Source: an uncultured bacterium
GTDB lineage: Bacteria; Verrucomicrobiota; Verrucomicrobiia; Verrucomicrobiales; DEV007
Length of the DNA: 64,000 nucleotides
Direction of reading: 5' to 3'
NCBI GenBank assembly: GCA_963977015.1
Contig: CAXBMO010000006.1
Span: 96,001 to 160,000, forward strand
The position numbers were made by a program, and so were the translations under genes. Under the pieces are notes generated by a model. It made no database searches and was not told the origin of the DNA. It saw only the letters and a program-made list of their open reading frames with translations. Positions 1 through 64,000 of the stretch are shown here, in pieces; the first letter of the stretch is position 1, and each line of letters begins with the position of its first letter.

Positions 1-1
1 C

Positions 2-169
2 GAAACCGAGTCCCGCGAATGGGTTCACCATGTAAAGCTCGGCCTCAAACTCCAGGCGGCCATGCAGGAACACGGGCTGGAATGCATCGTCAAGGGTCCG
101 GACATCAAACCGGAGAACGACCCCTACAGCTCGATGGAAGACTTTCTGATTCAGAAGGTGAAGGGCTGA
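2..169 (+). CDS. C-terminal fragment of a gene entering from the left, possibly an alpha/beta hydrolase
   Basis: Open frame ETESREWVHHVKLGLKLQAAMQEHGLECIV...QKVKG* ending TGA 167-169; resembles PVC esterase C-termini; converges on next gene. Confidence 0.5.
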   Translation, partial: ETESREWVHHVKLGLKLQAAMQEHGLECIVKGPDIKPENDPYSSMEDFLIQKVKG

Positions 170-177
170 ACCGCGCC

Positions 178-1335
178 CTATTTTCGCGCCTGGGTCACGG
201 CGGCCTGCGCGACTTGGGAGAGGAGCCCGACGACGGCTTCATTCCTGGCCAGTTCGGGGGCGGTCTGGTTGAGGGCGCGCCGGACCATTTCGTTGGTCAC
301 GGTGTCAAACGGGTCCAGAGCAACGAGAAGAATCTCGAGGGCCTCGCGCGCCTGCGGAGCGACCTGTTGAGGTTGAAAGAGCAGGGTCTCCAGTTCCTGC
401 TCAATCATTTGGATGGAGCTGGCTTGCATCCCTTCCCCAATGTAGATGAGAAAGAGGGCCGCCAGCCCTGCGGTGAGAGGATCCTCACTCATGGGGGTGG
501 AGAGGAGTTGATCCGTGCCAAGGTAGGAAATGGCTCTTCCCCCCACGTTCATGGCCGCCCATTTGATGACGTTTTCACCGGCCTTGGCCCGGTAGCGCTC
601 CCGCACCGGTTCGTCCATCAGGCTGAGGGCGAGCCAGTCCCGGGAGACGGCGGGATCGAACGGAAACTGCAGTTGATAGTGCTGCTGAAGGACGTGCATG
701 CAGGCGGCCAGGGCGTAGACGGCGTCCCAGTTCTCCTCGTTGACATGCAGGGCCAGCTCGTCGTTGACGAAGGTGAAGCGCTCCGCCACATAGGCGGCTT
801 TACCGTCGAGTTCCGCGAGCTCGGCCGCGGCGGAGTCCACGTTTCGCTTGGCGTTGGAGATCAACAGTTCGTGCCTGGACCGATCCACCCCTTCAATGGT
901 GGTGGGTGGGTTTTTTCTGACGTAGGCCAGCCGCTCCTGCATGCGATTCAGCTCCGCTTCCAGCTTCGGTCGCTTTTGCAATACGAGGCATGCGTGGAAG
1001 GGGAGGGCGATTTGATCGGCCAAGGCCCGGAGGTCTGGCGACAGGGCGGGGTTGGTTTTGGCGAGTCGTTGGAGGCCTTCGATGGATTGCTTGGCTGCCG
1101 AGGGGATTTTTCGGTAAACTTTTTGTGCTTCAGCCCGGTCTCCCTTGAGGTCGGTCGAGAGAAGAATCGGCCGGAGAATGTTCGACACTTCCGGGGTTTG
1201 GAGTGGGCCATCGGCGAGGGCGAATGCTGCTGACAGGCAAAGCCAAAGGCCGACGAGCGTTGACCGGAGGGCCTGGGTTAAAATCGGGTGGGGTCTGCCT
1301 TCTCCTGAGAAGGCTGTGTTGTCCTGCTTCCTCAT
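178..1335 (-). CDS. Hypothetical exported helical/coiled-coil protein
   Basis: ORF from ATG 1335 (MRKQDN...); hydrophobic segment LVGLWLCLSAAFALA-D; helical Ala/Leu/Glu-rich body; no recognisable motif. Confidence 0.65.
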   Translation of the reverse strand: MRKQDNTAFSGEGRPHPILTQALRSTLVGLWLCLSAAFALADGPLQTPEVSNILRPILLSTDLKGDRAEAQKVYRKIPSAAKQSIEGLQRLAKTNPALSPDLRALADQIALPFHACLVLQKRPKLEAELNRMQERLAYVRKNPPTTIEGVDRSRHELLISNAKRNVDSAAAELAELDGKAAYVAERFTFVNDELALHVNEENWDAVYALAACMHVLQQHYQLQFPFDPAVSRDWLALSLMDEPVRERYRAKAGENVIKWAAMNVGGRAISYLGTDQLLSTPMSEDPLTAGLAALFLIYIGEGMQASSIQMIEQELETLLFQPQQVAPQAREALEILLVALDPFDTVTNEMVRRALNQTAPELARNEAVVGLLSQVAQAAVTQARK

Positions 1336-1450
1336 AGCAAATACGCAAACAGATGACCCCAAATGAGGCAAGCAAAAATAAGTTCCGGGGAGAGGGCTAC
1401 GGAATTCGCGAATCGAACGGGCCCCGAAAGTGGCGCGAGAAGTCGAAAGC

Positions 1451-2158
1451 TCAGGGTGATGGGGAACCGTTGATCGAACGTTCCACGAATGGTGGCACGT
1501 TTTCCGTCGCGGGACCGAGGATGCTCTCGTCGAAGTCGGCGGAGTTGGCGGCGGCTTCGAGGTTGATTTCGACGGTTTGGGCACCGTGTTGTTTGGCGTG
1601 GCTGACGAATTGGGCGGCGGGATAGACGACGCCGGATGTTCCAATCGCGACAAAGAGATCGGCGTCTTCGAGCGCTCGATAGATGCGGTCGAGGTGATAG
1701 GGCATTTCGCCGAACCAGACGATGTCCGGGCGCAGCCCGCCGGGGCGTTTGCAACGCTCACAAATGTTGGTCGCGGCGAGATCGGTCGTGCATTCGGAGA
1801 CGTACTCGCACGAGGTGCAGCGTTTCTTGGCGAGCTCACCGTGCATGTGGAGGACGCGGGTGTTGCCGGCGCGCTCGTGGAGGTTGTCGACGTTTTGAGT
1901 GACGAGAAGGAAGTCGTCGCCGAGGTGTTGCTCCAGCTTGGCGAGTGCGCGGTGGGCGGCGTTCGGCTCGACTTCCGGCAACTGGGCGCGGCGTTGATTG
2001 TAGAAGCGGTGAACGACCTCCGGTTTGTTGGCGAAGGCTCCCGGCGTGGCGACCTCCTCCATGCGATGGCCTTCCCACAAGCCGTTCTTGTCGCGAAAGG
2101 TGCGAATCCCGGATTCGGCGGAAATTCCGGCTCCGGTGAGGATAACGGTCTTCTTCAT
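1451..2158 (-). CDS. cobB: NAD-dependent protein deacylase (class III sirtuin)
   Basis: GAGISAESGIRTFR, TQNVDNLHERAG, HGEL, CxxC..CxxC, RPDIVWFGE, GTSGVVYPAA; YxxR motif. Confidence 0.95.
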   Translation of the reverse strand: MKKTVILTGAGISAESGIRTFRDKNGLWEGHRMEEVATPGAFANKPEVVHRFYNQRRAQLPEVEPNAAHRALAKLEQHLGDDFLLVTQNVDNLHERAGNTRVLHMHGELAKKRCTSCEYVSECTTDLAATNICERCKRPGGLRPDIVWFGEMPYHLDRIYRALEDADLFVAIGTSGVVYPAAQFVSHAKQHGAQTVEINLEAAANSADFDESILGPATENVPPFVERSINGSPSP

Positions 2159-2173
2159 CCCGGGCCGTTGCGG

Positions 2174-2647
2174 TTACATCTCGATGCTGGCAACGGCCAT
2201 GGCGGCCATGCCTTCCTGGCGACCGAGGAATCCCATTTTCTCGTTCGTGGTCGCCTTGATTCCAACCTGACGAACCTCAATTCCAAGCGCCTCAGCCACG
2301 TTTTCCTTCATCGCGTTGGCGTGCGGCATGATCTTGGGGGCTTCGGCGACGAGGGTGGAGTCGATGTTCACAATCGTGGCCGATTTGGAGGCGGCGACTT
2401 CGGCGCATTTGCGAAGAATGTCCATCGAGCTGATTCCTTCGATCGACGGGTCGGTGGGTGGAAAGTAGTAGCCGATGTCGGGCTCGCCCAAGGCGCCGAG
2501 GACGGCGTCGGCGATGGCGTGCGCGAGGACGTCGGCATCGGAGTGGCCGAGGAGTCCGCGTTCGTGAGAGATTTCAACGCCGCCCAGAATGAGGGTGCGG
2601 CCCTCAGCGAGTTGATGGACGTCGTAGCCGATGCCAACGCGATTCAT
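2174..2647 (-). CDS. ispF: 2-C-methyl-D-erythritol 2,4-cyclodiphosphate synthase
   Basis: RVGIGYDVH, GHSDADVLAHAIADA, KATTNEKMGFLGR. Confidence 0.97.
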   Translation of the reverse strand: MNRVGIGYDVHQLAEGRTLILGGVEISHERGLLGHSDADVLAHAIADAVLGALGEPDIGYYFPPTDPSIEGISSMDILRKCAEVAASKSATIVNIDSTLVAEAPKIMPHANAMKENVAEALGIEVRQVGIKATTNEKMGFLGRQEGMAAMAVASIEM

Positions 2648-2650
2648 GGT

Positions 2651-3541
2651 TTAAAGTTGGAAAATTCCGGGGCTAAGTTGGTGGTTGGCGAGGTCCGCGA
2701 GCACGGTTTCATAATCTTGTTGAGCGGTGGCGTAGAGTTCGGCGATCCGCTCTTTCACGGCTGGTGGCTTGGAGGAATTGCCGGTGGGATAAACACGTTT
2801 GTTCAACGCGCGTTGTTGCGGGAAACGATCCGCTTCCACGCCGATGAATCTGAGGACTTCGGTCAGGAATTGGCGAGGTTCTTCGTTGATGAGGCGAAAC
2901 TCGGCCACGAGGAGATTGCCGGGTTTGAGGTGCTGACGCCAGTTGGCGATCATGGTGGAATACATCCCGCGTTGAAGCTGGCCGCCGGCGCGGAGGAACT
3001 TGTCGAGCGCTTCGGGATCGACCTGATCCATGGTGAGGTTGGAGTGCTCGGTGAACTTCTTCTTGGCGTGTGACCAAACCCGCTCAGCCGGAACCCGCAT
3101 GGTGAGGACGGCTTTGATGTCCGGATTGATGAGGCAGACTTCCCGGATGGCGTTGGGCGAGAGCGTTGCATTGGAGGCGGTGGCATCTCCCAGCGCTTTG
3201 GGCGAGTATTTGGTGTGGTGCCGCACGAGCGATTCAACCTGGCGGCGCAGCTTGTGCGGCGTGGAGTCGGACATCGCCATATCCAGGTAGTCTTCGAGAC
3301 GCGGGTAATCGAAGTGCTGTTTTTCCGGCTCAAGCAGGGTGCTGAAGAAGTAGGTCTCCTTTCCCTTGGGCAGGAAGACTTCTGGGTGCGCCTTGAGGTG
3401 AGAGCTGATCCAGCTGGTGCCGGTGCGCTGCGGGCCAAGGATGAGGAAGTCAGGAAACCGCGACAAATCGGCACCGGCTTTCGCCTGCACCATTTCGAGC
3501 TGCTCGCAAACTTCGGGGCTGAGGGTGGTCGGCTTCATCAA
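2651..3541 (-). CDS. Sulfotransferase family protein
   Basis: PDFLILGPQRTGTSW PAPS-binding loop, HPEV..KETYFF, R.PAERVWS. Confidence 0.85.
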   Translation of the reverse strand: MMKPTTLSPEVCEQLEMVQAKAGADLSRFPDFLILGPQRTGTSWISSHLKAHPEVFLPKGKETYFFSTLLEPEKQHFDYPRLEDYLDMAMSDSTPHKLRRQVESLVRHHTKYSPKALGDATASNATLSPNAIREVCLINPDIKAVLTMRVPAERVWSHAKKKFTEHSNLTMDQVDPEALDKFLRAGGQLQRGMYSTMIANWRQHLKPGNLLVAEFRLINEEPRQFLTEVLRFIGVEADRFPQQRALNKRVYPTGNSSKPPAVKERIAELYATAQQDYETVLADLANHQLSPGIFQL

Positions 3542-4291
3542 TTAGGCGAGATCATCCAACGGAAGCTTGCCGTTCGATGACGTGACGCCGAATTTATCGG
3601 ACGCTTCCTTGGGCCGTTTTACCACAGTTCCACCCGCGCGTTCGATCAGAATCTCCCCCGCAGCGATGTCCCACAGACTTACCGATTCCTCAATGTAGGC
3701 GTCGAGACGGCCACAGGCGATGTAGGCCATGCCGAGCGCGGCGCTTCCCAGCATCCGTGTTTTGCGGACCTGAAAGGCGATTTTCTTGTAGCGCTGCAAG
3801 CCGGCTTCCATGCCCTCGTTCGTTTTCGAAAAACCGACGGTGATGACGGCTTCGCCAAGTTTCGCGCGATTGCTGACGGTGATGGGTTTGCCATTTCGGG
3901 TGGGCTCGACGCCGGGCCCGACGGTGAAGAGTTCGTCCATCATCGGATCGTAGATGACGCCGAGGATGATCTCTTCCTTGTGGCGAAGGGCGATCGAAAC
4001 GCAGAAATGCGGGATTCCGTAGAAGAAGTTCACGGTGCCGTCGATCGGATCGACGATCCAGTGGTAGTCGCTCGATTGATCACCAGCGAGGCCTTCTTCA
4101 CCATAAATGGCGTGATCGGGGTGGGCTTTGAGGAGAATCTCCTCGATCTTCTTTTGGCACCGGACATCCAGCTCCAGCTTAATGTCGTGTTCCAGCATCT
4201 CGTCGACGTGGAGATCGGCCTCGTAGTTGTCCTTCTGGATCTGACCGGCGGCTTTGGCGGCGTCGATGGCAGTTTGGAGAAAATCGGTCAT
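3542..4291 (-). CDS. suhB: Inositol monophosphatase family protein
   Basis: GEE, WIVDPIDGTVNF, GSAAL, WDIAAG; start ATG 4291 (MTDFLQ). Confidence 0.9.
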   Translation of the reverse strand: MTDFLQTAIDAAKAAGQIQKDNYEADLHVDEMLEHDIKLELDVRCQKKIEEILLKAHPDHAIYGEEGLAGDQSSDYHWIVDPIDGTVNFFYGIPHFCVSIALRHKEEIILGVIYDPMMDELFTVGPGVEPTRNGKPITVSNRAKLGEAVITVGFSKTNEGMEAGLQRYKKIAFQVRKTRMLGSAALGMAYIACGRLDAYIEESVSLWDIAAGEILIERAGGTVVKRPKEASDKFGVTSSNGKLPLDDLA

Positions 4292-4419
4292 GTGGCAGCG
4301 AAAGTGGCGAGTTGGAATCGAAATGCAACCCAACCTTTTGTTGCGGGCCCTCGGTTGAAACCGGACGGAAACCGGATTTACCGAGTCTGGTTCCCTGGTT
4401 CCGTCCGTAAATCCCGCTG

Positions 4420-5121
4420 ATGAGCCGATCTATTCTTATTGCTGGTGGAAATTCCGGAATTGGCAAAGAAACGCTGAAACTCCTTCAGGAGGACGGGAAA
4501 CAGGTGTTTTGCGCCGCCCGAAGTCATGGAAATATCAGTCAGATTCCGAAACTGGCGATGCTGCCGTTTTATGCCGAGGACGAAGATCCGAAGCTCAACC
4601 TCCCGGATGAAATCCACGGAGCGGTGTATTTTCCGGGAACGATCACGCTCAAGCCGTTTCGCAGTCTGAAAATCGAGGACTTTCTGAACGATCTTCAGAT
4701 CAACTTCTTTGGTGCAGTGAGGTTTCTTCAGCAAGCTTACCCTGCGCTGAAAAAATCGGGATCAGCCTCGGTGGTGCTCTTCTCGACAGTCGCCGTTGAG
4801 GTTGGTTTGCCCTACCACGCCAGCATCGCGGCGGCGAAAGGAGCCGTCGAAGGGCTGGCCAAATCGCTCGCCGCAGAGTGGGCGCCGGGCATTCGCGTCA
4901 ATTGCATCGCGCCATCGCTGACGGACACTCCGCTGGGTGCCCATCTGCTCGACACGGATGCCAAACGGGACGCCGCGGCTTCACGACATCCATTGAAGCA
5001 AATTGGCGATCCTCGCGATGTGGCCAAACTCGTCCGCTTTCTCTTAAGCGACGGCTCCAAATTCATGACGGGCCAGGTTCTTCGACCGGACGGCGGCCTT
5101 TCGTCAGTTCGCACTGTCTAG
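4420..5121 (+). CDS. SDR family oxidoreductase
   Basis: GGNSGIG, RVNCIAPSLTDT, TGQVLRPDGG; atypical active site IAAAK (no Tyr). Confidence 0.9.
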   Translation: MSRSILIAGGNSGIGKETLKLLQEDGKQVFCAARSHGNISQIPKLAMLPFYAEDEDPKLNLPDEIHGAVYFPGTITLKPFRSLKIEDFLNDLQINFFGAVRFLQQAYPALKKSGSASVVLFSTVAVEVGLPYHASIAAAKGAVEGLAKSLAAEWAPGIRVNCIAPSLTDTPLGAHLLDTDAKRDAAASRHPLKQIGDPRDVAKLVRFLLSDGSKFMTGQVLRPDGGLSSVRTV

Positions 5122-5326
5122 GGCGCGTTTGAAAAAGAGGTCGAGACGCGCTGCGAGTGATTTTGTCGACTGGGAATGATGGCTCGGGGCGGCAATGAGC
5201 CTTCTCACAAAGCCTCGAACAGCATTTCCAGTCGGCAAAAGCGCCGCACCTCAAGATCATGCGAAGCCAATCTTCAACAATGATGAACAACTTGCGCGTC
5301 CGTCATCATTTTCAAACGCTCCCTAG
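5118..5326. mobile_element. MITE-like element with 18-bp terminal inverted repeats including bounding CTAG
   Basis: CTAGGGCGCGTTTGAAAA (5118-5135) vs TTTTCAAACGCTCCCTAG (5309-5326), 17/18 complementary; internal stem 5161-5178/5223-5240; no transposase. Confidence 0.7.
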
Positions 5327-5458
5327 GCTTGGCCGAATCCTGGGCGGTAATTCTCCGCCTGAAACCGGAGTTTTGAGAAAACAGACAACTTTGTCTGTTT
5401 TAAGTGTAAGCACCCAATCTCTCCGGCGACCCATTCTTAACACAACACACGAAAAGCA

Positions 5459-5614
5459 ATGACCTCTACAACCATCCAGCAGTCAGCAATCACCGATCAA
5501 TCCCTGAGTGACAAGGACCGTGCCTTCATTCGCCTCGCCAGCGCCATTCTGGGCCAGCCTGAAGAAATTCTCCTCGCCGACTTCCTCGCCAAAAAGCTCG
5601 GGAAAGCAAGTTGA
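5459..5614 (+). CDS. Small hypothetical protein (51 aa)
   Basis: MTSTTIQQSAITDQSLSDKDRAFIRLASAILGQPEEILLADFLAKKLGKAS*; A/C-rich leader, host-like codons; not in ORF track. Confidence 0.55.
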   Translation: MTSTTIQQSAITDQSLSDKDRAFIRLASAILGQPEEILLADFLAKKLGKAS

Positions 5615-5706
5615 TCAGCTTGGGGCGGACTGCTGGGGGCTTGGTCTCTGGCGCTCCTCGCCGAACCGGCTGAGTTCGTGATCGATCTGGATTCTGAACA
5701 CGGGCT

Positions 5707-6354
5707 TTACTTCCCCACCAACTCCTCGATCACCGCGACTAGTTTGCCGGCCAGATCCGACTTCGCCGCTTTCGGGAGCCGCTCCACCCGTCCATCGGCG
5801 AAGAACAACACGATCTCGTTTGCATCGGAGTCGAACCCGATATCGCTGCGGCTTACATCATTGGCGACGATGATGTCACATCGCTTGCGGCTCAGCTTGT
5901 CTTTCGCGTAACGCTCGAGCTGCTCCGTCTCAGCTGCAAAACCGACCAGCACACCGGTAAATCCCAGTTGATCCCGTGCGCTGCCCAAAATGTCTTCGGT
6001 CTTCTCCAGCTGAATCGTCGGCGCCTCATTCTGCGTCTTCTTGATCTTGTTCTCGGAAACCGTGACCGGGCGATAATCCGCCACCGCCGCCGTCATGATT
6101 GCCACGTCCATCTTCCCAATCCGCTGCGCCACCGCGTCATACATCTCCCGCGTCGTTTCCACCGCGGTGGTATGAACATGAACACTGTGCGGAGCCTGAA
6201 TCGCCACGGGACCGGAAATTAACTCAACTTCATGCCCGGCATGGCCCGCCGCCTCCGCAATCGCGAACCCCATTTTTCCCGAGGACCGATTGCTGATGAA
6301 CCGCACCGGATCAATCGGCTCACGCGTCGGCCCCGCCGTGATCAAAATCTTCAT
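5707..6354 (-). CDS. coaB: Phosphopantothenate-cysteine ligase (stand-alone CoaB)
   Basis: LITAGPTREPIDPVRFISNRSSGKMG, AAVADY, VGFAAET, IVANDV. Confidence 0.93.
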   Translation of the reverse strand: MKILITAGPTREPIDPVRFISNRSSGKMGFAIAEAAGHAGHEVELISGPVAIQAPHSVHVHTTAVETTREMYDAVAQRIGKMDVAIMTAAVADYRPVTVSENKIKKTQNEAPTIQLEKTEDILGSARDQLGFTGVLVGFAAETEQLERYAKDKLSRKRCDIIVANDVSRSDIGFDSDANEIVLFFADGRVERLPKAAKSDLAGKLVAVIEELVGK

Positions 6355-6941
6355 GACGACGCTTTTTTCGGTAAGACCTTCAACATCGCCTCAATCTTCT
6401 CTACGATTCCATCCACCGCCCAAAGCCGTCCCGCGCCCTCATACCCACAAGCCAGCATCCCGTCCTCTTCCGGGCCAATAAACTCGACCCCGCGCGATCG
6501 CAGCTTCTCCACATTCTCCTGCGTCACCGGATTCAGCCACATCTTCCCATTCATCGCCGGCGCGATCAAAAACGGCGCCCGCGTTGCCAGTGCAATTGCC
6601 GTCAGCGCATCGCCCGCCAGCCCATACGTCAGCTGCGCAATGATGTTCGCCGTCGCTGGCGCAATCACGAACAAATCCGCGCGATCCGCCAACTGGATAT
6701 GCCCTGGGTGCCAACTCTCCTTTTCATCGTAAAGCCCCGCCGTCACCGGATTCTTCGAAAGCACCTGCAATGTCAGCGGTGTGATGAACTCCTGAGCATC
6801 CGCCGTCATCACCACATTGACCGTATGCCCCAGCTTCGTCAGTTGGCTCGTCAGATCCGCCGCCTTGTAAGCCGCAATCGACCCGGTAATGCCGAGGACA
6901 ATGGTTTTTGGTTGGGAGCTGCTCATTGACTCGACTATCAC
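6351..6941 (-). CDS. coaC: Phosphopantothenoylcysteine decarboxylase (stand-alone CoaC)
   Basis: GITGSIAAYK, HIQLA, IAPATAN, APAMN, LACG..G.GRL; ATGA overlap with coaB. Confidence 0.93.
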   Translation of the reverse strand: MIVESMSSSQPKTIVLGITGSIAAYKAADLTSQLTKLGHTVNVVMTADAQEFITPLTLQVLSKNPVTAGLYDEKESWHPGHIQLADRADLFVIAPATANIIAQLTYGLAGDALTAIALATRAPFLIAPAMNGKMWLNPVTQENVEKLRSRGVEFIGPEEDGMLACGYEGAGRLWAVDGIVEKIEAMLKVLPKKASS

Positions 6942-7080
6942 CTCAACAACGAGTGGTAACCTTCCCGATTCCCTCAGACGGGTTGACCGAAAAGTTTACA
7001 TCGGAACTGGGAAAGTAACTATCCGTGACGATCATGCTCAGGGCGTCTGAATGTTCGTTTAATAATTTTAGGTTCCAAGA

Positions 7081-8589
7081 TCAGAATTCTGCCAACTTCC
7101 GAACCGCCTCTACCAACCCCTCGAAATCATGTGTTTCCGCCTCTGTGTCGATGTTCATCCCTTCATCCCGAACTGCTTTTGACGTAATCGGCCCAATCGA
7201 GGCGATTTTGAGCCCTTCGGGAAGGGGGAGGCCCAGGTCGAGGAAATGTTCCACGGTGGAGGCGCTGGTGAAGGTGATGATGTCGGCGCCTTCGGTTTTG
7301 AAGCGTTCGGCGGCTCCGGTCGGGTCTTCGGTTTCCGCGACGGTGCGGTAGGCGATGGCTTCGTCGAGGATGACGCCTTTGGCGTTGAGGCGCTGGGACA
7401 GGACGTTGCGGGCGTCTTTGGCGCGGACCCAGAGCATGCGGAGGTTGTCGATGCTGCCCTGGGCTTCGATGGCGTCAGCGAGGCCTTCGGCGACGTGTTT
7501 CTCCGGGATGAGGTCGACGGCGAGGTGGTATTCCTTGATCTTCTGGGCCGTGCCGGGACCGACGGCGGCGATTTTGGCGCCACCGAGTTCGCGGGCGTCG
7601 TCGTAGATCTTGAAGAAGAGGTCGAAGAAACGTTCGACGCCGTTGGGGCTGGTGAAGAGGAGCCAGTCGTAGGAATGGGCGTCCTGAACGAGTTTGCCGA
7701 ATTCGAGCATGTCCTCGGGCGGCTCGATGCGGATGGTGGGCAGTTCGTAGACGTCGGCGCCGAGTTCGCGGAGCTTGGCGCTGAGGACGCCGGCTTGTGT
7801 GCGGGTGCGGGTGACGACAATGCGTTTGCCAAAGAGAGGGCGCGTTTCGAACCAGTTGAGTTCTTCGCGCAAGTTGACGACGGTGCCGATGACACAGACG
7901 GCAGGCGACTTGAAGCCGGTTTCTTCGACGCGATCGGCAATGGTGCCGAGCGTTCCGGTGAGGGATTCCTGGCCGCCGGTGGTGGCCCAGCGGATCATGG
8001 CGACGGGGGTGTCGGTGGCGAGTCCCTCCTTGGCAAGCGCTTCGGTGATGTTGCGAATGCGCTCGACGCCCATGAGCATGACTTTGGTGCCATCCGCTTC
8101 GGCAATCTTCTTGAAGTCGAGCGAGGACTCTTCCTTGTCCGGGTTTTCGTGACCGGTGAAGATGGTGAGTTGGCTGCAGTGATCGCGATGGGTGACGGGA
8201 ATGCCGGCGTAGATGGGGCCGCCGATGGAGGAGCTGATGCCGGGGACGATCTCAAAGGGGATGCCGGCCTCGCGGAGTTCCTGGGCTTCTTCGCCGCCGC
8301 GCCCAAAGATCATGGGGTCGCCGCCTTTGAGGCGACAGACGGTTTTTCCGGCTTGGGCGAGCTCGACGAGAAGGGCGTTGATGCCGCCCTGGCTGAGCGT
8401 GTGGTGCTTGGACTTTTTGCCGGCGTAGATGAGCTCGGCGTCAGGTTTGGCCCAGGCGAGAAGCTGGTTGTTCGACAGATAGTCGTAGACGATGGCGTCG
8501 GCGCGCTCGATGCATTCGCGTCCTTTAAGAGTGATGAGGCCGGGGTCGCCGGGGCCGGCGCCGACGAGATAGACTGTTCCGCTGGGCAT
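7081..8589 (-). CDS. cobA: Uroporphyrinogen-III C-methyltransferase / synthase fusion (CobA-HemD)
   Basis: VYLVGAGPGDPGLITLKG, RLKGGDPMIFGRGGEE; C-terminal HemD motifs VVTR, FTSPNGV, FTSASTV. Confidence 0.95.
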   Translation of the reverse strand: MPSGTVYLVGAGPGDPGLITLKGRECIERADAIVYDYLSNNQLLAWAKPDAELIYAGKKSKHHTLSQGGINALLVELAQAGKTVCRLKGGDPMIFGRGGEEAQELREAGIPFEIVPGISSSIGGPIYAGIPVTHRDHCSQLTIFTGHENPDKEESSLDFKKIAEADGTKVMLMGVERIRNITEALAKEGLATDTPVAMIRWATTGGQESLTGTLGTIADRVEETGFKSPAVCVIGTVVNLREELNWFETRPLFGKRIVVTRTRTQAGVLSAKLRELGADVYELPTIRIEPPEDMLEFGKLVQDAHSYDWLLFTSPNGVERFFDLFFKIYDDARELGGAKIAAVGPGTAQKIKEYHLAVDLIPEKHVAEGLADAIEAQGSIDNLRMLWVRAKDARNVLSQRLNAKGVILDEAIAYRTVAETEDPTGAAERFKTEGADIITFTSASTVEHFLDLGLPLPEGLKIASIGPITSKAVRDEGMNIDTEAETHDFEGLVEAVRKLAEF

Positions 8590-8724
8590 GTTGGTTGGTA
8601 ATTCGTTGGGGGAGGCTCTGAGGTTGCGGAAGGGGATCCGCAAACCCCATTTCGACTCCGGGGAGGACGAAATGGAACCTACGCACAGCGAATTGACAAG
8701 CGTTTGATCGAACGCGTGATCCTC

Positions 8725-9438
8725 CTAAAGCGCTTTCAGCGCGGCAACGATGTCGGTCGGTTCGGCGCGATTGCGGTAGTCGGCGTCGAGGAAGGCCCAC
8801 TGGATGGTTCCGTCTTTGTCGATGATGTAGGTCGCGGCGAGGGGAAGTTCGTTATCCTTGGCGTCATCGCCGTTGTATTGCTGGAGGTTGAAGGCCTCTT
8901 TGTAGAGTCTCGCAACTTCAGGCGTGAGGTTGAAGAGGGTTCCGTATTCCTTGGCGATTTTGTGGTTGAGATCGGTCAAGACTTGAAACTCGAGGCCGTT
9001 TTTCTCGCTGGTGGAGAGTGAGTTGTCGGGAAGCTCGGGCGTCAGGGCGAGAAGTTGGGCTCCGGCTGCCTGGAACTCGGGGAGCTTTTGCTGAAGGGCG
9101 CGCAACGTGAGGTTGCAGTAAGGGCACCAGCCGCCGCGATACCAGGTGAGAACGACAGGGCCGTCTTTGAGCATGGTGGATAGGGTGACCTCTTCGCCGG
9201 AGGCGTTGGTGAGGGTGAAATCGGGGGCTTGATCGCCGACTTGCTTTGCCGAGGCCACGATCCCCGCCCGAACCACGGCGCGGACGCCTTCTTCGTAGGC
9301 GGCTTTCTTCGATTCCGAAGCGGCAGCTGTGGATTTGGCTTTGTAGGCTTCGAGTTGCTGGGCGAGCGACTCGTTCTCAGCAGTGGCGTTGCTGGTGAAG
9401 GCGAGCATGGTGAGAAAGAGGAAGTAGATACGGGTCAT
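8725..9438 (-). CDS. Exported peroxiredoxin-like AhpC/TSA family protein
   Basis: Signal peptide MTRIYFLFLTMLAFTSNATA; YRGGWCPYCN; ATYIIDKDG; YRNRAEP. Confidence 0.88.
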   Translation of the reverse strand: MTRIYFLFLTMLAFTSNATAENESLAQQLEAYKAKSTAAASESKKAAYEEGVRAVVRAGIVASAKQVGDQAPDFTLTNASGEEVTLSTMLKDGPVVLTWYRGGWCPYCNLTLRALQQKLPEFQAAGAQLLALTPELPDNSLSTSEKNGLEFQVLTDLNHKIAKEYGTLFNLTPEVARLYKEAFNLQQYNGDDAKDNELPLAATYIIDKDGTIQWAFLDADYRNRAEPTDIVAALKAL

Positions 9439-9548
9439 GGGAAGTTGGATAACAGAGATACCAAGGTTGGTAGCCCACAGGGCTGTAACCTTAATCGAGA
9501 ATTTGAGATTTCCCGAGTTGCCAGGGTGAAAGCATTCATGGTAGCCTG

Positions 9549-9565
9549 TTGGCACGTGAACTGCT
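9549..9565 (+). promoter_or_regulatory. Putative sigma54 (-24/-12) promoter
   Basis: TTGGCACGTGAACTGCT: GG-N10-GC with TGGCACG, just upstream of ATG 9579. Confidence 0.55.
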
Positions 9566-9578
9566 ACAAAATGTTGGG

Positions 9579-10160
9579 ATGCTAGAAGACGCTCTTGAGA
9601 AATTTCCGGTTCGGACAACGCTCAGCGATGAGACACCGATCACGATTCGGCCCATGGAGGCTGGTGATGAAGGCGCGTTTCGCGATTTTCATACGGTGAT
9701 CCCCGATCAGGAACAGTTGTTCCTGCGCAACCAAATTAAGGATGGAACCCTTTTCAAGGAGTGGATGTCAGATCCTGAAGGAGGCGAACACCTGCCGTTG
9801 CTGACCTTTATTGATGGAAAATTGACAGCGATGGCCTATTTGCATCAACCGCGAGGCGGCTGGAAACGGCACATCGGCGGGGTGACTTTTTTGACCCACC
9901 CGGATTTCAAGGGGCTTGGCCTCATCGACCACCTTCTCAAAGAGGTGATTGAGCTGGCTCAGCATTGTGGCCTCACCAAGTTGGAGTCCGAGATTAACGG
10001 CGAACGCGTTTCAGCCATTGAATCGCTCGGGATGGTTGGGTTTCGCGAACTGCTCCGGCTTCCCCACTACGTGCAGGACATGAAGGGGCGTTCCCACGAC
10101 TACGTCTTGATGGGGATGAACCTGGTCGCGTCGTTTGAGTATCTGGGCGCGGGAGACTGA
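9579..10160 (+). CDS. GNAT family N-acetyltransferase
   Basis: ITIRPM, THPDFKGLGL (motif A variant), GFRE; resembles acyl-CoA synthetase-associated GNAT domains. Confidence 0.8.
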   Translation: MLEDALEKFPVRTTLSDETPITIRPMEAGDEGAFRDFHTVIPDQEQLFLRNQIKDGTLFKEWMSDPEGGEHLPLLTFIDGKLTAMAYLHQPRGGWKRHIGGVTFLTHPDFKGLGLIDHLLKEVIELAQHCGLTKLESEINGERVSAIESLGMVGFRELLRLPHYVQDMKGRSHDYVLMGMNLVASFEYLGAGD

Positions 10161-11120
10161 TCAGGCAAGCTGCGCCATCAGATCGGTCGCGATGGATTCC
10201 GGGTCGGAGGCATCGCCAGTCGCCTCAATGCGTTTTGGCGGTTCGGTGCTCGTTTCGCCTTCCGGAACGTCTTTGAACACGATGGCGCGGACCTTCACTT
10301 TCCCACCGTCGAGGAGCTCGGTATGGACCCCAACCGGAGTCTGGCAACCGGCTCCGAGCGCGTGGAGAAAGGCTCGCTCGACTCGAATGCGATGCCAGGT
10401 TGGCTCGTGATTGATGGCGGAGAGAATCTTGCGCGACTCATCGTCGTCGGTGCGGATTTCGATCGCGACGGCACCCTGGCCCGCGGCCGGAATCATGACG
10501 GATGGCGGCAGGATCGCGAATCCCAGCCGGTGATCCTCGAACGCGAGTTCCGTTCCGCTCAAGTCGAACCCGAGGCGTTTGAGACCGGCATGGGCCAGGA
10601 TCGTGGCGTCGATTTCGGGTAGCGTGGCGACTTTGCGGAGGCGGGTTGGAACGTTTCCGCGAATTTCGACCAATTTGAGGTCGGGCCGCCGTTCCTGAAT
10701 CTGGCGATGGCGGCGAACGCTGCTGGTCGCGACCGTCGCGCCTTCGGGCAGGGAGTCGAGGCCGTTCTCCGCATGAATTTGAGCTTTGGTGATGACGACG
10801 TCTTCGATCGGGGCTCGTGGAAGCACCGCCGCGAGATCGAATCGCGATTCCAGGATCGTCGGCACGTCCTTGAGGCTGTGAACTGCGGCGTGGATCGTCT
10901 TTTCGTCGAGCGCGTCCTCCAACTCCTTGGTGAAGACGGCCTTGTCGAGGTTGGGGGCGGAAAGCTTGAGGTCCTGGCGCTTGTCGCCCGTTGTCGCGAT
11001 GATGTTTTGTTCAACGGCGCGGTCGATTCCAGACGCTTCCAGGGCAGCTTGGGTCATTTTCGCCTGGGTCAGCGCAAGATCGCTACCGCGGGTTCCGAGA
11101 ATAAAGGGATCAGAGGCCAT
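10161..11120 (-). CDS. hemC: Hydroxymethylbilane synthase
   Basis: GTRGSDLALTQ, FTKELE, AVHSLKDVP, TSSVRR, RGNVPTRL, PAAGQGA, GAGCQTP. Confidence 0.96.
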   Translation of the reverse strand: MASDPFILGTRGSDLALTQAKMTQAALEASGIDRAVEQNIIATTGDKRQDLKLSAPNLDKAVFTKELEDALDEKTIHAAVHSLKDVPTILESRFDLAAVLPRAPIEDVVITKAQIHAENGLDSLPEGATVATSSVRRHRQIQERRPDLKLVEIRGNVPTRLRKVATLPEIDATILAHAGLKRLGFDLSGTELAFEDHRLGFAILPPSVMIPAAGQGAVAIEIRTDDDESRKILSAINHEPTWHRIRVERAFLHALGAGCQTPVGVHTELLDGGKVKVRAIVFKDVPEGETSTEPPKRIEATGDASDPESIATDLMAQLA

Positions 11121-11275
11121 GAGTGGGGATCTGTAGCCTTCGAATGGGAAATAATCAACGAAGGGCGTTTGAGCAGGGCGATCCTCTAACCTTGTCCGCA
11201 AGAACGGGCTTGCCCTCAGGCTTGGATTCAGTAGTCTTGGCGCCGAAACACAACCAATCTGGATTCTTTTTTACC

Positions 11276-12346
11276 ATGCGCATTCTCGTTACTGGCGGAG
11301 CTGGCTTCATCGGCTCCAATTTGATTCACTACCTGCTCAAGTCGGCCGAGAGCGAACTGGGCGTGAAGATCGACAAAGTCGTCAATTTTGACAAACTGAC
11401 CTACGCTGGAAATCTCCAGAACCTGACCGATGTCGATTCGGATCCGCGCTATGCGTTTGTGCAGGGTGATATCTGCAAGCGGGAAGATTTCGCCGGCGCG
11501 CTGGCCGAACATGACATCGATCACGTGATGCACCTCGCCGCGGAGTCGCATGTCGATCGTTCGATCGACGCCCCGGAAGAATTCATCATGACGAACTTTG
11601 TGGGAACGTTTCAGTTGCTGCACACCGCCAAGGAGTTCGCCAAAGAGAAGGACAAGGCCGATTTTCGCTTCCTCCACGTTTCAACCGACGAAGTCTACGG
11701 TTCCCTTGAATTGGATGATCCTGCGTTTGAGGAAACGACGCCGTATCAGCCTAACAGCCCGTATTCGGCGTCGAAAGCGGGTTCCGACCACCTGGTCCGC
11801 GCCTACTTCCACACGTTCGGTTTTCCCGTCATCACGACGAATTGCTCGAACAATTACGGCCCGTTCCAGTTTCCTGAGAAGTTGATTCCCCTCATGATCG
11901 GCAAGGTCTTGAAAGGCGAGAAGCTTCCGGTGTATGGCGATGGATCCAACGTGCGCGACTGGCTCTATGTCGAAGACCACGCCCGCGGCCTTGCCCTGGC
12001 GTTGGTCAAAGGGAAGACCGGTGAGACCTACAACATCGGCGGGAAGAACGAGCTGAAGAACATTGAGGTGGTTCGCGAACTGATCTCGATCGTTCACGAA
12101 TTGAAGCCGGAGCTGAAGACCGATTCCCCGGATGACATGATCACCTATGTGAAGGATCGTCCCGGACATGACAAGCGTTATGCCATCAACTGTTCCAAGA
12201 TCGAGGAGGAGTTGGGTTGGGCGCCGCGTGAGAGTTTTGAGACCGGACTCCGGAAGACGATTCAGTGGTACCTGGACAACGAAGCGTGGATTCGTGCGAT
12301 TGAAGACGGAACTTACGCGGGTGAACGGCTGGGTCAGTCCAGTTGA
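11276..12346 (+). CDS. rfbB: dTDP-glucose 4,6-dehydratase
   Basis: [51 protein letters not shown]. Confidence 0.97.
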
Positions 12347-12350
12347 GCTG

Positions 12351-12502
12351 GAAATCCCAAATTCCACGCACCAAATTCCAAAGAAAAGCTCAAATTCCAA
12401 TTCCAAAATGACAAACCCGGTCGCACGACGGAATTGGCTTTGGACTTTGGTCATTGGAAGTTGGATCTTGCCTGGAATTTGGAATCCGGGTTTTGGAATT
12501 TC
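12351..12502. repeat. Heptamer-periodic inverted repeat (AAATTCC-type left arm, TGGAATT-type right arm)
   Basis: AAATCCC AAATTCC ACGCACC AAATTCC ... TTTGGAC TTTGGTC ATTGGAA GTTGGAT ... TGGAATT TGGAATC ... TGGAATT. Confidence 0.75.
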
Positions 12503-13306
12503 ATGACGGCACGTCAAGCTAGTCCGTTGCTGTGTGTCGTCACCGGGATGGAACATTCCGGAACGACGTTTCTTTCCAAGCTTCTCACCGCCCATCCCCG
12601 GGTGAATGCGGCGTTCGAGTGCGGAGTTCTGCTGGGGGATTCGCCGGCGGAGATTCCGAAACTGGAGCCGTGGAGCGATTGGTTCGTGAAGCCAATTGAG
12701 GAAGGCCATTGGGGATTGACCCCCAGTCAGTTCGCGGAAGTCGCGGCGGCGGCGGATTGGGACGGCGCCTACGCCAGGATCATCGAGCATTGCCCGCTCT
12801 TTCTGGAAGGCGAAACCCAGATTGTCGACAAGTCTCCGCGTTATCTCCAGGATTTGCCCGAGATCCTGGCGAAAGTTCCCAACACGCCCTGTCTCGTTCT
12901 GGAGAAGGACGCGTTGCTCATGTTTCACAGTTACAAGCGGCGTGGGTTTGGCGTGAAGCGGTTTGCGAGTTACTTCAACCGCTGTCAATCCGCGTTGCGG
13001 GAAGCGGAGAAGCAATTCTCAGTTCTTCGGGTAAGCCAGGAGCGGCTTTCGGCCAATCAGAGCGAGGTTTTTCGGGAGCTTTGCGACTATCTCGGCCTGG
13101 AATTCGATGAGCAATACGTCAACCGGCGTTGGTGCAAGCATCACATGTTCGGCATCAGCTTCGTCTGGCTCTTCAAAAAGCCGTATGATTTCGACAAAGC
13201 CCGCGAACGGGCCGATGCGGAGGTAACCCGGGAAGAGCGGGCTTATCTCGTGGACAACCTGCAGAGAATTGGTCACGATACCATGTTCACTCTGCTCGAT
13301 GCCTGA
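12503..13306 (+). CDS. Sulfotransferase family protein
   Basis: VVTGMEHSGTTFLSKLL.AHP PAPS loop, VDKSP. Confidence 0.75.
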   Translation: MTARQASPLLCVVTGMEHSGTTFLSKLLTAHPRVNAAFECGVLLGDSPAEIPKLEPWSDWFVKPIEEGHWGLTPSQFAEVAAAADWDGAYARIIEHCPLFLEGETQIVDKSPRYLQDLPEILAKVPNTPCLVLEKDALLMFHSYKRRGFGVKRFASYFNRCQSALREAEKQFSVLRVSQERLSANQSEVFRELCDYLGLEFDEQYVNRRWCKHHMFGISFVWLFKKPYDFDKARERADAEVTREERAYLVDNLQRIGHDTMFTLLDA

Positions 13307-14228
13307 CAAGACGCCCAGCTTTATCGATCCCGCCGCTTTGATGCGGATCCGCTCTCTGGAATTGCGGGCGAAAGTGGTGGTCGAAGGGTTTTGGAAGGGC
13401 TTGCACCGCAGTCCCTATCACGGGTTTTCCGTCGAGTTCAGCGAATATCGTCAGTACACCAAAGGCGATGATCCCCGCTACATCGATTGGAAGGTGTATG
13501 CGCGCAGCGATCGTCACTTCATCAAAAAATTCGAGGACGAGACGAACCTCCGTTGCCACCTGTTCGTGGATCAAAGCCGGTCGATGGAGTTTGGCTCGGG
13601 CGAGTTTGGGAAGGTGGATTATGCAAACTCGTTAACGGCGACGCTCGCCTATTTTCTGATGCAGCAGGGCGATGCGGTCGGGCTAACCACGTTTCATGAG
13701 AATCTGGCCGAGCAGATCCCGCCGCGCAATCGGCCGGGACATTTGCGGCGGCTGATGTTGATGCTGGAAGAGGATTGTCAGGGCAACGCGACCGATCTTG
13801 CCGGGATGCTCGAGCGAATCCCGCAAATGGTGCGGCGGCGGGGGCTCATTGTCGTGATTTCAGATTTTCTCGTGCCGCTCGATACCATTGAAGTCGGGCT
13901 GCGCCGCTTGAATGCGACCGGGCATGACGTCGTGCTCTTCCAGGTGCTCGATCCCGCCGAAACGACTTTCTCGTTTGAAGAGGCCAAGCACTTTCGCGAT
14001 GCGGAGACCGGGCAGGAGTTTTTTGTCGATCCCTCCGTGGCTCGAACGCGCTATTTGGAACGGTTTGAAGAGCATCGGGAAGCCCTGGCTGCGACCGCGA
14101 TCAAGTACGGAATGGACTTCGTTGCGATGGATACTCAAGAGCATCTCGAACACGCGCTGTCCCAATTCGTCAACCGGCGTCACAATGCCGGGATGGTCGC
14201 GAGAACCCGACGCGCGAAAAACAGGTAG
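13299..14228 (+). CDS. DUF58 domain protein (MoxR-associated, vWA-like)
   Basis: GLHRSPYHGFSVEFSEYRQY..GDDPRYIDWK, DQSRSM, VISDF. Confidence 0.92.
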   Translation: MPDKTPSFIDPAALMRIRSLELRAKVVVEGFWKGLHRSPYHGFSVEFSEYRQYTKGDDPRYIDWKVYARSDRHFIKKFEDETNLRCHLFVDQSRSMEFGSGEFGKVDYANSLTATLAYFLMQQGDAVGLTTFHENLAEQIPPRNRPGHLRRLMLMLEEDCQGNATDLAGMLERIPQMVRRRGLIVVISDFLVPLDTIEVGLRRLNATGHDVVLFQVLDPAETTFSFEEAKHFRDAETGQEFFVDPSVARTRYLERFEEHREALAATAIKYGMDFVAMDTQEHLEHALSQFVNRRHNAGMVARTRRAKNR

Positions 14229-14283
14229 GCGCTGGTTTCGGGCGACGGCACACCTCACCCCGGAATCCGGCGCGGAGCGAACC

Positions 14284-14985
14284 TTAAGCCTCTTGTTCCG
14301 GTGGTGGAGGCGGAAGGAAGTAAAGCTTCTTCGCCTTGTAGTCCAACACGGCTCCGTATTCCTGAAGAAAGTCGTAACCGAGTATTCCATCGACCTGGAT
14401 CCCGAAATTGTTGATGCCGGTGGCCACGAGATTCGCGACGCGGAAAACGCGGCTCTCGAACTTGGACTTGCCGAGTTGGAAATTCTCGAGCTTGGCATCG
14501 CCAATTCCCATTTGGCGACCGTCGATGGTGTTGAGAACGTCGCCGGTTTGCTTGACGGTCAACCCGAGGACGTCAGCCACCGGGCCGTCCAGATAGGAGT
14601 AGGGAAGGTTGGTGTTGATGATGAAGGTGTGATCGCGGTCCGCGATTTTGACGATCACAATCATGGCGGATTTCTCATCATTGTAGGTTAGCGAGTCGCA
14701 ACCCACATTGGTGAGGTATTGCTCCATCGTCACATCAGCAGACGAGGTGGTTCGGCTCGGGTCGGTCGCCCACAGGTCGATGTATTCCTGATCGGCTGGG
14801 CTGAGCGAAGTGACGGGGACGGGCGCCGTTTTTCCACTTGCCAGTTTTAAGATGGCCTTGCCATCCTCGAGGCCTACGAGTTCGGCTTCAATCGCGCGAC
14901 CGTTGGTGTTCGTAAAGCTCCGGCTCTGGGCTTGGGCAAAACCCAGGCCAAGCGCGGTGATGATGAGAAATCTAATCACGTTCAT
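14284..14985 (-). CDS. Secreted SHD1 + retropepsin-like domain protein, catalytic Asp replaced (pseudo-protease)
   Basis: Signal peptide; RSFTNTNGRAIEAEL...SLSPADQEYI (SHD1-like); FIINTN in place of DTG; DGILGYDFL. Confidence 0.75.
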   Translation of the reverse strand: MNVIRFLIITALGLGFAQAQSRSFTNTNGRAIEAELVGLEDGKAILKLASGKTAPVPVTSLSPADQEYIDLWATDPSRTTSSADVTMEQYLTNVGCDSLTYNDEKSAMIVIVKIADRDHTFIINTNLPYSYLDGPVADVLGLTVKQTGDVLNTIDGRQMGIGDAKLENFQLGKSKFESRVFRVANLVATGINNFGIQVDGILGYDFLQEYGAVLDYKAKKLYFLPPPPPEQEA

Positions 14986-14991
14986 GGGATT

Positions 14992-15708
14992 CTATTGTTC
15001 AGGAAGGAAGTAAAGGACCATGGATTCCCAATCGGCAATCCCGTCGAAATATTGCAGCACGTCGGCACCCATGATGCCGTTGGCTTCGATGCCGATCCGT
15101 TTCAGGCTGCAGACGCCAAGCTCGAAGCCTTCGATTTCGAGACCGGCGATGCCGAACGTTTTCGTCGCGCCGGCGTAAACCTTTTCAGTTCCTCCATCGA
15201 TCGTCGGAAAGTCGCCAAAATCGACATCGCGGTAAACTTCCACCTTGGTGGATTCGGCAACTTCGCTATCGACCATGCTGAGGGCCCGGCCGGAGTCGAA
15301 AATGAACGTGAAGGGTTTTCCGTTCACCGATACATCAACGAGAATCGACTTCCCTTTCTGGGTCAGCTTTGCCGAGGCGTAACCCTTCTCGGTCATGAAT
15401 TTGGACAATCCCATTCCACCGGCTGCGCTCTTCGCTGCGGCGCGGGTTCGTTCGGCGGGATCCCAATTTTGAATGTAGGATTGGTCGTCGATGCTCAGCG
15501 CGGCAATCGGCACGGGGATCTCGCTGAGGTTCGAGCGCCGGAGAATGGCCTTGTCGCCTTCCACGCGGATGAGGCGGGCGCGCAACTCTTTGCCCGACTG
15601 GCTTTTGAAGGTGCGATATTCAGCCGCGCCGGCTCCGGATTGGGCCAGGGCCGGAGTGGCAAGGCTCAGGAGAATGAGTCCTGAGTAGAGAAGGGGGATT
15701 TTCATCAT
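14992..15708 (-). CDS. Secreted SHD1 + retropepsin-like aspartic protease (intact DSG)
   Basis: Signal peptide; YRTFKSQSGKELRARL...LSIDDQSYI; FIFDSGRALS; GIMGADVL. Confidence 0.8.
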   Translation of the reverse strand: MMKIPLLYSGLILLSLATPALAQSGAGAAEYRTFKSQSGKELRARLIRVEGDKAILRRSNLSEIPVPIAALSIDDQSYIQNWDPAERTRAAAKSAAGGMGLSKFMTEKGYASAKLTQKGKSILVDVSVNGKPFTFIFDSGRALSMVDSEVAESTKVEVYRDVDFGDFPTIDGGTEKVYAGATKTFGIAGLEIEGFELGVCSLKRIGIEANGIMGADVLQYFDGIADWESMVLYFLPEQ

Positions 15709-15760
15709 GGGGATTGTCTCGCAACAAGGTTGAGGGATCAAGATTCGAATCGGGAGGATT

Positions 15761-17179
15761 TCAGGGAACGCGAACGAACATTTTTTGCGCCTGATAATCG
15801 ATGAGCGCGCCGAGCTTGCTGATGGCATCGAGCCCGAGAATGCCGTCGACATCGACCTGGCCCTGTCGCGCCGCCAGTTCGGGGAAGCGGAAGATCATGC
15901 AGGTGCGGATGGGGATGGCACCGGTGGAATTGGCGCCGTTGAGATCGACGATCCGGAGGTCCAGCGAGGGGAGGGGCTTGCCTGCGATGTTGAGGGTTTC
16001 GAGTTTGGCGAGATGGAGCTGGGTCTTCTTTCCCGCGACCATCATGAACTCGTTGAGAGGGGTTGCGGACATGCCGATGCGGGAGGCGGCGGCGCGATCG
16101 AGATAGGAAACGGGGAGGGTCGAGTTGAGCAGAAAGCGCAGTTTCTCGGTTCCCAGATTGAGCTCGAACGCGGCGACCGTGGAGTTGCCGTAGCCGTAGG
16201 GAACAGGGGCGAATTTTTCAGCTTCGAGAATCTCCCCAATCTTGACCGAACCCAGCCCTTTGCGGCGCGGATCCGTGGACCAGAGATCGAGATATTCGCG
16301 GTCGGCGTGGCTCAGCGAGGAAATCGGGACCTGGACCTGTTTGCCGCCATCGACGTTCAACGTCACCGAGGTCGACTCAACCGTGACGAGTTCGCCGAGC
16401 ATCTTGGCGCCGGTCTTGGTGGTGTATTCGCGCAATTCGCCAACGTCCGGCCCGGCGTTTTCCGTTTCGCCGCCTTTGCAATAGGCGACCCGCTTCTGCC
16501 AATCGATCATCGCGTCCATCAGCTGAAAAAAGTCGGCACCCAGAATTCCCTGGGCCTTGAACCCGATTTTAGGCAAGTCCGCAATCCCCATTTCCCAGGG
16601 CTCGAGATGCGTCTGACCGAGCGTGAAGGAGTCGAATACGCCGGCGATGACCTTTTCCAGGGAACCGTCGGGAAGGGGAAACTCGCCGAAAACGATTTCG
16701 CTGCGCTCCACACCGGCTTGAGCGGCCAGGTTGCTGTCGAAAATCGTGAGGAACTGGCCGGGATCGAGGAGGAACTCGAACGGCTTCTGGTTCACGGCGA
16801 CGTCGATGGTCAGGTTTCGGTCCCCGACCTTGAGTGGCGTCTGGGTGTAACCCGATTCGCGCAAAAATTCGGACAATCCCAGATCATCGAGCCATTCGGC
16901 CCGGCGTTCGTCCGGGTTCCACGCCTGGATGTAGGCTTGGTCATCGATGGACAGCGCTTGAATCGGGATCGTGACGTCCAGGCCCGAGGAGGTCCGGATT
17001 TGGGCGTCCTTCCCGTCGACCGAAAGAAGACGGGCCCGAACTTCCTTACCCGAAGCGCGACTGGTGAAGGTTCGGTATTCCGCTGCGCCCGCGAGCTCCG
17101 CCAGTGACGAAGCAATTGTGAGGCCCAACCATCCAACGACAAAAACGTAAGCAAGGTGCACGGTCGAGACGCTAGGCAT
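15761..17179 (-). CDS. Secreted tandem [SHD1-retropepsin]x2 protein
   Basis: N-terminal hydrophobic segment; SHD1 / FLLDPG / GILGADFF then SHD1 / FLLNST / DGILGLD. Confidence 0.78.
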   Translation of the reverse strand: MPSVSTVHLAYVFVVGWLGLTIASSLAELAGAAEYRTFTSRASGKEVRARLLSVDGKDAQIRTSSGLDVTIPIQALSIDDQAYIQAWNPDERRAEWLDDLGLSEFLRESGYTQTPLKVGDRNLTIDVAVNQKPFEFLLDPGQFLTIFDSNLAAQAGVERSEIVFGEFPLPDGSLEKVIAGVFDSFTLGQTHLEPWEMGIADLPKIGFKAQGILGADFFQLMDAMIDWQKRVAYCKGGETENAGPDVGELREYTTKTGAKMLGELVTVESTSVTLNVDGGKQVQVPISSLSHADREYLDLWSTDPRRKGLGSVKIGEILEAEKFAPVPYGYGNSTVAAFELNLGTEKLRFLLNSTLPVSYLDRAAASRIGMSATPLNEFMMVAGKKTQLHLAKLETLNIAGKPLPSLDLRIVDLNGANSTGAIPIRTCMIFRFPELAARQGQVDVDGILGLDAISKLGALIDYQAQKMFVRVP

Positions 17180-17209
17180 TTGAGCAGCTCGATCAATCGC
17201 AACTTTGAA

Positions 17210-18229
17210 TCAAACTGCGGCCCGCATTCCGCCCCGAACCGTTCCCGCCGCCGTGGCCCCGTAGTTGGCCTCAAACCAGGGGGCCAGGGGACGGTTGTTG
17301 GGCGGGGAAAGCCAAATCCGGAGAATGTGGCGACGTTTTTCGGGATCGGGGTCATCCTCAAACTCGGTGCGACGATGATAGGTGACCCAATTGTTGAGAA
17401 AGAGCAGGTCTCCCGGCTGCTGATGAAATCGCAGGTGCAGCGTTTCATCGGCCGCGATTGCTTCAATCAGATCGAGGGCTTCCCGCTGGCGATCCGTCAT
17501 CGCGGGCAAATCCTCGCGTTGGTAGGCTCGCTCGATCAGGACACGAAGGAACGCCGACGCGAATACTCCGTCTTGAAACGAGAAAATCGGTTGCTCGCAA
17601 TACGGCTTTTCATTTCCCAAATCGACATTGTGGCGCAGGTAACGGTAGGGCGAGAACAGTTCCTCAAGGAGATCGGGTCGAGTTTCGAGAATGCGATTGT
17701 AAATCGCCATGGAGCTGACCACCTCGTTTTCGCCGCCGGATTTCGCCTGCTGCAGGCAGAAAAAGCCGATCACATCGCATCGATCCGTGTGAAAGCTGAG
17801 CTTTTTCCGGGTATTGGGACCACGGGCTCGGGCATCGCCTTCGGCAAAGCCTTCATCACGCACGCTGAACATCTTCTCTCCCTTGGCGCTCTGCGAAACC
17901 GGTGTTCCCAGGTGGCGGGAAATTCCCCAAAAGAGCCGTCGGCATTGTGCTTCGCTTAGGTTGTCAATCTCCAGGCCACGGATGATCGTGGCGCCTGAGC
18001 CGTTCTCGAGGGAATCCTGGATGGCGCTGAGTTGGCGAGCCAGGGTGGGGAGGGGAAAGTGGTCGTTGTCGAGTTCCTCCAGCGGCAGATCGGCTCCGGC
18101 CCGCAGCGCCGCATTCAGCTCATCCCGTTCCGATTCGTCCCAGTGGATCTCCCAATCGTTACGCTTGGTGAGTTCCGACGCAGTCCATGCTGCGGGGTGT
18201 GTGATGGGTTTGAAAGGCGCTTCAGGCAT
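17210..18229 (-). CDS. TauD/TfdA family Fe(II)/2OG dioxygenase
   Basis: FHTD (HxD), PGDLLFLNN..TYHRRTEF, RHILRIWL. Confidence 0.9.
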   Translation of the reverse strand: MPEAPFKPITHPAAWTASELTKRNDWEIHWDESERDELNAALRAGADLPLEELDNDHFPLPTLARQLSAIQDSLENGSGATIIRGLEIDNLSEAQCRRLFWGISRHLGTPVSQSAKGEKMFSVRDEGFAEGDARARGPNTRKKLSFHTDRCDVIGFFCLQQAKSGGENEVVSSMAIYNRILETRPDLLEELFSPYRYLRHNVDLGNEKPYCEQPIFSFQDGVFASAFLRVLIERAYQREDLPAMTDRQREALDLIEAIAADETLHLRFHQQPGDLLFLNNWVTYHRRTEFEDDPDPEKRRHILRIWLSPPNNRPLAPWFEANYGATAAGTVRGGMRAAV

Positions 18230-18244
18230 CTGAAATTACCGAAC

Positions 18245-18658
18245 TTAAACACGCTTCCGACGCCGTTGCCAAGCAAGGAATCCGGTTGCGGCCAAGGCAA
18301 TGATGGCCCCAAAAAATTCCCGGGTCAGTTCGACTTCCGCATGATTGGGCGACATGCCGGACTTGGTCATCGTGAAGTGACCGCTTTGGAGATTGGCAAA
18401 GAATCCGGGGCCGGTTGTGATCAACTCGTAGATGCCATAGAGCGCAATCAGCGCATAGAGCGGCCAGGGAAACTTCTTCAACAGCGCCAGGAAAAATCCG
18501 ACCGCGACCAAACCGTAAAACACGATCCAGGCCCAAACATCAGCAAGGGATGGATCGACATAGATGTCGGGATTGTCATCTTCGTGCTGGAGCCAGGAAA
18601 ACCAGGCAAAGATGACAAGGCCAATGGCGTTCAGGGTAGGGAAGAGGAACTTCTTCAT
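18245..18658 (-). CDS. TMEM220-like membrane protein
   Basis: Four TM segments, LQHEDDNPD, WIVFYG, EVELTREFFG. Confidence 0.7.
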   Translation of the reverse strand: MKKFLFPTLNAIGLVIFAWFSWLQHEDDNPDIYVDPSLADVWAWIVFYGLVAVGFFLALLKKFPWPLYALIALYGIYELITTGPGFFANLQSGHFTMTKSGMSPNHAEVELTREFFGAIIALAATGFLAWQRRRKRV

Positions 18659-18840
18659 GCCTCTAATTTAGAGAGCTGTCCCCATTGTCGAGCGGCACTG
18701 CATCCGCGTTGTGGCAGTTGAGACCCTCTGTTTGAACCCGGCCTGGCGTCAGGGAGCCTGATTTCTCGGGAAATTGGTAACTTTGAACGGCTTACGGTGT
18801 CCAATTTCTGAACCTTTCAGAGAAGAAACAAGAAGACGAC

Positions 18841-19389
18841 GTGAGCGAAATAACTGACAACGAAAAGCACGAAGAGTTTATGCGGCTCTTTCTCAGCAAC
18901 GAACACGAGGTTCTGCGCTACGTCTTGGCCCTGGTCCCGAACCTTGCCGATGCACGGGACATCATTCAGGAAACGGCGGTTTCGTTGTGGAAACGCTTCG
19001 ACGATTACGACCCCGAGCAGCCGTTTGCGCCGTGGGCCTGTCGATTTGCGCTCAACAAAGTGCGCCACCATTGGCGGCGTGAAAAACGGCGCCAGCACCT
19101 CTTCGATGAAGAAACGATGGAATTTCTCGCAGCGCGCCGGACCGAACTCGCCGACGTGATGGACTATCGCCGCGAGTTTCTTCAGGAATGCCTCTGCAAG
19201 ATGCCGGAAAAATCGCGCTCCATTTTGACGGGCTACTACTTTCACGAGGAATCCGTGGAAGAGATTTCGGAAAAGACGGGTCGAACCGTCGAGGCAATTT
19301 ACAAAGCGCTCCAGCGCATCCGCCGTGGCCTGAGCCAATGCATCCAATATCGGATGGAGGCTGACTCCCAAGCGAAAACCGTAACATGA
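18841..19389 (+). CDS. ECF sigma-70 factor (Rhodopirellula/Verrucomicrobium type)
   Basis: DARDIIQET...LW, F.PWA, AIYKALQRIRRGL.QCI. Confidence 0.92.
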   Translation: MSEITDNEKHEEFMRLFLSNEHEVLRYVLALVPNLADARDIIQETAVSLWKRFDDYDPEQPFAPWACRFALNKVRHHWRREKRRQHLFDEETMEFLAARRTELADVMDYRREFLQECLCKMPEKSRSILTGYYFHEESVEEISEKTGRTVEAIYKALQRIRRGLSQCIQYRMEADSQAKTVT

Positions 19390-20726
19390 AGTCGAACTCG
19401 CCAGAAATAGATGATCTCTTCTCCGCAGCCTGTGATGGGCGGGCGGATCAAGCGCAGATCGAGCGATTGCAGCGGGACCTCGCTCAGGATCCAGAGCTAC
19501 GGGACGAATTTCTCGCCTATGTGGACCTTCACGCGAGTTTGGCGGATGACTGCATTGGAGTGGACTCGGACGACGTGCTCGACTTTCCCGGTCCCGGAAA
19601 GTCCCAGCAGGGCCGCCAGGTCTTGATCGCCTCGATTGCGGGAATCGCCGCAGCCTTGGTTTTTGGGGTGATCTTTTGGGTTCTGACTCAGAGGGAAGCC
19701 GAGCCGAACTTCATCGCGGTGGTGACCAACGCTGAAGGAGCCCTTTGGGAGGGAGATGATGCGAGCGTAATGGTGGGATCGGCCTTGAAAGCTGGGCTGG
19801 TTGAGCTGTGCGAAGGTCGGGTTGAAATCGAGTTGGACAGTGGAGTTCACATCGCGATGGAAGGACCGTCGCGATTTGAATTGATCGATGAAACACGGGG
19901 CCGGCTTCATCAGGGCAAGCTTTCCGCGAACGTTCCGCCCGAGGGGATTGGATTTACGGTTGATACGCCAAACATGGCGGTCGTTGATTTGGGAACGGAG
20001 TTTGGCCTGAACGTGAACCAGAATGCTTCCGAGGTTCACGTGTTTAATGGCGAAGTTGAGGCGATCCTCAGCTCGGAACGGTCCATCGACCCGCTCAAGG
20101 AGCTGATCTCGACCAACGTCACCCGTCGGCTTGAGCGATCAGAAGGCCAACTCGAGACCGTAGCCTTCAACCCGGATCGCTTCACCAGACCTCCCGATTC
20201 CCTGCAGGGCGTTACCCGCGTGATGGGTGGAATCCGGGTTCTCCGAACGCAGCCGGAAACGGTCAGGAAGGGAACCTATCAGCACAACTACATCCTGCTT
20301 TTTCGGGAGCAGGCCCACATTGAGTTGGAAGATCCGCTCGAAGTGAGTTTAACGCGCCCGGGGCGCTACATCGTTGGGTTCGGCGAAGCAAACGGAAACG
20401 ATTTTCGCCATACCTTGAAAGTTGGCGAACGCATTGATTGCTACTTTTTGCACTTTGACACGGAAACGGAGGTCTCCACACGTTGCCGGGGTGCCATTCG
20501 CTTCGATCGGCAGATCGTCGCCGTGATCGCCGGAGGACGACAGATGGGAGCGACGGACGAGTTGCTTGGTGCCTGGTGCACGGCTTACGATCACCCCGAT
20601 ACACTTGATCGCGGTTTGGATAACGATGAAGTGGTGATCAGCGGCGATCGGCGAACCCTCACGCTCGATTGGGGAGTTGGTTCATCAGCCGATCAAATCC
20701 GCGTGCTCGTCGCGGCAGCCGATTGA
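19386..20726 (+). CDS. FecR-domain anti-sigma factor / sensor
   Basis: N-terminal helical domain, one TM, GFTVDTP..VVDLGTEFG..VHVFNGEV; ATGA overlap with sigma gene. Confidence 0.88.
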   Translation: MKSNSPEIDDLFSAACDGRADQAQIERLQRDLAQDPELRDEFLAYVDLHASLADDCIGVDSDDVLDFPGPGKSQQGRQVLIASIAGIAAALVFGVIFWVLTQREAEPNFIAVVTNAEGALWEGDDASVMVGSALKAGLVELCEGRVEIELDSGVHIAMEGPSRFELIDETRGRLHQGKLSANVPPEGIGFTVDTPNMAVVDLGTEFGLNVNQNASEVHVFNGEVEAILSSERSIDPLKELISTNVTRRLERSEGQLETVAFNPDRFTRPPDSLQGVTRVMGGIRVLRTQPETVRKGTYQHNYILLFREQAHIELEDPLEVSLTRPGRYIVGFGEANGNDFRHTLKVGERIDCYFLHFDTETEVSTRCRGAIRFDRQIVAVIAGGRQMGATDELLGAWCTAYDHPDTLDRGLDNDEVVISGDRRTLTLDWGVGSSADQIRVLVAAAD

Positions 20727-20744
20727 GCGGGGTTTGCCCGTTGC

Positions 20745-21860
20745 TCACGCCGGGATCTGCTGGGTGATGCAATGCACGCCGCCCCCACCTTTGGAAAGGA
20801 TCAAGCCGCTCACACCGATCACCTGGCGATCGGGAAACGCGTCGCGCAGAACTTCGAGCGCAGGTTCGTCAGCTTTCGGATTGTTCTCGGTCGGGACAAT
20901 CACGGCGCCGTTGCAGATGTAAAAATTCATGTGGGCGACGTGATCGGCGAGGGGCAGATCAATCACCTTGAGGCTTCTCCCGTTGGCGTCTTTGGATTTG
21001 AGAAGTCGTTGCTTCGCGTCAATGAGCCGTTTGTAGTTTGGGTCGCGACGGTCCTTGGTTTGATGGAGTAGGACCACGCCCGGTTTTGCGAAAGCGGCAA
21101 TCCCATCGACATGCCCATTGGTCACAGGATCGGGAGTCAGCCCCTTCGCAAGCCAGATGACGGTTTTGGCTCCCAGATAGTCTTTCAATTCCTGCTCGAC
21201 CTCCGCTTTCTTCATCCTGGGATTTCGATTGCGGTGCAAAAGGCATTCCTCAGTCGTGATCAGGGTTCCCTCGCCGTCCTGCAAAACTCCGCCTCCTTCC
21301 AAAACCAGCGAAGAAACATACATCTTGGATTGGAAGTGAGCGGCGAGCCTCGCTTTGAGAAGCGCGTCGTCGTGATAGGGCGGAAACTTGCCCCCCCAAC
21401 CATTAAAGGTGAAACCCGCGACTCGGCGTTCGTTACCCGGGCCTTTGAGGAACATCGGGCCGGAGTCGCGCGCCCAACCGTCGTTCACCGGTAGTTGGAT
21501 TTTCGTGATGGTGGAACTCAGCAACGTGTCGGCAATCGCCTTGTCCGGTGGATTGATCACCATCGTCAACGGCTCAAACTGGCTGATGGTATTGGCAACG
21601 GTGGCCCATTCCTTTCGGGCATCATCCAAACCATAGCCCTTCCAATTCTGGGCGGGCACGAAGACCATGATCGTCCCGCGATGGCGCTCCCATTCGCCCG
21701 GCATTCGAAACCCTCCCTGAAGTGGAGTCTCGCCATGAATCAACTCAGCGTCTGTGGCCGAGTAGTCCGGCGGAGACGGGGATTTGGCATGCAAAGGAGG
21801 CATGTCGGCCATCGACGCACTCGAACAGACTCCCAATTTAACGAAGCGACGACGGTACAT
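20745..21860 (-). CDS. Agmatine/peptidylarginine deiminase family protein with possible Tat signal
   Basis: RMPGEWE, WARDSGP, LEGGG..DGEGT, GHVDG, GGGGVHCITQQ; N-terminus MYRRRFVK. Confidence 0.9.
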   Translation of the reverse strand: MYRRRFVKLGVCSSASMADMPPLHAKSPSPPDYSATDAELIHGETPLQGGFRMPGEWERHRGTIMVFVPAQNWKGYGLDDARKEWATVANTISQFEPLTMVINPPDKAIADTLLSSTITKIQLPVNDGWARDSGPMFLKGPGNERRVAGFTFNGWGGKFPPYHDDALLKARLAAHFQSKMYVSSLVLEGGGVLQDGEGTLITTEECLLHRNRNPRMKKAEVEQELKDYLGAKTVIWLAKGLTPDPVTNGHVDGIAAFAKPGVVLLHQTKDRRDPNYKRLIDAKQRLLKSKDANGRSLKVIDLPLADHVAHMNFYICNGAVIVPTENNPKADEPALEVLRDAFPDRQVIGVSGLILSKGGGGVHCITQQIPA

Positions 21861-21923
21861 GGGCGGGTGAGGAACGTTGGGATGGGGAAAAGGCGAGGGG
21901 GGGGCGCGCCGATGATGAGAGAG

Positions 21924-21998
21924 TGGCGTCCCCGAGTGGAATCGAACCACTATCTAAAGTTTAGGAAACTCTTGTTCTATCCGTTGAACTACGGGGAC
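21924..21998 (-). tRNA. tRNA-Arg (anticodon CCT)
   Basis: Reverse complement GTCCCCGTAGTTCAACGGATAGAACAAGAGTTTCCTAAACTTTAGATAGTGGTTCGATTCCACTCGGGGACGCCA: cloverleaf, GTTCGA T-loop, CCA end. Confidence 0.95.
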
Positions 21999-22127
21999 TC
22001 ACGGATTGGCCGGAAAGTATCACTTGCTGGAGAGGAATTCAATCTTTCCTCAGTGGATCGATTCCTGTCTGGACAGTGCTTCCTGAGAACCAAGATCAGG
22101 AAAGCTTTGGAGCAAACGGCCTCTAAT

Positions 22128-22496
22128 CTAAAGCCCGAAAATCAAATCCAACAAATCTTCCAAGAGGCCACCGTCATCATCGTCGTCGTCCTCAGGTTCA
22201 CTTTCCCCTGAATCACTCTCCAAGGTTCCCAACAGACCACCAGGGTCCGTATCAAGGACGGTTTCCAGTTGGGAAGGAGTCAAGACAGAAAGGGTCATTG
22301 CCAACTTCTCCGCATAGTTCATGTATTGAGATGCGCTGCCGCCCGTGTCGGAAGCGATTGCTGCTGCGATCGTGGATACGGCCGCCTCGTTCTCACTGGC
22401 TGAAACCTGACCCATGGCACAGAGAAGCACGACAAGCCCAGCCAGAAAACTCCGGTGGGCTTGGGAAAGAGCTGCTGCTGGTTGGTGAAGGGTCAT
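22128..22496 (-). CDS. Small exported acidic hypothetical protein
   Basis: Hydrophobic signal LAGLVVLLCAMGQVSA; Asp/Glu-rich tail ending LLEDLLDLIFGL. Confidence 0.6.
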   Translation of the reverse strand: MTLHQPAAALSQAHRSFLAGLVVLLCAMGQVSASENEAAVSTIAAAIASDTGGSASQYMNYAEKLAMTLSVLTPSQLETVLDTDPGGLLGTLESDSGESEPEDDDDDDGGLLEDLLDLIFGL

Positions 22497-22563
22497 TGAG
22501 GAATGGAAAACGAAAATATGGGATTTGTTTTATTCTAGAATAACGGGAGCAAGAAGCAATTAT

Positions 22564-22586
22564 TTTGTTATAGAAATTATAACAAA
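22564..22586. promoter_or_regulatory. Palindromic operator-like site
   Basis: TTTGTTATA-GAAAT-TATAACAAA perfect 9-bp arms in an AT-rich gap. Confidence 0.45.
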
Positions 22587-22642
22587 TATAAACGCGGCGG
22601 GGAGAATCAGGTTTTCTCAACCATGTTGACTCCCGTTCTTGG

Positions 22643-23122
22643 CTACTGCCCTTCGGGCTTGTAGGCGAGGCGGAGTTCGGAGGCGCCGCTAAGAATCTCA
22701 AGATACTGGCTGGCAAACTCAATCTCCTCGTCAGAGAGCGTGGGAATACTGAAGACTTCTCCGGAAAGTGGCCCTTCTGTTACCGTAACTCCCTCACGCA
22801 GAAGTCTCACCGTTGCTTCTTTGCCGCCCAATGACGGTGGAAAAACATGAATGGAGCCCAGCACGGCGAGTGAGGCTGAAACGGAGGCAATGTTTTGGGC
22901 GTTCGTGCGATCTCGTGATTCGTTGGCAGAATCGTTGATCCGGCTGATCGTCGGTACTGCCACAGACGTCAGGATTCCGATGATCGCGACAACGACAAGA
23001 AGTTCAGTCAGGGAAAATCCACCGCGTACTTTCGAGAAACGACGAAAACCCAGCGTCGAATGCGAAGCGGCATCCTTTTCAGAAGGTTGTGTGGGAATTT
23101 GAACTGGGAATTTCAGTTGCAA
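22643..23122 (-). CDS. Type IV pilin / pseudopilin
   Basis: Prepilin cleavage motif RGG|FSLTELLVVVAIIGIL..VAVP; start codon uncertain. Confidence 0.85.
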   Translation of the reverse strand: MQLKFPVQIPTQPSEKDAASHSTLGFRRFSKVRGGFSLTELLVVVAIIGILTSVAVPTISRINDSANESRDRTNAQNIASVSASLAVLGSIHVFPPSLGGKEATVRLLREGVTVTEGPLSGEVFSIPTLSDEEIEFASQYLEILSGASELRLAYKPEGQ

Positions 23123-23315
23123 GGTGCTGGACTGAATTGGGCTATGACTTTTTGAATATCAATCGGATACGCGAACTTACCTAAGGTGTGCAAGAAATTC
23201 AACTTCTCGAAATTATTAATTATTTCAGAAGTTCTATGGTGAATTGCGAAGATTGGCGGGAGGCGAGCAAGCGCTGGTCGTCTGTTCGACCGTTTTAAAA
23301 GGGATGCTTGTACGC

Positions 23316-23348
23316 AAAAAAACGGCCTTCCCCGAAAGGAAGACCGTT
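23316..23348 (-). terminator. Intrinsic terminator after ilvC
   Basis: AACGGCCTTCC..GGAAGACCGTT hairpin with A-tract on + strand (U-tract on -). Confidence 0.75.
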
Positions 23349-23390
23349 CATTGTAAATTTAATGAAATTTATAACAAGCTGAAATTCAGC

Positions 23391-24419
23391 TTAGCTGTAG
23401 GAAGCTTGAGCGCCTTTCAAGTTGCGCTTCTTCACCCACGGCATGCGATCGCGAAGTCGCTTGCCAACTTTCTCGATATCGTGAGCTGCTCCTTCTTTGC
23501 GCAACGCATTGAAGTTCTGACAGCCGCTGTTGTATTCTTCCATCCATTCCTTGGCGAATTTGCCGGTCTGGATCGTCTTCAGCGCCTTCTCCATTTTCTT
23601 CTTCACGCTGGCATCGATGATCTTTGGACCAACGGTCACGTCGCCATACTCCGCCGTTTCGGAGATGGAGAAGCGCATTCCGCTGATTCCGGATTCGTTG
23701 ATCAAATCGACGATCAGCTTCATCTCGTGCAAACACTCGAAGTAAGCCATCTCAGGCTGGTAACCAGCTTCGACCAACACTTCGTAACCAGCCTTGATCA
23801 GGGCGCTGACGCCACCGCAAAGCACGGTCTGCTCACCAAACAAGTCAGTCTCGGTCTCTTCCTTGAAGTCCGTTTGGAAAACACCGGCGCGGGTTCCGCC
23901 GATTCCCTTGGCCCAGGCCAAAGCGATTTTCTTGGCGGACTTGTTCGCATCCTGATAAATGGCGATCAGGGTTGGAACCCCTTTGCCTTCGAGATACTGG
24001 CTGCGGACGGTGTGACCAGGTCCCTTGGGAGCAACCATGATCACGTTGATGTTTTCCGGTGGCTTGACGAAGCCAAAGTGAACTGCAAACCCGTGACTGA
24101 ACAAGAGCGTCTGGCCGTCTTTCAGATTCGGAGCAACGTCCTCCTCGAAGATTGCCGGGATCTTGGTGTCAGGGACAGCCATGAAGATGACGTCTGCTTT
24201 TTTGACTGCCTCGGCAGTGTCATAGACTTTGAATCCGAGCTCTTCGGCGACTGGAACCGACTTGCTCTTCGAATAGAGTCCGATGATGACCTTCAACCCG
24301 CTATCTTTTAGGTTAAGCGCGTGGGCGTGTCCTTGCGAACCAAAGCCGATAACCGCACAGGTTTTACCCTTGAGGTGCATGAGGTCGGCGTCTTTGTCCG
24401 TGTAGATCTTGGCTGGCAT
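23391..24419 (-). CDS. ilvC: Ketol-acid reductoisomerase
   Basis: [61 protein letters not shown]. Confidence 0.97.
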
Positions 24420-24678
24420 GAGTATTGTTAGTTTGTGAGTTGGCCTCAGGAAAAAAAGGGCCTCACAGTTGATGCGAACACGATATTGGTCAACCGATAA
24501 GAAATTTTTCGGAGCGGAAGTGCAAAATAGTCGAAATCCACAGGGATTCACCAACGCACCATTTCAGGAGATTGCGAGGGAGTAGGTTGACATGTGAGGG
24601 TTTGAAACTTAACTCTTCCGAACTAACTCGGCCCTCCCCGGTCCCGTTTTTTCACCCTTCAATCCCTGACTTTCGCTT

Positions 24679-26634
24679 ATGCCCGCAACTCCCGACACCG
24701 GTTCTCCCATGAACATGATGTATGGAGACTGGTTTCTCGATTACGCCTCCTACGTCATTCTGGAACGTGCTGTTCCCCATTTGAACGATGGCCTGAAGCC
24801 GGTGCAGCGCCGGATTCTCCATTCGTTGCGTGAGAAAGACGATGGCCGGTTCCACAAGGTCGCGAACATTGTCGGCCACACGATGCAGTACCATCCTCAT
24901 GGTGATGCTTCGATCGGCGATGCCCTGACACAGCTTGGTCAGAAGAACCTCCTCATCGATACGCAGGGGAACTGGGGCAACATCCTCACCGGCGACAATG
25001 CGGCCGCTCCGCGTTACATCGAGTGTAAGCTTTCCAAGTTCGCGCTCGAGGTGGCCTTCAACGCGAAGACGACCACGTGGGCAGCTTCCTACGATGGACG
25101 GAACAAGGAGCCGGTTACGCTTCCGATGAAGTTCCCGCTGGTTTTGGCGCAGGGCGTCGAAGGGATCGCCGTTGGTCTTGCCTGCAAGATTTTGCCCCAC
25201 AACTTTATCGAGCTGATTGATGCTTCCATCGCCGCGCTCAAGAAGGAAGACTTTGAACTGTTTCCGGACTTTGCGCAGGGCGGGACGATGGACGTCTCCG
25301 AATACAACGACGGCCTTCGTGGCGGACGCGTTCGGGTGCGCGCCAAAATCGAGACCACGAAGAAGCGCTTGCTCACGATTCGAGAGATTCCGTTCGGCAC
25401 GACGACGACCAGTCTGATGGCCTCAATCGCGGACGCCAATTCCAAGGGCAAGATCGACATCATGAAGGTGGAGGATCTCACCTCCGACACGGTTGAGCTG
25501 CAGATTCATCTTCCTTCCGCGGCCGATCCCGATACGACGATCAAGGCACTCTACGCCTTCTCCGATTGTGAGGTTTCGATTTCCCCGAACTCCTGCATCA
25601 TCGAGGACAACAAGCCCAAGTTTCTCGGGGTTAAGGAGATCTTGCGCCGTAGCGCGTTCGAGACTCGCAGCCTGCTCAAACAGGAGTTGGAAATCACCCT
25701 GGGCGAGTTGGAAGACAAATGGCACTTCTCGTCTCTCGAAAAGATCTTCATCGAGAATCGCATCTATCGCCGGATTGAGGAGTGCGAAACCTGGGAAGCC
25801 GTGATCGACGAAATCTGGACCGGTTTGAAGCCGTTCCTGCACCTTCTGAAACGCGAAGTGGTCGAGGATGACATCATCCGGCTCACGGAAATCAGAATCA
25901 AGCGGATCTCCAAATACGACAGCTTCAAAGCCGACGAATACATTCGTGGGCTCGAAGATCGGATCGCCGAAACCAAGCGGCATCTCCGCAACCTCACGGC
26001 GTATGCCGTCTCCTGGTATGAGGGGCTCAAGGAGCGCTACGGCAATGGGCGCGAACGCAAGACCGAGCTGGGCAGCTTCTCCAAAGTCGTTGCCCGCAAA
26101 GTCGCCGTCGCCAACCTGACCCTTTTCATCAACCGCAAAGACGGCTTCGTCGGTTACGGGTTGAAGAAGGACGAGGAAATCGGACCCTGTTCCCAGATCG
26201 ACGACATCATCGCCTTCTCTCGCGATGGAACCATGCGCGTCGTTCGCAATGCGGAAAAAGTCTTCATCGGCCAGAACAACCTCCACTGCGCCGTTTTCCA
26301 CAGCGATGAGCCCACGATCTACAACATGATCTATCGCGATGGCCGGGATGGTCCGGTTTATGCCAAGCGCTTCCAGGTCTCCGGAATCACCCGCGAAAAA
26401 GTTTACGAGCTGACCAAGGGCAACCCCAACTCGCGCGTTCTCCACTTTTCCGTTCACGAGAACGAGGAAGCCTCGCAGGCGGTCAAGCTTCGGGTCTACC
26501 TCAAGCCCGCGCCGCGCCTTCGCGTTCTGGAACTCGACTTCGATTTTGCGGACATCGCCATCAAAGGTCGCCAGACCCAGGGCAACATCATCACCAAAAA
26601 CGGAGTCGATCGGGTCGTCCGAGCGCCGAAGTAG
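24679..26634 (+). CDS. Type IIA topoisomerase subunit A (ParC-like)
   Basis: DGLKPVQRRIL, YHPHGD, AAPRYIE catalytic Tyr; short CTD, no GyrA box seen. Confidence 0.92.
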   Translation: MPATPDTGSPMNMMYGDWFLDYASYVILERAVPHLNDGLKPVQRRILHSLREKDDGRFHKVANIVGHTMQYHPHGDASIGDALTQLGQKNLLIDTQGNWGNILTGDNAAAPRYIECKLSKFALEVAFNAKTTTWAASYDGRNKEPVTLPMKFPLVLAQGVEGIAVGLACKILPHNFIELIDASIAALKKEDFELFPDFAQGGTMDVSEYNDGLRGGRVRVRAKIETTKKRLLTIREIPFGTTTTSLMASIADANSKGKIDIMKVEDLTSDTVELQIHLPSAADPDTTIKALYAFSDCEVSISPNSCIIEDNKPKFLGVKEILRRSAFETRSLLKQELEITLGELEDKWHFSSLEKIFIENRIYRRIEECETWEAVIDEIWTGLKPFLHLLKREVVEDDIIRLTEIRIKRISKYDSFKADEYIRGLEDRIAETKRHLRNLTAYAVSWYEGLKERYGNGRERKTELGSFSKVVARKVAVANLTLFINRKDGFVGYGLKKDEEIGPCSQIDDIIAFSRDGTMRVVRNAEKVFIGQNNLHCAVFHSDEPTIYNMIYRDGRDGPVYAKRFQVSGITREKVYELTKGNPNSRVLHFSVHENEEASQAVKLRVYLKPAPRLRVLELDFDFADIAIKGRQTQGNIITKNGVDRVVRAPK

Positions 26635-26673
26635 GCTTGACGCAGACCTCACACTGCGCCCAAGTCGCCGGTC

Positions 26674-27474
26674 ATGCCAAACCCCGGGGATTCAGAATTT
26701 GCCGAATTTGTTCGCGACCACAGCGATTGGAATCCGGCATTCGCCATCGTCTTGGGATCGGGCTTGGGCGGTCTTGTCGATCGGTTCGAATTGCTTGAGG
26801 AAGTTCGCTATGATGACATTGATGGTCTTCACACGAGCCGGGTTCCCGGTCACTCGGGCCGATTCGTCCTCGTTCGCCATGGCGAAAGCCAGCTTCTCAT
26901 CGCGCAAGGGCGCGTTCATCTCTACGAAGGGTTGTCCGCCTATCAGGCCACAGCAATTGTCCGCGCAGTCGCCGCGTTAGGGGTCAAAGCGGTGATGCTG
27001 ACGAACGCCGCCGGTGCCATCAACCCGGACTTTCAGCTTCCCGGCTGGATGGGGATCACCGATCACATCAATTTTACGGGAACGTCGCCACTTGTCGGGC
27101 ATCCCAGTTTCGTCGACCTTTCCGAGGCTTACGATCGCGAGTTGTTGCAGAAAACCCGGCTCCTCGCCGACGAGCACAAGATCGCGTATGCCGAAGGTGT
27201 TTACGCTGGCGTGCTTGGTCCCCAGTACGAAACGCCGGCTGAGGTGCGGATGTTGCGCACGCTGGGCGCCGATGCGGTTGGGATGTCGACCGTATTGGAA
27301 GCGATCGAGGCGAGAGCCCAGGAAATGCGCGTGCTGGGACTCTCCTGCCTCACCAATTGGGGGGCTGGAATCTCGACCGAGAATCTCAGTCACGCCGATG
27401 TTGTGCAACGGGGCGACACGGCGGTGGATGATTTGGAGAGAATCGTGCGAAGCCTCGTCGAAAGCGTTTCATGA
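26674..27474 (+). CDS. Purine-nucleoside phosphorylase (trimeric type)
   Basis: IVLGSGLG, VPGH.G, QGRVHLYEG, TNAAG, GPQYETPAE, DAVGMST. Confidence 0.93.
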   Translation: MPNPGDSEFAEFVRDHSDWNPAFAIVLGSGLGGLVDRFELLEEVRYDDIDGLHTSRVPGHSGRFVLVRHGESQLLIAQGRVHLYEGLSAYQATAIVRAVAALGVKAVMLTNAAGAINPDFQLPGWMGITDHINFTGTSPLVGHPSFVDLSEAYDRELLQKTRLLADEHKIAYAEGVYAGVLGPQYETPAEVRMLRTLGADAVGMSTVLEAIEARAQEMRVLGLSCLTNWGAGISTENLSHADVVQRGDTAVDDLERIVRSLVESVS

Positions 27475-28278
27475 TGCCTTGACGATCTGCCGAACCGCTT
27501 CTCCCGCCGCGACCAAACCAAACGTCCCCGTAACGAAGGAGGCCGTTCCCAGTCCGGAATCGCAATTGAGCCGCGACTCGCTGCCGGGTTCGCTCGCTTC
27601 GCAAACCGTCCCGTCCGACCATGGAAACACTGCGTTTTCGCTCGAATACACCGCCGCGATCTCGAAGCTCACCGTCTCACTGGGCGAAAACCCGAATCCG
27701 CGCTTCAGCTCTCGTCGAACCGCGCGCAACAGCCGATCGTTCGTTGCGTCGCGCAAATCCGCAACCTTCACCGCGGTTGGATCGCTTTTTCCGCCCGCAC
27801 CGCCACACGTAACAACCGATCGCCCGCGTTCACGACATTTGGCGAGAAGCAGGCACTTGTGCTCCAGCGCATCGATCGCATCGATCACCACGTCGTAGTC
27901 TGGGGCCAGCAACGCGTCCGCATTCGTCGAGGTGAAGAACGCTTCCTCAGCAATCACCTCGCAATCCGGGTGAATCGTCGCCACGCGCTTCGCCATCACT
28001 GTGACCTTTGAGCGCCCAATTTCTCCGTCCAACGCGTGAAGCTGCCGATTCACGTTCGTGATGCAGATGTCATCCAAATCAATCATCGTAATCCGGCCGA
28101 TGCCGCTGCGCGCCAGCGCCTCGACCACCCAGGAACCAACGCCGCCGATTCCCGCGACACAAACGTGCGCATTCCGCAGTCTGGAAAGCGTGTCGCCTCC
28201 GTATAACCTGCCAAGTCCGCTAAAACGGTCCGTGTAATCGGTGTCTTCGCTTGCCTGTTGTTTGCGAGAATCTGTCAT
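27469..28278 (-). CDS. tcdA: tRNA threonylcarbamoyladenosine dehydratase
   Basis: GIGGVGSW.VEALARSG, DLDDICITNVNRQ, GGAGG..DPT, AVYSSE, VTGTFG. Confidence 0.93.
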   Translation of the reverse strand: MTDSRKQQASEDTDYTDRFSGLGRLYGGDTLSRLRNAHVCVAGIGGVGSWVVEALARSGIGRITMIDLDDICITNVNRQLHALDGEIGRSKVTVMAKRVATIHPDCEVIAEEAFFTSTNADALLAPDYDVVIDAIDALEHKCLLLAKCRERGRSVVTCGGAGGKSDPTAVKVADLRDATNDRLLRAVRRELKRGFGFSPSETVSFEIAAVYSSENAVFPWSDGTVCEASEPGSESRLNCDSGLGTASFVTGTFGLVAAGEAVRQIVKAS

Positions 28279-28339
28279 GCTCACATTTTGTTCGTTGTAA
28301 TTTAGAAGTAGTTTGGAATTTTTCGTCCTGACATGCCTT
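28258..28339. repeat. 82-bp direct repeat, copy 1
   Basis: TTGTTTGCGAGAATCTGTCATG...CTGACATGCCTT; 80/82 identical to 29319-29400. Confidence 0.92.
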
Positions 28340-28381
28340 GTAACCCGCGCCATGTGGCAAGGCGGGCTATAATCACGCGAG

Positions 28382-28410
28382 TAATGTCCTAATTTCAAAT
28401 TAGGGCATTA
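28382..28410. promoter_or_regulatory. 29-bp near-perfect palindrome (operator or recombination-site-like)
   Basis: TAATGTCCTAATTT-C-AAATTAGGGCATTA, 13/14 arm match. Confidence 0.55.
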
Positions 28411-28490
28411 GCGAAAGCGTGAGCACAAGACGTGTTCCTAACAGCACCAGATTAGGTTGTCAGGTTTTCGATCTTGGACGAGGTTAACCG

Positions 28491-28727
28491 ATGGCGGTGC
28501 CCAAAGACACACTCGAAGCCTTTTACCAAGCATGGTATGATACCAAGATGGATCCAACCAATCCGGAGGTGCGGGCAGACTATTTAGACGCGTTGGATGA
28601 ACTACAAGCCGCAATGGGCGGCGGATTCCAAGCGCACGAAATCAAGGAAGCGTTGGGCGAATCGTTCTCGACGTGGCAAAAGCATGAGCGACTACCGAAA
28701 CCGCCACGCAAACCAACGCAGGATTAG
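28491..28727 (+). CDS. Hypothetical protein (78 aa)
   Basis: GAGG SD-like motif before ATG; helical acidic body with basic Pro-rich tail. Confidence 0.65.
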   Translation: MAVPKDTLEAFYQAWYDTKMDPTNPEVRADYLDALDELQAAMGGGFQAHEIKEALGESFSTWQKHERLPKPPRKPTQD

Positions 28728-29161
28728 GCAAAAATGGCTTCCTGAACTTCGCGTTTCCGTTCAGCACTGACCGGCACTTTCAATCTCACCCAATCTTCTT
28801 CGAGCGAAGCAATTCCAGTGTCGAAGTGTTCGATCGAAATACCCAATTCTAGTTTGAAAAATTCTTGCTGGGCTGGTGCAACAAACTGGTTGTAAAGCTG
28901 ACGCAAGTCTCTTGCCAACGCGATGGCATTCATCGTGACTTCCTGCAACTCAAGGATTAGATCCTGCGGAATTTGGTCCGTTGAAAGGTCGCGATAGGCA
29001 ATTCCCCTCACGAGGTTCTGCCATGTTAGCGACGTATTCACATAGGTCGCAAGATTCCCCTCGTCGGTGAGGGATTTATTCATGTCGGCGAGCATCCACT
29101 GGGAATATCTCACCGCTTCTTCATCAGAAATCGGAGGAGAATGGTCGGTGATTTGGGTCAT
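28724..29161 (-). CDS. Hypothetical protein (~145 aa)
   Basis: MTQITDHSPPISDEEAVRYSQW...; helical; 3' end overlaps convergent ORF by 4 bp. Confidence 0.65.
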   Translation of the reverse strand: MTQITDHSPPISDEEAVRYSQWMLADMNKSLTDEGNLATYVNTSLTWQNLVRGIAYRDLSTDQIPQDLILELQEVTMNAIALARDLRQLYNQFVAPAQQEFFKLELGISIEHFDTGIASLEEDWVRLKVPVSAERKREVQEAIFA

Positions 29162-29318
29162 TTCACGTGAGGGGATGAAGGCTACGGAGGCGACGAATCT
29201 ACTGGGGCTACGTATTTCCTGTAGTCTACGGATCTGCACAGGGAATGCAAACAATCAAAAAACGAGGACAACACTGAATGCGAACAAAAGCGAAACCGTG
29301 AAGGTCGTCAGCGGGCGA

Positions 29319-29400
29319 TTGTTTGCGAGAATCTGTCATGCTCACACTTTGTTCGTTGTAATTTAGAAGAAGTTTGGAATTTTTCGTCCTGACATGCCTT
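29319..29400. repeat. 82-bp direct repeat, copy 2
   Basis: Matches 28258-28339 with two substitutions. Confidence 0.92.
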
Positions 29401-29717
29401 ACAATATCCACCTGGCCGAAAACGAAACTGAAGCGCTCGAAGCCGATGCGCATCTCAGCATCGACTACCAGGATCACAAGTGCATTTTTGATCCCACAGC
29501 GGTCGAACTCTACGACCTCACGCTTTTTTACAACCTTTCCGACTTCTACCAAAACGCGGTTTTCCTCGACGACAACGTCGTCAGCCTGCGCGGTGAAGTC
29601 GAAGAAGCACGCCGCCGAATCGAAAATCCGCGTGCCACCCACATTCTCAGCGAAATGAGCATGCTCTGCGAGCGCGCTCGCAAGTCGAGGCTCAACATCT
29701 TCGCGTTCGGCGAGTGA
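29394..29717 (+). CDS. Hypothetical protein (107 aa)
   Basis: Host-like codon use; GTGA/ATG coupling to next gene. Confidence 0.7.
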   Translation: MPYNIHLAENETEALEADAHLSIDYQDHKCIFDPTAVELYDLTLFYNLSDFYQNAVFLDDNVVSLRGEVEEARRRIENPRATHILSEMSMLCERARKSRLNIFAFGE

Positions 29718-30319
29718 TGGAAGAACTGGAGCGCAGGTGGTTGGAGCTGGCGCGCGCTCAGAGCCAGTCGAACCCCGGGCAAACCTGGGAATTGCTCCGT
29801 TCCCACTATTCCGAGCCGCATCGCCGCTATCACAACCTTGCCCACATCGAGGCCTGTCTTCAATGGCTCGACCGCGTCCGTGATCACGCCAAGGATTCCC
29901 CATCGATGGAATTCGCGATTTGGTTTCACGACGTCATTTACGACACTCACAGCTCGACCAACGAGCAGGACAGCGCCGATCTCGCGCAACGCACCCTGAT
30001 TCCTCCGGCAAACGTCGATCGCGTTCGCAACTTGATTCTCGCGACCGGGCATCAGGCCGACGCCGAAGGAGACGCGGCGCTTCTTTGCGACATCGATCTC
30101 GCAACGCTCGGTGCCGAACCCGCCGGTTACCTCGCTTACCAGGGCCAGATTCGCGAAGAATACGGCTGGGTGCCCGATGCCGCGTATCGTGAAGGCCGAG
30201 CCAAGGTGCTAAACCAGTTTCTGAGCCGACCCGCCATCTACGTCACGGACGCGTTTCGTCACCTTGAAGCGCCCGCGCGCCGCAATCTCGAGGCAGAAAT
30301 TCAACATTTGTCTGAATAA
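29714..30319 (+). CDS. Predicted HD-superfamily phosphohydrolase (COG4339-like)
   Basis: YSEPHRRYHNLAHI, AIWFHDVIYD, NE..SA, DIDLATLG, IREEY, GRAKVL. Confidence 0.88.
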   Translation: MMEELERRWLELARAQSQSNPGQTWELLRSHYSEPHRRYHNLAHIEACLQWLDRVRDHAKDSPSMEFAIWFHDVIYDTHSSTNEQDSADLAQRTLIPPANVDRVRNLILATGHQADAEGDAALLCDIDLATLGAEPAGYLAYQGQIREEYGWVPDAAYREGRAKVLNQFLSRPAIYVTDAFRHLEAPARRNLEAEIQHLSE

Positions 30320-30413
30320 CCCCATCGGGGATCGAGTCCGTCTAACAGGTGCACCCCGGGCGGGGAACGTTTGCAACTGTCCCAGGAAAACTGTGCCTAC
30401 GATTGACACCATC

Positions 30414-32306
30414 ATGAGCGACCAGACCCAGACCAGCATTGCGGAGAAGCCGCACCAAGCCACGGCCCCCGCCAAGGGCAAAGGTTCCAACAACTTCCAA
30501 GTCGACCTTGGCGGCCTCATCGAGATTCTCTCCGATCACCTTTACACCGAGAAATCCGTCTTCGTCCGCGAACTCCTGCAAAACGCGGTCGATGCCATCA
30601 CCGGCGCGGAACTGGAAGGAATCTTGAAGAACGGCGGTGGCGAAATCTCGCTCGAAGTCCAGCCCGCCAAAGACACCCACGGCGCCAAACAAGTCATCAC
30701 GATCGAAGACAACGGCATTGGGTTGACCGAGGAAGAGATTCACACCTTTCTCGTTACCATCGGCCGCTCGATCAAGCGCGAGGACCTGATCAAGCAACGT
30801 CAGGGCGACTTCATCGGCCGTTTTGGCATCGGGCTTCTCAGCTGCTTCATGGTCGCGGATCGTGTGGTCCTCGTCACGCGTTCGGCCCGCACCCCGGACG
30901 CTCCGACGATCCGCTGGACCGGGCATACCGACGGCACCTACGAACTTGAAGTGCTCGATCAGGATCTCTCTCCCGGCACTCGCGTTTACCTCACGGCGGA
31001 TTCCGACAAGGACGGCGCGTTCGATGCCTGTCGCGTTCGCGAATTGATCCAGAAATACGGCCAGTTCCTCCCGGTTGCCATCACCGTTCGTGGCCCGGAT
31101 GTGCCAGACGAAGACGAGAGCCTGACGAACTGTTTTCCCTGGGAGGACGGCTTCGGAACCGAAGACGTGAAAGAAGCGGATTGGATCGCCTTTGCCGAGA
31201 AAACGACGGGCGAAAGCGTCATGGGCGTCTTTCCTGTCGAGTCCGAGGAAGCCGGGCTCATTGGCATGGGCGTCGTGATCAAAAAAGTCAGCGGCCCGGT
31301 CCCGAACGATGGCAATCATCTCTACCTCAAACGCATGCTGCTCAGCGACGAAGCCGTCTTTCTGCTTCCCGATAAGATGCCCTTTCTCCGGGTGCTCGCC
31401 AACGCCACCCTGCTCAAACCCAATGCGGCCCGCGATGCGGTTCACGACGACGAGAACCTCCTCGAAGAAGTCCGCGTCGACGTTCGCGAAGCGTTCCGCG
31501 ATTACGTCCGCCGTCTCGACGAGCGCAATCCGGGCCGGCTCAAAAAGATGATGGCCGCCCACTCGCGCGCGCTGCTCGATGCCGCGCTCGAGGATGAACC
31601 TCTGCTGACGACGCTGGTTCCCCACATTCCTGTCGAAACCACGCTCGGCGAGATGACGCTCGGAGCGGTGCGCGAACAATTCGACGACTACCGCTTCATC
31701 ACGGACTACGAGGACTACAAACGCGCCATTCCTCTCGCCCGGGCCCACAGCGTCTGTGTCGTCAATGCCGGCTTCTTCCAGATCGATCACGTTTGCCGCA
31801 AGCTCAGCCGCATCTTCCCGGAAGAGCCGGTCGTCGAAACCAGCAGCAAGGAACTCCGCGAGCAATACAGCAAACCCGTCGATGACGGTCCGGACGCCCG
31901 TCGCCTCCTCAAGCGCGCCGCCGCCGCCTTGGCCGACGAGGATTGCGAAGTCAAGCTCGTCTGCGACGGCAAAAAGAACGCTCCCTGCGTGCTCGAACTG
32001 CGCGAAAACGCCGCGATTCGCCGGTCTCAAGGCAGCGAGAACGATCTCGGCAGTCTCGACTTTCTCGACGACTTCGGTTCTTCGTTTGGCGACTCTGACA
32101 AAGCCGTTTTTCAGATGAACGCCGATACCCGCGTCATCCAGCAACTCCTCGCCGCGACCGATGGGCCGCGCACGCGTCGCGGAATCCGCGTCCTCTATCA
32201 CCTCGCCCTGCTCGCCGCTCGGCAAACGCCCAATCAACGCGAAAGCGCCGCGTTCGAAGACGCCTTCACCGCGCTTTTCGAAATGGGGGAGGGAGGTGCC
32301 GAATGA
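30414..32306 (+). CDS. Atypical HSP90-family (HtpG-like) GHKL ATPase
   Basis: FQVDLGGLIEILSDHLY, FVRELLQNAVDA, IEDNGIGL, IGRFGIGLLSCF, GTRV; divergent middle and C-terminal domains. Confidence 0.88.
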   Translation: MSDQTQTSIAEKPHQATAPAKGKGSNNFQVDLGGLIEILSDHLYTEKSVFVRELLQNAVDAITGAELEGILKNGGGEISLEVQPAKDTHGAKQVITIEDNGIGLTEEEIHTFLVTIGRSIKREDLIKQRQGDFIGRFGIGLLSCFMVADRVVLVTRSARTPDAPTIRWTGHTDGTYELEVLDQDLSPGTRVYLTADSDKDGAFDACRVRELIQKYGQFLPVAITVRGPDVPDEDESLTNCFPWEDGFGTEDVKEADWIAFAEKTTGESVMGVFPVESEEAGLIGMGVVIKKVSGPVPNDGNHLYLKRMLLSDEAVFLLPDKMPFLRVLANATLLKPNAARDAVHDDENLLEEVRVDVREAFRDYVRRLDERNPGRLKKMMAAHSRALLDAALEDEPLLTTLVPHIPVETTLGEMTLGAVREQFDDYRFITDYEDYKRAIPLARAHSVCVVNAGFFQIDHVCRKLSRIFPEEPVVETSSKELREQYSKPVDDGPDARRLLKRAAAALADEDCEVKLVCDGKKNAPCVLELRENAAIRRSQGSENDLGSLDFLDDFGSSFGDSDKAVFQMNADTRVIQQLLAATDGPRTRRGIRVLYHLALLAARQTPNQRESAAFEDAFTALFEMGEGGAE

Positions 32307-33430
32307 GCGAGGATCGATGGGAAACCAGTGCCAGGATCAGCGAGCTGATCGATGATGCCTTTAACGAGAGCAATCATCACCAGCGGGCGCGCCTCTACCG
32401 CCAGGCCCTCGCGCTCGCCTATCAACACGGCGATGAGGAGCTCACCCAACGCGCCGCCTTCATGTTCGCGCTCATGAACTCCAGTCTGGGCTATGCCGAG
32501 GAAGCGATGCGCGCCTACCTCCCGCACGTCAAAGAGCACCAAATCGTGAATCAGATGTTCGGCGCGGATCGTTACGAAGTCTGGCCCTACATCAAAGTCG
32601 TCGAGCATCTCCCCGAATTCCCCGGCATCAACGCGGAACGAATCGAGCGCTATGTCGCCAATCTCTCCGAGCGGGTGCAGGAGCGCTTCAGTTGGCGGCT
32701 CGCGGAGTGGAATACCCGTCTCCAGATCGCCAACACCATGGGCGATGCCGTTTCCGCGCGTCGTTGGCTCGACCTGCGCGAACGCGAAGACCGCGAACTC
32801 GCCCGCAAGGCCAAACCGTTCGAAGACAACCAGGAACTCGCCATGGAAACCGGCTCTCCCATTTGCGGGGCACGCAGCCGCCAAATGGCGATCGAAACTC
32901 TCCTCCTCGAAGGCGAGTATGAAGCGGCGTTTGAGAAGCTCGAGCGTCTTCGCACCATGGCCGGAAGCTGCATGAACATCTGCCGCTCCGCTCCCCATCG
33001 CATCTTCGGCCTCATCCTCCGCCCGCTCCGCGAAAACGGGAAGCTCGATCTCGCCGAAGAAATCCACCAACGCGGCGTCGCCATCGTGCAAGGCAACGGC
33101 GGCCAACTCCGCGCCGTCGGCGAGCACATCCAACACCTCGCGGTCACCGATCGCCCGGAAGCCGCCGCCAAACTCTTCCACGATCACCTCGCCATCAGCT
33201 TCACCTCCGCCACGCCCTATCACCAGTTCCACTTCCTCGCCCACGCCCTCCCGCTCGGCGAAACCGCCTTCAACCAGGTCGCCCTCGAAGCGCTCCCCCG
33301 CGAAATTCGTCGCCCCTTCACCGCTCCCGCCGCCCTCCAATCCTGGGCCGAAGAGCGCGTCCAGCTTCTCGCGCGTCAGTTTGATGCCCGGAATGGGAAT
33401 GCGATGTTTGCGGACGTGCTGAATCGGTAA
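32303..33430 (+). CDS. TPR-like helical protein coupled to the HSP90-family gene
   Basis: ATGA overlap; all-helical pattern; Cys motifs PICGA and SCMNIC; LARQFDARNGN C-terminus. Confidence 0.75.
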   Translation: MSEDRWETSARISELIDDAFNESNHHQRARLYRQALALAYQHGDEELTQRAAFMFALMNSSLGYAEEAMRAYLPHVKEHQIVNQMFGADRYEVWPYIKVVEHLPEFPGINAERIERYVANLSERVQERFSWRLAEWNTRLQIANTMGDAVSARRWLDLREREDRELARKAKPFEDNQELAMETGSPICGARSRQMAIETLLLEGEYEAAFEKLERLRTMAGSCMNICRSAPHRIFGLILRPLRENGKLDLAEEIHQRGVAIVQGNGGQLRAVGEHIQHLAVTDRPEAAAKLFHDHLAISFTSATPYHQFHFLAHALPLGETAFNQVALEALPREIRRPFTAPAALQSWAEERVQLLARQFDARNGNAMFADVLNR

Positions 33431-33493
33431 ATCTACAGAAGGGCTTGTGACCCCTCTGGGGGCGTTGCTTTCTCGCGGGCTCTTGACAAAGGT

Positions 33494-33527
33494 TCCGTGG
33501 GCGACAGGATTGTCGCCTCTCCTTGTT
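33494..33527 (+). repeat. REP element (left)
   Basis: TCCGTGGGCGACAGGATTGTCGCCTCTCCTTGTT: GTGG foot + GGCGACA/TGTCGCC palindrome. Confidence 0.88.
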
Positions 33528-33535
33528 GATGAATC

Positions 33536-34192
33536 ATGGATTCGTTTGATGACATGCTGCAGTTTCTTGATGGTCAGGCGGACATCCGGAAGCACGGGGT
33601 CAAACTTCCCCATTGGCAACAGCCCGGCGCTTGCACGTTCGTGACGTTTCGACTGGCCGATTCCATCCCGCGCGAGAAGTTGGAAATCTGGAAGGAGGAA
33701 CGCGAGGAATGGTTGGAGCGTCATCCCAAACCCTGGAACGCGGATACGGAGCAAACCTATCATCGCCAGTTTTCCGGGCAGGTTGAGCGATGGCTCGATG
33801 AATCGCATGGCGACTGTGTCCTGCGGGAGCCGCCGGTTGCCGCGGATCTGGCGGAGGTGCTGGGCTTTCATGAGCCGGATCGCTACCTGCATCACAGCTG
33901 GGTGATCATGCCGAACCACGTGCATCTTCTGTTCACTTTGCATCCCGAAGAATCGCTCGAAGATCGCCTCAAAAATTGGAAAGGCATTTCCGCTCGGCGC
34001 ATCAATCAGCGCTTCGGACGAAACGGGAAGCTTTGGCAACGCGATTACTTCGATCGGTTGATCCGCGACGGGAAGCATTTTCGGAACGTAGCGCGCTACA
34101 TTCGGCGCAATCCCGAGAAAGCGCGACTCGGAGAGGGAAGCTATCGGCTCTACGAGAGTGAGTTGGTGAAGGCCATGCTCGACGACGAGTAA
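33536..34192 (+). mobile_element. REP-associated tyrosine transposase (RAYT, Y1/HUH)
   Basis: LPHW..FVTFRL, VIMPNHVHLL (HUH), LWQRDYFDRLIRD, YIRRNP; flanked by inverted REPs. Confidence 0.92.
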
Positions 34193-34224
34193 CAAGGAGA
34201 GGCGACAATCCTGTCGCCCACGGA
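34191..34224 (-). repeat. REP element (right, inverted)
   Basis: AACAAGGAGAGGCGACAATCCTGTCGCCCACGGA, exact reverse complement of 33494-33527. Confidence 0.88.
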
Positions 34225-34410
34225 GAATGCGCGCAACGGTCGTGCAAACGAGCCAGGAAATTCGGCAAAAGCTTCGAAGTCGAAAGGGTTGTCCTAATTG
34301 AAAGAATGTGAAATTTTTTCTTCCGGTACGAGCGACTCCGTCTGACGACAAAAAATCCTCCAGCGATGCTCGATGGCACCACTGAAGGAAGTTTCGGTTT
34401 GGGGTTTCGA

Positions 34411-34707
34411 TTATGGGCGGGTCAACTTGCGCTTGTGATAAGGCGTCGCCTTGGGAGTGGCTTTGGTTGACAGGGTGAGGCCGATGGTTTGAGGCCGGGG
34501 CTGCGCTTTACTGATCGCTGCTGTGCCTTTGGACCGTTTCGAGGTGGCGGCGGAGTTGGCGGCCACCTTCACCTTGGGATGAGCCACTGCGGGAGTGGTT
34601 TTGGAGGGCGGCATGGCACTTGCGTCGATGCTGAAGAGGGCGCAAAGGCCGGCTGCAGCGATGAGGGTGAAGATGCCGTTGTTCATTTTGAATGTGGATG
34701 TTTTCAT
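34411..34707 (-). CDS. Small exported basic low-complexity protein
   Basis: Signal peptide ...GLCALFSIDASA then K/T/P/A-rich tail; A/C-rich leader. Confidence 0.55.
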   Translation of the reverse strand: MKTSTFKMNNGIFTLIAAAGLCALFSIDASAMPPSKTTPAVAHPKVKVAANSAATSKRSKGTAAISKAQPRPQTIGLTLSTKATPKATPYHKRKLTRP

Positions 34708-34806
34708 TGTCTTATTTGTTGTTGTTTTGGTTTATGGTTAGATAGGGAGTTAGGTTTTCCGGGCTGTTGTGTCCCGGGGTTGGGTGTTGGTGAGAGGTGG
34801 TGCCTC

Positions 34807-35295
34807 TCAGGAGAGCGTTCTCAGAGCGAGGACGAAGACGATCGAGGCAGCGAGGGTGCTGATCGTGCGGACGTGGTTCCAGGGGAGCCAGCGTCGCACA
34901 TACTCCTGCCATTCCTGGGTGAGTGCGGGAGCTTCCGGATCTGTCTGGGCCGCCAGCCGATTGTTGAGCGGCACATTGCAGCTCATGGTGATGACAATGC
35001 AGCCGACGAGGTAGAGAACTCCGCCGGAGAATGCCAGCGCAACGGCCGGTGTGCCCCAGTCGCGGATCGCGAGGATCACGGTTGCCAGGCTGGTCAGCGC
35101 CGTTCCGAAAAACAGGAGTATGAACCAGGGATTGATGATGGTCACGTTGATGTGTTGCATCGCCGCAGCGCCATGGATGGGGGGAAGTTTAAGCAGTGCC
35201 TTCATCACAACGTTGGAGAAGGTGAAGAACAGGCCGCTCATCAAGCCGGAGCCGATCGCGCTGGCCAATGTCGTCGCAATGAGGAGGTCCTTCAT
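34807..35295 (-). CDS. DUF1772 / anthrone oxygenase family membrane protein
   Basis: GLFFTFSNVVMKAL, AMQHIN, NVPLNNRL, W..Y...W..WNHVRT. Confidence 0.88.
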   Translation of the reverse strand: MKDLLIATTLASAIGSGLMSGLFFTFSNVVMKALLKLPPIHGAAAMQHINVTIINPWFILLFFGTALTSLATVILAIRDWGTPAVALAFSGGVLYLVGCIVITMSCNVPLNNRLAAQTDPEAPALTQEWQEYVRRWLPWNHVRTISTLAASIVFVLALRTLS

Positions 35296-36182
35296 GACAG
35301 AGCTGGAGCGAGGGATGCGGTTGCCGCGGGTTCGCGATTCCAGAGTCCGGCCCGAACCACCTTCTGGCAGTAGGAGGCGAACGACTCGGGTTCTCGGCCG
35401 AGGGCGCGTTGCACTCCGTCGCCAAGGTAGGCGTTCCGGCCATCCAGGACCGAGGTGAAGAGATAGTCGAGGAGGCTGACCAGATCCGGCGGCAGTTGTT
35501 GGGCGAGCAACCCGTTCACAAAGTCTTCCCGCGTGATGGGTTGAAAGTGCAACGGACGGCCCGTCGCCTTCGCAATCTCCGCAACCACCTCGGGGAAGGT
35601 GAGCAGCTCCGGCCCGGTCAGCTCATAAAGCTCACCAATGTGCCGGTCATCGATCAAGGCCGCGACTGCGACGTCGGCGATGTCGTCCGTATCGACAAAG
35701 GGCTCGGCCACCGTCGTTACCGGCAACGCCACGACGCCGTCGAGCACCATGTCGCGCAGGAAGTTTTCGCTGAAGTTCTGGTTGAACCAGCTGCAGCGGA
35801 CGATGGTCGACGCGATCCCGGAATTGCGGACAATCTCTTCGCAACGTTGCGCTTCTTCCTCGCCGCGGCCGGAAAGCAGCACCAGTTTCCGGACGTCCAG
35901 GGTTCGGCAGAGGTCGACCAGCTTCTGGATCTTCTCCGGCGCGCCGGGAGCCGCCAGATCCGGCGTGTAAGAGATGTAGACCGAAGTGATGCCCTGCAGA
36001 GCCGGTCCCCAAGTCGTGGCGTCTTCCCAGATAAAGGGAGGAGTTCCGGAGCGGGAGCCGATGCGAACATTGCGGCCGAGGGCATGAAGTCGTGAGACGA
36101 TGCGCCGACCGGTTTTTCCGGTGCCGCCAAGCACCAGAATCGTTTCGTTTTGAGAGGGATTGGAGTGGGTGTGTTCATTCAT
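35292..36182 (-). CDS. NmrA-like NAD(P)H-binding protein
   Basis: LVLGGTGKTGRRI, LLSGRGE, WFNQNFSE, FVDTDDIADVA; start ATG 36182. Confidence 0.88.
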   Translation of the reverse strand: MNEHTHSNPSQNETILVLGGTGKTGRRIVSRLHALGRNVRIGSRSGTPPFIWEDATTWGPALQGITSVYISYTPDLAAPGAPEKIQKLVDLCRTLDVRKLVLLSGRGEEEAQRCEEIVRNSGIASTIVRCSWFNQNFSENFLRDMVLDGVVALPVTTVAEPFVDTDDIADVAVAALIDDRHIGELYELTGPELLTFPEVVAEIAKATGRPLHFQPITREDFVNGLLAQQLPPDLVSLLDYLFTSVLDGRNAYLGDGVQRALGREPESFASYCQKVVRAGLWNREPAATASLAPALS

Positions 36183-36296
36183 GATGGAGAACCATAGTGA
36201 ACAAATTCTGGATAAACAATGCCACTTGGTCTGTCTGTTTTGCTCTTTCGTCCAAAATGGCTGGACTTTGTGGGCGTCATCGATAAAATCGCAGGC

Positions 36297-37280
36297 ATGA
36301 GCAAGGAACCCGCCATCTTCATATCCAAGGATGACGCCATGGAATGCGCCTGGAAGCCCGCCGATCCCCTGGGGGAGGCGCTCCACTCCCTGCGCATGAG
36401 CGGCACCTTCTATAGTCGCTCGGAGCTTACCGCACCCTGGGGAATGGATTTGCCGCCGATGGACGGGACCCTCATGTTTCACACCGTCACTGCCGGAAGC
36501 TGTTGGGTCGATGTTCCCGGCACGCAAAGCCGCCTGCTGCGGGCGGGAGACTTCGCCCTGATTCCCCACGGCGACGGCCACATCATCAAAAGCGACTCGC
36601 AGGCCGAGGCGATCCCGCTCTTCGATGTCCCCCGCACCGTCTGGGGCGATCGCTACGAACACATTCGCTTTGGCGGAGGCGGCGCGGAGACCGGGCTCGT
36701 TTGCGGAGCGGTCCACTTCGAGCATCCCACCGCCGTTCGCCTCATCCAGATGCTCCCCAAGATCATCACGATCGACGCCTCCACTCCCGGCAGCGACTGG
36801 ATTCTCACCACCGTCCGCCTCATGATTTCCGAAGCGCAGGAGATGCGTCCGGGAGGCGACACCGTCATCCAGCGCGTTTCCGACATTCTCGTGATCCAGG
36901 CGATTCGTTCCTGGCTCGATCACGATCCCAAAGCGAAAACCGGCTGGTTGGGCGCTCTTCAGGACGAGAAAATCGGTCACGCCATCATGCTCGTGCACCG
37001 CGATCCCATCGAGCCCTGGACCGTCGCGACTCTCGCTGAACGCGTCGGCATGTCGCGCTCCTCCTTCGCCGCCAAATTCATGGAACTGGTGGGGGAAGGC
37101 CCCATGCAATACGTCCGGCAATGGCGCATGCAGGTCGCCGTCACCTGGCTCAAGGAAACCGACGCCTCAGTTGGCGAAATGGCCGAACGGCTCGGCTACC
37201 AATCCGAAGCCGCCTTCAACCGCGCCTTCAAGAACTTCGTCGGGGAAACCCCGGGAGCGGTGCGTCGCAGAGCTGCGTAA
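36297..37280 (+). CDS. AraC family regulator with cupin domain
   Basis: APWG, GDFALIPHG; WTVATLA..VGMSRSSFA, GYQSEAAFNRAFK. Confidence 0.93.
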   Translation: MSKEPAIFISKDDAMECAWKPADPLGEALHSLRMSGTFYSRSELTAPWGMDLPPMDGTLMFHTVTAGSCWVDVPGTQSRLLRAGDFALIPHGDGHIIKSDSQAEAIPLFDVPRTVWGDRYEHIRFGGGGAETGLVCGAVHFEHPTAVRLIQMLPKIITIDASTPGSDWILTTVRLMISEAQEMRPGGDTVIQRVSDILVIQAIRSWLDHDPKAKTGWLGALQDEKIGHAIMLVHRDPIEPWTVATLAERVGMSRSSFAAKFMELVGEGPMQYVRQWRMQVAVTWLKETDASVGEMAERLGYQSEAAFNRAFKNFVGETPGAVRRRAA

Positions 37281-37450
37281 TCGGGAGGCGCAGGAGAGGT
37301 GTTGGTGCGGTTACGGGAAAAGAAAGTCGGGTCGTAATTATTGACTTGCCGCGATGTATTCACATTGTAATCTCAGGAAGCCTAGCATGAAACACGACTC
37401 CAACTGAGGGTGGGGACGTGGTTTGTAACACAACATTTGGAGGAAATTTG

Positions 37451-38761
37451 ATGAACCAAGACCATGAACTGGCTGGCGAGGGCGAGGTGGCGACAGCGGT
37501 CGCGCCAAAGCCCCGATCGGCAAATCCGTATGCGACGCTCAATGCCGAGTCGTTGCGATTGGCAAGAGTGGGGCGTTTTGACGAAGCGCGAGGGTTGGCG
37601 AAAGAAGCGCTGCGACAAGCGGCCAATGGTTCCACGACGACGTTGAGCGACTTCATTGGCTGCCAGATGGCGATGGCGGATGTGTTGCGGTGTCGCGGAG
37701 AACTGGCCGAGGCGATCGATCTGCTCATCATGGCCGTGGACGCGGCCTACACGGCGGATCAGGCGCTGTTTGCAAAGGGGACCGTGGCGTTGGCGCATTG
37801 CATTCACCTGGCCGGGCAGTCGGAAGAGCGACCTTCGTTTGATGGATTCGAGCGGTTTGACCGCAACCTGGTGGCCTCGATGATTGATGAAGCGTTGTTG
37901 GCGCTGGAGGATGGGTTGCCGTCGGATCATCATCGCGTATTGGGCGATTTGGCGGAGTTGGTTCCGCGGAGTTTGGGGTATTCCGACAGTTTATCGCTCC
38001 AGATTTTGACCGGGTTTGCCAGTTTTCTCCAAGGTCAGGAGGAATACGCCCAAATGCGGGTGGATTTGGTCCAGTTGATCGTGGATTCGCGGCGCAAGCG
38101 TGGGGAAGACATGGAGATGTTCGAGGCGATGGAAGCCCTGGCATTGGCGCAGACCGAGGCCGGCCGGACTGAGGATGCGGAAGCGACTTATCAAGAGTTG
38201 ATTGCGGCGTCGAATGGGTTTGGCGCGAAGTCAATGGAGTCTGAGGCGTTGCGCAATTACGGGATGTTTTTGCGCACGATGCGACGTCCGACTGATGAGT
38301 CGATCGAGGTGTTGCTGCAGGCGGTTCAGGCGGGGATCGATTCGCGCGACAAGGAGGTCGAGGGGCGCGCTCGCAGCGTGTATGGCGTGTTTTTGACGCA
38401 TTTGGACGAGGTGACGCGGGCGAAGCTGCAGTTGACGCGGGCGGTGGAGTTGCTGCCGGCCGAGCATCGCGATGCGATTTTGGCCGAGGATCACCTTCAG
38501 GCATTGGAGCTTGGGCGTCCCTGTTCGTGCATGGATTCGCGCGAGGAACTGGTCACCGGAGTGCAGACCTACATTTTGGAACGCGTTCCGGAAGGCGTCA
38601 TCAGCGCGCTCGACGTGCAGATTGATCAGGCTGGAAGGGTCGATTTCGGCCTCGAAGTGACGCGTTCGCTTTCTGAAGAGGAGGTTGCCCAACTGGAGAG
38701 AGTGACCGACGAAGCGCTCGCCGAATTCAGCCTGCAAACCCAGCCGGGTTTGGAGGTTTGA
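37451..38761 (+). CDS. Tetratricopeptide-repeat-like protein
   Basis: Repeated helical hairpins (GRFDEA, GELAEA, GRTEDA); CSC motif before a small C-terminal domain; AGGA(GG) SD. Confidence 0.72.
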   Translation: MNQDHELAGEGEVATAVAPKPRSANPYATLNAESLRLARVGRFDEARGLAKEALRQAANGSTTTLSDFIGCQMAMADVLRCRGELAEAIDLLIMAVDAAYTADQALFAKGTVALAHCIHLAGQSEERPSFDGFERFDRNLVASMIDEALLALEDGLPSDHHRVLGDLAELVPRSLGYSDSLSLQILTGFASFLQGQEEYAQMRVDLVQLIVDSRRKRGEDMEMFEAMEALALAQTEAGRTEDAEATYQELIAASNGFGAKSMESEALRNYGMFLRTMRRPTDESIEVLLQAVQAGIDSRDKEVEGRARSVYGVFLTHLDEVTRAKLQLTRAVELLPAEHRDAILAEDHLQALELGRPCSCMDSREELVTGVQTYILERVPEGVISALDVQIDQAGRVDFGLEVTRSLSEEEVAQLERVTDEALAEFSLQTQPGLEV

Positions 38762-38882
38762 ACGCAAAAGTCCGTTGCTGAACGTCGCCATTTCCCCGTT
38801 TGAGTGGGGGATCCCTCCAAAACCAACGCTTGAAACCTGTGTCGGGGCGGGCTAGGGAGCATTCGCTAGGTTTTTCCGCGCT

Positions 38883-39878
38883 ATGAAATACGAAGAGCTT
38901 CACCGCATTTATCATCAACCCTTCTTTGAATTGCTGAAACAGGGGCGTGCCGTTCACGAGGAGAATTGGCCGGAGAACGAGGTGCAGCTTTGCACGTTGC
39001 TCAGCATCAAAACGGGCGGTTGCAGCGAGGATTGCTCCTATTGCGCGCAGAGCGCTCGCTATTCCACCGGCGTTGAGTCGGAGCGGTTGATGGAAAAATG
39101 CGACATCATGGAACGCGCCAAGCAGGCCCGCGACAATGGTTCGACCCGTTTCTGCATGGGCGCGGCGTGGAAGGGCGTTCGCGAAGGAACCAAGCGTTTT
39201 GATCAGGTGCTCGAGATCGTGAACGACGTTTCCCAACTCGGCATGGAAGTCTGTGTCACGCTGGGGGAACTCGGCGCGGAAGAAGCCAGGAAGCTGAAGG
39301 AAGCCGGCGTCACGGCCTACAATCACAACGTGGATACGTCCCCGGAGCATTACGAAAACATCGTCACCACGCACACGTTTCAGGATCGTCTCAACACGAT
39401 TCGCCACGTCCAGGACGCGGGCATGAGCGTTTGCTGTGGCGGAATCCTCGGTCTCGGTGAGACGACGGACGATCGCCTGAAAATGTTGGAGGTGATCAGC
39501 GAATTCAACCCGCAACCGGAGAGCGTGCCGATCAACAGCCTGATGCCGATGCCAGGAACGCCGATGGAAGGGTCCGATCCGGTCACGAACTTCGATCTCA
39601 TCCGCATGATTGCGACCACGCGAATCGCGGTGCCCAAGGCGAAGGTGCGCCTCTCAGCCGGCCGGACCCAGATGAGCGAGGAAACCCAGACGCTTTGCTT
39701 CTTTGCCGGTGCGAACTCGATTTTCTACGGCGAGAAACTGCTCACCGCCGGAAATCCCGGAACGAAGCAGGATCTCGAACTGATTGCGAAGCTGGATTTG
39801 CGGCCGCAAGCACCGAATCGCGATCTTGAAGCCCCCGAGGCGGAAGGATCCAAGGATCTGGAGCCGGCTTTGGCCTAG
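38883..39878 (+). CDS. bioB: Biotin synthase
   Basis: IKTGGCSEDCSYCAQS radical SAM motif, YNHNVDTS, ESVPIN, RLSAGR, AGANSIFYGEKLLT. Confidence 0.97.
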   Translation: MKYEELHRIYHQPFFELLKQGRAVHEENWPENEVQLCTLLSIKTGGCSEDCSYCAQSARYSTGVESERLMEKCDIMERAKQARDNGSTRFCMGAAWKGVREGTKRFDQVLEIVNDVSQLGMEVCVTLGELGAEEARKLKEAGVTAYNHNVDTSPEHYENIVTTHTFQDRLNTIRHVQDAGMSVCCGGILGLGETTDDRLKMLEVISEFNPQPESVPINSLMPMPGTPMEGSDPVTNFDLIRMIATTRIAVPKAKVRLSAGRTQMSEETQTLCFFAGANSIFYGEKLLTAGNPGTKQDLELIAKLDLRPQAPNRDLEAPEAEGSKDLEPALA

Positions 39879-40783
39879 ACCGGGCTAGACTTATCGAGAA
39901 GGCGAGTTCCTTCGGTTTTGGTCAGTTCGGTGAAGAGGTCGCTCAGGCGGGCGGTGAGATTGCCGGGTGCGAATTCGGTTTCGTCGATTCGCACGACGGG
40001 CGCCAGTTCGCCCATGGTTCCGGTGCAGAACACTTCGTCGGCTGCGTGAATTTCAGCTTCCGGGATGTGGCGAACCTCGTGAGGAATCCCGTGTTGTGCG
40101 CAAAGATTGAGCACGGTGGAACGGGTGATCCCTTCGGGACAGGCATCGGTCGTGGAAGTCAGCACCGTCCCACCTTTGACGAGAAAAACGTGGGTCGCGT
40201 TGGTTTCGGCGAGATTGCCGTCGGTATCGAGCATGAGCGCGTCATCCGCACCGGCGGCATTCGCTTCGAGCTTTGCCAGGATTGAGGTTAGCTGATTGCA
40301 GGAGTGGATGTGCTGGTTGAGGACATTGGCGAATGGGCGTCGAGTTTTTGCGGTGGCAAGGGTGACGCCGCTCTTGTCGTAGACCGGGGGTTTGTGTTCG
40401 GCGAGGATGAAGAAGGAGCAGCCGAGTTGATTGATGCGCGGATCGAGACCGGAGGTGTATTTTTCGCCGCGGCTGACGGTGAGGCGGATGTGGACCTCGT
40501 CGCGCATCGCGTTGGCCTCAAGGGTGCGGCGCAGTTCGTCGATGAGGCGCGTTTCTCCCGGGTAGCCTTCGTAACTCAGCAGGGTTGCGCTCTTGCGAAG
40601 CCGGGCGAGATGCTCGTCGAGTTTGAAGATGCGCCCATCGTAGAGACGAAGCCCTTCCCAGACCGCGTCTCCGTTCTGGACCGACGAATCAAACGGGCTG
40701 ACGCCGGCCTGGTCGCGGTGCATGAGGTTGCCGTTGATGTTGACGATGAGATCGCGATTGGCGGGGTTGTTGGCTTGGAGCAT
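39875..40783 (-). CDS. Class IV PLP aminotransferase family protein with atypical active site
   Basis: SPFDS..QNGDAVWEGLR, HLARL, EGITR, ADEVFCTGT; IHSCNQL where KS.N is expected. Confidence 0.85.
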   Translation of the reverse strand: MLQANNPANRDLIVNINGNLMHRDQAGVSPFDSSVQNGDAVWEGLRLYDGRIFKLDEHLARLRKSATLLSYEGYPGETRLIDELRRTLEANAMRDEVHIRLTVSRGEKYTSGLDPRINQLGCSFFILAEHKPPVYDKSGVTLATAKTRRPFANVLNQHIHSCNQLTSILAKLEANAAGADDALMLDTDGNLAETNATHVFLVKGGTVLTSTTDACPEGITRSTVLNLCAQHGIPHEVRHIPEAEIHAADEVFCTGTMGELAPVVRIDETEFAPGNLTARLSDLFTELTKTEGTRLLDKSSPV

Positions 40784-40850
40784 GGGGTCAGGCAAGGTTG
40801 GTGCTGAGTTTCCGGTGTTCAAATGCGGATTTTGCGCAACGGTCAAAGGC

Positions 40851-41270
40851 GTGACCCGAACCCTTGCCAGTATTGAAGAGACCTTTGCCTTTGGGCGCGA
40901 GATCGCCAACGCGCTCTCGGCCGGTGATGTGATTGCGTTGGTCGGAGACCTTGGCGCGGGAAAAACGCATCTGACCAAGGGCATTGTCGCCGGGCTGGGG
41001 TCGGACGCGGAAGTGACGAGCCCGACGTTCACGCTCGTTCACGAATATGGCGACGGGCGGCTTCCCGCGTTTCACTTCGACTTCTATCGCCTCGATCATC
41101 CGGACGAACTTCTCGCGATCGGCTGGGATGAGTATTGCGAGAGCGACGGAGTGGTGATTGTGGAATGGGCGGACAAGTTTCCCGATCTCATTCCCGGCGG
41201 CGCGACCTGGTGGACGCTGCGGATCGATGGCGAAGCTCGGGTGGCAACCTCGAGCGACACATTTTCATGA
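40851..41270 (+). CDS. tsaE: t6A biosynthesis ATPase TsaE
   Basis: LVGDLGAGKT, VTSPTFTLV.EY, HFDFYRL, IVEW. Confidence 0.95.
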   Translation: MTRTLASIEETFAFGREIANALSAGDVIALVGDLGAGKTHLTKGIVAGLGSDAEVTSPTFTLVHEYGDGRLPAFHFDFYRLDHPDELLAIGWDEYCESDGVVIVEWADKFPDLIPGGATWWTLRIDGEARVATSSDTFS

Positions 41271-41342
41271 CGCTGACATCTCTTTTACAACTTCCTTACG
41301 CCCGTCTGACGCTTTCCGCGTCAAATTGAGCATGCTGTCTGC

Positions 41343-42755
41343 ATGATGAAACGAATCACTACCTCACTTGTCGCCCTTTTGGCTCTTTCCGGAATTTCGG
41401 AGGCCAGGCAAGTCCAAATGGATGTTGCGCTCGCCAATCCGTTTCTGGAAGCCGGCAAAAAGAACACGACGTATCTGAAGGTCGGCTTGACCGGCTTTGA
41501 AATGGCGGATGATCAGGAGCGAACGCCCGTCAATGTCGCGCTCGTGATCGATAAATCCTCGTCCATGGGCGGCGAAAAAATCGCGCAAGCCCGCAATGCC
41601 GCAAAGATGGCCATCGAGCGACTGCGCGAGGACGACATCGTCTCGATCGTGACCTACGATTCAAACGTCCAGGTTTTGGTGCCGGCGACGAAGTTGACCG
41701 ACAAGGCGGAGGTTTTGCGGCGAATCGATGAAATACAGGCGGGAGGATCGACCGCGTTGTTTGCCGGGGTGAGCAAGGGCGCCGCTGAGTTGCGCAAGTT
41801 TCTCGCCAACGATCGGGTCAATCGGGTGATCCTGCTGTCCGATGGTCAGGCCAACGTCGGGCCGAAGTCTCCGGGAGAGTTGGGGGAGCTGGGCGAGTCG
41901 CTCGTGAAGGAAGGGATCTCGGTTTCCACGATTGGTCTGGGATTGGGTTACAACGAAGACCTGATGGTCAAACTCGCGTTCAAGAGCGATGGCAATCACA
42001 TCTTTGTGGAGGATGAAGACCAACTGGTCGGGATTTTTGACGAAGAGTTTGGCGACATCCTTTCCGTGGTTGCGCAGGAAGTCGTTGTCGAAATCGAGTG
42101 TGCTCCGGGAATTCGTCCGGTTCGGATGCTTGGACGTGAGGCCGATATTTCCGGGCAACGGGTAATCACCATGTTGAACCAAATCTACAGCGGTCAGGAA
42201 AAATACATCCTGCTCGAGGTCGAGGTTCCTGTGGGCAGGCCTGATGCGACCCTTCAGGTGGCGACCGTGAACGTGGCCTACGCCAACATGTCAACGCAGA
42301 CGACCGACGAATTGGCGAGCACGTTGGGAGTTCGTTTCACCGCTTCGGCGGAACTCGCGGCAAGCGAGGCCAATGAAGAAGTGATGGAAGCTTCCGTGTT
42401 ATTGATCGCGACCGATCGCAATAAGTTGGCGGTGAAACTGCGCGACGAGGGCAAAGTGAAAGAGGCAAAGGTCCTTTTGACCGAAAATGCGATTTACCTG
42501 GAAGAGAATGCACAGGTCCTGGAATCGAAGCAGTTGGCCGATTACGCGGTGAGCAATCGTGATGATGCGGACAACGTGGACAAGGACTGGGGACGTCAGC
42601 GCAAGGCGATGGTTCAGCAGGGATACACCAACACCGTCCAGCAAAAGGAGTCGCTGTCGATTGGGAGTCTCGGGAAGCGTCGCAGTGATGCCACAGCTCC
42701 GAATCCTCCCGCATCAAAGACGGATAAACCTCAACTCCAGAAGAAGTCGAAGTAG
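41343..42755 (+). CDS. Secreted vWA-domain protein
   Basis: Signal peptide; NVALVIDKSSSM MIDAS, GSTAL, LLSDGQAN, STIGLG. Confidence 0.88.
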   Translation: MMKRITTSLVALLALSGISEARQVQMDVALANPFLEAGKKNTTYLKVGLTGFEMADDQERTPVNVALVIDKSSSMGGEKIAQARNAAKMAIERLREDDIVSIVTYDSNVQVLVPATKLTDKAEVLRRIDEIQAGGSTALFAGVSKGAAELRKFLANDRVNRVILLSDGQANVGPKSPGELGELGESLVKEGISVSTIGLGLGYNEDLMVKLAFKSDGNHIFVEDEDQLVGIFDEEFGDILSVVAQEVVVEIECAPGIRPVRMLGREADISGQRVITMLNQIYSGQEKYILLEVEVPVGRPDATLQVATVNVAYANMSTQTTDELASTLGVRFTASAELAASEANEEVMEASVLLIATDRNKLAVKLRDEGKVKEAKVLLTENAIYLEENAQVLESKQLADYAVSNRDDADNVDKDWGRQRKAMVQQGYTNTVQQKESLSIGSLGKRRSDATAPNPPASKTDKPQLQKKSK

Positions 42756-42760
42756 ATGGA

Positions 42761-44317
42761 ATGAAGCCCCGTTTGCTCCTCATCTTTTTAACGATTGTGC
42801 TGGTCCCAGCCGGGTTGATTACCTGGCTGGGATTGCGCGTCAGTGAAGAGGAACAGCATCGCGAACGCCGTCAACTTCGGGCGCTCATGACCGATGCCCT
42901 GGTGAATACGCGAACGGGGATTGATCGACTGGTTCAAGATCGCGCCCAGCACATTTTTTCGATCATCGAACAGGCCGCTGTGGTTTCGGATGAAGAACGG
43001 CAAACCATCAGCCGGACCAATCCCTGGATTCGTCAGATTTTCGTGGTGACGGCTCGGGGAGAGTTTTTGTTCCCGAATGTGGATGAAGTTGCGAGGTTGA
43101 CCCGGCGTGAGCGCGACTTTTTTGAGCGATCGCAGGCGATGTGGGAATCGGGGCCCGATTTTGGAAATGGCGACGAAAAGGGGAGGGGGCAGAGCCGCGG
43201 CTGGCACACGTGGTATTGGAATGACGGTTTGCACATTCTCGCCTGGTCGCGGAATCTCAAAACCGGTCACATCGTGGGAGCCGAAATTGAACGCATGCGG
43301 CTTCTCTCCGATGTCCTAGCTTCGCTTCCGTCGCAGGGAACGGACGATGATCTGCCGGAGCAGGCGCGCATTCAGCTTCGGGATGTCTCCGGGCGTCTGC
43401 TTTATGCGTGGGGAGGTTTTGAGCCTGCCGAAAATAGTGAACCGATGACGGAGTTGAAGCTCAATGAACCTCTGGCCGGGTGGCGGTTGGAGTATTTCTC
43501 AAACCTGTCGATCTATCGCGACGCCGGCACGAGCAGTTTCGCGAGTTTTGCCTGGACGCTGGCGTTGACGATCGTGGCGTCGTTGGTTTTGGCGGCTTAT
43601 TTTTATCGGGAATACTGTCGCGAAATGCACGAGGCCGGTCAGCGGGTGACGTTTGTGAACCAGGTCAGCCATGAGCTGAAAACTCCGCTGACGAACATCC
43701 GGATGTATGCCGAGATGCTGGAAGCAAGAATGGATCCGGAGGATCAGGAAACCCGGCGGAGTGTGGAGGTGATTGTCGATGAGAGTCAGCGGCTGAGCCG
43801 GTTGATTAGCAATGTTCTGACCTTTTCGCGAGCTCGTCAGGACAAGTTGGAGATTCGAAAGAAAGCCGGAGTGGTGGACGAGGTCATCGCGAATGCGGTG
43901 GAGCATTTTCGTCCCGGTCTTGAGAAGCTTGGATTTGAGATCGAATTAGAGGGAGGCGCTTCCGGGAAATGCGGGTTTGATCCGGATGCTCTGGAGCAAA
44001 TTCTCATCAACTTGATCAGCAACGTGGAGAAGTATGCGCCGGAAGGGAAGTTTCTCGGGATTCGCAGCACCTTGAAGGGAGCGGAGTGCCGCATCGAAGT
44101 TTGCGATCGCGGGTCGGGAATTCCCGCGGGCCAGAATGAATGGGTTTTTCAGCCGTTCGAACGGTTGAGCGACAAGCTTTCCGATGCCGCCGGAACCGGA
44201 ATCGGATTGAACATCGCCCGGAATCTCGCCCGGATGCACGGCGGTGATGTCGTTGTGAAGACTGAGCAGGAGGCCGGCGCTTGTTTTGTGGTAACCATTA
44301 CTGTTGACCCGTTATGA
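42761..44317 (+). CDS. Membrane sensor histidine kinase
   Basis: Two TMs; VSHELKTPL H-box, NLISNVEKY, DRGSGI, GTGIGL. Confidence 0.93.
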   Translation: MKPRLLLIFLTIVLVPAGLITWLGLRVSEEEQHRERRQLRALMTDALVNTRTGIDRLVQDRAQHIFSIIEQAAVVSDEERQTISRTNPWIRQIFVVTARGEFLFPNVDEVARLTRRERDFFERSQAMWESGPDFGNGDEKGRGQSRGWHTWYWNDGLHILAWSRNLKTGHIVGAEIERMRLLSDVLASLPSQGTDDDLPEQARIQLRDVSGRLLYAWGGFEPAENSEPMTELKLNEPLAGWRLEYFSNLSIYRDAGTSSFASFAWTLALTIVASLVLAAYFYREYCREMHEAGQRVTFVNQVSHELKTPLTNIRMYAEMLEARMDPEDQETRRSVEVIVDESQRLSRLISNVLTFSRARQDKLEIRKKAGVVDEVIANAVEHFRPGLEKLGFEIELEGGASGKCGFDPDALEQILINLISNVEKYAPEGKFLGIRSTLKGAECRIEVCDRGSGIPAGQNEWVFQPFERLSDKLSDAAGTGIGLNIARNLARMHGGDVVVKTEQEAGACFVVTITVDPL

Positions 44318-44994
44318 AAGTTCTCGTTGCTGAAGATGATCCCAATACCCGCGAAGGGCTCCGCCAGATTCTCGCGGACGAAGGCTATGATGTGGTGACG
44401 GCGCCCAACGGAGAGGATGCGCTGGCTGTCTTTCAGTCGGACGGGCCTCAGGTGGTCTGCCTGGATGTGATGATGCCGAGAATGGATGGTTATGAAGTCT
44501 GCCGACGGATTCGCAAGACGGACGATGAGGTTGCGATCCTCTTTATCACCGCGAAGTCCGAAGAAATTGATGCGGTGTTAGGACTGGAGTTGGGCGCGGA
44601 CGACTTCATTCAGAAGCCGTTCGGCATCAAGGAGGTCGTCGCCCGGATTCGCGCGGTGACGCGGCGCGTTTACGCGAAGCGAGGATCGGAAAGCGCCGCG
44701 GAGTTCCGAATTGCGGACCTTGTCGTCAAGCCGGATCAGCTGCGGGCGTTTCGTGATGAGGAAGCCATGGAGTTGAGTTTGCGCGATGTGAAGATTCTCC
44801 AATTGCTCGTTGAGAATCAAGGCAAGGCGCTGAACCGCGATGTGTTTTTTGATGAGTGTTGGGGCTTTGATTACCTCCCGAACAGTCGAACTCTGGATCA
44901 ACACATTTCCCAGCTCCGGAAGAAGGTCGAAAAGGATCCCAAAGAGCCTGCCATCATCAAAACCGTTCACGGTGTGGGATATCGATACGAGTAA
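44314..44994 (+). CDS. OmpR-family response regulator
   Basis: AEDD, LDVMMP, GADDFIQKPF, SRTLDQHISQLRKK, TVHGVGY. Confidence 0.95.
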   Translation: MKVLVAEDDPNTREGLRQILADEGYDVVTAPNGEDALAVFQSDGPQVVCLDVMMPRMDGYEVCRRIRKTDDEVAILFITAKSEEIDAVLGLELGADDFIQKPFGIKEVVARIRAVTRRVYAKRGSESAAEFRIADLVVKPDQLRAFRDEEAMELSLRDVKILQLLVENQGKALNRDVFFDECWGFDYLPNSRTLDQHISQLRKKVEKDPKEPAIIKTVHGVGYRYE

Positions 44995-45034
44995 GTCGTT
45001 GTAAGGAAAGTTGCCGATGGTAGATCTGACCACC

Positions 45035-45481
45035 ATGAGCAACCTTCAAGAACTCGCCCTCGATCTGACCCAAGACGTTCCCCGTAGTCCGCGCGAAACG
45101 CTTGCCGGATATGTCGTCGCCGGACGCATGCTGGACAAATGCCGCGCGGTCGCAGCGGGAACGAATGGCGAATACCATTTCGACTGTCCGCTGGATAACC
45201 AGTTCCTTTCGTTCGCGGAGATCGCCGCGGAAGACTTCAAAAGCTTTGTCGCGACCGGCGCATCGGATGACGAAGTCGCGGATTGGATTCAGCAACATGC
45301 CAAACCCCGCGAGCGCCGGGAGATCATCGCCTGGAACAACAAAATGCGGGCAACGCGCCCCTGCGACATGCCGATCGAACTCCAGGAGTTTCTGGAAGGA
45401 TATATTCCCGAGGTGATTCCGACGGGGAAAATCGTCTACGTGTGGTTTGATGTCTACGACATCGAAGAGGGGCGAATCTGA
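45035..45481 (+). CDS. DUF5069-like protein
   Basis: PRSPRETLAG...RMLDKCRA...GEYHFDCPLD..FL.F. Confidence 0.75.
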   Translation: MSNLQELALDLTQDVPRSPRETLAGYVVAGRMLDKCRAVAAGTNGEYHFDCPLDNQFLSFAEIAAEDFKSFVATGASDDEVADWIQQHAKPRERREIIAWNNKMRATRPCDMPIELQEFLEGYIPEVIPTGKIVYVWFDVYDIEEGRI

Positions 45482-45595
45482 ATCTTGGGGCAAATTCTGG
45501 AAATTCGAAACTGATTCTTGACTTTGCGTCTCAGCAGCCAAAGGTTAGCAAATCGCCTAAACCCGACCAATCCTATAGGGAAATAGGTATTAACG

Positions 45596-46417
45596 ATGAC
45601 TCAGTCCAAAAAGAAGCGCTCGAAACGAAAGCTTGCCAAGAAGAAAAGCTCGGCAAAGTCCAAGTCTCCGACCCGTCGTGCTGCGGCGCCCAAGAAGTCT
45701 TTGGATCTCAAAGTCTCGACGGAAAGTCTCGAAAAAGTCAGTGCCGAAGAGCGGATCGCCTGGGCTCTGAAGCATTTTCCCACGCAAACCGTGGTTTCTT
45801 CCAGTTTTGGCGCGCAATCTGCAGTGAGTCTGCACATGGCGACGCAGTTGAAGCCGGATGTCCCAGTCGTTCTCATCGACACCGGCTACCTGTTCCCGGA
45901 GACCTACGATTTCATCGATCAATTGAAGGAGCGCCTGGATTTGAATCTTCGGGTCTTTAGTCCTGCGATGAGTCCGGCCTGGCAGGAGCGGCGTTACGGC
46001 AAGCTTTGGGAACAGGGGACGGAGGGCATCGAACGTTACAACCAAATGAACAAGGTCGAGCCCATGAATCGCGCCATTGAGGAATTGAAGGCGAAGGTCT
46101 GGATTTCGGGGGTTCGCCGCGATCAAAGCGACACGCGAGGCCAAATGGACGTGCTCGGGGTCAAGAATGGAACGCTGCGGGTTCACCCGATCATTGATTG
46201 GAATGACAAGGATATTTACGACTATCTCACGAAACACGATCTGCCGTATCACCCACTTTGGGAGCAGGGCTACATTTCGATCGGAGATTGGCACACTTCC
46301 CACAAATTGACGGATTTACAGAATCCCAACGACGCCCGTTTCTTTGGTTTGAAGCGGGAATGCGGATTGCACGAAGACACTGAAACCGCTGCGCAAGCTG
46401 GCGATTACATGATTTAG
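45596..46417 (+). CDS. cysH: PAPS reductase with Lys-rich N-terminal extension
   Basis: [42 protein letters not shown]; no Fe-S CC/CxxC motif. Confidence 0.93.
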
Positions 46418-46419
46418 AA

Positions 46420-47028
46420 ATGGCTGAAGGAGAACACATTCATCCCGTTTTTGACCGCATGATTGGTCGCGAGGCCAAAGAGAAGCGACTGGGCCAGCGT
46501 GGAATGGTTATTTGGCTCTACGGACTTTCGGGATCCGGGAAATCGACCCTGGCCATCGCGCTCGAAAAGGCGCTGGCCGAAGAGGGCGTGTTTACCCAGA
46601 TTCTGGATGGCGACAACATTCGGACCGGGCTGAACGGGAATCTGGGATTCAGTGATGAAGACCGGAAAGAGAACATTCGCCGGATCTCCGAGGTCGCGAA
46701 GCTCTTCGCGCAAGCCGGGGTGGTGACCATCACCTCCTTTATCACGCCAAAGATTGAACTCCGCGAATCGGCCCGCGAAATCGTCGGGAAAGACGATTTC
46801 CTCGAAGTCTACGTTCGCGCCAGTTTCGAGACCTGCGCCGAGCGCGATCCCAAAGGCCTTTACGCCAAAGCCAAAGCTGGCGAAGTGAAGCAATTCACCG
46901 GGAAAGATTCATCGTTCGAAGAGCCGGAAGCTCCGGATCTCTTCATCGATACTGAAAATGCCTCCATTGAAGAATCCTTGAACCAACTCCTTGAGGTGGT
47001 TCGACCAAGAATCCAACAGACAACCTAA
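46420..47028 (+). CDS. cysC: Adenylyl-sulfate kinase
   Basis: GLSGSGKST, LDGDNIR, RDPKGLY, FTG. Confidence 0.96.
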   Translation: MAEGEHIHPVFDRMIGREAKEKRLGQRGMVIWLYGLSGSGKSTLAIALEKALAEEGVFTQILDGDNIRTGLNGNLGFSDEDRKENIRRISEVAKLFAQAGVVTITSFITPKIELRESAREIVGKDDFLEVYVRASFETCAERDPKGLYAKAKAGEVKQFTGKDSSFEEPEAPDLFIDTENASIEESLNQLLEVVRPRIQQTT

Positions 47029-47031
47029 GAC

Positions 47032-47937
47032 ATGCACGGATACACCGTCACACACCTGAAACAGCTCGAGTCCGAAGCCATTTATGTGCTTCGCGAAACC
47101 GCAGCACAATTCGAGAAACCCGCATTGCTCTTTAGTGGAGGCAAGGACTCGATCGTCATGGCCCACCTCGCCCGGAAGGCCTTTCACCCCGCAAAACTCC
47201 CGTTCCCCCTGGTTCACGTTGATACCGGGCACAACTTTGAGGAGACCATGACGTTCCGCGACCAGTTCGTGGAAGAAGTTGGTGCCCGCCTGGTTGTCGG
47301 AAGCGTTCAACAATCGATCGACGAAGGAAAAGTCGCTGAAGAAAAAGGGCCGAATGCGAGCCGGAACCGTCTTCAGATCACGACGTTGCTCGATACCTTG
47401 GCCGAGAACGAATATGACGCAGCCTTGGGTGGTGGACGACGTGACGAAGAGAAGGCGCGGGCCAAGGAACGCTTCTTTTCCCATCGCGATGACTTCGGTC
47501 AATGGGATCCAAAGAACCAGCGTCCCGAGTTGTGGAATATCTTCAACGGTCGCCATCTCCAGGGTGAGCACTTCCGCGTGTTTCCGCTTAGCAACTGGAC
47601 GGAGATGGACGTGTGGCAATACATCAAGATGGAAGAGATTCCCTTGCCGATGCTTTACTTCGCTCACGAGCGTCCCGTGGTTGCCCGGGGTGGCACCTAC
47701 CTGGCGTTGACGGATTTCATCACCGTTGCCGATGATGAGAAAGTCGAGACCAAGCAGATTCGATTCCGGACCATCGGGGACGCCACCTGCACTGGTGCGG
47801 TGGAGTCCGATGCCGACACGGTCGACAAGATTATCGACGAAGTGGCTGCCGCACGGCAAACCGAGCGGGGAACCCGCGCTGACGACAAGCGCTCCGAAAC
47901 CGCCATGGAGGATCGCAAGAAGGAAGGATATTTCTAG
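47032..47937 (+). CDS. cysD: Sulfate adenylyltransferase subunit 2
   Basis: LESEAI, SGGKDS, RRDEEKARAKER, KNQRPELW, KKEGYF. Confidence 0.97.
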   Translation: MHGYTVTHLKQLESEAIYVLRETAAQFEKPALLFSGGKDSIVMAHLARKAFHPAKLPFPLVHVDTGHNFEETMTFRDQFVEEVGARLVVGSVQQSIDEGKVAEEKGPNASRNRLQITTLLDTLAENEYDAALGGGRRDEEKARAKERFFSHRDDFGQWDPKNQRPELWNIFNGRHLQGEHFRVFPLSNWTEMDVWQYIKMEEIPLPMLYFAHERPVVARGGTYLALTDFITVADDEKVETKQIRFRTIGDATCTGAVESDADTVDKIIDEVAAARQTERGTRADDKRSETAMEDRKKEGYF

Positions 47938-47986
47938 GCCGACGCGATATTCCCAATCTGAAATTGAACCATTTTATACTGAAGAC

Positions 47987-49264
47987 ATGAGCGAAGACAC
48001 AAAAGGATACCTCGACATGGACCTCCTGCGGTTCACCACTGCAGGAAGCGTCGATGACGGAAAATCCACCCTAATTGGACGACTGCTTTACGACTCCAAA
48101 GCGATTTTTGAAGATCAACTCGATGCGATGGAACGCGTTTCCCAAAATCGGGGAGACGAAAACATGGACCTGGCGTTGTTGACCGATGGTTTGCGTGCCG
48201 AGCGCGAGCAGGGCATCACCATTGACGTGGCGTATCGTTACTTTGCGACGCCGAAACGCAAGTTCATCATTGCGGACACTCCGGGCCACATTCAATACAC
48301 ACGGAACATGGTTACGGGAGCTTCCACCGCCGATCTCGCGATCGTTTTGGTGGATGCGCGAAAGGGGGTGATTGAGCAAACCTGCCGTCACGCCTTTATT
48401 GCCAGCCTTCTGCGGATTCAGCACGTCGTCGTAGCGATCAACAAGATGGATTTGGTCGACTATGCGGAAGAGACGTTCGAGAAGATCAAAGAGGAGTTTG
48501 AGGACTTTGCGTCCCGGCTCGAAAACTTGGTCGAAGTCACCTTCATCCCGATCAGTGCGTTGAAAGGGGACAACGTCGTCGACAAGTCCGACCAAATGCC
48601 ATGGTATAAGGGGCCACCGCTTCTCTACCACTTGGAAACCGTCTACATTGGAGCGAACGAGAACCATGTTGACGCCCGATTCCCGGTTCAATGGGTGATT
48701 CGTCCCCAGAGCGACCAATTCCACGATTTTCGTGGCTACGGTGGTCGGGTCGCAGGCGGCGTTTTCAAACCTGGAGACGAGGTCACGGTCTTGCCTTCCG
48801 GATTCAATTCCAAGGTTAAGTCGGTGGAGTGCTACAACGATAGTCTCGAGGAAGCTTACGCCCCGTTGTCTGTGACGATGACTCTCGAAGATGAGATCGA
48901 CATCAGCCGCGGCGACATGATTGCCAAGCCGAACAATCAACCTGAGGTTTCCCAGGATATTGACGCAATGATCTGCTGGTTCAGTGAAGCCAAGAAGCTT
49001 CAGCAGCGTGGCAAATACGTGCTGCGACACACCACCAAAGAGGTGAAGGCGATCGTGAAGGATGTTCGTTACAAGGTGAACATCAATAATCTGCACAAAA
49101 TCGAGGACGATTTGGAGTTCTCTCTGAACGATATCGGTCGAATCTCGATCCGGACCTCGGCTCCGCTGTTCTACGATCGCTATCGACGCAACCGCAACAC
49201 GGGGAGTTTCATCCTGATCGATGAAGCGACCAATGAAACGGTCGCGGCCGGAATGATCGTATAA
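47987..49264 (+). CDS. cysN: Sulfate adenylyltransferase subunit 1 (GTPase)
   Basis: TAGSVDDGKSTLIGRLL, EREQGITIDVAYRYF, DTPGH, NKMD. Confidence 0.97.
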   Translation: MSEDTKGYLDMDLLRFTTAGSVDDGKSTLIGRLLYDSKAIFEDQLDAMERVSQNRGDENMDLALLTDGLRAEREQGITIDVAYRYFATPKRKFIIADTPGHIQYTRNMVTGASTADLAIVLVDARKGVIEQTCRHAFIASLLRIQHVVVAINKMDLVDYAEETFEKIKEEFEDFASRLENLVEVTFIPISALKGDNVVDKSDQMPWYKGPPLLYHLETVYIGANENHVDARFPVQWVIRPQSDQFHDFRGYGGRVAGGVFKPGDEVTVLPSGFNSKVKSVECYNDSLEEAYAPLSVTMTLEDEIDISRGDMIAKPNNQPEVSQDIDAMICWFSEAKKLQQRGKYVLRHTTKEVKAIVKDVRYKVNINNLHKIEDDLEFSLNDIGRISIRTSAPLFYDRYRRNRNTGSFILIDEATNETVAAGMIV

Positions 49265-49269
49265 ATTTC

Positions 49270-49992
49270 GTGGAATCCACGTTTCGCGTAGGGGACGGCT
49301 GCCTGCAAATTCGCGGGCTGGCCGTCCACTTTCACGCGATCCATGATGACGAAGGTGTCTATCTGATTGATGGTGGGTTTCTTGGCGCGATTCCGCGATT
49401 GGAAGCCGCGCTCGCCGGTATCAATCGGGAACTGACTGATGTCCGGGCGATCTTACTGACGCACGGGCATCTCGATCACACGTTCAACATTGCGGAGTTG
49501 CAAACTCGGACTGGTGCTCCGGTTTGGGCTCCGATACGGGATGCTGATCACGTCGCGGGCGCCTGTCCGTATCGTGGCCTTTCTCGCATTTGTGGTATGA
49601 TGGAGGGCGTGTCCCGTGCGTTGCTGGGCTTCGAGCCGCCTTCAGTTGATCATTGGTTTGAACCCGGAGACGAGCTTCCCTTCTGGGGCGGGTTGAAAGT
49701 TATCGGGTTGCCGGGCCACACGATTGGGCACTGTGGATTTTTTTCCGTGTCGAGGCGTTTGCTCTTTTCCGCCGACCTGTTTTCCAACTATTGGGGACCG
49801 GCTCGCAAACCGCCTCCCTGGTTCAATACCCACCCGGAATTGATCGACGAGAGCCTGCGGGTCGCTCTGGAGTCGGGCCCGGCGGGAGTGCTTCCGAACC
49901 ATTCCCGGCGTCAGGCGCCGGAGGCCCATTTGGAATCGTTGAAGAATCTGGCGCGAAGAAGGTTGGGATCCACATCTGAACCCAATCTTTAG
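49270..49992 (+). CDS. Metallo-beta-lactamase fold hydrolase
   Basis: LIDGG, THGHLDH, PGHTIGH, ADL, PNH. Confidence 0.85.
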   Translation: MESTFRVGDGCLQIRGLAVHFHAIHDDEGVYLIDGGFLGAIPRLEAALAGINRELTDVRAILLTHGHLDHTFNIAELQTRTGAPVWAPIRDADHVAGACPYRGLSRICGMMEGVSRALLGFEPPSVDHWFEPGDELPFWGGLKVIGLPGHTIGHCGFFSVSRRLLFSADLFSNYWGPARKPPPWFNTHPELIDESLRVALESGPAGVLPNHSRRQAPEAHLESLKNLARRRLGSTSEPNL

Positions 49993-50066
49993 AAATTTCC
50001 GACGGCAAGGTTCGTGAAGTGTGTTACAAATTGCGTTTTTGCTCCGTAACATTCATACATTTCACG

Positions 50067-50948
50067 ATGGCATCCAAGGTTTACGTTGATGGAAAACTCT
50101 TAGACAAGGACGACGCAAAAGTGTCGGTCTTTGATCATGGTCTGCTTTATGGCGATGGCGTCTTCGAAGGGATCCGTTTCTACAATGATCGTGTTTTTCG
50201 CTGCGAGGAACATATCCGCCGACTTTATGACTCGGCGAACGCGATTGCCTTGACCATTCCGATGGAGCCGGAGGAAATGACGGAGGCCATGCTTGAGACG
50301 ATTCGGGCGAATGACCTTCATGATGGATACATCAGGCTTGTGGTGACCCGTGGAGAGGGGGGATTGGGACTGAATCCCAAACTGTGCCCCAAGGCTTCGG
50401 TCATCATCATTGCGGCGACGATCACACTCTACCCTGAAGACGACTACACCAATGGCCTCAAGTTGGTGACGTGCTCGACACGGCGTCCGACTCCGGCATC
50501 GTTGAGCCCGGAGGTAAAGTCGTTGAACTACCTGAACAACGTCATGGCCAAGCTGGAAGCGCTCAATGCCGGTGCGGTCGAAGGCATCATGCTGAATGAG
50601 CAGGGGTTTGTTGCCGAATGCACCGGCGACAATGTGTTTGCGGTGCGCGATGGCGCGATCAAAACGCCTCCGGTTTCAGCTGGAGCGCTGAACGGAATTA
50701 CCCGGAGCGTGATCTTTGACGTCACGAAAGAGCTCGATATCCCGTTGGAAGAGGGGAACATGACACGTTACGAACTCTACACGGCGGACGAAGTCTTTTT
50801 GACCGGCACTGCCGCTGAGGTCATTCCCGTTTCTGAATATGACGGGCGAAAAGTAGGCAAGGATGGGAAGCCCGGGCCGATCACCTTGCGGTGCATCGAA
50901 AAATTCCGCGAGCTTACCAAAAACAGCGGAACGCCAATTTACAATTAG
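50067..50948 (+). CDS. ilvE: Branched-chain amino acid aminotransferase
   Basis: DHGLLYGDGVFEGIR, KSLNYLNN, ECTGDNVF, GITR, FLTGTAAEV. Confidence 0.95.
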   Translation: MASKVYVDGKLLDKDDAKVSVFDHGLLYGDGVFEGIRFYNDRVFRCEEHIRRLYDSANAIALTIPMEPEEMTEAMLETIRANDLHDGYIRLVVTRGEGGLGLNPKLCPKASVIIIAATITLYPEDDYTNGLKLVTCSTRRPTPASLSPEVKSLNYLNNVMAKLEALNAGAVEGIMLNEQGFVAECTGDNVFAVRDGAIKTPPVSAGALNGITRSVIFDVTKELDIPLEEGNMTRYELYTADEVFLTGTAAEVIPVSEYDGRKVGKDGKPGPITLRCIEKFRELTKNSGTPIYN

Positions 50949-50987
50949 TAAGGACAAGCTTAGGATATTTTTCAGAACCCAGCGATC

Positions 50988-51488
50988 ATGGAATGCGACG
51001 TCTGCCATAAAGATAATGCCACTGTGTTTCTCACGCAGGTCGTCGAAGGCCAGGTCCAAAAAGTCAATCTTTGCGACGAGTGTGCCGAAACCAAGGGGGT
51101 TACGGATCCTCAGGGGTTTAATTTGGCGGAGCTCTTAAAAGGTATGGGAGAAAAATCCACACAATCCAAGTCTTCACGGGGAACCATTTGTCCAGTCTGC
51201 GGCTTTTCCCAAGGCGATTTCAAGAAGACCGGACGGATGGGCTGTAGCCACTGCTACGTCATATTTGAAGCGGGTGTGGAAGGGCTCCTGAATGCGATGC
51301 ACAAGGGCACGAGCCATCTCGGAAAAGTTCCGGGTCAGGCGCCTGAAGAAGTGAAAATCGACAACCAGATTGGTGTCTTGCAGAAAAAACTCGCGGACTC
51401 CATCGAAAACGAAAACTACGAAGAGGCAGCCTTGATTCGCGACCAATTGAGGCAGTTGGAAAGCGAGAACATCGCTTCGGAGGCCTGA
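50988..51488 (+). CDS. mcsA: McsA (CxxC + UVR) activator of arginine kinase
   Basis: Four CxxC motifs, GRMGCSHCY, H.GK.P, ENYEEAALIRD. Confidence 0.92.
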   Translation: MECDVCHKDNATVFLTQVVEGQVQKVNLCDECAETKGVTDPQGFNLAELLKGMGEKSTQSKSSRGTICPVCGFSQGDFKKTGRMGCSHCYVIFEAGVEGLLNAMHKGTSHLGKVPGQAPEEVKIDNQIGVLQKKLADSIENENYEEAALIRDQLRQLESENIASEA

Positions 51489-51774
51489 ATTCGCGGCACG
51501 CGAGTTTTTGCGGGATCTGGAGGCGTTAGGATCATTTGATCCATGGGTGTGGTCGAAAAATCTGCGCCCAAGGGCTAATGCGGAGCGTATGGCAACGGAA
51601 TTGGGAGGCGATCAGTCTTCGAGTTTTTAGCTTTCAGTAATTTCCGTAGTTAATAAGATACATCAAATTGTCAGATTCGCCGTGAGAATGGGAAGATCGC
51701 TTTCTTTCGAGAATATTACTGAACTGACTAGCATTGACGCTAAACGCGTGTTTACTTTCAACAGTCGATAACCG

Positions 51775-52875
51775 ATGAAATTTTCCACTCTGTTGCATAG
51801 TCCTGCGGATTGGACCGCTGAAACCGGCCCTCACGGTGACATCGTCGTTACGAGTCGAATCCGACTGGCGCGCAACGTGGAGGGCGTGGCGTTTCCTGGG
51901 TGGGCCAAAAAACCGGTGCGTTCCGATCTTTTGGAGCAAATTCGCCCGAAAATTGAGAGCTTGCCTGAGATGGAGAATGCGTTCTCCGAGGAGCTCAAGG
52001 ACTTGACGGCCATTCAGAAGCAGGTGCTGGTCGAGCGACACCTGATCAGCCGGGAGCACGCGGCGAAAAGTGCCGGCAGTGCCTCAATCATGAATCGACC
52101 TCAAACGATCAGCATCATGATCAACGAGGAAGATCATCTCCGAATGCAGGCGATCCTGCCCGGTCTGCAATTGGGCAAGGCCTACGAGATGCTCAACAAT
52201 GTCGATACCAATTTGGAGAACCAGATCAGTTTCGCCTTCGACAAGCGTTGGGGATATTTGACCGCCTGTCCCACGAACTTGGGAACGGGGATGCGTGCGA
52301 GCGCCATGCTCCACCTTCCCGCGTTGGTGTTGAGTGAGTCGATCAATCAGGTGATCCAGGCCGTGAACAAAATCGGGTTGGCGGTGCGGGGACTTTACGG
52401 GGAAGGAACCGAGGCACTTGCAAACCTGTTCCAGATTTCGAACCAATCGACCTTGGGTGAAAGTGAGGCCGATATTTTGGCGAAGTTGGAGAAGGTGATT
52501 CACCAGATCATCGATCACGAGGAGAACGCGCGTCAGAAGCTGATGGAGGACAAGCTGGAAGTTCTTCAGGATCAAATTGGCCGTGCCTATGCCATCTTGC
52601 GCTACGCGCACATCATTCCCTCCAAGGAAGCGTTGAATCTGCTTTCGATGTTGCGGCTGGGGATCGACCTCAAATTCTTCCCGGAAGAGGAGCAGCCGTT
52701 GATTGATTTGCTCTTGATGGAAATCCAGCCCGCCCATCTTCAAACCGAGGCAAAAACCAAGCTCGGAGCCGAAGAACGCGACATGATGAGGGCCGAAATC
52801 ATGCGCCGTAAGTTGAAAACTTTGCCCGCACCGAGTAATAGTAGAAATTCTGGCCCCGATCCTACGTCCAACTGA
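51775..52875 (+). CDS. mcsB: Protein arginine kinase McsB
   Basis: SRIRLARN, ERHLIS, NEEDHLR, GYLTACPTNLGTGMRAS, VRGLYGEG, QISNQ. Confidence 0.95.
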   Translation: MKFSTLLHSPADWTAETGPHGDIVVTSRIRLARNVEGVAFPGWAKKPVRSDLLEQIRPKIESLPEMENAFSEELKDLTAIQKQVLVERHLISREHAAKSAGSASIMNRPQTISIMINEEDHLRMQAILPGLQLGKAYEMLNNVDTNLENQISFAFDKRWGYLTACPTNLGTGMRASAMLHLPALVLSESINQVIQAVNKIGLAVRGLYGEGTEALANLFQISNQSTLGESEADILAKLEKVIHQIIDHEENARQKLMEDKLEVLQDQIGRAYAILRYAHIIPSKEALNLLSMLRLGIDLKFFPEEEQPLIDLLLMEIQPAHLQTEAKTKLGAEERDMMRAEIMRRKLKTLPAPSNSRNSGPDPTSN

Positions 52876-52893
52876 TCTGACTTGTCTATTCCT

Positions 52894-55404
52894 ATGAACA
52901 ACTTCACTCCCAGAGCTCAACAAGTTCTCGCCTTGGCCCGTAAAGAGGCGGATCGATTCAATCATAATTACGTTGGAACCGAGCACTTGCTCCTCGGCCT
53001 GATTAAACTCGGTCAGGGTGTGGCGGTGAACGTGCTGCAGAAGATGGGATTGGATCTCGAAACCGTCCGAATGGAAGTCGAGAAACAGGTTGGATCAGGC
53101 GGCGACCAAAAAATGGTCGGGAACATCCCCTACACGCCTCGCGTGAAGAAGGTTTTGGCATTGGCCGGCAAAGAGGCCAAGGCGTTGAACCACTCCTACG
53201 TTGGAACCGAGCACATCCTGCTGGGGTTGTTGCGGGAAGGTGAGGGCGTGGCCGCTCGCGTTCTGAGAACGCTTGAAGTGGATATCGAACGCACCCGTAA
53301 TGAGATCCTGAAAGAACTCGATCCCAACTTCGCTCCTGAAGGTGACGAAGAGAGCGAATTTGGCGGTGGTGGTGGAGAGCCCGGCAAAAAGGACTCCAAG
53401 ACTCCAGCCCTCAAAGCCTTCGGTCGCGACTTGACCGAGCTTGCCAAAGAAGGGGAATTGGATCCGGTGATCGGACGTTCCGAGGAGATCGAGCGGGTGA
53501 TTCAGATTCTGTGCCGTCGCACGAAGAACAATCCGGTTCTGATCGGTGAAGCCGGCGTCGGGAAAACGGCGATTGTCGAAGGATTGGCCCAAGAGATCGA
53601 AATGGGGAACGTTCCTGAGATCCTCGCGGGCAAGAAAGTGATTACGCTGGATTTGGCGTTGATGGTGGCTGGAACCAAATATCGGGGTCAGTTTGAAGAG
53701 CGCATCAAGGCGGTGATGGATGAGATTCGCCGCAATAAGAACGTGATTCTCTTTATCGACGAGCTCCACACCATCGTGGGTGCGGGTTCGGCTGAAGGCG
53801 CGATGGATGCGAGCAACATCATCAAGCCTGCTCTGAGTCGCGGCGAATTGCAATGCGTTGGCGCGACGACCCTGAACGAGTATCGCAAATACATCGAAAA
53901 AGATGCAGCCTTGGCTCGACGTTTCCAAAGCGTGAAAGTGGATGAGCCAACCGTTGAGGATGCGATCCAGATTTTGATGGGACTTCGCCACAAGTACGAA
54001 ATCCACCACAAAGCCGAATACACGGATGATGCGATCGAGTCTTCGGTGAAGCTGAGTTCCCGTTATCTCACGGACCGATTCTTGCCGGACAAGGCGATCG
54101 ATGTCATGGACGAAGCCGGGGCAAAAGCCCGGATTGCCGCCATGACGCGTCCTCCGAAGTTCAAGGATCTCGAAGCCAATATCGAAGAGATCGTCACCGA
54201 AAAGGAAACGGCGATCCAGGATCAGGATTTCGAGAAAGCAGCTTCACTTCGCGACAAAGAGAAGCAGCACAAAGATGAGCTCGAGAGCCTTCTCGATGAG
54301 TGGCGCCAAAGTAACGAGGAGAAGAAAGTCACGGTTGATGAAGACGAAATCATGTCGGTCGTCAGCAAGTGGACGGGAGTTCCTCTCCAGCGAATGGAAG
54401 AGAAAGAGACCCAGAAACTGCTGGGAATGGAAGAAGAGCTGAAGAAGCACGTGATCGGCCAAGACGTTGCGGTCTCTGCGATCAGCAAAGCGCTCATCCG
54501 CTCTCGCGCCGATTTGAAAGATCCGCGTCGTCCCATCGGTTCGTTCATTTTCCTCGGACCAACGGGTGTTGGTAAGACGTTTCTCGCCAAGAACCTGGCC
54601 GAGTTCATGTTCGGTGATCCCGATGCCCTGATCCAAATCGACATGTCGGAATACATGGAGAAATTCTCCTCCAGCCGGCTGATCGGTTCGCCTCCAGGAT
54701 ACGTTGGCTACGAAGAAGGCGGTCAACTTTCAGAAGCCGTCCGTCGCCGTCCGTATTCCGTGGTGCTTTTCGATGAGATTGAGAAAGCGCACCCGGACGT
54801 GATGAACCTTTTGCTCCAGATTTTGGAGGAAGGACAGATCACGGACAGCTTTGGTCGCCGCGTCGATTTCCGGAACACGATCATTATTCTGACTTCGAAC
54901 GTTGGAGCGAACCTGATCAAGAATCAGTCCAAAGTCGGCTTTGGTGCAATCGACAAGGAAGAGTCCGATTACGATGGCATGAAAGAGCGCATCATGGAGG
55001 AATCCAAGACTGCGTTTAAGCCTGAGTTCCTGAACCGCCTCGATCAGTTTGTGGTCTTCCGCATGTTGGAGAAGCAAGATCTGCAGCAAATTGCCCAGCT
55101 GGAGATCGACAAGATTCTCAAGCGTCTCGAAGAGAAGCAGATCGAACTCAAGTTCGACAAGTCTGCGATGGACTTCATCATCGAGCAGGGTTCCGACCCG
55201 GCCTTTGGTGCCCGGCCCATGCGCCGCGCCGTCGAACGCCACGTGGAGGATCCCTTGGCGGAAGCTCTTCTTCGCGGAGAGGTCAAAGAGGGCGACAAAG
55301 TCAAGGTCTCGAAGCGCAAAGGTGAAGACGAGAAAACGCTTCGCTTCACCCCGGCCAAGACCAAAAAGGCGGCGGAGCCTGCCAAGTCAGCCGAGGGAGC
55401 CTGA
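52894..55404 (+). CDS. clpC: ATP-dependent Clp protease ATPase ClpC
   Basis: Two Clp-N repeats, GEAGVGKT and GPTGVGKT Walker A, UVR M-domain, VGF loop. Confidence 0.96.
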
Positions 55405-55440
55405 AGTTGTTTCCGGCCAAGGCCGAACCAACCCAATTCC

Positions 55441-55474
55441 CAAAAGGCCTCGATCAATGGATCGGGGCCTTTTG
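55441..55474. terminator. Bidirectional intrinsic terminator
   Basis: CAAAAGGCCTCGATC-AATG-GATCGGGGCCTTTTG between convergent genes. Confidence 0.8.
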
Positions 55475-55497
55475 CTTGGGTGGTGGTGACAGATCGG

Positions 55498-56088
55498 TCA
55501 CTTCACGGGCAGAAGAACTTCGTTGCGCCGCATCGGTCCCGGAGTCCACGGTGGGTCGTAATAGGCGAAGATGGGGCTTCCAGTCACCTTGAGTTCTTTG
55601 GTCGCGACCCATGTTTGAAGTTTCTGAAGGGCTTTCGCTTCCGATTTTGAGCTTCGCCATCCGCTGAACCGAAACACCACGTAGGTTCCGGAATCCATTT
55701 CGGAGAGGAAGACACGCTGGTCACTGGGCTTCGGGCTTCCTTGGCTCGCAATCTCAGCCGGAACGACAAAACTCATCACCCGTTCCTCGCTACCTGCTGG
55801 TCCGACAAAAACCGGCGTGGTCATGGCGATCTCCTGATTTTGCGCATTCTTCCCGGAAATGTAGCGGAACAGCTTTCCGAAACCGTCATTCATCGAATTC
55901 TTGCCGGTTTCCGCCATCGGTGTCGAGACCAGGGCGAGTCCACGATAAGCGCGGATTTCAAACTTCCCTTCCTTCTCCTTCAGCTCAAATGCAGCGGTTT
56001 CATACTTCCCGCGGCCTGTTGCATAAGTCGTCCAGCCGAGAAGGCCTACAACGAGAACGACGATTCCGATGATCAGTTTGTAAGTCAT
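55498..56088 (-). CDS. SOUL heme-binding family protein
   Basis: N-terminal TM; FEIRAY, F.KLFRYISGKN, IAMTTPV, YDPPWTP...RRNEV. Confidence 0.9.
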   Translation of the reverse strand: MTYKLIIGIVVLVVGLLGWTTYATGRGKYETAAFELKEKEGKFEIRAYRGLALVSTPMAETGKNSMNDGFGKLFRYISGKNAQNQEIAMTTPVFVGPAGSEERVMSFVVPAEIASQGSPKPSDQRVFLSEMDSGTYVVFRFSGWRSSKSEAKALQKLQTWVATKELKVTGSPIFAYYDPPWTPGPMRRNEVLLPVK

Positions 56089-56095
56089 GACCGAC

Positions 56096-57238
56096 TTACG
56101 AATGGGGCGGGGCGCCCGGTTGCGGTTCGGGGCTGGCGCGACCTTTCCAACGGGTGCGTCTTCCGGCTTTGGCTCTCGCAAAGCCGATCCATTGAATCAG
56201 GATCAGGACGAAGACGCCGATCGGGTGGGTGACCACGCCAAACCAGGATTGGCCGAAGCGGATTGCGGCCAGAGCGCGAAGACCCAGGCCAAAAGAAGCC
56301 GCCAATAGGAAGAGTTGCCAGGCAAGGCCATCGCTGAAAAACAGGCCAATCCACGGCAAAACCTGGCCACCGATCAGCAAAACCGTCATGGGGCCAATCG
56401 TTTTGGGAGCGCCCATGCCCTCGGCCGCGTTTTTGAGCAACCCATCCCAGGTTTCTCTCGCGTTGAAATACATGCGACAGGTCATTTGTCCGCTGATCTC
56501 CGCCAGGTCCGTCATCTTGCCCGCTTCGCGAAAAATTCGCGGCAAGTTGAGCCCATCGTGAAAGGAGGATGCAATTTGAGAATGGCCGCCAACCTCAAAA
56601 TAGGCTTCGCGATTTGCGAGAATGACTTGGCCAACCGCGGCTCCAAAAGCGGGGTTCAAAAATCGGCGCATCGCAAAAACTGGGAGAAAACCGAGCAAAA
56701 CAAAGTGGATCAGCGGCAACAGCAGCTTCTCTCCCCAAGTGACGGTGATCTGGCGGGGAGGACCACTGACAAGAGCGGGCGCGGTTTTGCTGGTCCGGGC
56801 AAAATCGATCATCCGTCTCGCGGCATCGGGCGAAACCCGAACATCGGCATCGATAAAAAGGAGCCACGGTTGGGATGCCGCATTGGCCAATTGCCAACAG
56901 GCATACATTTTGCCGGCCCAACCTTTGGGGAGCGGTTTGCTCCTGAGAAGTTGGATTCGCGAATCGGATGCTGCCATCGCGTTGACGATCTCGCCGGTTC
57001 CATCGTCCGAATCATCGTCCAGAACGATCACCTCCAAATTGACGCCAGTGCTCTGAATTGCGCTTTCGACGACGCCCCGAATGTTGTTCGCTTCGTTTCG
57101 GGCTGGAATCAGCACCGATACCCCTGGAGCCGAGAGCGAGCAATCGCGTTGCGGAGCTTTGAAAATCGCGAGATTCCAGAGAAACAGAATCACGGGAATG
57201 GAGGCCAGAAGCAGGACGCAGCTTGCGAAAATGAGCAT
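56096..57238 (-). CDS. GT2 glycosyltransferase (CrtQ-like)
   Basis: SVLIPARNE, DDDSDDGT, GWAGK, FIDADV, CRMY; TMs at both ends. Confidence 0.85.
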   Translation of the reverse strand: MLIFASCVLLLASIPVILFLWNLAIFKAPQRDCSLSAPGVSVLIPARNEANNIRGVVESAIQSTGVNLEVIVLDDDSDDGTGEIVNAMAASDSRIQLLRSKPLPKGWAGKMYACWQLANAASQPWLLFIDADVRVSPDAARRMIDFARTSKTAPALVSGPPRQITVTWGEKLLLPLIHFVLLGFLPVFAMRRFLNPAFGAAVGQVILANREAYFEVGGHSQIASSFHDGLNLPRIFREAGKMTDLAEISGQMTCRMYFNARETWDGLLKNAAEGMGAPKTIGPMTVLLIGGQVLPWIGLFFSDGLAWQLFLLAASFGLGLRALAAIRFGQSWFGVVTHPIGVFVLILIQWIGFARAKAGRRTRWKGRASPEPQPGAPPHS

Positions 57239-57346
57239 TACACCATGTGAAGTCGAATTGTTGCCAATGCCGCGGAATCGATGGCGAAGCCGCGCTCTTT
57301 CTGGATCCTCGTCATAGTCATCGGCAACAGGTTCACTGAAACGGCT

Positions 57347-58153
57347 CTAAAGATTGCTGTGTTTGAGTTCGTTGGGTTTGTGCCCTTTTGCGATCAGCCT
57401 GAAGCGTCGCCAGACGTCGTAAATTCCGCCAACTCCGACAGAGCCCTGAATGATTGCTTCAAAGTCTTCAGGATTTCGTCGGATCGCGCGTTCAGCCAGA
57501 AAATCCTGGACCGATTCCAGGGCGGTTTCGAGTTCGGCGGTCATCTCCTTCACCCCAAGCGTTGGGTCGAGGCGCAACGGGGTTCCTAAATGGATCAGTG
57601 CTTCGGGGCGGCTTTCTTCCCAAAACGGATACTCGATCGCCAAGGGCAGGAATTGGATTCCGCCAACCCGTTTTGCGATGTGGGAAATGCCGCGTTCGAA
57701 CGTGATGGGGCGGTCACGAACGTCCACGAAGCGCCCTTGAGGGGTCAGCCAAATCATCGAGAACGGTCGCTGCAAAACCGCTTCCGAGAGGCGAAGAAAC
57801 TGGCGTGAAGCGGAGGCTTTGTTCTCGCGATCGACTCCGATGAATCCAAGTTTCCGGAAAATGCCGTAGCGCTCCAGCATCGACGCATCGATCGGCGTGT
57901 AACCCGTTCGGTCAGGAAAAAATCGCGCTTTGAGGATCATCGAAATGAGTGGATCCCACCAGGAGGAATGGTTCGCAAAAACGACGAACGGCTCATCGTC
58001 CACTGGGGAGATGTTCTCAGCCGACTCCTTGGTGATTCGAACCTGATGAAATCCCTTTTTCAGTTTTTGCCGCGAGACTTCACAGAACCACGCCACAAAC
58101 CAACGGGCGGGTTCGGGAGGGAGCTCAAGTTCATGGGAAGGAGAATCGGCCAC
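57347..58153 (-). CDS. Lysophospholipid-acyltransferase family protein
   Basis: ANHSSWWD (HX4D), TPQG, PLAIEY.FWEE..PE; GTG start at 58153 inferred. Confidence 0.82.
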   Translation of the reverse strand: MADSPSHELELPPEPARWFVAWFCEVSRQKLKKGFHQVRITKESAENISPVDDEPFVVFANHSSWWDPLISMILKARFFPDRTGYTPIDASMLERYGIFRKLGFIGVDRENKASASRQFLRLSEAVLQRPFSMIWLTPQGRFVDVRDRPITFERGISHIAKRVGGIQFLPLAIEYPFWEESRPEALIHLGTPLRLDPTLGVKEMTAELETALESVQDFLAERAIRRNPEDFEAIIQGSVGVGGIYDVWRRFRLIAKGHKPNELKHSNL

Positions 58154-58270
58154 CGGAGTTTCTTCAGGATGATACGCATTGATTGGCAGGAGGGACCAAT
58201 CCTTCTTTGGCTCGAGATTGCGTTTTCGCGCGGCTTCACTAGGCTGAATGGTTCCAAACCCCTTCTGCAC

Positions 58271-59146
58271 ATGCAAAAATCCCTGCTTCCGCTCTTTTTG
58301 TTCGCTCTGATCCTTCCTGAATTTGCCTTCGCGCAAAAGAACTACCCGCCGAAAATCGTTGGTGCGGAGCGGGTCACCTACAAGGAGGTTGGCGAGGTCA
58401 AACTCGATCTCTGGGTCTTTAAGCCGGAGAGCTGGACGGCTGACGACCGGCGGCCCGCGGTGATTTTTTTCTTCGGAGGAGGGTGGAAAGCGGGAAGTCC
58501 GGGGCAGTTTACCGAGCAATGCAAAAAACTCGCTGCTCGCGGGATGGTTGCGATGACCGCAGATTACCGGGTTCGCAGTCGCCACGGAACGCTGGCGAAA
58601 GATTGTGTCGATGATGCGCGGGACGCGATGCGGTGGGCGCGGACGCATGCCGGTGAACTGGGAATCGATCCGGGGCGATTGGCGGCCGGTGGAGGCTCTG
58701 CCGGTGGTCATATTGCGGCGTGCCTTGGTGTGATTTCGCCGGAAGGGGAGGAAAGCGTTTCCTCTCGAGCGGATGCATTGCTTCTTTTCAATCCCGCCTG
58801 CGTCCTTGCTCCGATCGACGGGAAAATGCCGTGGAATGAAGATCGGAGCGAAGAGATGCGGGAACGCATGGGAGTCGATCCGATTGCCATTTCACCGGCC
58901 CATCACGTGGATGCCGGTGATCCGCCTGCCGCCCTGTTTCACGGAGTGGAAGATCCAACCGTCTCGGTCGAGACCGCCGAAATCTTCACGGCGAAGATGA
59001 ACGAAGCGGGCGTGCAATGCCGGCTGTTTGCCTATGAGGGTGAGAAGCACGGGTTTTTCAATTTTGGTCGAGGCGACAACAGGATGTTTGAGGCGACAAC
59101 GAAGGATATGGAGTCGTTTCTAACGGAGCTGGGCTGGTTGGAATGA
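58271..59146 (+). CDS. Secreted alpha/beta hydrolase (esterase)
   Basis: Signal peptide; FFGGGW, GGSAGG nucleophile, HG..D, HGFFN. Confidence 0.9.
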   Translation: MQKSLLPLFLFALILPEFAFAQKNYPPKIVGAERVTYKEVGEVKLDLWVFKPESWTADDRRPAVIFFFGGGWKAGSPGQFTEQCKKLAARGMVAMTADYRVRSRHGTLAKDCVDDARDAMRWARTHAGELGIDPGRLAAGGGSAGGHIAACLGVISPEGEESVSSRADALLLFNPACVLAPIDGKMPWNEDRSEEMRERMGVDPIAISPAHHVDAGDPPAALFHGVEDPTVSVETAEIFTAKMNEAGVQCRLFAYEGEKHGFFNFGRGDNRMFEATTKDMESFLTELGWLE

Positions 59147-59748
59147 ACTGGAGTAAGGAGGGGCGAGCCGGTTTTGAGCGGTTTGGGTTGGATGCCGTGC
59201 ATCAGCTCTGGATGGGGCGTTTGCCAGACGATCTTCGGCGGGATGAGGCCGGATTCGAAGAACTGTGGCGCCTCCATCCTCCTGAATTCCATGATGTCAG
59301 GATGGGTGGACGCTGGGTCAAAACGCCGCGTTGGCAGCAGGCCTACAATCGTGACTACGCCTATTCCGGTTCGACCAATTCCGCCCTCGAGGTTCCCGAA
59401 TTGCTGTTTCCCTATTGGCAGTGGGCCCTGGATTCGGTCGACGAGCGACTAAATGGTCTCCTCGTAAATTGGTATGATGGGGCGCTCGGACACTACATCG
59501 GAAAGCACCGCGACACGCCGAACCAACTCACGCCGGGCTCGCCGATTGTGACAATCTCGTTTGGTGAAGCGCGTGTTTTTCGAATGCGGCCGTGGAGAGG
59601 GAAGGGGTTTCAAGACTTCCATGTGACCGATGGGAGCGTGGTTGTCCTTCCGTTCACCACCAACGAAACCTGGTCCCATGAGGTCACGCCAACGCGGAAC
59701 CGTCAGGGACGCCGGGTTTCCGTCACTCTGCGGGTCTTTGAGGATTGA
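59143..59748 (+). CDS. AlkB-family 2OG-Fe(II) dioxygenase
   Basis: LVNWY, HRD (HxD), ISFG, HEV, RVSVTLR. Confidence 0.88.
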   Translation: MNWSKEGRAGFERFGLDAVHQLWMGRLPDDLRRDEAGFEELWRLHPPEFHDVRMGGRWVKTPRWQQAYNRDYAYSGSTNSALEVPELLFPYWQWALDSVDERLNGLLVNWYDGALGHYIGKHRDTPNQLTPGSPIVTISFGEARVFRMRPWRGKGFQDFHVTDGSVVVLPFTTNETWSHEVTPTRNRQGRRVSVTLRVFED

Positions 59749-59838
59749 GGATGGGGGCGTGCTCGGGCGATTTGTTTTGGCGACACAAAACTTGTTTCCC
59801 TGAACGACTTACAGGCGTAGAAAAAAGTACGGATAAAC

Positions 59839-59860
59839 GCTTGTGAAATTTTTCACAAGC
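59839..59860. promoter_or_regulatory. Rex-type operator
   Basis: GC-TTGTGAA-ATTT-TTCACAA-GC, exact TTGTGAA-N4-TTCACAA, ~30 bp upstream of actA. Confidence 0.75.
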
Positions 59861-59888
59861 TCTATACCTTCCGCTCACCGAGACCGAA

Positions 59889-60662
59889 ATGGGGAACTTT
59901 TTTCCACGCTGGACGAACTTCTTACCGCTCAAACTCATCGCTGCCGTCATCGTTTTAGGCACGGGAGCAGTAGCGGCAATCACCGTATATTGGACGCCCA
60001 AGTATAGCCGAGTCGGCTATCAACCGGAGCAGCCGATACCGTTTGATCATAGCCTACATGCGGGGCAGTTGGGGATGGATTGTCGTTACTGTCATACGCA
60101 GGTCGAAAATTCGTTGCACTCAAATGTTCCGACGTCGCAGACCTGCTGGAACTGTCACCAATTCGTGAAAAAGGATAGCCCGAAGCTTGCGAAGCTTCGT
60201 GAGGCGATGGCGGTAGGGACTGATGAGTATACGGGGGATCCGATCGAGTGGGTGCAGGTTCATAAAACGCCGGACTACGCCTACTTTAGTCACCAGGCTC
60301 ACGTGAATCGAGGGGTTAGCTGTGTTGAGTGCCACGGTAAGGTGAATGAGATGGAGGTTGTTCGCCACGAAGAGTCCTTGAGCATGAGTTTCTGTTTGGA
60401 TTGTCATCGGAATCCGGAAAAGGCGCTTCGCCCGTTGGATGAAATAACGAATTTGGACTGGACTGCGGAAGATGCGGATCGGGATGAGTTTTACGCTTAT
60501 CTGGCGGGTGTGACGAAAAAGTCGCCCGAGGAGTTGCTGGAGGTTGCGAAGAGTCATGGTCTGACGCCGGAAGGTGGGATGACGCAGAAAGAAATTGGCA
60601 CCCAGCTTAGAGAGGCTTGGGGTGTGCATCCGCCTGAGAGTTGCACGGCTTGTCATCGATAA
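59889..60662 (+). CDS. actA: Alternative complex III pentaheme cytochrome c ActA
   Basis: TM anchor, QPIPFDH; five CxxCH motifs (CRYCH, CWNCH, CVECH, CLDCH, CTACH). Confidence 0.92.
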   Translation: MGNFFPRWTNFLPLKLIAAVIVLGTGAVAAITVYWTPKYSRVGYQPEQPIPFDHSLHAGQLGMDCRYCHTQVENSLHSNVPTSQTCWNCHQFVKKDSPKLAKLREAMAVGTDEYTGDPIEWVQVHKTPDYAYFSHQAHVNRGVSCVECHGKVNEMEVVRHEESLSMSFCLDCHRNPEKALRPLDEITNLDWTAEDADRDEFYAYLAGVTKKSPEELLEVAKSHGLTPEGGMTQKEIGTQLREAWGVHPPESCTACHR

Positions 60663-60697
60663 TTCGCAGAACCACGAAATTTTCCCGAAGCGCCTGA

Positions 60698-63600
60698 ATG
60701 AAACGTAAGTGGCATCATCCTAAAGCTGAACGCATCGAATCGACTGTTGATCGGAAGTATTGGCGTGGATACGACGAATTGGAGGATACTCCTGAGTTCC
60801 GGGGGTGGTTGGAAAAAGAATTCCCGCGCGGTGCTGCAGAAGTTTCTGGCCCTGAAGCGGATGAAACTACTCGCCGTGGTTTCATGAAATACATGGGGGC
60901 TTCTGCTTCTCTTGCGGGTTTGGGGTTGGCGAGTTGTCGTCGCCCGGATCAATATCTGATCCCCTACAATGAGCATGTTGAGCATCTCATTCCGGGTAAG
61001 GCGTTGCTTTATTCTTCGGCGATGCCGACTGCGGATGGGTGTGTTCCATTGGTTGTGACGACCCACGAAGGGCGGCCGACAAAGGTGGACGGAAACCGTC
61101 TTCATCCTGAGCTTGCGGGTGGGACCAGCGCGTTTGTTCAGGCTTCGGTTCTCAATCTCTATGATCCGGATCGCTCGAGGGATTACCGCAAGGGTGGTGA
61201 AAAGGTTTCGGTTGGTGAGTTTGAGGAGGGGTTTTTAAATGGGTTTCGTGCTTCCGGTGGTGAAAAGGCGGCGATTCTTCTTGGGGGTAGCACTTCACCG
61301 ACTCGTGCTCGGGTTTTGGAGCAGGTGAAAGCCAAGTTTCCTCAGGTTCAGATTTTCGAATATGAGCCGCTGCTTTCTGAAGCGAAGAAACGGGCTGAGA
61401 AGCAATTGTTTGGTGAGGGTGTTTCGGCGGTTCCTCGGATTGATTTTGCGGATAAGATCCTGTCCTTGGATTGCGACTTTTTGGGGCTCGATCCGCAAGG
61501 TGAGGATCCTGCTGCGCAATGGGCAAAGCGTCGTGATCCGGAGGGTGAGATGGCTCGCTTGTATGCCGTTGAGTCTGCGTTCACGGTCACGGGTGGTATT
61601 TCTGATCACCGGCTTCGGGTGCCCGCGAGCCAGGTGGTGAAGGTTGCCGCGCTGTTTGCTAAAGCGCTCGGAGATCTGACCGGTGATGCGAAATTGAAGG
61701 CGGCGGCTGCGGGTGTGGTTTCGAAGTTTCGCGCCGAAGTTTTTGATCAGGAGTGGATCTCAGAGGCGGCCAAAGATCTGGCTGTATCGAAAGGAAAAGC
61801 GCTTGTGGTTGCCGGTTCTCGTCAGCCTGTTGCGGTTCAGGTGTTGGCTGGATTGATGAATTCAGCACTGGGTTCTGTCGGTGGTGGACGTGTGCCGGTT
61901 CAGCTTTTCAAGCATGGTCGGAAGTCGGTTCCGGGTATTGTTGAATTGGCTGCGGCGATGGGAGCTGGCGATGTCGATACGCTCATCGTGAGCGGTCCCA
62001 GTGATCCTGTTTATGATGCGCCGGCGGATTTGGGGTTTGCCGGGCTTTATGGGAAGTTGAAAAATTCTGTTCATATCGGGTTCCGTTACAACGCGACGGC
62101 CAAGGCCTCGGTATGGCATGTTCCTGGTTCGCATTATTTGGAGAGCTGGGGTGATGCAAGGACGGCGACCGGTGTCCTGTCCGTGGTGCAGCCGATGATT
62201 CTGCCGCTTTATGGCGGGGTATCCGATCTGGAGTTCCTGCTTTCGTTGGTGAAGGAAGAAGCTCCTGAAGGAGAGGTTGTGGAAGGTGGCGCGGATAAGG
62301 ATTTGGCCTACGAGGCGGTTCGTGAGACGTTTAAAGGATTGGCCAAAGGGGATGTTGAAAAAGCTTGGAATTTGACGCTTCGCGACGGATTTTTGGATGG
62401 TGTTCGTTATCAGCGTGTCAATTCGGCGCCTGCAGGTGGCGTGGTTGAGGTTGGCGACCTGCCAGCCTATCCCGGAAAGGATGCGATTGAGGTGGTGTTA
62501 AGCCCCAGTTGGCATGTTTGGGATGGTCGCTATGTCAATAATAGCTGGCTCCAGGAAGTTCCGGACCCGATCACCAAGTTGACTTGGGATAATGCGGCGG
62601 TGATGAGCAAAAAGACCGCGGATCGCATTGGTGTTACTCACGACGGGCAGATGGTTTCGATTTCTGTCGGCGGTCGTCCGGTGGAGGCTCCGGCTTTCCG
62701 TGTGCCTGGTCAGGCTGACTTCTCAATTCAACTGGCTCTGGGGTATGGGCAGGAAAATCCAGGCCGTGTTGGTGAGGGGACTGGGTTTAATGCATATCCG
62801 TTGATGACAACGGTGACTCCCTATTTTGTTCCTGGCGCGACGGTAACTCGCACCGGTGAAAATTACGAACTTGCTCCAACAGCGATTCATTGGAGTATGC
62901 AAGGTCGGGCCATCGTGCGCGAGGGAACGAAGGAGATGTTCGACGAGGATCATCATTTTGCGGTGGATGACGGAATGGATGCGCACATCCCGCCGAACAT
63001 TTCGCTCTACCAGGGTCCTGATTACTTTCAGAAAAATTCCGAGCAGACCGCACATGGTGCTCCTTTGCAGCGGACCAATGGTGGTTACCGGGTTGATGAG
63101 CATCATCAGTGGGGGATGACCATTGATCTCAATACCTGCACAGGTTGCAACGCTTGCACCATCGCGTGTCAGGCTGAGAACAATATTCCGGTTGTCGGAA
63201 AGCGCGAAGTGATTCGCGGACGCGAGATGCACTGGATTCGGATGGATCGCTACTTCTCCAGTCCGGCGGAGAAAGAGGGAGATCATTCCGGAATGACTTC
63301 GCAGAAAGTTCTGACCAACGATCGGAGAGGGCGCCCTGCTCACGACGACGATCATGTCGAAATGCTGATGCAGCCCGTTGCTTGTGTGCAATGTGAGTCT
63401 GCTCCTTGCGAAACCGTTTGTCCGGTGAACGCGACCGTTCACAGCGCGGATGGTCTCAATGCGATGACCTACAATCGTTGTATCGGCACGCGTTACTGCG
63501 CCAACAACTGCCCCTACAAGGCTCGTCGTTTCAACTACTTCGACTACAACAAGCGGAGTGTGGTTCAGGAAACCGAGAAGGCCGGCATCAAGGCGAACGA

Positions 63601-64000
63601 TCTTGATTGGGGCCCGCTGGCTGAGGCTCGCGGACTGGGAACGACAAGTCTCAAGCTGCAGAAGAACCCCAACGTGACCGTCCGGATGCGGGGTGTGATT
63701 GAAAAGTGCACCTACTGCGTGCAGAGAATTCAAGCGGCCAAGATCGATCAGAAGGCCAAGGCGCGTGATTCCAAAGATGTCCAGGTTCCCGCAAATACGG
63801 TGCGGACGGCTTGCCAGGATGCCTGCGGGTCCGGAGCCATTACCTTCGGGAATATGCTGGCCAAAGGCGACGATATCCGGAAGCAGAAGGGAACGCCGGA
63901 GAAGAATTTTGAAGATGCGAATCCGAGGAGCTATGACCTGCTCAAGTATATCGGAACGCGCCCGCGCACCAGTTATCTGGCCAAAGTGCGCAACCCCAAT
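60698..64000 (+). CDS. actB: Alternative complex III ActB (molybdopterin-oxidoreductase-like + Fe-S), runs off window end
   Basis: Not in ORF track; ATG 60698 MKRKWHHP..YWR..EFP..TRRGFMKYMGAS; EGRPTKVDGN; CTGCNAC..AC, CVQCESAPC..VC, CIGTRYCANNCPY, KCTYC. Confidence 0.93.
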   Translation, partial: MKRKWHHPKAERIESTVDRKYWRGYDELEDTPEFRGWLEKEFPRGAAEVSGPEADETTRRGFMKYMGASASLAGLGLASCRRPDQYLIPYNEHVEHLIPGKALLYSSAMPTADGCVPLVVTTHEGRPTKVDGNRLHPELAGGTSAFVQASVLNLYDPDRSRDYRKGGEKVSVGEFEEGFLNGFRASGGEKAAILLGGSTSPTRARVLEQVKAKFPQVQIFEYEPLLSEAKKRAEKQLFGEGVSAVPRIDFADKILSLDCDFLGLDPQGEDPAAQWAKRRDPEGEMARLYAVESAFTVTGGISDHRLRVPASQVVKVAALFAKALGDLTGDAKLKAAAAGVVSKFRAEVFDQEWISEAAKDLAVSKGKALVVAGSRQPVAVQVLAGLMNSALGSVGGGRVPVQLFKHGRKSVPGIVELAAAMGAGDVDTLIVSGPSDPVYDAPADLGFAGLYGKLKNSVHIGFRYNATAKASVWHVPGSHYLESWGDARTATGVLSVVQPMILPLYGGVSDLEFLLSLVKEEAPEGEVVEGGADKDLAYEAVRETFKGLAKGDVEKAWNLTLRDGFLDGVRYQRVNSAPAGGVVEVGDLPAYPGKDAIEVVLSPSWHVWDGRYVNNSWLQEVPDPITKLTWDNAAVMSKKTADRIGVTHDGQMVSISVGGRPVEAPAFRVPGQADFSIQLALGYGQENPGRVGEGTGFNAYPLMTTVTPYFVPGATVTRTGENYELAPTAIHWSMQGRAIVREGTKEMFDEDHHFAVDDGMDAHIPPNISLYQGPDYFQKNSEQTAHGAPLQRTNGGYRVDEHHQWGMTIDLNTCTGCNACTIACQAENNIPVVGKREVIRGREMHWIRMDRYFSSPAEKEGDHSGMTSQKVLTNDRRGRPAHDDDHVEMLMQPVACVQCESAPCETVCPVNATVHSADGLNAMTYNRCIGTRYCANNCPYKARRFNYFDYNKRSVVQETEKAGIKANDLDWGPLAEARGLGTTSLKLQKNPNVTVRMRGVIEKCTYCVQRIQAAKIDQKAKARDSKDVQVPANTVRTACQDACGSGAITFGNMLAKGDDIRKQKGTPEKNFEDANPRSYDLLKYIGTRPRTSYLAKVRNPN

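Follow-up and report, generated by a model that had tools for sequence, protein, structure and literature searches.

Paired Asp-type and Asn-type SHD1/retropepsin-like modules, once fused and once split, form putative secreted single-Asp pseudo-dimers in Verrucomicrobiales

In the textbook view, retropepsins assemble as homodimers, and pepsins are dimers fused into one chain. An intermediate in which the products of two different genes pair has been assumed, and we know of no natural example of it. The histo-aspartic protease (HAP) of Plasmodium has a single-Asp active site in a pepsin fold and is active, the other catalytic position being His and not Asn. Among bacterial proteins, APRc of Rickettsia (5c9b), RloA/RloA2 of Pseudomonas (9g59) and RimB are one-gene homodimers with a DTG motif in each subunit and demonstrated protease activity, and they have neither an SHD1 domain nor a dead partner. 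PMC12239564 describes the retropepsin Asp dyad as assembled at the dimer interface and RloA proteins as carrying signal peptides. A two-lobed form is represented by 9iy9, an “Exported protein” or putative endopeptidase of Bacteroides fragilis, which is a solved tandem retropepsin-like protein; our literature search found no publication on it. In eukaryotes, EDGP, basic 7S globulin (3aup), wheat xylanase inhibitor (3hd8) and Bla g 2 (3liz) are bilobed, keep the Asp of the first lobe and have the second replaced. PMC11313796 describes pepsin-like proteins with the C-domain Asp replaced as proteolytically nonfunctional, and these pseudoproteases bind proteins without cutting. Two laboratory constructs of HIV-1 protease are also close: the D25N variant, with Asn for the catalytic Asp, is termed an inactive enzyme and employed to hold substrate peptides, and the tethered form links two subunits into a single-chain dimer (both as presented in PMC2775671).

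We compared these systems with three genes, here called A, B and C, in a 64,000-nucleotide stretch of DNA (the window) from an uncultured bacterium, whose genome is of the marine-type Verrucomicrobiales. Like 9iy9 and SHD1-bearing DTG/DTG proteins of Verrucomicrobiales, A has two retropepsin-like lobes in one secreted, pepsin-like chain, and it shares with the DTG/DTG relatives a repeated unit of SHD1 plus lobe. Unlike A, B and C, these proteins carry D-T/S-G-A in both lobes and lack both a fixed Asp/Asn asymmetry and a split twin. The original prediction that no described system resembles the locus therefore needs narrowing: relatives and analogues exist, both among bacterial tandem exported proteins and among the eukaryotic pepsin-fold proteins that lost the second Asp (PMC11313796), whereas the fixed asymmetry and the split twin are absent in the bacterial tandem relatives. 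The eukaryotic pseudoproteases differ from A, B and C in belonging to family A1, in being single-chain only and in having exchanged Asp for Ser rather than Asn, and they share no common descent with the clade. HAP (3fnu and 6kub among the Foldseek matches) is likewise a single chain of family A1. In contrast to the engineered HIV-1 proteases, the fused and two-gene forms at this locus are natural and conserved.

The three genes are co-directional ORFs on the minus strand, at the coordinates first assigned to them. A (15761..17179, minus strand; ORF, Pfam, AlphaFold2) encodes a putative secreted protein of 472 aa with two SHD1 plus retropepsin-like modules, D-type (Asp) then N-type (Asn). B (14992..15708, minus strand; ORF, Pfam, orthologues) encodes a D-type module with DSG in a putative secreted protein of 238 aa, and C (14284..14985, minus strand; ORF, Pfam, AlphaFold2, fold matches) an N-type module with NTN in one of 233 aa. 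The longest frame of B opens at 15852, and we assigned its start at 15708 (MMKIP...) because B orthologues begin there and a signal-peptide-like stretch comes next. The genes are separated by 52 nt (A-B) and 6 nt (B-C). A promoter/terminator scan of 13900-19000 returned zero promoter-like sites and a single terminator-like one, which lies within A on the plus strand, a total below that of shuffled sequences, so it is the spacing that points to an operon. Among the sequencing runs listed there were no RNA runs containing the stretch, and seven DNA rows held part of it. All three N-termini are hydrophobic and are likely Sec signal peptides as read from the sequence; in the AlphaFold2 models, pLDDT is below 50 at residues 1-26 of A (17102..17179, minus strand) and 1-17 of C.

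Pfam matches support two domain types, SHD1 (PF03983) and the retropepsin-like class of clan AA (PF13650, Asp_protease_2, or PF13975). A matched Asp_protease_2 (E 1.4e-14, 55 bits, cut-off 24.3) and SHD1 (E 5.7e-8, 32.9 bits, cut-off 23.7), each in two stretches. B exceeded the cut-off for Asp_protease_2 (E 4.4e-8, 34.2 bits) and fell below it for SHD1 (E 4.8e-4, 20.4 bits), and C exceeded it for SHD1 (E 1.4e-5, 25.2 bits) and fell slightly below it for Asp_protease_2 (E 9.9e-5, 23.4 bits). The pepsin family A1 (PF00026) was absent among the Pfam matches of all three proteins at E up to 1, and NCBIfam gave a family for neither A nor B, its one match to C being RimP at chance level. The yeast Sla1 SHD1 is a cytoplasmic domain that recognises an endocytic signal. 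At this locus, SHD1 follows the putative signal peptide, an arrangement also described for secreted proteins of bacteria in PMC5906684.

Within A (all features on the minus strand), the first SHD1 spans residues 32-86 (16922..17086, best PF03983 stretch) and the D-type lobe residues 111-235 (16475..16849), delimited by a PF13650 stretch at 126-217, model strands and alignment to the pepsin N-lobe. The second SHD1 covers residues 249-290 (16310..16435), from the second Pfam stretch and model strands at 249-285, and the N-type lobe residues 323-470 (15770..16213), from the second PF13650 stretch, the model and alignment to the pepsin C-lobe. The triplets at the catalytic position are DPG (A 139-141), NST (A 352-354), DSG (B 138-140) and NTN (C 124-126), so that only B has the catalytic Asp-Thr/Ser-Gly. 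The codon of A Asp139, followed by a non-canonical Pro replacing Thr/Ser, lies at 16763..16765; that of A Asn352, invariant in the nine fused orthologue clusters, at 16124..16126; that of B Asp138 at 15295..15297; and that of C Asn124, unchanged in all 11 C-type sequences, at 14614..14616. All four modules end in a G-I-L-G-x-D-type motif (GILGAD, GILGLD, GIMGAD, GILGYD). In alignments, the N-type lobe of A has an insertion directly before GILGLD (residues 413-438, 15866..15943) with invariant P423, C427, M428, R431, P433, E434 and R438 and low pLDDT at 431-433. We rejected a reading of the Asn triplets as N-glycosylation sequons, for which the rule is N-x-S/T: NST, NTN and NTT fit, and the orthologue triplets NPT, NPS and NAA do not.

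The modules are related in pairs. In the alignment, the first module of A is 41% identical to B and its second module 32% identical to C, against 18-30% for cross pairs. A search of the genome with B recovered the first module of A (E 7e-52) and also C (E 5e-20), showing that the likeness is not due to chance. A tree placed the first modules of A with B in a D-clade (support 100/99) and the second modules of A with C in an N-clade (98/95), each clade having one fused and one split member. The branch separating this ingroup from the DTG/DTG outgroup is weak (78/79), and the root was assumed. These results bear out the original prediction of four modules on three co-directional genes with motifs DPG, NST, DSG and NTN (ORFs, Pfam, alignment) and of one D-type/N-type pair encoded twice, and each string it had quoted (AAEYRTF, LSIDDQ.YI, GLS.F..E.GY, DV.VN.KPF.F, FG.FP and N..LP.SYLD) is present in the module alignment. 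The retropepsin fold that it proposed agrees with the Pfam matches and, in predicted structures, with the fold matches of the C model and the alignment of the A lobes to pepsins.

Conservation differs between the two clades. All 22 N-clade modules have Asn at the catalytic position, as does each N-type orthologue recovered, and D-clade modules have Asp in 17 of 19, with one Asn and one Glu. In the tree set, Asp is kept in all eight B-type sequences and in 9 of 11 first modules of A; over the fused orthologue clusters, the first-lobe residue is Asp in 7/9, Asn in 1/9 and Glu in 1/9. Two fused orthologues, P0005 (NPG/NPT) and P0006 (ETG/NAA), thus have no Asp at all, and most first lobes of A have Pro in place of the fireman's-grip Thr/Ser. 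The claim of single-Asp D/N pairs therefore held for B-type proteins and not throughout the fused ones. The rest of both proteins is conserved; some species can thus dispense with the single Asp of A. B-type proteins have Gly two residues past the Asp in 8/8 and Ser/Thr directly after it in 7/8 (DIG in P0056). Over all four modules dN/dS was 0.04-0.19 with dS saturated. The fixed Asn, the mostly retained Asp, the low dN/dS and the adjacency of B and C together indicate, at the sequence level, that the change from Asp to Asn is not decay. N-type lobes have the marks of a pseudoprotease, with the catalytic residue gone, the predicted fold kept and purifying selection, and loss of activity would probably extend to the whole D/N pair.

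Predicted structures are consistent with pairing of the two types. In the AlphaFold2 model of A (pLDDT 84.8, pTM 0.75), residues of about 107-472 superpose on whole bilobed pepsins (221-246 residues aligned, rmsd 3.1-4.0 Å, Z 13.3-14.7) at an identity of 9-15%. The top structural match is 9iy9 (Z 14.7, rmsd 4.0 over 246), which was also the best hit of a fused-family profile search (E 6.9e-12), with ApRick at E 2.3e-8. The model of C (pLDDT 83.9) has the fold of APRc, RloA/RloA2 and RimB, matching APRc (5c9b; Z 11.5, rmsd 5.1 over 122), Ddi1 (7d66; Z 11.2, rmsd 2.4 over 107), EIAV protease (2fmb; Z 10.4, rmsd 3.1 over 103) and RloA/RloA2 (9g59; Z 7.0, rmsd 3.3 over 104). The eukaryotic pepsin-fold pseudoproteases were half-matches of the same model (Z 6.0-6.8), and residues 19-76 of C matched the yeast Sla1 SHD1 (2hbp; Z 8.3, rmsd 2.5 over 58, 28% identity), consistent with an SH3-like barrel. 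B and C were predicted to form a heterodimer with ipSAE 0.83, against 0.00 for the best control; the mark used for ipSAE separates solved complexes, of which 58 of 80 reach it, from mismatched pairs, of which 2 of 110 do. Runs had at least 84% of contacts in common, with partner pLDDT of at least 84. The predicted interface brings the DSG loop of B (136-142) against the NTN loop of C (122-126 and 128), and includes contacts of B 222-228 with C 211-217. The anticipated D/N pairing is thus predicted both within A, as pepsin-like lobes, and between B and C, and both the complex and the lobe packing of A may only mirror likeness to the many solved dimers of the retropepsin fold.

The clade is small and its distribution narrow, and all of its members are uncultured organisms. 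A profile search of 401 genomes sampled from the order found the C-type gene in five; this search repeated a question put earlier to genome contigs with narrow peptide patterns, which had returned four loci only. In all six genomes with a C-type gene (G000, G001, G002, G003, G331 and G087), the gene next upstream is B-type, so the two are co-conserved as neighbours. Nine fused clusters were found in a search of 5.8 billion proteins. A metagenome scan with the C-type alignment gave one locus, L055, which is not independent because it is 100% identical to 13372-18985 of the window. Relatives in other genera are fused DTG/DTG proteins, with D-T/S-G-A in both lobes (18/18 modules from nine genomes). 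Tandem D/D forms are common, making up 58 of the 150 representatives listed, and exported proteins with tandem retropepsin-like lobes are frequent in bacteria.

We consider the best reading, with moderate confidence, to be a secreted single-Asp pseudo-dimer, that is, a pseudoprotease whose probable role is to bind peptides, perhaps without cutting them; peptide binding is probable because one partner keeps Asp while the other always has Asn. The locus would encode two paralogous, secreted, pepsin-shaped pseudo-dimers, each made of a D-type and an N-type module, in one chain in A and as a heterodimer from the tightly spaced genes B and C. The lobes are predicted to pack as in a pepsin or a retropepsin dimer, with the Asp loop (A-D139, B-D138) facing the loop with the fixed Asn (A-N352, C-N124), and the centre would thus consist of one carboxylate and one carboxamide, with no Asp dyad. 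Such pairs would have given up efficient hydrolysis and act in the periplasm or at the cell surface as a peptide- or protein-binding trap, receptor or inhibitor. The SHD1 beta-barrels may provide targeting or a second binding module, as on other secreted proteins of the genome. Two points count against binding alone: the strict Asp (8/8) and downstream Gly of B-type proteins fit a role for chemistry, and, by analogy, HAP is a single-Asp pepsin-fold enzyme that is active.

A reading that we regard as unlikely treats the D/N pair as a functional hydrolase whose chemistry has changed. The single Asp would be the general base and the Asn carboxamide would mimic a protonated Asp, holding water or the substrate carbonyl, and the resulting protease would be slow or narrowly specific. 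Strictness on both sides, Asp in 8/8 B-type and Asn in 22/22 N-clade modules, suits a catalytic pair, and the catalytic loops are predicted in contact. The absence of any Asp from P0005 and P0006, and the Pro at the fireman's grip of most A first lobes, argue against this chemistry, as does the treatment of D25N HIV-1 protease as inactive in PMC2775671. Quite improbable, in our judgement, is a division of labour in which B is a real D/D homodimeric protease, C is a dead paralogue acting as a dominant negative through B-C heterodimers, and A is a separate pseudoenzyme. B keeps DSG and passes the Pfam cut-off, C binds B in the prediction, and bacterial retropepsins such as RloA are homodimeric according to PMC12239564. 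Against regulation of this kind, the 6-nt spacing and the adjacency in every genome with C suggest equal co-expression, and in the paralogue A the D and N lobes are covalently linked within one chain, which suggests that the D/N unit itself was selected. We reject a further view, that N-type modules are functionless decaying duplicates, as highly improbable. The catalytic Asp is gone and C lies slightly under the Pfam cut-off (23.4 versus 24.3 bits), as decay would have it, yet dN/dS of N-type modules is about 0.04-0.14 (0.07-0.14 for the second module of A and 0.07-0.11 for C, with dS saturated), the Asn is invariant, reading frames are open in every genome examined, and the N-type has invariant motifs of its own (NT.LP.SY in 11/11 C-type sequences and the insertion with C427 in 9/9 fused clusters).

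With the pseudo-dimer as the preferred reading, one genome carries the D-type/N-type pair in two forms, fused and as adjacent genes, under purifying selection. We tentatively suggest, as a possibility that we hold with some doubt, that the clade keeps together the stages through which bilobed aspartic proteases have long been proposed to arise (self-pairing single modules, an obligate two-gene B-C heterodimer and fused A), the heterodimer stage being used for a one-Asp/one-Asn centre with a new job, as an envelope peptide substrate-trap receptor or a single-carboxylate hydrolase. To our knowledge, pseudoproteases of the pepsin fold have so far been eukaryotic, and the pseudo-dimers, if confirmed, would add a bacterial case. 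Our literature searches found no work joining SHD1 and retropepsin, a provisional result since subscription journals were thinly covered. They found nothing relevant on natural heterodimeric, pseudo-dimer or single-chain retropepsins, or on PF13650 or retropepsin-like proteins in Verrucomicrobia, both provisional with partial journal coverage. The locus offers an experimental handle on how subunit asymmetry arises in the retropepsin/pepsin fold, on whether an Asp/Asn centre binds or cuts, and on what bacterial SHD1 domains recognise. Searches within the same genome found SHD1 as the N-terminal module on many further secreted proteins.

Three co-directional genes on the minus strand, A (15761-17179, 472 aa), B (14992-15708, 238 aa from the MMK start common to its orthologues) and C (14284-14985, 233 aa), are separated by 52 nt (A-B) and 6 nt (B-C); an alternative, longer B frame from 15852 overlaps A. 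Pfam placed an SHD1 domain ahead of a retropepsin-like domain (Asp_protease_2/gag-asp_proteas) in two copies in A and in a single copy in both B and C, with the B SHD1 (20.4 bits, curated cut-off 23.7) and the C Asp_protease_2 match (23.4 bits, cut-off 24.3) falling just under threshold. In an alignment of the four modules, the catalytic-position triplets read DPG (A 139-141), NST (A 352-354), DSG (B 138-140) and NTN (C 124-126), with closing motifs GILGAD, GILGLD, GIMGAD and GILGYD, respectively. The first module of A shared 41% identity with B and the second 32% with C, and cross pairs shared 18-30%. Pfam and the alignment bore out the motif anatomy of the original prediction, and every sequence string quoted there was found in these modules. 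Signal peptides on all three proteins are putative, read from the sequence; the N-termini of A and C are hydrophobic and were modelled at pLDDT <50.

The second lobe of A carries an insertion of about 20 residues just before GILGLD (residues 413-438; 15866-15943, minus strand), in which Cys427 (free), Arg431, Glu434 and Arg438 are invariant in 9/9 fused clusters. By homology with retroviral proteases, we take this to be the loop lining the S1/S1' pockets, and it might block or reshape the cleft. The conserved insertion at the corresponding position of C, ATGINNFG, is shorter. C-type sequences also have an invariant motif of their own, NT.LP.SY (11/11 sequences).

Structure prediction upheld the expected retropepsin fold. 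The AlphaFold2 model of A (18-row alignment; mean pLDDT 84.8, pTM 0.75) superposed over residues ~107-472 on whole bilobed pepsins (221-246 residues, rmsd 3.1-4.0 Å, Z 13.3-14.7), more than one lobe's worth, which implies a pepsin-like placement of both lobes; its best match was 9iy9, annotated as an 'Exported protein' from Bacteroides fragilis, which has DTG in each lobe. C modelled alone (pLDDT 83.9) matched APRc (Z 11.5, rmsd 5.1 Å over 122), Ddi1 (Z 11.2, 2.4 Å over 107) and EIAV protease (Z 10.4, 3.1 Å over 103) at residues 93-227, and the Sla1 SHD1 at residues 19-76 (Z 8.3, 2.5 Å over 58). A complex of B (84-238) with C (73-233), the heteropair being the only combination run, was predicted as originally proposed, with a median-run ipSAE of 0.83 against 0.00 for the best control; the pass mark was attained by 58/80 solved complexes and 2/110 mismatched pairs. 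Runs had at least 84% of contacts in common and partner pLDDT of at least 84. Both catalytic loops (B 136-142 with C 122-126 and 128) belong to the part of the interface predicted with confidence, as do the C-terminal strands (B 222-228 with C 211-217), and this interface is, as predicted, that of a retropepsin dimer. Since solved retropepsin dimers are abundant, this pass indicates likeness and is not proof of binding.

The Asn of the N-type modules is fixed among relatives. Searching 5.8 billion proteins by word index returned few of these: nine fused A clusters, with second-lobe Asn in 9/9 and first-lobe Asp in 7/9 (Asn in P0005, NPG; Glu in P0006, ETG), eight C clusters (Asn in 8/8) and four B clusters (DSG in 4/4). 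Exhaustive HMMER of 1.84 billion representatives with a C-type profile added three fused, three C-type and three B-type representatives. In a 50-module tree each of the four groups formed one clade, A first modules clustering with B (100/99) and A second modules with C (98/95), a grouping retained in a quick 64-row tree, where Asn was present in 22/22 N-clade modules and Asp in 17/19 D-clade modules, including 8/8 of B type. These trees recovered the separate D and N clades that had been anticipated, and with them the claim that the same pair is encoded twice. Comparing the window with its three congeners gave pairwise dN/dS of 0.04-0.19 for all four modules, ratios that are rough because dS was saturated (1.3-1.8; one pair not computable). 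The fixed Asn, the clades, the dN/dS and the gained invariant motifs rule out simple decay from Asp to Asn, which we regard as excluded for practical purposes.

The aspartic mechanism uses a dyad with one Asp per lobe or subunit (PMC12239564; PMC11313796). Asp-to-Asn replacement of one of them is the standard route to an HIV-1 protease that holds substrate uncut (PMC2775671), and pepsin-fold proteins lose protease function when the Asp of the second lobe is replaced (PMC11313796). The fused orthologues P0005 and P0006 have no Asp at either catalytic position and are otherwise conserved. Together, these three observations favour a binding role. A and B-C would then be secreted pseudo-dimers with a peptide or a protein loop bound in the cleft, and the SHD1 barrels would act in localisation or as a further binding module, a reading to which we give an even chance. 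The Asp strictly kept in B (8/8) fits two catalytic alternatives: that the D/N pair is a hydrolase working with one carboxylate, which seems unlikely, and that B is active as a homodimer and is inhibited by pairing with C, which strikes us as quite improbable.

Beyond A-B-C, SHD1 follows a signal-peptide-like stretch in at least 11 (up to 18) further proteins of the same genome (loci L004, L006, L008, L013, L015 and L016 are examples), whose C-terminal parts are unrelated (PSCyt2/PSD1, HMA, LRR or nothing known). Its presence in secreted proteins of bacteria has been remarked on before (PMC5906684), and in this lineage SHD1 seems to serve such proteins generally as an N-terminal address or anchor.

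Six genomes were found to carry a C-type gene, that of the window (G000), G001, G002, G003, G331 (the genome of locus L054) and G087, and in 6/6 a B-type gene lies directly upstream on the same strand, confirming the suspected co-conservation of B and C; the G087 contig terminates within B. The fused and split forms were not always found together among the seven genomes compared. Both were present in G000 (completeness 95%), G003 (59%) and, with A on a different contig, G001 (87%); fused A was not found in G002 (92%), G331 (91%) or G087 (97%), all with split B-C, and split B-C was not found in G390 (69%), which has fused A. In the window, a TauD/TfdA-family dioxygenase gene (17210-18229, minus strand) ends 30 nt upstream of A, preceded by a TMEM220-like membrane protein gene (18245-18658, minus strand) and, divergently, by genes for an ECF sigma factor (18841-19389, plus strand) and a FecR-like anti-sigma (19386-20726, plus strand). 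The order ECF sigma/FecR - TauD - [A] - B - C is common to G000, G002 (with a methyltransferase at the position of A) and G003, and absent from G001, G331 and G087; the wider neighbourhood is not conserved outside the genus. Convergent with C are a sulfotransferase-family gene (12434-13306, plus strand) and a DUF58/VWA gene (13269-14228, plus strand); DUF58 adjoins C in G003 too. Metagenome scaffold L055 is 100% identical to 13372-18985 over 5614 bases and is probably from the same assembly or source, giving no independent support.

The closest full-length matches in nine other genomes of the order were fused two-module proteins with D-T/S-G-A in both lobes (18/18 modules). Among 401 sampled genomes of the order, 30 had a match at E ≤1e-25, five of them with a C-type gene and three with a D/N fusion; the remaining loci examined (L061-L069, L071-L085) held a DTG/DTG fusion or a single DTG module. 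The best 150 representatives comprised 58 D/D tandems, 25 single D, nine single N, five D/N, three with four D lobes, one E/N, one N/S, one with Ala at the catalytic position and 47 matching SHD1 only. Secreted proteins with tandem retropepsin-like lobes are thus common, and the fixed D/N asymmetry with its two-gene twin is, among these sequences, special to this small clade, assigned to Verrucomicrobiales/Verrucomicrobiota by record titles and source names. Because fused as well as split members occur in both the D and the N clade, a single D/N unit predates duplication into both forms. In the outgroup fusions the two lobes cluster with each other, apart from both clades, suggesting a duplication of its own as the origin of the D/N pair, although the ingroup/outgroup branch is weak (78/79) and the root is assumed.

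By sequence and predicted fold, the A, B and C proteins belong to the retropepsin-like clan, whose defining catalytic motif is missing in 3/4 of their lobes. A is pepsin-like in architecture but lies outside family A1 by Pfam. The nearest relatives are bacterial DTG/DTG tandem proteins, both of whose lobes carry Asp, unlike the D/N pair; the nearest analogues in behaviour are eukaryotic pepsin-fold pseudoproteases and engineered D25N and tethered HIV proteases. The literature searched, mostly without subscription journals, yielded no natural heterodimeric retropepsin or SHD1-retropepsin proteins. The fused and split D/N arrangement is genuine, conserved, unusual and narrowly distributed, and is of interest for aspartic-protease evolution and pseudoenzymes.

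Elsewhere among the relatives, the gene just upstream of the DTG/DTG fusion begins with an SHD1-like domain at 11 loci (L063, L069, L071, L072, L074-L077, L079, L080, L083), and the two may be a conserved gene pair in one related family. Nine single-module SHD1 and retropepsin-like representatives (P0037, P0042, P0046, P0052, P0068, P0086, P0091, P0100, P0129) have degenerate triplets (DPR, DPK, NHS, DNG, NPS, NTT, APS) and form clades apart from the D and N clades, and the tandem protein P0109 reads N/S at its catalytic positions. Asp may have been lost several times in the SHD1 and retropepsin-like family.
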